Positions 1 through 64,000 of a DNA stretch of 64,000 nucleotides are shown piece by piece. Every line of letters begins with the position of its first letter. Within the stretch, counting starts at the first letter, position 1. The notes under the pieces were generated by a model. The model did no database searches. It had not been told where the DNA came from and saw only the letters and a list, made by a program, of their open reading frames with translations. This DNA is from Raja brachyura (taxonomy: Eukaryota): contig OY740781.1 of assembly GCA_963514005.1 (NCBI GenBank), positions 163,308,001 through 163,372,000 on the forward strand, read 5' to 3'. The position numbers and the translations under genes are program-made.

Positions 1-2040
1 CTATTTTATATTTCCACTCTGCTAACTTTGAATGCGTGCGCGGTTACTCTAAATGATTTCCTCTTTCTGCTGATCGTCGCAATAACAAATTAGACCCAGC
101 TCTCAGTTTCCTGGTTCGAATATAAGAGAGAGGAAAAAAAATCAGCGTTCGTGTGAGTGTTTCGAACAGAAGACTCAGGTTGCCCCACTTCCAATGGGCA
201 GGAGCCTGGACGTCTGCTTCATTCCCAAGGGAAAGCGCATTAGCGCACATTTCTTAACCTAGTACAAAAATCAATGGCACAATTTAATAAAAAAAAACAA
301 GCCAGCCCGACTGAGAGGCAGGCGATTTTCACTGACAATCTGAAATGCAAAAGTATCTGCAATCATTTTTTTTGCACCAAGCGATTATCATTAATCGCAA
401 TGTGTACAGTACTGATGTAAATAAACTGGTGCGCATCGTTGCTCATATTTTGATGCGTGTAACATCATATATCAATGGCGAAATGCTGGCTCCAATCATT
501 CAGATGCAGATGCAGATGGTTTTCTTTTGCAAAGAGTCCTCGATCAGACATTGACCGGTAACCACAGCCATGCAGACAATTAACAAACATGCAAAGCCTT
601 TCGTCAACGACCAGTTGGTCCCATCATCAAATTTCAATCCTAAAATTCCGGTTTCTTGCAGGAGTACCTTGACACAACAACCCTCCCTCTCCCATCCTGG
701 CATTTATTTCCACTGAGATTTATATTTTGCCCTGGCGTGTTGCAATGTTAATCGACGCGATGTGACAAAAGGTCTCACGAAGCCAAGTGACTGAAAAGAT
801 GCCGTAATTGCTTTCTGTAAAAGTTCAGACTAGCTGTGCTTAATGGAAGAAAAATACTTCCATCGCCTCATATTTCCACAATGCAAGCGTTGTAGTCTGT
901 GACACGCGTGCACTAAATATGGAAATGATAGATCTGCTGTGCTATTTGATCCACCTGGCCATGGCTCTGTTCCCCAGCACTGCCAGCATCAATACCAGCA
1001 GTGCAGCAAGGCAGCCAGTGATCTGAATTTGAGATTAGTTCTTCACTTTGAAAAAAACATATTTACAGTTTAAATGTTTACCGAGCAAAGCGAATGTGTT
1101 CCCCGTGACCAGAGGGAACAGATGTTGTTAACTGAGATACAAACAAGCCGATGGTTTCATGACAACGTTTGGTGACATCTATGATACTGACACTATAATC
1201 AATTTTGCCCATTTAAGAGAAGATGGCTCCGAGGTTTGCCATCCTATTGCAGATTATTTTCACTCAGAGGACGTTTTGCACAGTTTTGCAATACAAGTAC
1301 TGCACACAATTTCACTGGCGATTATTTATAATGGTTATTAAGATAGGAAAAAAATGGCTATTTTAAAACATACATTATTCGGATGGTTTTAAGCATTTTG
1401 TGTTATCATTGACCTGTTTGACTTTGTGTCAACAGGAAACATGATAACGTTTTGAGAAAAAAAAGTGTTATCATCACTGGCAATCGGGTTGCATTTGACC
1501 AATGTGTACAAATTCATGCAGCTAATGAATTATGTTAATAATTTAATCTCATAAAAGCAATAGGGGTCAAGGAGAGCCTTCATCATATCAGTAAAGTGAG
1601 ACAAAAATTTGTCTCCAGTAATATTTTCACGCATTGTAACCAGGAAAGGTAGATAGAATGGAATGTCAAAGATATTTGCAAACATTGTTAGCAAAACAAT
1701 GTTAATAAAACATTAAACAGGAAACTAGTTGAATATTAGCAAATGGTCACAATGAGGGACTCGTATCCAGCGGCTGGGGTGGGTATTGGATAAAGTTAAG
1801 AATAAATGCAATCGGGGAAAACAATGCAATGATTATGTCACGAATACCGGCTTAGTTTGGATTTGTTGTTTTCTCAATGTTCGTCCCGTTTTGAATTTCA
1901 TAGTTAAGATGATTGCTCATTTGAAGGGGCAAATTCAATGAAACGTGTTGTTGTCAAGACTTTTGGACTGGGCTCCAGCAACCTTCCAGGTCGGCCAAAA
2001 CACACAGATTAGTACTCAGGCATGACTACTTAAGAAGCAG

Positions 2041-2500
2041 CGGCCTAGAGGAGAGTCCCGACCCGAAACGTCGCCTATCCAATCCCTCCACTTATTCTCC
2101 CTCACCCACTGAGTCACTCCAGCGCTTTGTGCTTTGCTCTGAAGATAGACACAAAATGCTGGTGTAACTCGGCGGGACAGGCAGCAACTCTGGAGTGACA
2201 TTTTCGGGTCGAGACCCTTCTTTGGATTTTAGTTTGCTCTGTGTTTTGTTCTGTCGGTCTAAAACGAAGACAAAGATTATGTTTGGACAAACACGGAACT
2301 GCAGATGCTTGATTTACAAAGAAAAATAGACAAACTGCTGGAGTAACTGGCTGGGCCAGGCAACATCTCTGGAGTACATGGATAAGTAATGTTTCGGGTC
2401 GGGATCCTTTTACATACTGTCCGAAGAAGAGTCCAAGACGGAAACATCTCCTATTCATTTTCTCCAGAGATGCTGCCTGGCCCGTGCAATTACTCCAACA
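2041..2500. mobile_element. Cluster of degraded hammerhead-bearing Penelope-like short repeats in both orientations
   Basis: Diverged matches to the family motif GACCCGAAACGTC...GCTGAGTTACTCCAGC on both strands; 2295-2500 is a head-to-head pair. Confidence 0.65.
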
Positions 2501-3510
2501 ATTAGTATATGGTGTAAGTTCATTTTCCTTCCCTTAGCTAGGGATGTTTCCCCTCTGTTTTGGGTTTCAGTATCTGACCATATATCCATTGAGCCTTCAT
2601 ATTGCTACTCATTTCCAACATTGCTCGGGGCAATCAGTAATGTTGCTTATCCATCCAGCCACGATTTATAGGGTTAATATCATAAACTGTGTCATCTAAG
2701 GTCATAACTGCGAATGATCTTATTTAGGGTTGGAAACTGTCATTCGGTTGATCAAATAGACAGAACAAAGTGGAAATTGAAACGAGACGATCTCCCGAGT
2801 TCAAGTACACCACATACTACGTATTGGCATATTTTGTTTCCAAAGTCCAGCGTAAGACTTGGGAAAACGATATGATGATCCCAGTGCGCGCCTCTGTAGG
2901 ACTGCGCCCGCAAGATTAAGTATTTCGCTTTGAACAGAAGGGCTTTTTTTTTTCAATTTCGGAAATGCGATCCCGGACGAATGCAAGCGCTTTGCTCGCA
3001 GTGACAGTTACAATATCTGTAGACGTGCTCAGGAAGTGACAGTGGTTGAGTGAAATGCTGAAATATCATCAAAGCTGATGCTGCCGCCTCTGCCTTGAAA
3101 CACCAACATGTCGAAAGATCTGTTCTTTGAGCAACACAGAGCTTATCTTTCGGTCACATAGGTTGCAAATTTGATTAATTTTGTTAAACTGTAATCGTTG
3201 CCAGCGGCAGGACTTTAATCCGGAAATTCTACGATTACAAAGTTCGCACCCTGAGTTGTAAGTCAGGGCCCGGCGCAGTTACGGCGCTGCAGCGGCTGCA
3301 GGTAATGATGGAGCCTTAGAAATGCAGAAAATATTCAACAATTCACGGGGAACAGTAGGAATAAACAGCATTATAATACCGGGCTTGTGAACATCCTGCT
3401 CGCATTAAAACACGCTTAAAGTCAATGACCATGTGCAAGTATGGTTCGTTGCGATGGACATAGGCATCGCTATTGCTCACGATTCTCTAGTAGATTGTAT
3501 GTTTCATGTT

Positions 3511-4096
3511 GTGTAGGAAGGAACTGCAGATGCTGGATGAAACCGAAGATAGACTCAAAATGCTGGAGTAACTCAGCGGGAGAGGCAGCATCTCTGGAGA
3601 GATGGAATAGGTGACCAGGGAAGCAGGGTCTCGACCCGAAACGCCACGTTGTAAAATTGTAAAAATTGTAAAAGTCCTGGACAAGCTAGATGCAGGAAAA
3701 ATGTTAGCAATGTTGGGCGAGTCCAGAACCAGGGGGCCACAGACTTAGAATAAAGGGGAGGCCATTTAAGACTTTTTCACCCAGGGAGTTGTGAATTTGT
3801 GGAATTCCCTGCCACAGAGGGTAGTGGAGGCCAAATCACTGGATGGATTTAAGAGAGAGTTAGATAGAGCTCTAGGGGCTAGTGGAATTAAGGAATATGG
3901 GGAGAAGGCAAGCACGGGTTATTGATTAGGGACGATCAGCCATGATCACAAAGAATGGCGGTGCTGGCTCGAAGGGCCGAATGGCCTCATCCTGCACCTA
4001 TTTTCTATGTTTCTATGGATCTATGCCACCTATTCCCTCTCTCTAGAGATGCTGCCTGACCCGCTGAGTTACTCCAGCATTTTGCATCTATCTTCT
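3511..4096. mobile_element. Palindromic Penelope-like repeat interrupted by a CR1 3' fragment
   Basis: The repeat halves lie at 3511-3647 and 4025-4096. The flanking direct repeat TGTATGTTTCA is at 3496-3506 and 4096-4106. Confidence 0.7.
3652..4016 (+). mobile_element. CR1-clade LINE, 5'-truncated 3' end
   Basis: Close paralogue of 5440-5816 (end of ORF2, 3' UTR GGCTCGAAGGGCCGAATGGCCT, TTCTATGT tail). GCCAC occurs near both junctions (3643-3647, 4025-4029). Confidence 0.9.
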
Positions 4097-4512
4097 GTAT
4101 GTTTCAAGTGTATTACTTCAGTTGGTTGTCGAAAATGAGATGCCAAAACACAATCAATATTCTATTGAGCACGAAAAACAATGTTTCCAAACCGTTCGGA
4201 CTAGGACAAAAGGAGAAAATAAATGCTTGTATTTAGGAATGATTTGATGGCGCTAAGGCTCCTTGTTTAGGTTTAGACACAAAATGCTGGAGTAACTCAG
4301 CGGGACAGACAGCCTCTCTGGAGAGAAGGAATGGGTGACGTTTCGGGTCGAAACCCTTCTTAGGTAGGGCGGATAGATAAATACAGATCGCAGAATATAG
4401 TTCTCAGCACTGTAGTTTAACAGTTACAGAGACAGTCCGCAAAAGTCCAAAGTCCGAAATGGGGTGACGATCTTACGGAAGGGTCGTTCAGAAGCCGGAT
4501 AACATTGGACTG

Positions 4513-5816
4513 GTGAAAGTCGGTGAAATCATTGGACAAAGTCAGCATGGATTTATGAAAGGTAAATCATGTCTGACGAATCTTATAGAATTTTTCGAGG
4601 ATGTAACTAGTAGAGTGGATAAGGGAGAACCAGTGGATGTGTTATATCTGGACTTTCAGAAGGCTTTCGACAAGAGATTAGTATGCAAAGTTGAAGCACA
4701 CGGTATTGGGGGTTCAGTATTGATGTGGATAGAGAAATGGTTTGGAGACAGGAAGCAAAGAATAGGAGTAAACGGGTCCTTTTTAGAATGGCAGGCAGTG
4801 ACTAGTGGGGTACCGCAAGGCTCGGTGCTGGGACCCCAGCTATTTACAATATATATTAATGATTTAGACGAGGGAATTGAATGCAACATCTCCAAGTTTG
4901 CGGATGACACGAAGCTGGGGGGCAGTTTTAGCTGTGAGGAGGATGCTAGGAGGCTGCAAGGTGACTTGGATAGGTTGGGTGAGTGGGCAAATGCATGGCA
5001 GATGCAGTACAATGTGGATAAATGTGAGGTTCTCCACTTTGGTGGCAAAAACAGGAAAGTAGACTATTATTTGAATGGTGGCCGATTAGGAAATGGGGAG
5101 ATGCAACGAGACCTGGGTGTCATGGTACACCAGTCATTGAAAGCAGGCAGTGAAGAAAGCGAATGGTATGTAAGCATAGCAAAAGGATTTGAGTATAGGA
5201 GCAGGGAGGTTCTACTGCAGTTGTATTGGGTCTTGGTGAGAACACACCTGGAGTATTGCGTACAGTTTTGGTCTCCTAATCTGACAGACATTCTTGCCAT
5301 AGAAGGAGTACAGAGAAGGTTCACCAGACTGATTCCTGGGATGCCAGGACTTTCATATGAAGAAAGACTGGATAGACTCGGCATGTACTCGCTTGAATTT
5401 AGAAGATTGAGGGTGGATCTTATAGAAACTTACAAAATTCTTAAGGGGTTGGACAGGCTAGATGCAGGAAGATTGTTCCCGGTGTTGGGGCAGTCCAGAA
5501 CGAGGGGTCACAGTTTAAGGATAAGGGGGAAGTCTTGTAGGACCGAGATGAGAAAAACATTTTTCACACAGAGAGTGGTGAGTCTCTGGAATTCTCTGTC
5601 ACAGAAGGTAGTTGAGGCCAGTTCATTGGCTATATTTAAGAAGGAGTTAGATGTGGCCCTTGGGGCTAAGGGGATCAGGGGGTATGGAGAGAAGGCAGGT
5701 ACAGGGTACTGAGTTGGATGATCAGCCATGATCATATTGAATGGCGGTGCAGGCTCGAAGGGCCGAATGGCCTACTCCTGCACCTATTTTCTATGTTTCT
5801 ATGTTTCTATGTTTCT
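4513..5816 (+). mobile_element. CR1-clade LINE, 5'-truncated (RT domain plus 3' UTR)
   Basis: ORF 4513-5712 has QHGFMKGKSCLTNL, YLDFQKAFDK, GVPQGSVLGP and KFADDTK RT motifs and the CR1 C-terminus. It ends in a (TTCTATGT)n tail. No endonuclease domain is present. Confidence 0.95.
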
Positions 5817-6905
5817 AACAGCCTGATAAATGTATTGAATTGCGTTCAACCAGAAAAAGATGTCTGATTGTGGCAACATTGTCCACGTATTTTTAAGGGG
5901 GTTTTCCCGCTGGTTGGGGTTATCTTATTTTGAAAAGGATCAATAGACAAGAGACAATCAATGATGTATAGCAAAAAAAAAAAAATCCTCTTTACAGATT
6001 GAAGGCTGAAATAAAATCTGTCGCCTTTAAAAATCAACCCCATTCTAATGGGCCACCGTCAGTTAAACGTATAAGGGACAAAGGAACAGGGGACTGCGCA
6101 AACTGTACGATAAGTTGACAACTGTATAGATGCGTGCGAAGAAAACCGAGAACCGAAAACATGAATACTAATTATTGTTTGTGGAAATATATATATTTTA
6201 AGAGAACCACGCATCGCTTTACTCGGATAACTTTAAAAACACGCTTGCTTGGACAACTAGGCACGCGAAATTTCTGGGTTCTCGCCCGACCGAGAAATAA
6301 TATTTTTCTTAAAGCACAACATTCAATTCAATAGAAAGGAGTGGGGGAGGGAGTCTCGGTGGTTTGATCGAAGCATGCGGTAGTATCGCCGTTGCCAAAT
6401 ATTCTCCCGCTTCAGAAATTCAGTTCCAATTATCCTAACTGGCAGAGCACGATTTTTTTAGGCCCATTTATTATTTTATTTTTGGACACCGGCTGAATTG
6501 AATCTGTTGATGGCGGGACTTTCACCGTGTCAAGCTACGGGGTTGCGGGAGAAATTCAAACGATTTGAAAACAATACATGGAATTGGCAGCCATTTAAAC
6601 CAATGTCCACCGACGAAGGCTGGAACTTTACAACGTTTCGGCAAAGTTTATCCACATTTTCAGAAAGATACATATTTAGAGTCAAGGCATACACCCATAG
6701 ATAGGATGCATCTTTCAGTATTCAGAGATATGATTTAAACGTGCACTCGCGTGACTGCGGCACAGACCACAGATTCCTCCCGCTGTCAGTGAGGTTGCGA
6801 ATTAAAATTCTGTTTGGAATGATCGGATCCTGTCTGGAATCTCGGTGCTCAAGACAGAGCTCAATACAATTTACAAAAGTCAAAAGAGAACACTCGAAAC
6901 ATCAC

Positions 6906-7151
6906 CTACCCATCTCCCGAGATGCTGCCTGACCCTATGAGATACTCCAACACGCTGTGTTGGGTCAGGCAGCATCTCTGGAGAGAAGGAATGAGCCACC
7001 TTTCGGGTCGAGACACTTCTTCAGACAGACTGTCTCGACCTGAAACATCACCCATTCCTTCTCTCCAGAGATACTGCCTATCCCGCTGAGTTACTCCAGC
7101 TTTTTGTGTCAATTAAGGTTTAAACCAGCATCTGCAGTTCCTTCTTACACA
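6906..7151. mobile_element. Rearranged palindromic Penelope-like repeat
   Basis: Three segments (+,-,+) of the hammerhead-bearing unit, ending in TTTAAACCAGCATCTGCAGTTCCTTCTTACAC. Confidence 0.7.
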
Positions 7152-7739
7152 TAATGCAGTTCCTTATATCTATTGGTTCTCTTATTTAAAGTTTTGAAGC
7201 CGTGTCCGCTAATTTTCCATGGCCAACCTTTCCCAATTTGCAAAATTGATTTAGCCAATCACTAATTTTTGATCCCACCTCAAATCTAACTGGCGCGTGT
7301 TACACCCGTTTTAAGGAATCTCGCCGGCCTTTAATCCAGGTTTAATTCGAACCGCAGATTCCAATTGTAAACTGCACGTTTTGTGCAGATACGCGATGTT
7401 TCAATTTGACGCAAAAGTCAACCTTGCAAAGTAAACACAACGAACTGCAAATCGATTTAATGAAAATACTTAGCTGATACGATTAAATGTAATTTGATTT
7501 GTAGTGGAGTGCTTTGTAAGCATGATATTTGTTTGCATTCCAGTGACATGTTCCTTCAGATTCAAGCCAAAAACTCATGGATGTACACGAAAGAATCCAA
7601 CTAATAACGGCGGTGATGGTTTTTAAATGTTGCCATTCCTGAATTCAAAAGAGTCCACGAGGTAATGGGATTTCTGTCCTTCCGTCATTCGATATCCAAC
7701 CCGGTGTTGTTGTTCATGAGCTGGTTTATTATTTAGGAC

Positions 7740-7836
7740 TACACAAAAAGGTGGAGAAACTCAGCGGGTGCAGCAACATCTAAGGAGCGAAGGAAATAGG
7801 CGACGTTTCGGGTCGAGACCCTTCTTCAGACTTCAG
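7740..7836 (-). mobile_element. Penelope-like short repeat (subfamily B) with intact hammerhead core
   Basis: The reverse complement of CTGAAGAAGGGTCTCGACCCGAAACGTC is at 7802-7829. A 9-bp TSD, ATTTAGGAC, is at 7731-7739 and 7837-7845. Confidence 0.8.
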
Positions 7837-8160
7837 ATTTAGGACATTCTTTACAAATAAAAGCTGATTGCGATATTGGTAGCGCGAGTGCTATTTGAAT
7901 AACTGAAGCTGCCCTTTAAGACAAATGATCCTCGGTGAATTTATCTTTGAAACTACCACCCCTCCTCTACTCCCCGCCAAAACGTGTTGACGGCGCGACG
8001 CCTCGAAAACATCTATAACAATTGTTGAGTGCAGTTGTTGGGTAGTTTCGGAATAGTGAACAAATTAGATCATTATAAGTTTAATCACAACAAGTAATAC
8101 ATTCTTATATTCTAATATACACCAACCATCTGGACTTTAAAATCACAGGCCGGGTTAAAG

Positions 8161-8193
8161 CTGTCAGTGCCATAAGAGTTCGATGATCAATCA
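8161..8193 (-). promoter_or_regulatory. Candidate PBX-HOX plus MEIS composite site
   Basis: On the minus strand TGATTGAT (8186-8193) is followed 19 bp later by TGACAG (8161-8166), in repeat-free DNA. Motif match only. Confidence 0.35.
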
Positions 8194-8887
8194 TTTTATT
8201 TCCTCTGCGGTCATTATGGTTTAATATGGTAATTCCCGACCAGCTAATATCAGATAACCTTCAACAACCGTGCCATTTAACAAGCAATATATATAGAAAT
8301 ACGCCATTCATTGAGAGACTCGCTGTAATTTATCACCCCTGCATTAACCGTGCTAATTGCTTATGGAGTGTTACTTGTATGGTAATCCTATATATCTTGA
8401 ATCTGGCACAGGATCTTTGATGCAAGCCAGCTGTTTTGGTAAGCGGGGTTCTTATGGACAAACTTAAATATATCTAATTATACGTTAGGAAAAGGTAAGC
8501 CTGAGATATCAATAGGCTCGCGGATATGTTTGATTTTTGTGTAACGTTTAAACCAAAGATTATAGAGTTTAAACCGCCGTTCCATCTAAAGCATTTCTAC
8601 CAGTCCAGGTTGTAAATTACACCATGACATTTATCAACTGCACTGATGTCAGTGTAGGAAGGAATAGTAAGATTGAACGAGAACTTACCAGTTCGAAGGT
8701 TGATCTTTATTTCATGAGGAGTTGCGGTGAGGGATTTCGTGAAGAACCCGCCGGTACGCATGCTCGACATTCTTCAAAGTAGCGGTGTGGAATCACAGAA
8801 ACAACAACAGAAATGACTTGGCATAGTAAGATTGAAGAGACTCTAATTACCAGTTGAGTATGATCGAGGGTTGGGAGCGGAGGGCAT

Positions 8888-8997
8888 GAAATCCCTCACC
8901 GCAACTCCTCATGAAATAAAGATCAACCTTCGAACTGGTAAGTTCTCGTTCAATCTTACTATTTCATTTCGGAGTCACGTGAGTGACTTCGTGAAGA
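8888..8997. repeat. DIRS internal complementary region (ICR)
   Basis: 8888-8963 is the exact reverse complement of 8663-8738 (76 bp). 8961-8997 is the exact reverse complement of 13957-13993 (37 bp). Confidence 0.93.
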
Positions 8998-9140
8998 CTT
9001 CAAAGCTTCTGTGATTACACGCCCTGGACCACGTCCATGCTGACACACCACTAGCAAGGATAGATGGGAGTAAACAAGTTGCTGAAACCAGGTTATACTG
9101 AAAAACAAAAGAATATTTATTAACAACAAAGCAAAACCCC

Positions 9141-10220
9141 TTATTCGAGGACATCCCCACGTTCTTGCCCTGCGCTCAGCACGGCCTCCGCGAACTGTAG
9201 GGGAGCAGCAACAGGCTTATTGTAGAATCACTGGAACACAGCTTCATTCGCCCATCCTGCTGTGGCGAGAATATGGTCCATGGGCACCTCCATGACCCTC
9301 GCCGCCGACGTCGATGCAGCCCTGGTGGAATGAGACTTGAACACATTAGTGTCAATACCTGACTTACCCAAGACGACCCAGAGCCACCTGGATATCATCT
9401 GGACTGTCACTCGATGGTGAGGTCTCTTGTGAGTGACAAGCAGGTATTTCTCCATTCCTCGGATGCGTTCCGTCACCTTGACATAGTGGCGGATATGGGC
9501 GGCTAAACATAGCCTAGCATTGGCGGGGTATGCCGGGAACTTCAGCTGCAGCCCTGTGCACCCAGGTCTATGCTGCTTTAGTAGCTCATCAATAAAGAAG
9601 ACTACTTCTCCAGGGGTAGAGATCATTTTGTCGACGCGGAGTTTATGTAGCGTCTGTACCCTCTGTGCTGAAGTCAGTGCTAGTAACATCACCAATTTCA
9701 TGGTGAGTTTGTCCAGCTGTAGCCCTTGCATGGGCGACCACGACCTGAGCAGGGTTAGTACATCCCTGACATCCCAGGTGATGTTATAGCGTGGTGTAGG
9801 CGGATTCATATTAAATAAACCCCGCATGAGTCTGGACACTAGCCTGTCGGATCCTACCTCAATCTTGAGGTAGAATGACAACGCACTTCTGTCGCTGTTG
9901 ATGGCACTGTAGCTTAAGTGTTCATCATGGTGCAACCCCGCGAGGAATTCCAGGACGTCAGCTATGGATGCATCGTCATAGGTGATGCGAGAGCGGCTAC
10001 AGTAGGCTTCCCATTTCCTGATGTGGGAAAGGTATCTTCGCCTGGTCGACTCTCGGCATGGCGCTCCAATGGTATCCATGGTTCCAGTTGAGAGGCCATA
10101 CTGCAGCAATGGCCTGGTTAGAACCTGCAAGCCAATAAATTTAAGTAGCGATGGCAGGGATGTGGCTCCCCTGACACAGGGTGAGTAACCAATTGTGGGC
10201 AACCCTCCAAGAGGACCCAA
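9141..10220 (-). pseudogene. DIRS tyrosine recombinase with premature stop
   Basis: Motifs LLALTSAQRVQTL, HSTRAASTS and AGW are present. An in-frame TGA at 9228-9230 precedes FYNKP (the expected catalytic Tyr), and the frame continues to TAA at 9141-9143. Confidence 0.92.
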
Positions 10221-12045
10221 GGCTGACTGATCATGTCAAAGACCACCGGATACCATGGCTGCGTGGGCCAGTCGGGTATAATAAGAATGCCTTTGGCAGC
10301 ATCCATCTGGATCTTGCGCAATACCCGACTGATGAGGCAAAACGGGGGGAATGCATAGAAAAACCACTTCCCCCAGTCGAGCGAGAATGCATCCATCGCC
10401 ATTGCCCAGGATCTGGTTCCCATGAAACGTATGTTGGTACCTGATGGTTCAACCATGACGCAAAGGGGTCAATAGCTGGTTGACCAAATTTGGCTGTAAT
10501 TTTGGAAAAAAATTGAGGATGCAACATCCATTCGATGTTGTCATTAAACTTGCGTGACCTGGTGTCCGCCACAGTATTGAGCTCACCTGGTAAATAGGTA
10601 GCTGAAATCCAAAGATTTCTGTCAATGCACCAGAGCCAAATTGTATTAGCCAATTCATCACATGAAATCGACCTGGTACCTCCCATATGGTTTAAATATG
10701 CCACCGCAGTGGTATTGTCTATTTGGACATGGACATGAGCATCAACAAGATGGGAACAATAAGCTCAAAGTCCGTGAAACGCTGCAAGCAGCTCCAAATA
10801 GTTTATCCCGTGTGACAACAACATGGTAGACTCAAGGGTGTCCCATCTGCCCCCACAACTAGAACAGTTATCCGTAGCTCCCCAGCCATAGGAGCTTGCA
10901 TCGGTTTGCAAGTACACCATCGGATTGGGCACAATAATGGGTTTGAATGAGCTACTGATATGGAGCACCCACCATTGTAACTCAATTTGAGCTTTAGAAG
11001 GCAGCCGCATTGGTCTATCAAAATGACCAGCGTTCCGCTTTAACGCGGAGATCTTGGCTCTTTGCAAATTTTGATAATGCAAAGGCCCGTATTGGGCTGC
11101 TGGAAACAATGCTACGATTTTACCAATCACCTTAGCTGTTTGTCGAATTGATGGTGTACTGGCGCAGGCCAAATCCTGACATGCTTGGGTGACATCCCCA
11201 ACCTTATTAGTCGGTATGGTGGCCCTCATGCAATTGGAATCCACCGTGAACCCCAGATAATCCATGACCTGGGAAGTGCAGAACTTGGACTTGTCTGGAT
11301 GGACAATAAACCCCAGCCGCTGAAAAATCGCGACAGTGGCTGAAACTCCCCATTCAGCTGCCTCCAGGGTTTTGCCAATAATCAGGATATCATCCAAATA
11401 GGCCATTACGATATGCTGCTGCATTCGTAACTGGGCCATAATAGGTTTTAACAATTTAGTAAATAGTCTAGGGGCTGTAGTAAGCCCATTTGGCAAAGCC
11501 CTGTATTGCCAGAGCTGACCCATCCAAACAAATTTTAAGAACTTCCGGTGATGTTTCCGAATGGATACAGAATAGTACGCATCTTTTAAATCAATGCATG
11601 CCATAAAGCAGCCATGCGAAATCAAAGATTTGGCTGTCTCAAAAGTGTCCATTTTAAAATGGGTGTATGTTAAAAAAGTATTCAGATGGGTCAGATCAAT
11701 AATCAGTCGACAACCTCCATCCTTTTTCGGTCTGGTGAAGATATTGGAGACAAATTCAATTGGCTCGTGCATAGTTTTTTCTATCACGCCTTTTTGTTCT
11801 AACCACAAAATCTCAGCAGAGCCTGCTGCCTATTCAACAGCAGACAGCGTAAACTTCCGATTAGGCATATGCTGGGATGGAGGAATGTCCCCGTTAATAA
11901 ACTCAATAGCATGACCCCGAATACTCTGTAAAATAAACTCATTGGAAGTAATAGTCCCCCATGCCCCAGAAAAGAAACAGAGGCGCCCACCAACATGTGA
12001 CGTTAAAGGAACAGAGAAATGAAAACCAGACCGCCACACCTCCAT
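10118..12045 (-). pseudogene. DIRS reverse transcriptase / RNase H / methyltransferase-like ORF, disrupted
   Basis: RT motifs IDLKDAYY, LPNGLTTAPRLFTK and YLDD; RNase H motifs TDASSYGWG, INYLELLA, DNTTAV and NTVAD; MT-like motifs IDPFAS and YAFPPF. In-frame stops at 11830-11832 and 10765-10767, and a frameshift near 10405. Confidence 0.93.
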
Positions 12046-12047
12046 GG

Positions 12048-13793
12048 TTACCGGCGGTCCCTGACATGTTTGGTTGGTCGTGGAGGTGCTGGGTTGGGCT
12101 GATAGTGTGGTGTCTTCATTTTCCACTGGGGCCGCTGCGGACCTGGCCCTAAAAAAGTCTGCTGCTGCTGGGCCTGTTGATAGCGAGGCGGAGCCGAAGT
12201 ATAAGTTCTGGTTGATGTGGCAACCGGGCCTCGTGGCCGGGCAAGTGGAGCTTTCGGGGCCGACGGTCTGGGGGCGATCTGCGACCGCATGAGTCGCACC
12301 GTCTTGGCATGCTCGTCGAGCTCTTTGACCCTCTTTGGGAGGTCTTCTCCGAAGAGCTGTCGGGGCGGCGGTGGCGGCGGTGGTTTGCACAATCCAGCAA
12401 ACTTCGGGTTGAGTGACGGGCGGATGCTGTGTTTACGAAAGGCATTTATCTCATGTTGGGTGGCACATAACAGTGCCAGTGCATCCTCCTGGTCTAGATT
12501 TAGATCTTCCCCGTCGACCGACCGCGCAAAGGCGGTAATACCGGCCGTGAGGAGCTTCAGGATCCGCTGGAGTTTCAACTCCTGATGATGGATAGCCACG
12601 CCGATGTTGCCCCATATGGGCGTATTGACCACAGGCACATTGAGGGCATTGCAGTTAGACGGAGCCTTGTGGCGATGGATAGCCTGAGAGAGGACTTCCT
12701 CCTGGAGCTGATGGTTTGTGAGGAAGTCCACAGTGGCAGCCAGTTTGGGGTTGAGAGGAAGCCCAGTCATGTGTGGAGCAGCGAACTTCGCCGCCACATC
12801 GAGAAGTTCTTCCGGCGGCAATTCCGACGGAGGTGGTGTAGGGTCGACAAATCCTTCCTCGTCTGGCTGTTCGAGGCTGGCGATGGAAGCTGGTGAGACT
12901 GCCCTGTGCCTGTCGATGCTGGATGCTTGCTGCTGTTGGCTGTGTAGCAGAAGCTCCAGTAGCCGCTCCATGCGGTCAATATGCCCACCACCCTGAACAC
13001 TCGGGTGGTCGGAGTCCTCCGGCTCAGAAATATTGCCGGGGCTCCTCTCATCGGCCCGCACCTCGTCGAGGCGATCTCGGTGCCGGTAGTTGTCGCTGCC
13101 AGCCGCCGAAGCGAAACCGCGCGATTCCCGCGCGGAAGATGTGTTCAACCGCCTCCGTTTAGCGGGAGCGGAAGCCGCTGCCACGGAGGGCAAATGCGGC
13201 GGGGAGTCGGCACCAGCCGGAGCATGGAGACCCGACGCCCACGCGGGCTTGCCGGCTGCCCACATCGTGGACCTTGCCGACGCATGGTCTCGTCCTCCCA
13301 TCCATGGGGGACTCGGCGACCGAGGCGGGGCCCTACCCAAACGACCCGTCCCGGCGTCGAGGGTTGGGGGGTGGACACTGGACCTCACAGTGGCCCTGGG
13401 TCCCGCCGTTGAACCAGACCGCAGCTCGGTGGCAGGTAATGCCTTAGCCCCTGAAGGGTTAGGCTTGCGGGCTCCTCCCCTCCCCCTGCTCGGAGGGCTG
13501 AGGGGGGAGGGCCGTGCGGCTGCACGCAACCCCTTGCCCGAGGTCGCCAACGGGCCCGCTGGTGACCTGAATGCTGCAGCAGGGTCTACCTGCTCTGGTG
13601 GCACACCGCAGCCCTGCTCCTCGAACTCCTCCCCGTAGCTGCGGTGTGTTAGCGGGTCCGGACCTGCAGGAACAGGGCTCCCCGGTTTCCCCGCCGTCCT
13701 CCCGGCCCCAGGTGTAGTCGATAATGAGGGCGCCGGGACAGATGGCCGACGACTCCGACCGGACGTCTTTCGGCCCTTCGTACTCCCGTCCAT
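12048..13793 (-). CDS. DIRS ORF1 (gag-like)
   Basis: Long open frame from the first ATG at 13793, directly upstream of RT and inside the element termini. The N-terminus is Pro/Ala/Arg-rich low complexity and the C-terminal half looks helical (PSNC...VPVVNTPIW). The call rests mainly on position. Confidence 0.75.
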   Translation of the reverse strand: MDGSTKGRKTSGRSRRPSVPAPSLSTTPGAGRTAGKPGSPVPAGPDPLTHRSYGEEFEEQGCGVPPEQVDPAAAFRSPAGPLATSGKGLRAAARPSPLSPPSRGRGGARKPNPSGAKALPATELRSGSTAGPRATVRSSVHPPTLDAGTGRLGRAPPRSPSPPWMGGRDHASARSTMWAAGKPAWASGLHAPAGADSPPHLPSVAAASAPAKRRRLNTSSARESRGFASAAGSDNYRHRDRLDEVRADERSPGNISEPEDSDHPSVQGGGHIDRMERLLELLLHSQQQQASSIDRHRAVSPASIASLEQPDEEGFVDPTPPPSELPPEELLDVAAKFAAPHMTGLPLNPKLAATVDFLTNHQLQEEVLSQAIHRHKAPSNCNALNVPVVNTPIWGNIGVAIHHQELKLQRILKLLTAGITAFARSVDGEDLNLDQEDALALLCATQHEINAFRKHSIRPSLNPKFAGLCKPPPPPPPRQLFGEDLPKRVKELDEHAKTVRLMRSQIAPRPSAPKAPLARPRGPVATSTRTYTSAPPRYQQAQQQQTFLGPGPQRPQWKMKTPHYQPNPAPPRPTKHVRDRR

Positions 13794-13993
13794 GTCCTTG
13801 CTGAAAGAGAAATCAAACAACAAGGACCAACCAACTTAAGGTTAGTTTAACTCACCTAAGCGGTCCCTTATGAAGGGCTGGCGGGGAGCGCACCCCACCG
13901 CCAGCCGTCGGCAGCAATGCGTTGCGACGATATGTCGCGCATGCGTACCGGCGGGTTCTTCACGAAGTCACTCACGTGACTCCGAAATGAAAT

Positions 13994-14103
13994 TGGGAAT
14001 GCTGGTTTAAACCGCAGATAGATGCAAAATGCTGGAGTAACTCAGCGGGACAGGCAGCATCTCTGGAGAGAATGAATGGGTGACGTTTCGGGTCGAGACC
14101 CTT
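13994..14103 (-). mobile_element. Penelope-like short repeat that hosts the DIRS and CR1 insertions
   Basis: Continues GTGTAGGAAGG (8652-8662) from the other side of the DIRS element, and resumes as CTTCAGAC at ~14977 after the CR1. Confidence 0.8.
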
Positions 14104-14977
14104 AACCATATAACAATTACAGCACGGAAACAGGCCATCTTGGCCCTTCAAGTCCGTGCCGAACAACTTTTCTCCCTTAGTCCCACCTGCCTGCACTCAT
14201 ACCATAACCATCCATACCCTTCTCATCCATAGGCCTATCCAATTTATTTTTAAATGATACCAACGAACCTGCCGCCACCACTTCCACTGGAAGCTCATTC
14301 CACACTGCTACCACTCTCTGAGTAAAGAAGTTCCCCCTCATGTTACCCCTAAACCTCTGTCCCTTAATTCTAAAGTCATGTCCTCTTGTTTGAATCTTCC
14401 CTATTCTCAAAGGGAAAAGCTTGTCCACATCAACTCTGTCTATCCCTCTCATCATTTTAAAGACCTCTATCAAGTCCCCCCTTAACCTTCTGCGCTCCAG
14501 AGAATAAAGACCTAACTTATTCAACCTATCTCTGTAATTTAGCTGTTGAAACCCAGGCAACATTCTAGTAAATCTCCTCTGTACCCTCTCTATTTTGTTG
14601 ACATCCTTCCTATAATTGGGCGACCAAAATTGTACACCATACTCCAGATTTGGTCTCACCAATGCCTTGTACAATTTTAACAATACATCCCAGCTTCTAT
14701 ACTCAATGTTCTGATTTATAAAGGCTAGCATACCAAAAGCTTTCTTTGCCACCCTATCTATATGAGATTCCACCTTCAAGGAACTATGCACGGTTATTCC
14801 CAGATCCCTCTGTTCAACTGTATTCTTCAATTCCCTACCGTTTACCATGTACGTCCTATTTTGATTTGCCCTGCCAAGGTGTAGCACCTCACATTTATCA
14901 GCATTAAACTCCATCTGCCATCTTTCAGCCCATTTTTCCAACTGGCCTAAATCACTCTGTAGACTTTGGAAATCCTC
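14104..14977 (-). mobile_element. CR1-clade LINE 3' fragment
   Basis: ORF 14177-14941 (WQMEFNADKCEVLHLG, LYKALVRPNLEY, FFTQRVV) is the CR1 ORF2 C-terminus, followed by the 3' UTR and a TATATGGT-type tail. Confidence 0.93.
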
Positions 14978-15704
14978 TTCAGACCTAATCTATTAGCATT
15001 TCAGCATAACTTGCAGATAAATAAATAGTTACTGATGAATCATAGAAGAGTTTTGCAAAATGAATTCTTCAATCATCAGACCGTTCCTACAATATAGTTA
15101 AATATGATGACTACAGATGGATATGTTTGTTGATTACCGTATGATATGACCAAGGCCAATGTCGCAAATCCCTATGAGCGTGGTTATTAGAAACCACCAG
15201 TATCTGCAGATGCTGATATCTTGAGCAAAACAGTCTTGAGAAACTCCATGCGGCTCAGGCAGCATATGTGGAGGGAATGGGTAGACGATGTATCTGAAGT
15301 AAGTTTATGAGAGCTGCGTGATAGTGAATAGAGATTCAATACGCTTATTTCAGTCTTTTTGAGCAGTGATGAATCATCTATATTAAAACATGTAGCCTGA
15401 ATTCTTGACATGAAAAATTCCAATATAGCTCGAACACACAGAAAGGCAGGTGTGGTCGTCTGGACCTAAATCATATTTTTTTTTTGTGGGGGGGGGGGGG
15501 GGGGGGGGGAGTGCAGTTTATGGGATAAGATGGTTATGAACAATGCTCTTAAAGACACGATAATGCAAAAATATGGTGGTGTAAGATTCGGTGAATTAGC
15601 TAAATATCGCCGTAACAATCTGTGATGACTTTTTTTGAAAGGAAAAGCAAACCTATGCATTCCATTGGCTTTTAGCAATGACCACCCATGCCAGAGATAG
15701 GCAG

Positions 15705-15890
15705 GACAAGCTGAAGTAACTCACCGGTTCAGGCGAGACCCTTCTTCGTTACGGGTCGAGACCCTTCTTCAGTCTGAAGTTCCTCAATTCTTCAGTCTGA
15801 AGAAGGGTCTCGACCCGAAACGTCACCCACTCATTCTCCCCAGAGATGCTGCCTGTCCCGCTGAGTTACTCCAGCATTTTGTGTCTATTT
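15705..15890. mobile_element. Penelope-like repeat pair with intact hammerhead core
   Basis: CTGAAGAAGGGTCTCGACCCGAAACGTC at 15797-15824, preceded by inverted partial copies. Confidence 0.75.
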
Positions 15891-16239
15891 CCAGTATGGA
15901 CATCCATAGCATTGTGGATGTTGAAAGGTCTTTAGAAATTATTTATTTGCACATCGACTGTAACTGTAAATAATTTCTAAAGATCACAGATCAGTTCACA
16001 GGGACAGTTTAGAATTTTATAGAGGTTCCCTATTACCCGGGTTAAAAAAAATTGATGGGTCTATTTGACCTTTTTGTTTCTTTTAATCTTTTATCAGCGT
16101 TCATTATCATTCCTTCAGTGTATTGATTGTAATATTGAATGCAAGTTTTATGACGAATATTAATATTTAAAAAAACCTGGGATGTTGTTCTTGTATTTAC
16201 ATTATTATTGTTTGTCTTACACACAGACACACACATCTA

Positions 16240-16491
16240 TGATGGATACAAAAAACTGGAGTGATTCAATGGGACAGGCAGCGTCTCTGGCTAGAAGGAA
16301 TGGGTGACTCTTCCTCAGACTAGTTAGCGATAAGAAAAACGAGAGATATAATCTAACCAGTCTGAAGAAGTGTCTCGACCCGAAAAGTCACCCATTCCTT
16401 CTCTCCAGAGATGCTGCCTGTCCCGCTGAGTTACTCCAGGTTTTTGTGTCTCTCTTCGGTTTAAACCAACATCTGCAGTGCCTTCCTACAC
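16240..16491. mobile_element. Palindromic Penelope-like repeat
   Basis: Minus copy ~16240-16320 and plus copy ~16359-16491, separated by a short spacer. Confidence 0.7.
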
Positions 16492-16602
16492 ATGGTTATA
16501 TATCGGCTGTGCTACTGCAAGTCTACAAGTCTGCACTCTTGACTCTTGACATTTTATGGATACAAGTCACTACTTTAAAAAGTTTAGGCATGTTACAGAA
16601 TA

Positions 16603-17097
16603 GAGCCATAGAGTCATACAGCGTAGAAACAGACCCTTCAGCCCAACTTGCCCATGGTAAACAGGATGCCCCACCTACACAAGTCTTAACTGCCCTAGTT
16701 TGGTCCATATCCCCTCGAAACCTTTCCTATCCATGTACCCAATCCAAGTGTATTTTAAATGTTCTTATAGTACCTCCCTCAACTACCTCCTCTGGCACCT
16801 CATCCATTTACCTGCCACACGCTCTGTGAAAAAGTTTCCCCTTGGGCTCCTTTTAAATATTTCCCCTCTCACCTTAAACCAATGTCCGATGCTTTTCGAT
16901 TCCCCTAGTCTGGGTAAAAGGGTGTTCATCTGCCCTATCTATCCACCTCATGAGTTGATACACCTCTATTAGATCACTTCTTGCCCTCCTGTACTCAAAA
17001 GAATGAAGTTCTAGCCTGCCCAACGTCTCGCTATAGCTCAGGCCCTCAAGTCCTGGCACATCCTTTTAAAATCTTCTCTGCACACTTTCCAGCTTTT
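16603..17097 (-). mobile_element. Degraded CR1 LINE 3' fragment
   Basis: Minus-strand MPGLEGLSYSETLGRLELHSFEYRRARSDLIEVY, plus a CR1-type 3' UTR and a (CTATGACT)-like tail. Confidence 0.8.
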
Positions 17098-17109
17098 TCA
17101 TGTTACTTT

Positions 17110-19350
17110 AAAAAAATTGATGCAGGAAAGATATTGTTACACTGCTTAAGAATCCTCTGTTGAACGTCTACAAGTGTATGATGGAGAACATATTGACTGG
17201 TTATAATGTGGTCTGATTCAGAAATTTGAATGCTGAAGAGCTAAGTAGACTGCAGAAAGTAGGTGGACGTTGTCTGGTCCATCACAAGTACTGATCTCCG
17301 GACATAGAAGAGATCTCTGCCTCAAGAAGCTAACTAACATCATCAAAGTCCCTCACCATCCTGGCCATCTCACTGCTACCACCAAGAAGGTGGTACAGGA
17401 ATTTGTCTGCACAAGCATCTTGACCCAAAAGGTCACCTATCCATGTTCTCCAGAGATGCTGTCTGACCTGCTGTATTACTCCAGCACCTTGTGTCCTTTT
17501 GTATCTGCAGTTCATTGTTTCAACACTTGGAACGTTGCCTCTGGGTTAAAGAACAGCTTGTCATCAACCATCAGGTTCTTGAATGACCCTGCCTAACCCA
17601 ACGCCAGCACCAAATCACTATGGAGTTTGCTCTACTATGGTTGCTTAGGGTAATGTGGTCTTTGGTAATCATGGTGTAATGTACTGAAAATACCAAATAA
17701 TTTATTGTATATTTATTTTTTGTTGTTGCATCTAATGTGCCGGTAAAGCTGCAGGTTTAGAATTTCATTATTCCAGTCCATGTGTGGAGCATATTGCAAA
17801 TAACCTTTCGACACTTGAATATTATCTTTCTCTTAAACAGTACCAGGCTATCAAAATTTAAAAAATGGTAACTAGTAAAATCATTGCCAATGTCAGTTTG
17901 GCCTTCCCAACAGTGAACCCATGGAAAGGAACTGGCCTGGATGGTGTCCCTGTTCCAGATCCTTAGGCGTGTGTGGACCAGCAGTGGGAGAATTCACAGA
18001 CATGTTTAACCTCTGTCTTCTCCATTCTGATGTTCCCACCTGGTTTACGAAGTCCCCCATCACCAAGGGACCAAGGGTGGCAAGCCTTCATGACTACCAT
18101 TCTGTGGCTCTGATATTCACCATTGTGACATGATTATGGTGCACATTAACCCATACCTCCCTTATAGCCTTGATCCACTGATGGTTTATAACAACGTACT
18201 GTATCATCAGGCCCATGGCAGATGTCATATTGCTAGCACTACATTCATCACTGGAACACCCTGATAACAGGGACACTTATATCAAACACCTATTTATTAA
18301 ATATAGCTCCATCTTCAACACAATAATCCCAAACAAACTCCCGAACATCGGAGTCAGCACCCCACTCTGCTACTGAATCTTTGACTTTCTGACCCATAGA
18401 CCAAATTCAGTGAGGAAAAATAACAAACATCCTCGACAATAATTCCCAACACTGCTGCTCTACAAGGATATATCCTCAGCCCCTTACTACACTTCCTATA
18501 CATTCAAGACTGTGTGGCCAAATTCTGCTCTAACTCCATTTACAGATTTGCAGATGATGCCACTGGGCGAGATCTTGAGCACTCTTGAGATGGAGTAGAG
18601 GATGGACATAGAAGCTAAGTATCATGGTATCAAGACAATAACCTCTCCCTAAATGTCAGCAAGCCAAAGGAGTTAGTTATTGACTTTGGCGAATGCCCCA
18701 TTCTGCATCAAGGGCGCCAAAGTGGAAATGATCAAGAGCTATAAGGACTTAGGTGTAAATATCACCAACAGTTTGTCATGGACTGAAAAAATTGAAGCTA
18801 TGGCCAAAGTACATCCACGTGAGATGAAGGAAGACCAGCATGTCGCACAACAACTCGTACCAACTTGTTCAGAGGCACTGTAGAAAATATACTATTGTGT
18901 TGCATCACAGCTTGGTTTGAGTGCAACTCTGCCCTAGACGCAAGAAATTGCAGAAGGTTGAGGATGTAATCCAGTCCATCACACAGACCAGCCTCTCACC
19001 ATCGACTCCAACTACACCCAGGCTGCCTCAGGAAAGCATCCAACATAATTCCAGACCCTTTTCATCCAGGTTATTCCCACGTCTACAGGCTCCTGTTGGC
19101 CAGAGGATACAAAGCTTGAAATCACCTATCACCAGATTCAGGAGCAGTTACTTCCCAACTGTTATCAAACTACTGAACAGGCCTCCGATTTCCTAAGGTC
19201 TAGTCGATCGTACAACCAAACTCATTGCGGTTCACTGCTGTAATACTCTATTCTGCACTCTGTATTTTTCACTTTGTACAACCGGCTGTACTTGTGTATA
19301 GCATGCTTCTAAATGAATCTCGGCACAGTGACAATAATAAACCAATACCA
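17110..19350 (+). mobile_element. Two degraded Rex1/Babar-like LINE remnants
   Basis: Broken RT motifs (DYHSVALI near 18090, QGYILSPLL near 18465, RFADD near 18545) and C-terminal TRFRSSYFPTVIKLLN, similar to 26317-26583. A Penelope-like unit is inserted near 17415-17520. Confidence 0.7.
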
Positions 19351-19407
19351 ATGCAAAGACTATCTTCTCATGGGCCATATGAATTTTCAAAATGTGTTGT
19401 ACTCTGC

Positions 19408-19700
19408 AACTGGCGCAGCGGTAGAGTTGCTGCCTTGTAGTGCCAGAGACCCGGGTTCGATCCTGACTACGGGTGCTGTCTGTGCGGAGTTTGTACGTTC
19501 TCCCCGTGACCGATCACGTGGGTGTTTTCCGAGATCTTCGGTTTCCTCCCACACTCCAAAGACGTACAGGTTTGTACGCTTGGTATAAATGTAAATTGTC
19601 GTAGTGTTAATGTGCGGGGATCACTGGTCGGTGCGGACTCGGTGGGTCGAAGGGCCTGTTTCCGCACTGTATCTTTAACTATTTCCAAACTAAACTAAAT
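19408..19700 (+). mobile_element. tRNA-derived V-SINE (HE1-like)
   Basis: A box TGGCGCAGCGG, B box GGTTCGATCC, V-domain-like GGAGTTTGTACGTTCTCCCCGTG...GGTTTCCTCCCACA, CR1-like tail GAAGGGCCTGTTTCC and (AAACT)n end. Confidence 0.85.
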
Positions 19701-20253
19701 TGGACAGTATCATTCAGTAAATGACTAAACGAGACTGAAGTGTGTTCCATTAGTGCTTTCAACTACCAAGTTCGTGATCTCACAGAGTCACTGCAAACAC
19801 ACGTATTTCTCTCTGAATAATTTTCTACTTTGTCCCTTAAGTCGATTCTATTGATTGATTGATTGAAAGATAGAGCATGAAAATAGTCTCTTCGCCAAAC
19901 CGAGACCCACAACCACACCTATCCATGTTCCCCAGGTGCTACCCAAACTGCTGAGTTACTCCAGCACGCTGTGTCTTTTAACACAGGTCGTCGATCACCC
20001 GTTCATGCTAGTTCTGTGTTATCCCCCTTTCGCATCCTTTCTCTAAGCAATTTGCAATGGCCAAAGTTCTTGTTCAAATAATGCACACTTGTTATTGTCT
20101 TCAGTAGTGAAATCACTGCATGTACCGTGCAGCAAATGGTGGGTTGAATTAACTCAATTTTCACAGTTGGTCCCCACCTCTCCTGCAATCAAGGTTTTGG
20201 GAACATTGGACATCTCTATTTCGAATTCACTCCAAATTTCGCTCTCAGATATT

Positions 20254-20351
20254 CAGTCTGAAGAAGGGTCTCGACCCGAAACGTCGCCTATCTCCTTCGC
20301 CCCTTAGATGCTGCTGCACCCGCTGAGTTTCTCCAGCTTTTTGTGTAACCC
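20254..20351 (+). mobile_element. Penelope-like short repeat (subfamily B) with intact hammerhead core
   Basis: Core at 20258-20285. A 16-bp TSD, TTCGCTCTCAGATATT, is at 20238-20253 and 20352-20367. Confidence 0.85.
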
Positions 20352-22195
20352 TTCGCTCTCAGATATTTGTTTCTCAGAATTTTATTTTGTTTTTCCTCCT
20401 TTTCCGATTTTCTTTTTGTCATACACCGATTTCACCCCTTATTTGTTGACTTGGCTTGACAGTTTAGTGTCCGCAGAACACCTCTATGATCCTTTTATGT
20501 TTCCGAGAATGAGCCCCTAAGATCCCCGTCTTACCCGAAGTTATTATAATGACAGCTCATTGCTACTACAGCTTTGAGAGGTACAATTGATATTTGGACA
20601 ATGCTGGCCTGCTGGATCCGGCTTTATATTTGCATTAACCTGGGCTTTCGTTTCTTTATATACTAAGTATATTTGGTTGTATCTCGCTATTTTAAAACAA
20701 TCTTACGTTTAGTTGGTAATGTGACTGTAGTGATACTTGGTGGTGGGAAGGGGAGGGCTTGGGTGAATGTTTCTCAGGAGGTGCCATTGCGATGAAGTTA
20801 AACATTCCAATACACCAAGTACTGCAGTGACTATCTCAGCGGGTCAGGCAGCACCGGTGGAGGGAATGGACAGGCAACATTTCGGTTCGGAAGCCATCTC
20901 GACCAGACTCGAAACGTCTCCCTATAGCTCAGGCCCTCAAGTCCTGGCATATCCTTTTAAAATCTTCGTTCCCTCCACAGATGCTGCCCGACCCGCAGAG
21001 TTACTCCAGCACTGTGCGTTGAGATTCCAGCATCTGCTGTTCCCGCTTCTTAAAACTTCCAATGATGAACACATATCTCCTCTAATTTGGTTTAAAGTTA
21101 ATTTATTGGAAAATGTAATTAAACCATTCCAGTGCGACCTGCAAACCGTGTGGAAAAAAAAAACCCGATTAGAGTTGCCTTTCAGATAGGGCACCAAAAA
21201 AGATGGGGGTAGTAGATATTCTGTATTTGAGAGTAACATTTAAAAGGAATAATGATAAAATGAGTGGATAAAGCGGTGCCCTAGCGAGTTCAATGTCGGA
21301 AATGTGTGCGTTTATCACTTGGAATCTCAGGGGAAAAAAACTATTTTAAATAACGGGAAACTTGCTAAGGTTTTGAATATAGAAACGGAAGACAACAGAC
21401 AGATACAAAGAGTAATCTAAAATGGTAATAGTAGGCAAAAGAGCTGACTAATATTTTGCAGATGGCGATGGTGTCCAGAATTAAGCCACTATTATTTACA
21501 ATTGGAGATGAGCATTCGGAGTGAGATCAGAATGCTTCGCTTCACGCAACGGGAAATGGAAAACTGGCACTCTCTCAAGTAGATCGATGGACTGGATCGA
21601 TATAGTTAAAGTTACGGAAGCTCTTACCACGAAAGTTCGGCGTGGCCCAAATATTAGTTCTATTAGTGCTTAGACAGGTACATGGATTGGACAGGTGTGG
21701 AGGGATATGGACCAAACGCAGGCAGGTGGGACTAGTGTAGCTGGGACATGCTGGCCGGTGTGGGCAAGTTGGCCCGAAGGGCCTGTTTCCACATAGTGTC
21801 ACGCTATGACTCTATGACTCGCTTAATATGGCCTCGTGTTTGCACTGGGCTAAAGTTTCTTAATGTACTTACTGTGCATAATTCATTTGTCGTTTGCCAA
21901 TTGCATTTACATTTTATGGACGTTGATACTTTGAGAGTGGTTAATTCAAACAAATGTTGGACGGAAATGTCGATGGGTTTGAGACGCAGATCAGGTAACA
22001 TCTATTAGAATGGCAGTACTGTATATGTCTGATGAGTGAGTGGTCACTCTTGTTCCCGTGCTCATGAATAAGAGCAGCTGAATAAGGTTTTCTGAAGAAG
22101 TATCTCGACCCGAAACGTCACCCATTCCTTCTCTCCAGCGCTGCTGCCTGACCCACTAAGCTCCTGCATTTTGTGTCTATCTTCGGTGTAAACAA

Positions 22196-22488
22196 GGGCG
22201 GTTACGGTGGCGCAGCGGTAGAGTTTCTGCCTTACCAGCGCAGGAGGCTACGGGTGCTGTCTGTACGGAGTTTGTACGTTCTCCCCAGGACCGCGTGGGT
22301 TTTCTCTGAGATCTTCTGTTTCCTCCCACATTCCAAAGACGTACAGGTGTGTAGGTTAATTTGCTTGGTGTATGTGTAAACTTGTCCCCAGTGTGTATAG
22401 GATAGTGTTCATGTGCGGGGGTCGCTGCTCGGTGCGGACTCGGTGGGCCGAAGGGCTTGTCTCCGCTCTGTAACAGCCGAAACTAAAC
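22196..22488 (+). mobile_element. tRNA-derived V-SINE (HE1-like)
   Basis: Same A box, V domain and tail as 19408-19700, with the B-box region deleted. It directly follows a Penelope-like unit at ~22092-22193. Confidence 0.8.
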
Positions 22489-22715
22489 AGTCGAACTGCA
22501 GAACCTTCAGATTCTCAAACCAGGTGGTTGATTGTCACACTAGAAAGAGACGTGCAAATGCTATTGGTAAGGATGGCGATTGGGCCATTGCAAGAAGCCA
22601 TTAATGCTCAACATGGTTTTCATTGGCAATGTTTAAAGATGGCGTCACGGTCTGTTTCCGCAAATTATTCATAGCATTACATTGAAATCGAGGAGTGAGA
22701 CAGAGTACAGATAAT

Positions 22716-22743
22716 CAAAGATCCTACAGCTGTAGGATCTTTG
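22716..22743. mobile_element. 28-bp perfect palindrome with 8-bp TSD (minimal hAT-like MITE)
   Basis: CAAAGATCCTACAG-CTGTAGGATCTTTG, flanked by CAGATAAT at 22708-22715 and 22744-22751. Confidence 0.7.
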
Positions 22744-23392
22744 CAGATAATAGCACGGAACAGTCGAGACAGAATTCGATTGCGGTATTACCGCCGATCA
22801 CCCATTAGCGGGGATTAACTCTCAGTTACTAGAGGGAGATGCACAGCTATTTTTGAAGTTGTCAAAGTAACAGTCCAATAACGGGAGACACTTATTCACC
22901 ACACTTACTGTGTGGTGCCAATCCATTTATGCTTGTTCCGGGAATGGGCTTCATTAAGTCAATCATTAACAGAACTTCGGAAACATAGATCGAATGCAAC
23001 GGAGAAATGGGTAAAGTAATGCTATTATTGAGCCAAGAAACTGCAGATGCTGGATTATTGAGAACAACACAAAGTGCTGGAGCGGCTCAGCGGGTCAGGC
23101 AGCGTCTGTGGGGGGAATGGACAGGCGAGGATTCCGCTTGGGATCCTTCTTCAGGCTGTTAGGGCCCTGACCCGAACCCTCGGCTGTCCAGTTCCAACCC
23201 CCAGATGCCGCTTATCCAGCTGAGTTCTTCCAGAATGTGTGTTTTTATTTTTATTCTTCTTCTCCGTTTCAGGTAGTGTGGTGGGAAGGGGTGAGGTATG
23301 GCTCGTCTTCTTCTCTATTGTGTGGATTCTAAGGAGCAGCGGAATGCGACACGGCGGTCTATAAACTAATGCGCTCCTTTCATCCTTTCGAT

Positions 23393-23446
23393 GGGGTGGG
23401 AGATTGCAACATTCACGTGGTCCGCCCTGTTTCGACGAATGCAATC
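23393..23446 (+). ncRNA. Predicted minimal HDV-like self-cleaving ribozyme
   Basis: P1 GGGGUGG/CCGCCCU, P2 GAUUGCA/UGCAAUC, P3 ACA/GGU (ACC in the second copy), L3 UUCACGU, UUCG mini-P4 and J4/2 CGAA. Folded by hand; activity untested. Confidence 0.75.
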
Positions 23447-23537
23447 AACCCGGCGTGCACATTCAAATAAGATCAAATATAACAAGTTGTCCTGCAACTT
23501 TACTCTATGCATGCCACACGCAAGAAGAAGAAGAAAA
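23393..23537 (+). mobile_element. Short retroposon (SINE) with 5' HDV-like ribozyme motif and (AAG)n tail
   Basis: Homologous to 38826-38936, with the same 5' start. Flanked by ATCCTTTCG at 23382-23390 and 23540-23548. Confidence 0.8.
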
Positions 23538-23663
23538 ATATCCTTTCGCTAGGATTAAGCGAACTCCCAACAACTGTCTTCAGTAGTCAAGTGCCAAGTG
23601 CACATGTTTACCGAAACGGAACAATTAAATGTTTAAACATAAAAACAAAGAACTGATACCGGT

Positions 23664-23804
23664 CTTCGGGTCTGAAGAAGGGTCTTGACCCGAAACGTCG
23701 CATATCGGAGTCTGAAGAAGGGTCTCGACCCGAAACGTCGCCTATGTCCTTCGCTCCTTAGATGCTGCTGCGCCCGCTGAGTTTCTCCAGCTTTTTGTGC
23801 AACC
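23664..23804 (+). mobile_element. Penelope-like repeat with two tandem hammerhead cores
   Basis: Cores at 23672-23699 and 23712-23739. A 20-bp TSD with 1 mismatch is at 23644-23663 and 23805-23824. Nested in an older minus-strand copy. Confidence 0.8.
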
Positions 23805-24839
23805 AACAAAGAACTAATACCGGTTAAGGACGCGCAGTACTGGAGTAACTCAGCAGGTCAGGCAGCATCTCTGGAGAACATGGATATGTGACGTTCTGGG
23901 TAGGGATCCCTCCTCAGATGGACGCGCATATTTGCAACAGAATAATAGTTGTTCGAGGTTGTTATTCGAGGTTGTCAATGCCATTCTGAATGATTCTTTA
24001 AAAACAAATGGAGTGGCTTTTGACCAGGAATTTGTTGCAGTCGTCGGAGAAGTTATATATGTTCATACCAAGGAGGCTTTGCAAACATCCTTGCATCTTT
24101 TGCACATTTCACCCTGCAATCCCTCCCCGTAACAGAGTGAAGAGTGGAGAGATGTCTGTTTCGGGTGTCTGCACGCAGATAGGGTCAAATGCGGTGACTG
24201 GGTTCATCTGGTGCCGGGAATGTTAGCTTGGGAGAGGGCCACAGACATGAGTCTGCTCATTCTGCCAATGTATTTGAATAATTTTCCAGCGAGGGAATTG
24301 CCATTTCTCCCTTGCAATACCTCGCCTGCAATAGGTAGCTTCGCGTTTTCTATGTGTTGCCCACCTTACAACCACAGGTGTCTCAGGGCCGTACGAACGC
24401 TGCGAGGCAGATAGTGAATGAACACAGCGCGTACTTGCCTTCGTTGAAAGATCGTTCCCAAGATGTGAGAATATGAGAGGTGAACATTTTTCAGAGTCTC
24501 GATTGGGTCTATATAACTGAGGGTTGCTGCAGATCAGCGGAGGACCCCTTTTGTAGTTGTCACGTGTAAGGCTAGTTCTCTTGTATTTTGGGGGTAATTC
24601 CTTCTGGAATGGATTCAATGTGGGCTTAAAAGTTACCCATTCATTTTGATGATTAGCCATTCTAGCCAAAATGGTCCCAGTGGTGAGTTTCAACACCGTG
24701 CAAGAAAATAACTAGAAAAGGTTTGTTCAAGCACCAAACCTTGCTTCAAATTAGTTTGCATTTTTATTACATTCCTCGCGGACCTATTCATTAAGATAAC
24801 CACCTACATTCCATCAGAAAGCAGAGAAAAGATAGAGAT

Positions 24840-25069
24840 GGTAGACACAAAATGCTGGAGTGGCTCAGCAGGACAGGCAGCATCTCTGGAAAGAAGGAAT
24901 GGGTGACGTTTCGGGTCGAGACCCTTCTTCAGACTGTCTGAAGTAGGGTCTCAACCCGAAACGTCACCCATTCCTTCTCTCCTGAGATGCTGCCTGTCCC
25001 GCTGAATTACTCCAGCATTTTGTGTCTACCTTCGATTTAAACCAGTATCTGCAGCTCTTTCCAGCACAT
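24840..25069. mobile_element. Near-perfect head-to-head palindromic Penelope-like repeat
   Basis: The ~95-bp arms meet at ~24935. A minus-strand hammerhead core is intact at 24905-24932. Flanked by AGATAGAGAT / AGATAAAGAT. Confidence 0.8.
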
Positions 25070-25477
25070 AAGATAAAGATAGTATTATTTATTGTTTCTG
25101 CATTGTTTGAGACTCATGGTCCAGAGTCCCTCCTCTTTGACACAGGGGCTTTATGACCAAAAAGGCAATGTACAGGGTTGACGTTAACTTTCTTTGGTGT
25201 TTCTGTGCAATGAAGGCTATGTCCATAATGGATAGAAGGAATCCACACGGGTGTTAGGTGGACAGCTCTGTGGTCACCTGGAGGAGGTGATGGAGGAGGA
25301 CCAAGATGATGATACTCTGAGAAAACAGGTGGACCTCACTATGGTTACCTCGCTTGAAGATGATCGAATTTCGGTGACCTCCGGGATCATATACAAAGCC
25401 ACAATAGCGCAGTAGGGTGCCCATACTACGGTCCCTACACACGCACGATTGGGCGGCCAACTTCTGCTCTAAGACCA

Positions 25478-26140
25478 ATTAAAGTTTGCAAACAATACCG
25501 CCATCATGAGCCCTATCACAAACAACGATGAAGCAGTATATGAAGGAGACATACAGCAGAGTAAATGAGTGTCAACGCAATGGGCGCCTCTCCCATTGTC
25601 AGCAAGATGAAGGAGCAAGTTATATTATCTCAAGGTAACGAGGTGGTATAAAAGTCTCGATCGCCATCAATAATTTTGAAGTGGAGATGGTCGAGAGCTT
25701 CGAGTTCTTCGATGTAAATATCACCAGCAATCTGTCATAGACCACCATATTGGTGCTATGACCAAGAAAGCACACACATGCCTCTACCTCCTCTGAAGAG
25801 TGAGGAAGTTTGGCACGTCGTCTTACCAGCTTCTGCAGTTGCATCGTAGAACGCGTCATATTGTGATGCATCACTGCCTGGTTTGGGAGCACCTTTGCCC
25901 AAAAGCGCAATATATCTTATAGTGAGATGCAAATGTGGTGCAGTCTATGACACAGGCCAGCGCTTTCCCCTATCAACTCAATCTACACTTCGCCCTGTGT
26001 CGGGAAGCAGCCAACGTAACCAAGGACCATTCACACCTCGGCCATTCCTTCCTCTCCTTGTACCCCGTGAGCAGATAATACAAACGCTCACATACACGTA
26101 CTACCAGATTCAGGAACAGCTCCTTCCTCACTGTCATTAG
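25478..26140 (+). mobile_element. Degraded Rex1/Babar-like LINE 3' part
   Basis: Starts near a decayed KFAD motif (AAGTTTGCAAAC) and ends in ACCAGATTCAGGAACAGCTCCTTCC...ATTAG, as in the other copies. Confidence 0.65.
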
Positions 26141-26791
26141 TTCAGTTCAATTCAATTCAATTCAATTCAAGTTTAATGTCATTGCACAAATACAAGTATA
26201 GGTACAACGAAATGCAGTTTAGCGTCATTCGTAGTGATAGCGACATAGAAAAACAAATACAGAGTGCAGTGGTAGCAGTATGGAAAATAAATAAATACAG
26301 GGGACAGACAAATCTATCAGCTGGGCTCCGAGTTCAGCAGTCGGATGGTGTAGTTGAAGAAGCTGTTCTTCGTCCTACTGGTGCGGGACCTGAGGCTCCT
26401 GTACCGCCTCCCTGATGGTAGGAGGGCAAACAGTCCATGATTAGGGTGTGAGGGGTCCTTGATGATCTTCCCGGCCCACTTCAGGCACCGTTTTCGGTGG
26501 AGGGCATCCAAGGCAGGGAGCGGGGCACCGATGATGTACTGGGCGGTTTTCACCACCCGTTGTAGTGCCTTCCTGTCTGCCACGGTGCAACTGCTGTACC
26601 ATACCGTAAAACAGGTGGTCAGGATGCTTTCGATGGTGCAGCGGTAGAAGTTCGTCAGGATCTGGGGGGACAGGTGGGCTTTTTTGAGCCTCCTCAGAAA
26701 GTAAAGGCGCTGCTGTGCCTTTTTGATTAGCTTTGAGGTGTTGAGGGACCAGGACAGATCCTCCGAGATGTGTACCCCGAGGAATTTGTAG
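26141..26791 (-). mobile_element. Rex1/Babar-like LINE 3' fragment
   Basis: Minus-strand DRKALQRVVKTAQYIIG...IIKDPSHPNHGLFALLPSGRRYRS...KNSFFNYTIRLLN and a (TTGAA)n tail at 26141-26172. Confidence 0.85.
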
Positions 26792-27523
26792 TTGATTGCT
26801 GAAACGGAAGTTCTTCAATGTCTGAAGAAGGGTCTCGACCCGAAACGTCACCCATTCCTTCTCTCCAGAGATGCTGCCTGCCTCGCCGAGTTACTCTAGC
26901 ATGTTGTGTCTACCTTCTCATAACTAAAGTCCTGATCTCCTGATGCACCCCATTACAGCTCTTGGACAGAAAAACTGGACACTTTTTAGTGTTGTGACCA
27001 TATTCATTGTAACGTTGTAACAATGTATTCTGCACTCTGGTATATTTCTCTTTGCGCTAGCTATTTATTGCACTTGTGTACGGCTTTATTTCAGAACTCG
27101 CAAGCAGAGCTTTTCACTGCAGTTTCGTTCAGGTGACAAAAAAACCCAATATCAATACCATGTCCGCCTCATCCTAGTTTATGGGGAGTGGGGGGGGGGG
27201 GGGGGGGGGGTGATGATATAAATCTGTGACTAGTTTTTCTCTGCCAAGTTATAAAACTCCAGCAGGGATACCGTCTCCGGGTTCGTGATCATACCAGTAA
27301 TATTGCGAGGTCGACATCTTGTTGACAATCGCAATATTACTGGCATTATCACGAATCTATTTTTATTACCTCCGAATTTGTGTAACAATATTTCATGTTC
27401 CCCGGGAACATTTGCACTTTAAAAACGGCACTTTGAGTTCTTCTTTTCCATCGGGTTAGATTGTGATTATGGCCATGTTAAGAATGAAAAGTCCTAAATT
27501 CAATGTGTGAAATGTGATTCTTA

Positions 27524-27986
27524 TGCCCCTGTCCCACTTAGGAAACCTGAATGGAAACCTCTGGAGACTTTTCGCCCCACCCAAGGTTTCCGTGCGGTTC
27601 CCGGAGGTTTTTTCAATTTTTTGTAGATAATCGCCGGTACATAGAAGAAGCGGAAACCACTTTCGACCATTAGTGAGACTGACAAAAACCTCCGGGAACC
27701 GCACGGAAACCTTGGGTGGGCCGCAAAGTCTCCAGAGGTTTCCGTGTAGTATGTCCCATGTCCCACTTAGGAAACCTGAGGTTCCCGGAGGTTTTTGTCA
27801 GTCTCCCTAATGGTCGAAAGTGGTTTCCGTTTTAAAAATCGGTAATTTTTTAGTCGAAGTCGGTTGCGATGCGAGTTGAAGGTGGTTGCCGGACGACAAA
27901 AACCTCCGGGAACCGCACGAAAACCTTGGGTTGGACGCAAAGTCTCCAGAGGTTTCCGTTCAGATTTCCTAAGTGGGACAGGGGCA
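27524..27986. mobile_element. Composite palindromic MITE (non-autonomous DNA transposon)
   Basis: TIRs TGCCCCTGTCCCACTTAGGAAA / TTTCCTAAGTGGGACAGGGGCA extend to ~85-bp arms. A second internal TIR copy is at ~27759. No clear TSD. Confidence 0.8.
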
Positions 27987-28310
27987 AAGTCTCTCATAGG
28001 AAACAATGAGCGCGTATTGTGAGGCGCTGGCTCTGAACGCGCTGCCTGAAAAAATGATGGTAACAAGCTTCAATCCTGTTTTTCAAACATTACCCAAAAG
28101 GGAAAGTTATTCCGCTTGCTAAGTGGCAAAAATGAACTAACTAAATTATCATTTAAAAAACGTGATAGCGATTTGATGAGGCTTTTGGCTTCCTTCGGCG
28201 ATGCTACAATTCCATAATTCTCACCAACAAGAGCCCAGGTGTGTGAAATAAAATTCTTCATTTGCTAATAGACATGCTCTGACTGGACGGGAAAATGAAA
28301 TGCCACCCGT

Positions 28311-28340
28311 TGATTGATGGCTGGTTATTTACCGTGACAG
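28311..28340 (+). promoter_or_regulatory. Candidate PBX-HOX plus MEIS composite enhancer site upstream of HMX1
   Basis: TGATTGATGG (28311-28320) and TGACAG (28335-28340) in a repeat-free block 5.3 kb upstream of the HMX1 ATG. Confidence 0.45.
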
Positions 28341-28693
28341 GTAGAACTGGAATAAACGCAGAATGAACAATACACTCCACGTGATTACTTCAGGGAACTG
28401 ATGCGGAGGAATTGACAGGAACACTTCTTCCTCTCTGAAGAGAACATATACACGATAACAATTCAAGTGCGAACAACGTACTTAACATAATTTGCATTTG
28501 TTTTTAAACGGTGTGTGTGTCTGTGACGTGGGCGCAAATAAATATTCACGATGTCCTACAGGGTCCCTTTTATGAACAATGTTTTTTTTGTGTGTCACAA
28601 TGAAATAGAAAAGCTCCAGCAACCTTGGGTAACACTTGGAAAGTCCATTAATTAATATTACTCCAGAACAAGTAAATGAACCGAACATGAAGT

Positions 28694-28902
28694 TGGAAAC
28701 AAGGAACTGCAGATGCTGGTTTACAAAACAAAAACCACTGGAGTAACTCAGCGGGTCGGACAGAATCTCTGGAGAACATGGATAAGCTACCATTCGGTCC
28801 GAAAAATGCGATTCTGAAGAAGGGTCTCGACCCGAAACTGCACAAATCCATATTCTCCAGAGATGCCACCTGATCTGCTGAGTTACTCCAGCACTTTGTG
28901 TC
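28694..28902. mobile_element. Palindromic Penelope-like repeat
   Basis: Minus arm ~28694-28805; plus arm from CTGAAGAAGGGTCTCGACCCGAAAC at 28814. Confidence 0.7.
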
Positions 28903-31437
28903 GTTTATTTAAAAAAAATAAAGTTATTTAAAATAAACCAGAGAGGAATAAAAGTTAAATTATGGCAGAATCATGAGACGGCTTTTAACGCCGAAACGCC
29001 TGCAGCACCCGCGCCTAGATGCAAAATGATGAAATTCACCACACTTTTAAACAAACGAATAGACTGACGAGATTACGTTGGTTATTGGTTAGGAGGACGA
29101 AGATCAAATGAATAATTGATACATGTTTCCGTAGTTGGTGGGAATTGACATAAGAGACAGATGCTGCAGACATATTTAAGAGATATGGATGGTTGGATAT
29201 AAACACCGAAACGATGCAATCCATTAGCTAAACAGTCATTCGGCACGGAAACGGCCCCTTCAGCCACACTCACCCTTGTCGACCAAGATGCCCATCTAAG
29301 CTAGTCCCATTTATTCAGTCAATCAGGCGTTACTAAATTTGTTACCAGATTGACTTTGACCCCAATCTCGAGTGAATCAAATAACAATTCATTACATTTT
29401 CTAATTCAAGAATAATTAACAACAATATTCATTATTGTACTATTTGTGACACGACGGCGAAAGATAAGCTCGAATGTTACAAATTGCAATTAAAACTAAG
29501 TAGCAAATAAATGCAGAATAAAATAAAATAAAAACTTTAAAAAAAAGGATTGGAGTGAAGGAAATAGGGAAATATTCTTCCTCGAATTTATTTTCGTATT
29601 TTTCAACGAACAATCCCAACGATGTAAACTAAGACAGCGTGGGGATTTGAATTAGGAACTATTAAAACACTGAAAACCACAGACAACAATTAATTGGATT
29701 GCTTATTAACAGATATATGATGTAAAAGGGCAGCAAATGAAATAATTCCACATTCAAATTTGTAGAACTCCGGGATTTTTTAAAAAGGCTTACGATCGCC
29801 GTTGCTGATTCGGCAACTAAAAGGGAATTGAAACAAAATAAAATACGATGTATATTTACAAGTTTTCGAGGAGTGGTGGCAGATAATTCTTATAACGCCC
29901 AAAATGATAGGTTGATGGCTGGCTTGGACTCGGTTCCCCCTAAGGCCTGTTTCCGTGCCGTATCTATCCATGATTCCATGACTCTAATTAATCTCTACAA
30001 TATGTACCCAAATTAGCTTTATTTCCAAATTAGGTTATTAGTTCAATTGCAAGTTAAGCTGCATTGCTCAACTTACAATTGGAGAGTTTGTCATATATTT
30101 CCCATTGGTTAATCAAGTGTAGTGAGTGTCATTTCGATTATTGCTCAAGTTCACAGCAGTAGAAATGTGCACAAGTGATTTTTTTTTACCTGGGAGGACC
30201 AAATAATTATTCAACTTTGAATGGACGGAGAACGCGCATCGATTCCACTAAATTATCGGCTCCAGCTGATGCACCAAGCCTAAAAACAACACAAAATATT
30301 TCACTATTTGAACTACATGTACAAAAATCTCGAAAAATGTTCATACATATTGGCCAATCTATATCTCAGACAGAATATTTGCCGGTCACCCTACCGAAGC
30401 GTCACCCGTTCCGCTGAAATATGAAAATGCCAGGCATTACATAGAAAATGGAACAACAGTAGTTAGGATGATTTCATTGTGGTGTATAAACGATAGAGAC
30501 TATGTGTTTGGTTGCTGCCTGGGTTACAACATAGTGACTGTGCATTAAAAAATATATATAATGTTAGACGTCACTGCTCTAGGAAGAAGCAGATTGCGTG
30601 GTTGATTTTCCAGTAATCTCGTCAATTCCTGCTTCTGCCATGTTATATTGTTATATTGACTCCGCTGAAAGGATATGGTGGAGAGGAGGAAATTAAACTA
30701 ATATATTGAAAAACAGACACTGCTTTAATTGCCCATGTTCAAATTAATATTTCCAAATCTTTGTCTCCACGTTACTGCAATATTGTACTGATGACAAAAC
30801 ACGACTTTCCCCCACCGGGACATTTAAGAAAACCAGTGACATTGCCCAATTGGAGGATGACTGTCTCCAGGTACCATATTGATCACAAATATTTTACTTT
30901 CAACGGATGCATTGCATTTGGGGTTTAATATTACATTGACCATATGTCTGAGCAATCGATTTTTTTCTTTCATTTCACAATCTGGAAAAAATGTTGTTTA
31001 GATACTTTTGTAATATGTAAATATGTTTTGTGTAACTAAGATACGAAAACATATACATTGTAAGTAACGTTCTTCTCGCTAGAATATAAATATTGTGTAC
31101 TCTTGATGCTGAAATAACATATTATCGATTTTACCAGCGTCTATAATTACTAATTGCTCTTGGGAAGGCGACCGCGCATTTCAAATTTGGGAAACACGTC
31201 TACTGTTCGCCGTTTATCATTTCAGTCCTGCGTCTGAACCCTATTCCCCTCATACTTTCATGCTGATACACACATGGTATCAAAAACGAATACAAGATGA
31301 TATAAAAAATCTTACATGTCGTGCAATAGTCTACATTTTCAGTAGCTCCCAGAGATCTAAATCATTGTAATACAGAATAATGGGAAGAATGAGTCCATAT
31401 TGTGCAACTTCTGCCTGAATACACATAATTTAATGTG

Positions 31438-31566
31438 TGAGAAGAAACTGTAGATGCTGGTTTAAACTGAAAATAGACACAAAAAGCTGGAGTAACTCAG
31501 CGGGACAACTAGCATCTATGGAGAGAAGGAATGGGTAACGTTTCGGGTCGAGACCCTTCCTCAGAA
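31438..31566 (-). mobile_element. Penelope-like short repeat (subfamily A)
   Basis: A 13-bp TSD, ATAATTTAATGTG, is at 31425-31437 and 31567-31579. The hammerhead-like core lies at the element 5' end. Confidence 0.8.
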
Positions 31567-32299
31567 ATAATTTAATGTGGCCGCTTAATAATTAATGAAA
31601 TCAACTTTAAAGGTGAAATCACGTGCAGTTTTATCTGCCTATCTGAGCGGTGTCTGTCTACAGTTTTAAACACGTGCTGATGGACTATGACAAATCATTA
31701 TTCTTCAACAGTGATAATGCAGCAATATCGAAAAGCACAGCGATTTAGCCCAAATCTCTCGTTCCATTCTCATTCCTTAGCCAAGACTTACGCCACTCCA
31801 GCTCAGATATACGATTGCGAAGTGTTCTCCGTATTACTATCTACATGAACATGTTCCCAAGATTGACATTTCAACCCAGTGTATTTATTCAAGTTTAATT
31901 TGGTCTGACTTAAGACAAATTGCGTGCTGCCAACTCAATTGCACAATAAATAAACAAACATATAAACACAACTAGTAACAATTTGATACAATCATATTCT
32001 CATGGTTTTCTTTAGATAATGTTCTGTCTGTTTTGTTGATCAATGGATCCACGTTATATCCTGCTACAATTTGACCATTCAGAGTGTTTTATTCAATTTA
32101 ACTTTTTGATTGGAGTCATTAACCAACATACAATAAAAAAGAGTTGGTGCCTTGGTTCGGAGAATCGGCACCATATATTGAATTGTCATGAACCCGGGTG
32201 AATATAAAACACAATCCACAAGGACGCCGAGTTAAGCTGACATTTGCAGTAACTGGCCGGCCTTTGAACCGAGCATGATCGGGCTTAAAACTACAAGGC

Positions 32300-33627
32300 A
32301 ACAACAATGAAAGGGAGTTTAAAACCGATTACTGGATAGAATGCTCAGTAAGAGGCGACTTCACAGTAAATGTACAGCCAAATTCAACTTACTTTATGCA
32401 AGGTTGCGCAATTACCCTTCAGTAAATTATTCGGCGCATATTTTAAATTGGATGGCGCTGCTGAAAAGACAATGTGGAGACGCTTCATTCAACATTTTTA
32501 ACGCCACCGTGACTCCACAGGAAAGGGAAGTCCTTCGATTCGCCGGCGGCGGAGTGCAAAAATCACATTTAATTTCGCTGGAATAATGAAGATCGCGAGC
32601 CGATAAAGCGAACTAATGGTAAATCGAAAATACCGATTACTAACCGACTTTGTAAATGAATTATCATGTTTGATAACGCTGCCTGGTAACGGCACAGAGA
32701 AAACATCACCGAATCCACTCACAGTGTAAATCAGTCACCGCACAACGTCTTGCTTTTCAACTCAGCAGTGAATTATAAAGTTTGCAATAGCCAAGAGATA
32801 AAATGCCAAGGCTAGAAATCAAAAGACACGCGAACGCCTTCGACTTTCATGCGTATGGCTGTCGCGTTGCAATTGACCATTTTACTTGCATTATTTGGTC
32901 GAGAGCGTGTGTTTGGGTGAGAGTGGGGAGGATCCTTGATGCTGAGGCGGAGGGTGGAGGTGGGGAGAGAGAACGAAGGGAGGGGTGGTGGCGACAAACA
33001 AGAAGTTTAATGACCGTTGTTACCCAATAGTAGATGGCATCGGGTCAAAATAAGTCCCCCCCCCCCCCCCCCTTCCCTCCCCACGCTCTCTCTCTCTCTC
33101 ACCGTGCGCAATGCCTGAGCATTCTGATCTGTGATTTGTTTCCTAATTGACCTAAATAAAGCCCCTGACTGACAAGCTGCTGTGGCCTCGGGCACACGGT
33201 ACCAAACAGAGCAATGAAATCATTGCAAGCAATTCCTTTATTTTCTTGAGTAATCCCATTTGCCACTGTGCCCGTCCAATCCGTGGTATATTCTTTGCAT
33301 GTTAAGCATTTAACTCGCCTGACATTTTAATTTCATCATTACCATTCACAAGCTAACCCCCCCCCCCCCCCCCCCTCCCCACTCCACCCTCCCCCCTTTC
33401 CACTTTCTCCTCGCTGACTGGCGCCGAGAGAACGATGTGTTCGTGCTTATGTTTTTCGGAGGGAGAGCAGTTCGGTCGGCGTTCCTTTTAGGCGCGGTTT
33501 GCTATGATCTCTCGAAGAATCGCCCTCCAGCCAGAAGGAAGGTCCGTCCCCGTCGACTAATCAAAGAGCACGACTCAAAAGACGATTGCTCTGATCTCCA
33601 GTACCTCCATTCACTTACGAGGGTATC
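32300..33627 (+). promoter_or_regulatory. HMX1 upstream / promoter region
   Basis: Repeat-free, CpG-retaining DNA immediately upstream of the ATG, with TAAT/TGACA/CCAAT motifs. The TSS cannot be determined. Confidence 0.45.
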
Positions 33628-33922
33628 ATGCCGGATAAAGTGACGGAGGGTCAGAGCACGCCGCCCGCCAAGGTGTCCTCGTTTTTTATAGAGAATCTAC
33701 TGCGGAGTAATGGGAAGGGAAAGCGGACGGACGGACGGGACGAGAACGCGGAAGACGTCGGCCCCAGACCAAACTGTTTCCACAGCGGGGCGCCTGACAA
33801 CCATTGCAACCAAGGCTGCTGTCAGATATCCGTTCAGGACCTCTGTGTGCACACCTATCCACTCCGAGGAAGCACGTTGCAGTGGTATACACAAGCTCGG
33901 CCGGCATGTCCCAGTCCAAACA
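33628..33922 (+). CDS. HMX1: Homeobox protein HMX1 (NKX5-3), coding exon 1
   Basis: The N-terminus MPDKVTE...AKVSSFFIENLL carries an eh1 motif and resembles HMX1. Phase-1 donor GTAAGT at 33923. Confidence 0.9.
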
Positions 33923-34211
33923 GTAAGTTCATCCTTTTATTGCGGCGGTCATGAACAGCACGAAACGGCAGTCAATCCGTGTCAAGAGGGCCCATCCGCC
34001 GCCGTCCTCGCTCTTCGCCGAGCAGAGTTGAGCCCCTGGCAGAAATAAGACGGTTTTAAGCTTTTCGTCTCTCTTCCCGCTCTTCGCTTAGCGCTTCCTT
34101 CAAGTGTCAGACAGAATGAGTAGAAAATGTTAGCAATGGCCGGAGGCTGAGAAGCAGATTGCGTCGCGGATCCCTTCCATTTCTATCTTAGTGTGACAAA
34201 CCTAGCAGCAG

Positions 34212-34298
34212 GAAGAAGGGTCTCGACCCGAAACGTCGCCTATCTCCTTCGCTCCTTAGATGCTGCTGCACCCGCTGAGTTTCTCCAGCTTTTTGTGT
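34212..34298 (+). mobile_element. Penelope-like short repeat (subfamily B) in the HMX1 intron
   Basis: A 14-bp TSD, AAACCTAGCAGCAG, is at 34198-34211 and 34299-34312. The core is 5'-clipped (GAAGAAGGGTCTCGACCCGAAACGTC). Confidence 0.85.
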
Positions 34299-35077
34299 AA
34301 ACCTAGCAGCAGATCGCATCGGGCGACAGGACTGCAGAATCAGCTCTGTCAGGTTCTTCTGCGTCCATTTGTTGATCACGGGCAATCAAATAAAACGTAG
34401 CAACCACGTTCAGACCAATTGTCTGCACCGCTTCCCTTTATAAAATGACTCAAATCGGTGAAAATCCGACACTAACGTTCTTGCGATTGTCGATAATTAT
34501 CTATAATGCAAAGGCACACTGCCATTTCTCAGAGCATCCGACGTCACTTTCAGCGCTGTGTAAAGGTTGCGGGAAATCGGTGCGGATTTGCTGAGGGAAC
34601 ACGTCGAAGAACATCGTGTCCTTGCGGTGTTTTGTGTTTTTTTAATCCTCCCAATCCTGCACTGCATCAAGGAATTAGAATCTAAATCGTGTTTCTGCTA
34701 CAAAACGGCAAATCTTATTTCTGTGCATTTTACATTAAACCCGCTTAATAATATCAAAACAGATTCCCATTGACGGTATACGCCAACAGTTGGCATAGTG
34801 ATCGGGAGGAATAGGAATTGAAATACATGATTTTTTTGTGTGCATTTATCTGCAGATGTTTAAACTGCAAATTAAACCAAAGTTCAGCTTTCAAAATTAC
34901 TGACGGAAAAGCTTACGCAACATTCGCGATGGCATATAGAATGATATTCAATCATTTTAAACAAAATTGGAGAGTAGATATATTAGTATTCATTGGTGGG
35001 GAGTTAATGTTACTACAATGCAACAACACAACAGCTTACATGTAACTTACACCTACCTATCTCTATTTGTCCCGTAG

Positions 35078-35688
35078 GTCCGAAACAGAGATGTCCAAGT
35101 TCCGAGGAAGAACATTGTTTTTCTCTCACACCCAGTGATCTGGACTCGCCGTCAGTATTGGATAAAGGAAACGGCCCAAAGGCGATCTGCAGACAAGAAG
35201 ATGGCGAGTTGCGGGAGGAAAAGATATCAGAGGCGGAGAGCAAAGAGGCGGCAAAAAGCCAAGCGGACGCTGACCAGAAATCCAGTCGGAAAAAGAAAAC
35301 GCGCACAGTCTTCAGCAGGAGTCAGGTTTTCCAGCTCGAGTCCACATTTGACATGAAACGCTACCTAAGCAGTTCCGAAAGGGCAGGCCTGGCAGCGACG
35401 CTTCACCTGACCGAAACTCAGGTCAAAATCTGGTTTCAAAACCGGAGAAATAAGTGGAAAAGGCAGTTGGCCGCAGACCTGGACGCGGTCAATCTTTCTC
35501 ATAGTGCACAGAGAATCGTGAGAGTTCCCATTTTATATCACGAAAACTCACCACCTGGCGCCTTAAACTTCAGTATGCCGCAAGTGTCGCCTCCTCTGCT
35601 AAGCTTTTCCAGCTCAGTAAGCTATCCGCTCGCAACATTCCCTTCTCCTCTGCCTTTCCTAAGATCACAGATGAGTGGACTTGTTTGA
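35078..35688 (+). CDS. HMX1: Homeobox protein HMX1, coding exon 2 (homeodomain)
   Basis: The acceptor ...TTTGTCCCGTAG ends at 35077 and keeps frame (spliced CDS 906 nt, 301 aa). Homeodomain [35 protein letters not shown]...[15 protein letters not shown] motif [13 protein letters not shown], and C-terminus [11 protein letters not shown]. Confidence 0.95.
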
Positions 35689-36237
35689 TAATTAACTCTT
35701 CAATCGGAAGACCCGACATCAAAGCTAAAGACCACAGTTGTACGATACAAAAAAAAATAATATGCAAAAGACTTGGTCAGCTCCACAGCATTTTGATTGC
35801 CTCTCACATTTTTTTATTGGTACAGACGTGCAATAAGTTACTTTTGAGGTGCTATTACTGCAAGATCGAAGAGGAAATTTGTTTTGTACACACACCCGAA
35901 GTAATGACTATTCCGTGGTTTCCGCATTCACTGATTTTATGGCGTAATATTTCACCATGGCCATTGAGGATAACACACACACACACACAAAGTCAACTTT
36001 ATATGCAACTCGATAAAGTTCATTTGCTTATTCAATATATTGCTGTGCTGAAACGTTAGATATTTTATACTCATAGGTCTTATTAGAATGAGCATAAGAG
36101 GATAGCAGTGCAAGTTCAAAGTGCTCAATGGGATTTTAGTATCAATAATCATTAGTTACTGGGAACTCTTGTTGATTTTATTCTTTTAATTATTTGTAGC
36201 TAACCATCCTTGCATTATCAGAGTATACAATTAATGC

Positions 36238-36243
36238 AATAAA
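36238..36243 (+). terminator. Candidate HMX1 polyadenylation signal
   Basis: AATAAA ~550 nt downstream of the stop codon. Motif only. Confidence 0.4.
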
Positions 36244-38206
36244 CCCTGTTTAACTGCTACAAAACACAAATAATCCTGTGTTTGAGTCCGAGTGTTACTG
36301 CGTTTAATTTTATATGAATACGTATATTGTTTGATTTGCTGCAGAACCAATTATCAGGCGCACTAACTACCGACCAGCAGTCTGTAACCGTACCCACCCC
36401 CACCCCCTCGTTTTGTTTTACATTATAATTTTCAATTAACCCTTCACCTTTAAACATACCACTCTCTCGGGAAAAATAACAGTTATTATGAACTCTTCAA
36501 TATGTTCATGATATAATGCAATAAGCAAATAAACTAACTTTCTAGACACATTCTTAACATAATGTCTGACAAACCATTGCCGAGATTCGACTGTGTAACA
36601 TGTTTTGATATTTGTTTTCCAACTCTGGACCTTGTCTTTGCATTTGAGTCTGAAGATAATACAAATATGCTTTATTTTGCCAAATTTTAATTGGAACAGG
36701 ATAATCTCAATTGGATAATCCATCGTGCTAAACATTGAAACCTAACAGGGAAAAATGTCACAAAAGATGTCTTAGGGTTTTTCTGTTCCTGATTTTATTG
36801 TTAAAATGTAAAACGCAACGAGTGTTCTGCAAAATACATACTTAACAGGTGATATAGGTATTTTCAATAAACAACGTTGATGCCCGATGTAATAAATCTT
36901 ATCAATTGCAGTTGGTTTATAGTTTCCCTGGTTTATAATAGTTAATGTTTGTTGCTTTTGAATCACACATTATTTTCGATATTTTTCAAAGCTCATGAAA
37001 AGCTGTTACTACTTCGACTTATTTCGATTGTAAATTACAATGGAATCTTTAGTGGAGTTTATGCGTTGACACGATTTTTCAGAAATAAGATCGTAACTCT
37101 CTTTAATCCATGTTTTATCCTGGATGACCGTTAGAATGTTCCCACGCGCTTCGGCCCCTACGGATTATGAAAACGTTATTAATATATCAGCAATTTTGTG
37201 CATCTAAAACATGAAACTACTATTCGGCGCGACATGAATGGCTATGCCTGCAACACTTTAATTGTGGGGTCCAAATTATGTCTGATACTAAATATCCCGT
37301 GGTGATTGCAGTATGTTTGAAACTTATTAATTATGTATATGAAGTAGAAATAAAAATGAACCAAATCTACTATTTCTAGCTACTAAAACATTCCGGGACT
37401 CATGAAAATATATTGGTGATTTTGTACCACCAATGCAAGTTTTATTTCCCTGACAAAGAGCCTGTAAGTGACTTACTCCTTCAGTGCATGATATATTAAA
37501 GACAATTGGAGGTTAGACATATATAAGTAGAACGGTAATATTTGGTAAACCATCCCAACGCATCCCAACACTTCAATAAAGTAACACAAAACACGTTCAG
37601 TCACCAAACCCATTTTCAAATTACGATGTAACAAAACGTGTGTTCTGTTTCACTTTTATGAAGTTAGGTCTTCTTCGTATGATTCTCGAGGAAACCAGAA
37701 AATGTGATGTGCATTCATACCTGTTCAGAGGTAAACTAGTGTTGAATTTTCGCAGGTCGAATGTGCGTTGCCAATAAATCCAAGACTAGACGTAAAGAGG
37801 CCATAATGAGTCTACAGACAGGATGGTTGCTTTCCAAGCTTGCATCTACTGACTTACAATTGAATATTAGGCAGAGGGGTTTAACTGAAAGGGTTAGTGA
37901 TTCATGTTGTAAAATGAAAATAGTCCAGCAGTGATCCAGAACACAATAATCAAGAGGCACGCAGGTTTAACGATCATCCAAAACACATTATTTGTTAAAG
38001 AGTAGTCATGTGTAAGGTTTAAGTACATAATCTTTATTTAGCGATATGGTCAGTAATGAGAATCTGTAAATAAAACGCAAAAGACCATCTTTGCTGGAAA
38101 TAAAACAAGAACATGGAAGGATAGGACAGATTAGTTATCTGCATTGGGGAAGGCAAACTAGGGGGTGTTGGTAATGGGGAGAAATATGAAACACATTAAT
38201 AAAGAA

Positions 38207-38381
38207 NNNNNNNNNNNNNNNNNNNNNNNNNNNNNNNNNNNNNNNNNNNNNNNNNNNNNNNNNNNNNNNNNNNNNNNNNNNNNNNNNNNNNNNNNNNNNN
38301 NNNNNNNNNNNNNNNNNNNNNNNNNNNNNNNNNNNNNNNNNNNNNNNNNNNNNNNNNNNNNNNNNNNNNNNNNNNNNNNNN
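38207..38381. other. Assembly gap (175 N)
   Basis: Run of N characters. Confidence 1.
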
Positions 38382-38825
38382 TATAAAAGTATATACGATG
38401 CGAAGGCTGAAGTCGTGGAAACTGGCTAAACGTGGGGAAGTTCGGTAGGATACTTGTATTCCATAGTATTAACTATTTATGACTACAGATGCAGGTAACT
38501 ATTTATTAAACGCTGTCTGCCAACAAAACGTATAACTCTTCTACATTTAAATAGAAAAGAGCGCAACAATTGATCTGATACCACCTAGTTTAAACCGGTA
38601 ATCATTAAATATTTCCCAATCTCACATCCGCAATTTAGAATGGTAACCATATACACGATAAAGGCCTACTACGTGTATGAAAGTGCAAACAACAGATATT
38701 TTCGTTGTTAAATGCCATAGATCAAAACAGTGACACACATCCGATGTGAGGATTGATTAGAGCGAACCTTTGTAGCGCCAAATGAATGGCAAATATTGAG
38801 AAGAACCTTTGTAATTCACAATGAC

Positions 38826-38936
38826 GGGGTGGAAGATTGCAACCTTCACCTGTTTCGACGTGCACAAACGGAAGATCAAATAGAACAAGTTGTCGAACAA
38901 CTTTAGGCAGTGCACGCCACACGAAAGAAGAAGAAG
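38826..38936 (+). mobile_element. Second, internally deleted copy of the HDV-ribozyme-headed SINE
   Basis: Starts GGGGTGGAAGATTGCAACCTTCAC and ends (AAG)n. A perfect 13-bp TSD, AATTCACAATGAC, is at 38813-38825 and 38937-38949. Confidence 0.85.
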
Positions 38937-39684
38937 AATTCACAATGACCTAGACCTGCACTGGCATTTACAGCGGGGTTTGAAATGCATTAAGTGGGCT
39001 GATCTGCGCAAGGTTATTTTATAAACGTCTGAAATTACCGATTCATAAAATGTGTCCAGACCTTTTGTCTGGATTACTGCGAGTAATCGAGAATGTCATT
39101 TTCATCTGCGGGCAGTCACAATTTAACCGCTTAAATCAAATCTGTTTTACCAAGTTCGTGCACAATTAAATACACCTGATCAAAGTTATCTTTAGGTAGA
39201 ATACGTGCGTACAGGAAATCAGCTAAAATCCAAGTCTTCAGGCTCTGCATTAAACTGATTTAATGCCGACAATATGCCAACATGAGCTGATATTCGAGCA
39301 TTATTCTAACTCTGGCCTTCTCGCTTCATCTCTTCCCACCCAACCTCCGCTGGCACGGAATGAATGAAAAACAAGTTTTGACCATGAACAAAAATAAAGG
39401 ATAAGATTTGTGTATCGTCCCATTTATGTGCACCAAAACGAGATGATGGGAAATGTTATTCAAATTTTGGGCACTGTGGAAAAGTAACGTGACAGCCAAT
39501 TAAAACGCCAAGCTTCTGCGAAATTGGTCTCCGGAAAAGTTTTTAAACAAAAATAATTCCGGAACTTGGTTGGACCATTTCGCCGTTTCTTGCCTGGCTT
39601 AGCTCAGGAATAGCACTCTCCCACCTCATCAAAAGGGGATAGATTTACGTCTCTGGATCTCACTCCAGAGACTCGAATAGTAAA

Positions 39685-39886
39685 TGTGTAGGAAGGCAAT
39701 GCAGATGCTGGTTTACACCGATGGTAGACACAAAATGCTGGAGCAACAGGTAACATATCTGGAGAGAAGGAATGGGTGACGTTTCAGGTCGAGTCTGCAG
39801 AAGGGTCTCGACCCGAAACGTCACCCATTCCTTCTTTCCAGAGATGCCCCCTGTCTCGCTGAGTTACTCCAGCTTTTTGTGTCTAG
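39685..39886. mobile_element. Palindromic Penelope-like repeat
   Basis: Minus arm ~39685-39795 and plus arm ~39796-39886. Confidence 0.75.
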
Positions 39887-40546
39887 ACCCGACTACAAAG
39901 CTCAGCTGTCCACCGTGCACCACCGAGGAAGTGCTGCACTGTCCTACTTGTAGTCTTCTGGACATGGCGTTAGATCAAGTCCGCCTGTCCTTCAAATAGA
40001 CGGAAACAAATCCCTTGAAATCATTAGGAGCAGGGCTCTTTCCTTGCTACCTTGACACACATCCATTACTCTGCCATTACTACTAATGAAGATGATTCGA
40101 TGATATTTAATTACTGTTGATAAAAAATTACCATGTTCAGGTTGGTTATTACATTTTACCAAGTTAAATCAATAACACTTCTTGTAGCGCGCCCCGAATT
40201 CATGAAAGGTGTTATATCGACGGAGATGATTCATTTCCTTTCATACAACGAGGAACTTTTTTTTTTTAACATTTGTCGATTGAAGTTCATCTTTTACTAA
40301 AAAATACTTTTTACTAAAAATACTTCCACTCTTGCCTGGGTCTGAGACGGGTTTATCGTTTATTATTGCTTCCCGGGGGAGTCACACGGCACTAAAATCG
40401 GGTCCTTCGGTCGACAGGTCCACAATGACCTTCATAGGCTAATTTACACCAAGCCCACTTAATCCCCCACACATTCCCGCCAGCCTGTCCCAACTCCACC
40501 ATTAACATATGTGCAATTTTCTACGGTCCAGCCTGCACGTATTTTT

Positions 40547-40580
<34 letters not shown>

Positions 40581-40799
40581 TTGGAGCACCCGGAGGAGAC
40601 CCGGACAATCTCACGAGCACCGAAGATCAAGAACAAAACTGAACCTGTCCCTGCGCTACTGCAAACCGCCCGCTCCAATTGGTTGAACCAGTGCCCCGCC
40701 CTTAATATTCTATTAACATTAAACCTGTGCATTGTTTTACCTAATTTTAACTGCTAAACGCAGACAGGTGCTTCAATTATTGGTGAAAATGTTTAATTT

Positions 40800-41470
40800 G
40801 AACATAGTACTTTACAGCACAGAAATAGCCCTTTCGGCCCAGAAAGTCCAGCCGGACACGATGTCACGTTAAACTAAAGATAGACACAAAATGCTGGAGT
40901 AACTCAGCGGGACAGGCAGCATCTCTGGAAAGAAGGAATTGGTGACGTTTCGGGTCGAGACCCTTCTTCAGACTCGTTACGTTAATCACGGCACACACCC
41001 CACGTTAAACTAATTCCCTCTGCCTGAACATTATTCATATCTCTTCATTCCCTGCATACTACGTGCCCATCCAAAAGTCCATTGAGTGTCACTATCGTAC
41101 CTGCCTCCACCATCACCCCTCGCCGCGCGTTCCACGTACCCACATTCCGTGCAAAACACATGCCATGTTGTATAGTCGTTGCCATACCCTCGCTGGGAGG
41201 AAACAATATTTTCTCCCTAAAAAATGTGTCCATTTTATCTATGCCCATCATTATATATTGAACCGGCCTCAGAGGGCGGTGGGGGCAGGTTCTCTGGATG
41301 CTTTCAAGAGAGAGCTGGATAGGACTCTTAAAAATAGCGGAGTCAGGGGATATGGGGAGAAGGCAGGAACGGGGTACTGATTGGGGATGATCAGCCATGA
41401 TCACATTGAATTGCGGTGCTGGCTCGCAGGGCCGAATGGCCTACTCCTGCACCTATTGCCTATTGTCTAT
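40800..41470. mobile_element. Nest: old minus-strand CR1 3' end containing a Penelope-like unit and a plus-strand CR1 tail
   Basis: The Penelope-like unit at 40878-40975 has its core at 40944-40971 and TSD CACGTTAAACTAA at 40865-40877 and 41001-41013. The plus-strand CR1 tail ~41263-41470 encodes FKRELDRTL...GYGEKAGTGY. Confidence 0.75.
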
Positions 41471-42103
41471 CTGGCCCCCCCTCAACATCCGCTGTTCATC
41501 CATTTAGGTTGAAGGAATGTCATGCATTTGTTGAGAAACTGGTGTATTTATCTGGGAACACGAGTGCGAAAGAGAGAGAGAAGAAATATTTTTCTTGATG
41601 CAAAGTATAAACTGGGTTTAGCGCGTTTCTACGCTTACATTTCGTGTAGTTAAGTAAATGCTCTTTGGCCTCTCAAGGACATATCATGCTTCCTGTACAA
41701 AAAAAAAGTTACAAATTTCTACCAATTTGGATTTATCATCGGTAGATAAAATGCATTAAATAGAGTGCAGTAAAAAAAAGTGTTTCCAGATTGGCTTCGT
41801 TGTGGTATCTGAAACATGTCCAGGAAAATCAAGCTCAGAGGCAGGAATGAAACTGTCGATAGTCCTCACCACAGTCTCTTTTAGAATATAAAAATAGAAC
41901 GGCGGACATCGGGAAATGGCAAGGATGCAGAGCGATTGGTCTATTTTACAATATGTTATACATGGAATATGTATGGAACACTGCGCTCTGCATCTCTAAT
42001 ATCAGTCATCTATTTAAAGGAATATGTTGGCGCCATAACATAGAAGGTACCGAGGGAATAAGAAAATAAAAATAAAATAATGACCAATACCGTGAACACA
42101 TTT

Positions 42104-43090
42104 GTAGAAACAATGAACTGCAAATACTAGTTAATGCACAAAAGGATAGAATGGTAAAGCCCTTCTTCAGACTGAAGAGGGGTCTCGACCCGAAACGTCA
42201 CCTATCCATGTTCTCCAGGGATGAAGCCTGACCTGCTGAGTTGTTCCAGCACTTTATGTCCTTCTGTGAATACATATATTCCGTTACAATTTAGCCACAT
42301 TTACTAATGGAACAGATGTGTTCATTGAGTTGCGTGGCGATCACGAAATTTGGAGAGAGATGGGAATCTATTTAGAGTCACTGAGCCACACAACACAGAA
42401 ATAGGCACTTGCGCTTAACTTGTCAATGCCGAACAAGATGCCCCATTGCCCGCATTTGGCCCATCTCTCTCTAAGCCTTTCCTTTGTATTAATCGGTCTA
42501 GCACCAATCTGAAGAACGGCCTCGACCCTAAACGTCAACCATTCCTTCTCTGCAGAGATGCTGCCTGGCCCGCTGAATTATTCCACTTTTTTGTGTCTAT
42601 CTTCGATGCCTTTTAAATATTATTACAGTACCTCTCAACTAATTCCTCTGGCAGCTAGTTGCATATAGCCATCAAGCACTCTGCGAAAAAAACTTGACCG
42701 TCAGGTTCCTATTAAATCTCCCCCCTCTAGTCTTAAATAAGTGGATAGGTATATGGACGGGGAGGGAATGGAGGGGTATGGTCTAAGTACAGCTAGATGG
42801 GACTAGGGGGAAATAAATGGTCGGCACGGACTGGAAGGGCCGAGAAGGCCTGTTTCCGTGCTATAATTGTTATATGGTTATATGGTTATTATATGGTTAT
42901 CCTAGTTCGTGATTCCCCGCCACAGTAACATACTCTCGGCGTTTACCTTCATGGTTTTATACACCTCCATAATATCACCTCCAACCTCCTACGCTACAAA
43001 GAATAGTCGTAGTCTTCCCAAGATACTGTAGCTCTGGGTCTTGAGTCCTGGCTAAATCGTAGTAAATCTTCTTTACACAAGCTCCAGCTT
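42104..43090. mobile_element. Nest of Penelope-like units and CR1 3' fragments
   Basis: Hammerhead core at 42172-42199. A minus-strand CR1 remnant ~42365-43090 is interrupted by a Penelope-like unit (~42508-42605) and a plus-strand CR1 tail (~42735-42900, TATATGGT repeats). Confidence 0.7.
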
Positions 43091-43254
43091 AGAATATAGA
43101 AAATAGCAGAGAACAAATATGTTCTCCCTACAAAAATTGGCCATTCTATCTATGCCCATCATAATATATTGAATGCCTCTACCTGGTCTCCCCTCAACAT
43201 CCGCTGTTCAAGAGAAGACAATCCATTTAGGTTGAAGGAATGTCATGCATTTGT

Positions 43255-43549
43255 TCGCGGAGTTTAAAATCGGCCGCGGGATTTACCATCAGTCGCGGGG
43301 GCTTCAACATCGAGAGCCTCGATCGCCTCGACGCAGCGGGAGAACAAGCAAGGAAGAGATACGACTTTTTGCCTTCCATCACAGTGAGGAGGTGCCTGGA
43401 GATTCACTGTGATGGGTGTTTGTGTTAAATTGTGTTCATTGTGTGTGTTTTGTTGCTTTTTTCTGCCATGACTGCAAGGTACACAATTTCGTTCAAACTT
43501 AATGTTTGAATGACAATAAAGGAAATTCAATTCAATTCAATTCAATTCA
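43255..43549 (+). mobile_element. SINE-like retroposon with internal hairpin and (ATTCA)n tail
   Basis: CpG-rich head; 12-bp stem CCATCACAGTGA/TCACTGTGATGG (43376-43415); 3' ATTTCGTT...AATGACAATAAA resembling the Rex1/Babar-like 3' end at 26141-26220. Confidence 0.65.
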
Positions 43550-43574
43550 TAGGACCATTTCCTTACGCTTACGA

Positions 43575-44090
43575 TATCTGGGCCGAACATGATGCCAGAA
43601 CCAGCTCTACTCCACCCGAACATAATCCACATCCCTCCATTCTGTGCATAATCATGTGCTAATCCAAAAGTATCTTAAAGGCCACTGTAGTATCTGTATC
43701 CACCACCACCCAGGCTACGTGATCCAGGCACTCAGCACACTGTGTAAAAAACTTGCTCCGGACACCTCCTTTAAACTCCGCCTCTCTCAGCTTTAAACTA
43801 TGCCATGTGATATTTGATATATCAATCCTGGGGAAAAAAGGTCCTGGCTGTCCACCCAATTGATGCCTCTCATAATTTGTATATACTTCTATCAGATCTC
43901 CCTTCAACCTCCGGCGTTCCCAATAAATCAATTCAAGTCTGTCCACCCTCTCCCTGCAGCGAATGTCCCTTATTCAGGTAAACCTCCTCTGAGTGCTTTC
44001 TAAACCCTCCACATCCTTCCGTCATTGGGGATGACCAGAATTCCAAATACGTCTCAACCAAAATCCTATGCAGCTGACCAAAGTCATATA
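43575..44090 (-). mobile_element. Degraded CR1 LINE 3' fragment
   Basis: Minus-strand DRLELIYWERRRLKGDLIEVY...KFFTQ. Confidence 0.8.
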
Positions 44091-44744
44091 AAGCTTATTG
44101 GCATCTTTCCCATAGCAGGGTTACAACCCCATTTATTAAAGCATGAAGTTCATTACATGTGATTGAAATTTCAACTTATATTTTCTGTTTTACATAAATT
44201 CACACTGACGGTGACTACACACTTTGGCCATGTATTACCGTTTATTTTAGTTTAGATTAGCCTGTTTTTTATATTGTCACATGTACCGAGGTACAATGAA
44301 AAGCTTTTGTTGCGTGCTACCCAGTCAAGAAAAGAAGACATGGTTACTATCAAGCTGTCCATATGCATTTAATTAACAATTGTATACGGTATTGTTCAAC
44401 TAGCCTTTTTTTTAACACGCAACCGACATATGCTCGAGCAAACTACAAAGTGCTGGAGGAACTTAGCGGATCACACTGCATCGATGCAAGGACTTTGTGT
44501 TTTACTCACGATTCCAGTATCTGCAGTTTGTTATGTCCCCACAGACAGATGCTTATTTATTTGACTTTCACAAATGTGCATTCAGGCCCAGTTGAAACGC
44601 GGACGTTGGAAGAATTGTTTTCTGTTATGATATTAAATGATATTAAAAAGGCATACAATATGCTCTTATTAGCCAAGGCAATAGCAACGTCGCAAATACA
44701 TTCCCTCCACAGGTGCTACCTGACCTGCTGTGGGTAAAATTACC

Positions 44745-45215
44745 GTCATTATATTAGAATAAGGATGAGATTGCATTGGAGAAATGCGGAGGATATTTAG
44801 TAACATGTTGTCAAGACTGTACAGTTGTAGCTATAAGGAAAGATTGGACATGTTAGCGTTGTTTCCTTGGAAGAGCGAAGGCCGAAGGAAAACGTAACTG
44901 AGATACGTTAAATTATCAAGGGCCTATACACGCACGAATATATTTGGATAGACAGAGAGTCAAATATTAGCGGCAATACGTACAAAGTAATTGGCGCAAA
45001 TAGTCGCGAGGAGATAAGAGGAAAACTTGTCAGGATATGGTAGATATATGGAGCTGACTGCTTGAAAGGATGATAACAAATTAAACATTGCCTGGATATG
45101 TATCTGAAAAACCGTGGTTTTAAGATAAATAAATGAGTACGATTTCAATATATATTTTTTCTCAATGAACGGACGTAATGGGCCCAGCGACCTTTCTCGC
45201 ACATAATTCCGTGGT
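44745..45215 (+). mobile_element. Highly degraded CR1 LINE 3' fragment
   Basis: Decayed ALEKCGGYL / SYKERLDML...FSLEERR-like segment, similar to the other CR1 copies. Confidence 0.5.
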
Positions 45216-45361
45216 TATCCAGGATTTTCTGTGATTCTTTCATCAGACCGCAGTTTCAGAGCGGTCACCTCAGTGACTGCGACCCACCCACCTCCCCTTT
45301 TCAACCCCCCCCCCCCCTCACTGCTATCAGTCTGAAGAAGCATTCTGACCCTTCAGACCAG

Positions 45362-45945
45362 ATTCAAAGACCTGGGAGTCCACGACACAGAGGATCTGAC
45401 ATGGACAACACACGCTGCCGCAGCTGAGGAAATTCAGAGTCTCTCTGAGGATCCTTCAATCCTTCTACTCTGGTGCTGTAGAAAGCATTCTGTCCAGAAA
45501 CATCTCGATCTGGTTTGGCAACAGCTCTGCCCGGGACAGGAAGGCTCTGCAGAGAGTAGTGCGTTCGGCCGAACGCACCATGGGAACTACACTCTTCCCC
45601 CCCTGCAGGACCTATACACCAGGAGATGCAGATCCAGAGCCAACAAGATCATGAAGGACCTTTACCACCCCAGCAGCGGAGTGTTCTAGCTGTTACGGTC
45701 AGGCAAGCGCCTCCGCTGTCACGCTACGAAAACAGAGAAGATGAGACGGAGTCCGCAAGCCATCAGGACTGTAAACTCTCATCTCACCAGGGCGTAATTA
45801 CTGTTGTGTATTTTTAAAAAAATGTAAATACTGGTTCGGTTCTGTTCTGTTGTTCTGTTGTTTTGCACAATCCCGCCGGCATTGCCACTTTCATTTCGCT
45901 GTACATCGTGTATGTGCATGTTACAAATAAAGCTGACTTAACTTG
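45362..45945 (+). mobile_element. Rex1/Babar-like LINE 3' fragment
   Basis: Decayed FKDLGVH..EDLTWTTH, FYSGAVESILSRNISIWFGNSSA.DRKALQRVVRSAE and KIMKDLYHP; ends ACAAATAAA plus (ACTTG)-like repeats. Confidence 0.8.
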
Positions 45946-47076
45946 ACCCGAAACATCTACTGTCCATTCCCTCCACAGATGTTGCCTGATCGGATGAGTT
46001 CCTCCAGCACTTTGTTGAGAGATAGCGCGTGGAAACGTGCCCTTCGCCAACCAGCGATTCCCCCTGTATACTAGTTTATAGATTAGGTAAGATAGACTAG
46101 GTAAGATCTAGATTAGGTAAAATAGACACAAAATGTTAGAGTAACTCAGCGGGTCAGTCAACACTTCTGGAGAAAAGGAATAGGTGACGTTTCGGGTCGA
46201 CACCTTATTCAGATTTGCTGGATTTCTGAATGTGAAATTGGTACGTGTCAATTAAAATGAAGACAACACAGATGGATTCTATAATTGCGAGAGAAAAAAG
46301 TAGTAATTCGTTTATTCATTTACTGTTCCAGGGTATCCTGAAAGAGACATTACAATTATAAGGATATGAGATATGAGATAATGGATTGACATTCTAACGA
46401 TAGAAACATAAATAGAATCCTACAAAATTAACGCGCCTTAATTTTAAGGCGAATATGAAATTAAATGAGATGAAAAGATGCAATTTTCCATCTACCAGAA
46501 CATAACCTATTGATATAATACACAGCTCACCAAATAGAAACAGACGATATTGCAATGTGAAATAAAAGCAGAGAACGCTGGAATCACACCACAGGTCAGG
46601 TTGCATCTGACCAAAGGGTGAGCAATCCATAAAGTGCTGGGGTAACTCCGCGGGTCAGGCAGCATCTGGGAGGGAAGAGACTGGCGACGTTTTGTGCCGG
46701 GACCCTTCTTCCCACGCCTACGTCTTCTGCCTGAAGAAGTGTCCCGACTGAAAACGACGCTTATTCATCCCACCACAGATGCTGCCTGGCCCATTGAGTT
46801 CCACCAGAACTTGTGTTTTGCTCGAGATTCCAGCACCTGCAGTTTCCATTGTCTCTGATGAAACGTCATCGACTTTAAATGTACTTTCTTTCTCCAGCGA
46901 AGCTGCTTGACCTACTGCATATTTTCAGCGTTTCCAGTTTTTATTTAGCATTTGCCTCATCACAGTAAACACGCCTTCGGGTGATTTAGAGGAGATTATC
47001 GGGCAGAAGCTGACACTGCCCAAGACAGTGTTATTAGAAGGAACAGTTTTGTCAAAAAGATTTGTGTTAAGAATCT

Positions 47077-47077
<1 letters not shown>

Positions 47078-47107
<30 letters not shown>

Positions 47108-47158
47108 TATATATAGATAGATAAGGTTTTCGCTGTGTCTATTATCTATGTGTTCTGC

Positions 47159-47220
<62 letters not shown>

Positions 47221-47310
47221 TACACACACACATATATATATACATGGATAGATAGATAAAGTTTTCGCTGTGTCTATTATCTATGTGTTCTGCAACATAA
47301 TATATATATA
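47078..47310. repeat. Compound (TA)n/(CA)n microsatellite with a 47-bp direct duplication
   Basis: (CA)n at 47162-47232. The 47-bp repeat is at 47113-47159 and 47248-47294 (1 mismatch). Confidence 0.9.
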
Positions 47311-48038
47311 CACTAAGGTGAAATGACGATGCGGTGAATAACAGGTGGAGATGCTTATCCGTTGCTCGTGTGATTAAGATAACAATCTACGATTCTAATG
47401 TCTACTTTAAGACTAATATTTTGAACTATCTGCAACATACGTCGCCATTGAATGTTGTCAATGTAGAAAGCAACCTCACTTTACTAATCTCATGAATCGC
47501 ACGTGTGACGATAGTTGGTCCAAATAACTCTACTACAACTAGTACGAAATAACACGGAATATGTTCCATTCCTTTAAACCACATTAAATCACAAACATTA
47601 AATTTCAATGTTCTTATTTCACGTTCTTATATTCTTCTCGACATTGTTAAAGACACTGGACTGTCACGGTCAAAACATGTTTCGATACAACGATACAGAT
47701 GTTCTGATTTTAACGAAGGCATTGGAGACCCTTGCACTGCCCTTGTGTATGTGAGAACTATTGTGTCGGACGCTTACGTGTAAATAAACTAAAGGGTTTG
47801 TTTTGCGGGAAATTTATTTTTGCGGTTTGTGATCGCGCCTCTTTCACTGAGCAATGCAATGTAAAATGGTGGAACGCGGAGGACGGTGTCGATGGCAAAA
47901 CATAGGATCGTCTGCAGCACGGCGGCTGAAGCGAGAAGTCATCCTCTCTTCGTGAGAGAACACACAGTCCCTGTTCCCTTTCGCGGAGATTTTGAGGTTA
48001 GCCAAGCTGAATGGATGTAGCGTGAAGAAAATTAAGGT

Positions 48039-48069
<31 letters not shown>

Positions 48070-61082: not shown

Positions 61083-62290
61083 TGTGTGGGAAGGAACTGC
61101 AGATGCTGGTTTACAACGAAGATAGACACAAACAGCTGGAGTAACTCAGCGGGACAGGCAGCATCTCTGGAGAGAAGGAATGGGTGTTGTCTGAGTTGGG
61201 TCTCGAGCCAAAACCCATTCCTTCTCTCCAGAGATGCTAGAGATACATAGAAGACTAGAGCATAAGAGTGGGCCCTTAAATGCACAATATCCATTCTGAA
61301 TATGATGCCATGGTAAATCAATCTCATTTGACTGCACCTGATCCATATCCCTTCATCCCTTGCATTTCTACATGCCTATCGTGAAGCCTGTTCAGCACCA
61401 CTAAACCCATCTGCCTCCACCAGACACCCCCCTTTCCCCCACAGTTACTTCCAGTCACCCACCAACATCTGTATTAAAAGACGCACCTTATATCTCTTTT
61501 AAAGTTTGCTCCACATTACCCACCACCATCTTTGTGAAAAAGTTGCTCTTTAGGTTCCTATGACATCTTTCCCCTCTCACCTTAAATTTATGTCCTCTGA
61601 TCTGATCTCCTAATCTGGGTAAAAGTCTGTGAATTCCCCCTACCTATTCCCCTCATTAATGTATGCACCTCTGCAAATTCGCCCCTAGTCTCCTGCGCTC
61701 CAAGGAGAAAAGTCCTAGCCTGTCAACCTCTTCTTATCTCAGGCCCTCAAATCCAGGAAACATATTTCTAAATCTTCTCTGCACCCTTTGCAGCTCATTG
61801 GCATCCTTCCTATGGTGACCAAAGCTGAACACAATACTCCAAATATATCCTCACCAACATCTACTACGACAGTAACATAGCAACCCAAATTCTATACTCA
61901 GTACCCTGACTGATGAAGGCCCATGTACCACATGCCCTCTTCACCACCCTGCCTGTGATGCCATTTTCAGGGATCTATGTTCAATGGTTCAATGGTACTT
62001 CATTGTTATATTTACTAAGTACAGTGAAATTCATTTTTTGCACACCATTCAATAAAAATCTTATTAGACATAGGCTCAATCATACGTAAATCCAAGTCTG
62101 TATGAATAGTAGATTACACTGAGGCAGTACACAAGATTACCTGCATTTCTAGATCCCTCTACTTTACAACACTCCCTAGAGCCCAGCTGTTCACTGGGAA
62201 GGTCCTGGCCTTTGGTCCTGGCCTGGTTAGACTTCCCAAAATGTAACACATTGTACTTATTTGCGTTAAATTCAATTAATCATTCTTCAG
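61083..62290 (-). mobile_element. Penelope-like palindrome followed by a degraded CR1 LINE
   Basis: Penelope-like unit at 61083-61238. The minus-strand CR1 remnant ~61255-62290 resembles 14104-14977 and 16603-17097. Confidence 0.7.
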
Positions 62291-64000
62291 CCCCCATTTT
62301 AAAGGCAGGGAAAAGGGTAGAGAGGAGGTAGAAAAGTTTAGGAAATAAATTCTGGTGTATAGTGTTAAGGCAGCTGAAGAAACAGGAAGTGCCTGAGGCT
62401 AGAACTGGGATTCCACACATCTTCCCCCTACTGCTAAATTTGATAATGTGGAATTTATATCAAAGGTCTTCAGCAAAAGATCTGCTACGTCAACTGTGCC
62501 ACCCTATGTTTATGCACTCTGGGGAAACCAGCCATCACATCAAATTAAAATTTAAAAAAATGAAAAGACCATATATTTTTTGGGGGACTAAGTATGACAA
62601 GCTCCACTGATTTTTTGTAAAATAAATAAAATGACATGTATCCGATTGAGTTTGAAGATTTATTGCTATATTGTTAAGATTATTCCTTTTGCTGGTTGCT
62701 GGTGGCTGCTATATATTCACTATTTTAAAAGATGTAACACAGTCCACAATTTCAAGTCCCCCTTGTCCTCACCTTCCACCCCATCAACTGTCGCACACAG
62801 CATATATTTCTTCCACAATTTCAAGTAATGCACCAGACTTGGAAACTTGACATTTGCTCTTGTAACTCTGGTAAATTATTCTTTCTGTGGCTTCATATAT
62901 AATTTGTTTTATTATCCCTCTGTGAAGCACGTTGTCATGAGATTCAGCAAAAAAAAAAGTAAACTTATATTGAATGTACTCTCAATGTGATATTGTACTT
63001 TTGATGTCTTTGTTTTGAACACTGCCTTGGGCACCTCAACTATCCTTGACAGTCTATTATTACATGCATCTAGATAAATTACAATCCAATATTCTTCTCA
63101 GGATTATCTATCTTTTCAAAATTATTTCTGTCTCTATTGCAACTGATGCTCTAGACTAATTGCTCTAGACTAATTCTATTGCATTACTTCAGTTTGCACC
63201 TTGAGCTTTGCCAATTTTCTTTTCTCGACATTATCGTCATCTCCCCTTATAGTTTAATAACATTTTATTATACATTATTTATTCTACTATGCTTTTATCA
63301 GGTTTAGATCTTCAATGGACAGAGGTCCTTTTTATTTCATATGACCTGTTGCAGAGTACGAAATGGAGGAATGATGTCTAGAATGTGTGGTCCATATAGA
63401 TTTAAGGAACCAAATGAAACAAAGAATCTCTATTTTTGCGTGCTTATCTTTAACCAGGTAGACTTGCTTTAACTCTTCAATGGATTTGTTCTCCTTCCAG
63501 TCTCAAAATGTCCAGTTCCATGTATCTCCTTCCAGTCCCTTCATTTAAAATGGCACAGTAGCTCAGAGGGGGGATGGAAGGGGAATATATATATATATAT
63601 ACTATATATACGAAGCATCTCAGGAGCCCACCGTGGCAGACGCATCCCAGGAGGCCGGAGAGTACTGGGCGGTAGAACCATACGGGTCAGTGGAGCCTTG
63701 TAGTTCGGCAGAGCCTGGGGCGGTGGAGCCCGCGGCTGGGGCCTGGGTCAGCACCACGTAGGCGTCAGGAGGGGACCGTGGAGGAGGTCGGTGCGGTGGT
63801 CAATGATTGCGTGGACGGTCGGGGACAGGCCACGTGGGAACCGGAGGACACGCCACCAGGAGGAAAGGAGGGTCCGGTGTGGGTGGACCACCATGAAGGG
63901 GAGGAGGGGAAGAACAAAGGAGGGCCTGGTGTGGCGAACCACCGGGAGGGAGGAGAGGGGGAGCGGTGGGGAGAGCAAAGGTGGAACTGGTGCGAAGGGG

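Follow-up and report, generated by a model that had tools for sequence, protein, structure and literature searches.

An abundant short retroposon of Raja brachyura built from the two ends of a Vingi-like LINE and headed by a putative P4-less HDV-like ribozyme

A short element without a coding region, about 130 bases long plus its tail, occurs twice in a stretch of 64,000 nucleotides of the Raja brachyura genome (the window; all coordinates below refer to it). In this element a short filler links both ends of a LINE, and we consider it likely that its P4-less HDV-like head cuts the RNA immediately before its first base, G1, giving a template for the LINE enzyme. The initial annotation had described a SINE with a ribozyme head. 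The ribozyme head is retained here, but the term SINE is replaced, as the element is an internally deleted LINE of the SIDE/NARTc type. The features of both copies are given below.

23382..23392 (+), 5′ copy of the 11-bp target-site duplication of copy 1; 10 of 11 bases are identical to 23540-23550; it abuts G1 of the ribozyme
23393..23446 (+), P4-less HDV-like ribozyme head, 54 nt; same plan as the 5′ end of the partner LINE
23393-99 with 23422-28 (+), P1; the first pair is G-U
23402-08 with 23440-46 (+), P2
23409-11 with 23419-21 (+), P3; A-G mismatch at A23411 in copy 1
23412-18 (+), L3, 7 nt
G23429 (+), G available for a one-pair P1.1
23430-35 (+), short loop
C23436 (+), candidate catalytic cytidine, followed by GAA
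23447..23469 (+), remaining LINE-derived 5′ UTR
23452-23461 (+), predicted end-to-end stem, 5′ strand
23470..23486 (+), short filler where the deletion joined the two ends, not found in the LINE
23487..23521 (+), 3′ end derived from the LINE, comprising the final ORF codons, the stop and the 3′ UTR
23506-23515 (+), predicted end-to-end stem, 3′ strand; copy 1 has two changes here
23522..23539 (+), (AAG)n tail and a few extra bases; the LINE has the same tail
23540..23550 (+), 3′ copy of the target-site duplication of copy 1, one mismatch against the 5′ copy
38826..38936 (+), copy 2, subfamily B; two internal deletions destroy the ribozyme fold
38813..38825 and 38937-38949 (+), exact 13-bp target-site duplication of copy 2

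Both window copies are damaged. The sequence check located P1, P2, P3, L3, G23429 and C23436 where the initial annotation had drawn them, and it found the damage described there, namely a P3 mismatch in copy 1 and deletions in copy 2. The family-majority base at position 19, a C in 85 of 88 aligned copies, restores P3. Copy 2 is unable to fold because it lost the 3′ strands of P3 and P2 together with most of that of P1. Flanking duplications, which had also been noted, accompany both copies (11 bp with one mismatch and an exact 13 bp); for copy 1 the proposed start was right, whereas the 11-bp duplication moves the end from 23537 to 23539. The filler contributes to a 7-bp hairpin, the loop base of which varies from one family copy to another.

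The window also contains two tandem NK-type homeobox genes (33595-35688 and 49762-50912, both on the + strand), presumably Hmx-like. Copy 1 is located ~10 kb upstream of the first gene, and copy 2 lies between the two. A decayed retrotransposon with reverse transcriptase (RT) and tyrosine-recombinase domains, which we take to be DIRS-like, occupies 9228-13835 on the − strand, and fragments of CR1-like RT are found at 4468-5712 and 14177-14989. A much commoner repeat with a palindromic end is present in dozens of copies, e.g., at 23662-23740, 2049-2510 and 3510-3615.

A descriptor of the fold, composed after the site was seen and from general HDV rules, had a sole match on both strands of the window, the head of copy 1, with one mismatch located in P3. 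The same descriptor gave 0 matches when run on 3.83 Mb of window sequence resampled at order 1, and 0 in 5.83 Mb of resampled sequence. Rfam searches of the window and six family loci returned nothing relevant at or near the cut-off. When 121 bases of one intact copy were scanned, an HDV family came out as the best of the weak matches, over exactly the 54-nt head, with 14.4 bits against a cut-off of 44 and E = 1. Across a sample of 90 copies anchored in the middle of the element (the first 90 of 100 places listed), P1, P2 and P3 were intact in 54, 61 and 65, respectively, and P1.1 was a single C-G pair in 75. The catalytic-position cytidine stood first in J4/2, with purines after it, in 79 of 88 aligned copies. 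All of P1, P2, P3, P1.1, G1, the cytidine and the following AA were present together in 31/90. P4 is absent: seven bases separate P1 from the catalytic C, versus 21-48 in six sister families. The lineage differences at positions 8, 32 and 45 fall in J1/2, preserve a P1 pair (U-A/U-G) or affect the variable base after the C.

The family consensus retains the pairings and the CGAA cytidine, as the initial annotation had anticipated; the C is the majority base in both subfamilies, and C19 restores P3. Covariation inside the family, put forward there as a check, was not observed, since the copies differ by scattered decay, and their even decay makes a within-family comparison uninformative. The HDV-like fold of the head is instead supported by its conservation across seven families. 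Other LINE families of this group, from the same genome and from metagenome contigs, also start with HDV-like heads, and the RT tree places these families as deeply diverged. We aligned nine heads of seven families, one natural copy each, three of the heads being from the family described here (the rows F1_LINE and F2 are loci L200 and L441). Canonical pairs filled 156 of 161 cells, and changes on both sides of a pair occurred at 15 of 18 positions, including a C-G to U-A change in P1.1. J4/2 reads C-N-R-A in 9/9 heads. As only parsable heads were chosen, the table shows that a shared fold exists, not how frequently it is intact. The family F4 stays outside the table, because the 5′ strand of its P1 was not found, and was used for the end pairing alone.

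Several of these relatives deserve separate mention. At least three more Vingi-like LINE families with HDV-like heads (F2, F3 and F4; L484-L509) reside in the same genome, and the ORF of one locus (L497) is nearly unbroken. In F3, U-A replaces C-G in P1.1, and the 5′ strand of P2 recurs in the 3′ UTR. A second abundant short element of ~190 bases (L510-L529) has duplications, an (AAG)n tail and an HDV-like head that scores 37.2 bits on the CPEB3 ribozyme model; a first look gave 2,630 candidates in the same genome. A third ribozyme-headed short element, of ~165 bases (L416-L433, L501, L505), has both ends of another LINE family, full-length copies of which were found, and its head carries a long P4 and a two-pair P1.1.

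The family is large. Exact matches in the genome numbered 5,627 for a 28-mer of the head, 11,349 for a 20-mer of the middle and 3,606 for a 21-mer of the tail, with 0 matches for each reversed control; such k-mer counts are lower bounds, so that the family has at least 11,349 copies. The initial annotation had predicted that 5′ ends would pile up at G1 and that copies would seldom extend beyond the 5′ G, and this is the pattern we observed. Among the middle-anchored copies, 79/90 align from position 1 or 2. Target duplications of 8-16 bp were found in 63 of the 77 copies with both ends, as compared with 6 of 231 in a control with flanks swapped between copies; 31 of the 63 stop exactly before G1, and 49 of the 63 within one base of it. 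The first 50 tail-anchored places comprised 41 with a head, eight truncated or eroded and one LINE fragment. Upstream flanks are unrelated between copies except at position −1, where 61 of 79 copies carry T or C; positions −6 to −3 show no bias. The preference at −1 may reflect the second cut of the endonuclease or microhomology.

Two subfamilies, A and B, are distinguished at positions 8, 45, 58 and 61 and by the filler. The divergence from the subfamily majority was 6.4% (182/2,824) and 4.6% (243/5,270), in a sample that the exact-match anchor skews towards young copies. Conservation of the head does not exceed that of the tail part (divergence of 6.5% vs 4.6% in A, 4.3% vs 4.6% in B), which is expected if insertions decay neutrally. 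At one locus (L062, near 1380-1520) the deletion junction is different and more of the LINE 5′ UTR is retained, which shows a repeated origin of the short form. Contigs from sequencing runs under several organism codes also contain the element with its subfamily variants.

A partner of the Ingi/Vingi or RTE type sharing both ends had been predicted, and a LINE with both ends was found. One tail-anchored locus (L075) runs upstream into coding sequence, and walking in the 5′ direction led to a LINE of little over 3 kb. Twenty LINE loci were fetched, none of which has an intact ORF; their pieces match AP-endonuclease and RT families, with no RNase H in the 7/7 pieces scanned. The ORF ends in a Cys/His knuckle, and its stop lies just ahead of the shared tail. 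Among the matches listed, the closest database protein has 1,019 amino acids, 75% identity, and endonuclease and RT domains only; no RNase H family appeared among the 120 homologues listed. These features fit a single-ORF, Vingi-like LINE. We use the wording "Vingi-like" because RTE elements, also single-ORF and without RNase H, share this architecture and the RT tree was drawn without named references; the C-terminal knuckle presumably favours Ingi/Vingi over RTE. Vingi is described as having no RNase H, unlike Ingi (PMC13708176). A search of the PDB returned only L1, R2 and group II intron RTs, and a cluster look-up gave no element names. No relatives of the LINE protein were found in viral contigs; eight contigs from prokaryotic bins matched it, and no ribozyme head was found in these.

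Positions 1-77 of the short element align with the 5′ end of the LINE and 95-139 with its 3′ end, where 43 of 45 aligned bases are identical to those of one LINE copy (L145). The LINE head has the same 54-nt P4-less fold, with a U-A pair in P1 (U-G in the short element) in 13 of 14 heads, and C44, A46 and A47 are retained in all 14. In one full-length LINE (L183), the duplication ends before the same G1. Truncation 4-17 bases inside the head is the rule among the LINE copies, and three of 14 reach position 1-2, as judged by eye. Judging from these alignments, the ribozyme head is inherited from the LINE and was not acquired by a SINE.

According to the mechanism that we favour, RNA polymerase II would transcribe a source copy, starting either at a host promoter or at one inside the element, and the head would cleave itself before G1 using the J4/2 cytidine. 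The cleaved ribozyme would stay as a stable, uncapped 5′ end, and the stretch directly after it would pair with the 3′ UTR, joining both ends. The LINE endonuclease/reverse transcriptase would then bind the paired RNA and insert it by target-primed reverse transcription, after which most inserted copies would decay neutrally. The shared ends point to mobilisation in trans by the LINE protein; cleavage and stem formation in vivo are likewise what we infer. We propose that the deleted form out-copied its parent because it packs ribozyme, stem and tail into ~130 bases.

We must also note that a start at G1 alone is no proof of cleavage, since such heads can also be promoters; the 77-nt head of L1Tc/ingi is reported to be both a ribozyme and an internal promoter (PMC4035085). 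The head could thus be an HDV-like descendant that has not cleaved since P4 was lost, with an internal Pol II promoter setting the 5′ end and the fold being protective or protein-binding. This is the sole family of the seven without P4, its P1.1 is one pair, P1 of the short element has two G-U pairs, and a competing nested fold pairs positions 2-5 with 56-59. Moreover, some well-folded SIDER heads of trypanosomes failed to cleave (PMC4035085). What makes this alternative unlikely in our view is that the catalytic C and the purines are kept in every one of the 14 LINE heads and are the majority in both short subfamilies, although the neighbouring base varies, and that P4-less HDV-like ribozymes from elsewhere cleave in vitro (PMC10879173).

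Another possibility is that the ribozyme does cleave, with the RNA arising at a promoter of the element itself or in tandem copies; cleavage would then mainly serve decapping and the shaping of a 5′ end fit for complete insertion, and not release from host read-through transcripts. The dual promoter and ribozyme precedent (PMC4035085), the protection that the HDV fold gives to the 5′ end of R2 templates (PMC13708176) and the almost invariable 5′ completeness of the short copies are in line with it. On the other hand, cleavage leaving G1 requires upstream RNA, and the flanks are unrelated between copies save for the −1 bias. We regard this variant, which departs from the favoured mechanism solely in where transcription starts, as improbable. 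A classical polymerase III SINE, with a head derived from tRNA, 5S or 7SL RNA, has in its favour an A-box-like stretch at position 5 and a B-box-like one at position 37; both are weak, the best matches having 3/11 mismatches each to the consensus. It is rejected as scarcely conceivable: the head is the LINE's own 5′ end and its fold covaries between families, the descriptor had no match in either resampled set, and no tRNA gene was found in 5/5 loci scanned, which agrees with the lack of tRNA A/B boxes in the initial annotation.

A stem between positions 60-69 and 114-123 is predicted for the short element, with ten pairs in subfamily A and nine in subfamily B and in the LINE; the 3′ domain of the short element folds at z = −4.1. 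The idea of such pairing arose from a different complementary pair in one metagenome family and was then tested, using windows that took the 35 bases following P2 and the 40 bases ahead of the tail. The cognate matching of 5′ and 3′ UTRs was the best of 40,320 permutations among eight families, and also the best of 120 among the five families not used in forming the idea. With three other window sizes the cognate arrangement ranked 1, 2 and 2, whereas the signal was lost in 7/7 shifted-window controls (ranks 455-4,681 of 5,040). The counts out of 1,000 dinucleotide shuffles were 3 for F1 (385 for a decayed pair), 16/73 for F2, 215/104 for F3, 0 for F4, 18/38 for F5, 1 for F6, 1/0 for M1, 95 for M2 and 2 for M3, where the two ends of F1, F2, M1 and M2 were taken from different copies. 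The stem is thereby supported in seven of nine families and is not significant in F3, M2 or the decayed F1 pair. On computed pairing energies, the 5′ UTR is thus predicted to pair with its own 3′ UTR, a design that would be common to related elements.

One sister head resembles the mammalian CPEB3 ribozyme. The head of a metagenome copy (L255, 3117-3189) scored 55.6 bits on the Rfam CPEB3 model RF00622, the cut-off of which is 35, and is identical to the Rfam consensus at 35 of 37 consecutive positions through P1. It is located 212 bases upstream of the first conserved ORF motif in a Vingi-like element that encodes an RT; L255, L256 and L259 represent a single insertion found three times. Further scores were 37.2 (L512), 29.8 (L270), 29.7 (L460), 26.0 (L420) and 25.6 bits (L417), and the model gave no score for L236, L231, L243, L253, L276, L301, the L435 head, L405 and L183. 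The head of the skate element shares with CPEB3 the 7-nt L3, the G-U after P1, the CGAA in J4/2 and the one-pair P1.1. It differs in that CPEB3 has P4 and other P1, P2 and P3 sequences, and sister families score on the CPEB3 model while this family does not. Given how freely P1 and P2 vary from family to family, common descent of the L255 head and CPEB3 seems likelier than convergence, though a single copy is a slender basis. The near identity of this one copy suggests that the CPEB3 ribozyme was domesticated from the head of a retroposon. Our literature search, PMC10919898, PMC8233481 and PMC8256844 included, brought up no proposal that CPEB3 stems from Vingi. CPEB3-related sequences in non-mammals (PMC8256844) and traces of Vingi in the human genome (PMC5753468) have been reported.

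A joint reading of these results, which we offer tentatively and hold to be somewhat short of an even chance, is that Vingi-like LINEs share an undescribed build, with an HDV-like ribozyme at base 1 and an adjoining strand that clamps the 3′ UTR and so keeps the two ends of the template together for insertion. The clamp would explain the recurrent hyper-abundant deletions, three of them independent in the same genome; the 54-nt head would be active and intact in thousands of copies, and the CPEB3 ribozyme would come from the same group.

Internally deleted LINEs with ribozyme heads are already known. R2 SIDE of Drosophila is one (PMC3414825), and NARTc, RIME and SIDER of trypanosomatids are short non-autonomous LINEs with HDV-like heads (PMC4035085). 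As in those elements, the skate element combines a 5′ ribozyme with the 3′ end of the parent, is non-coding, makes duplications and presumably needs the parent's enzyme. Unlike them, it has a Vingi-like parent without RNase H, a P4-less head of 54 nt versus at least 77 nt, more than 11,000 dispersed copies, an (AAG)n tail and a predicted end-to-end stem. RTE, Ingi, Vingi, and also R2, are named as producers of bipartite derivatives, and the Vingi-1_EE derivatives of hedgehog are cited in the same paper (Kojima 2018, PMC5786205). The internal deletion sparing only both ends of a single-ORF APE-RT LINE is the same in those Vingi and RTE derivatives and here. Vingi is not among the ribozyme-bearing clades listed in that paper, although an older name used there may cover Vingi. 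A review also notes HDV-like ribozymes in some SINEs (PMC6765202).

The minimal P4-less ribozymes drz-Mtgn-1 and theta are ~99% phage-borne, many of them adjoining tRNA genes, and the search described in PMC10879173 reported none in human, mouse and protist genomes. The skate head resembles them in the lack of P4, the short L4 loop, the short J1/2 and the catalytic C that stands first in J4/2. In contrast to theta ribozymes, it belongs to an animal retroposon and not to a phage, and no tRNA gene was found in the five loci scanned. Our literature search, which did not extend to Repbase and Dfam, brought up no animal retroposon described as having a P4-less head. In the same scope, and with part of the search being loose, no report of Vingi UTR pairing was found.

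Pairing between cognate UTRs would provide a testable answer to the question, left open by Kojima 2018 (PMC5786205), of why few LINE clades yield two-ended derivatives. It also bears on Vingi-based gene-insertion tools, the donor RNAs of which carry both UTRs (PMC13708176). The near identity of the L255 head and CPEB3 would give a mammalian ribozyme that has been linked to memory an origin that can be checked. If the skate head is active, minimal HDV-like ribozymes, so far near-exclusively found in phages, would extend to a very abundant animal retroposon. About a third of the sampled copies are still intact and would then, in principle, be able to cut host transcripts that read through them in the sense direction.
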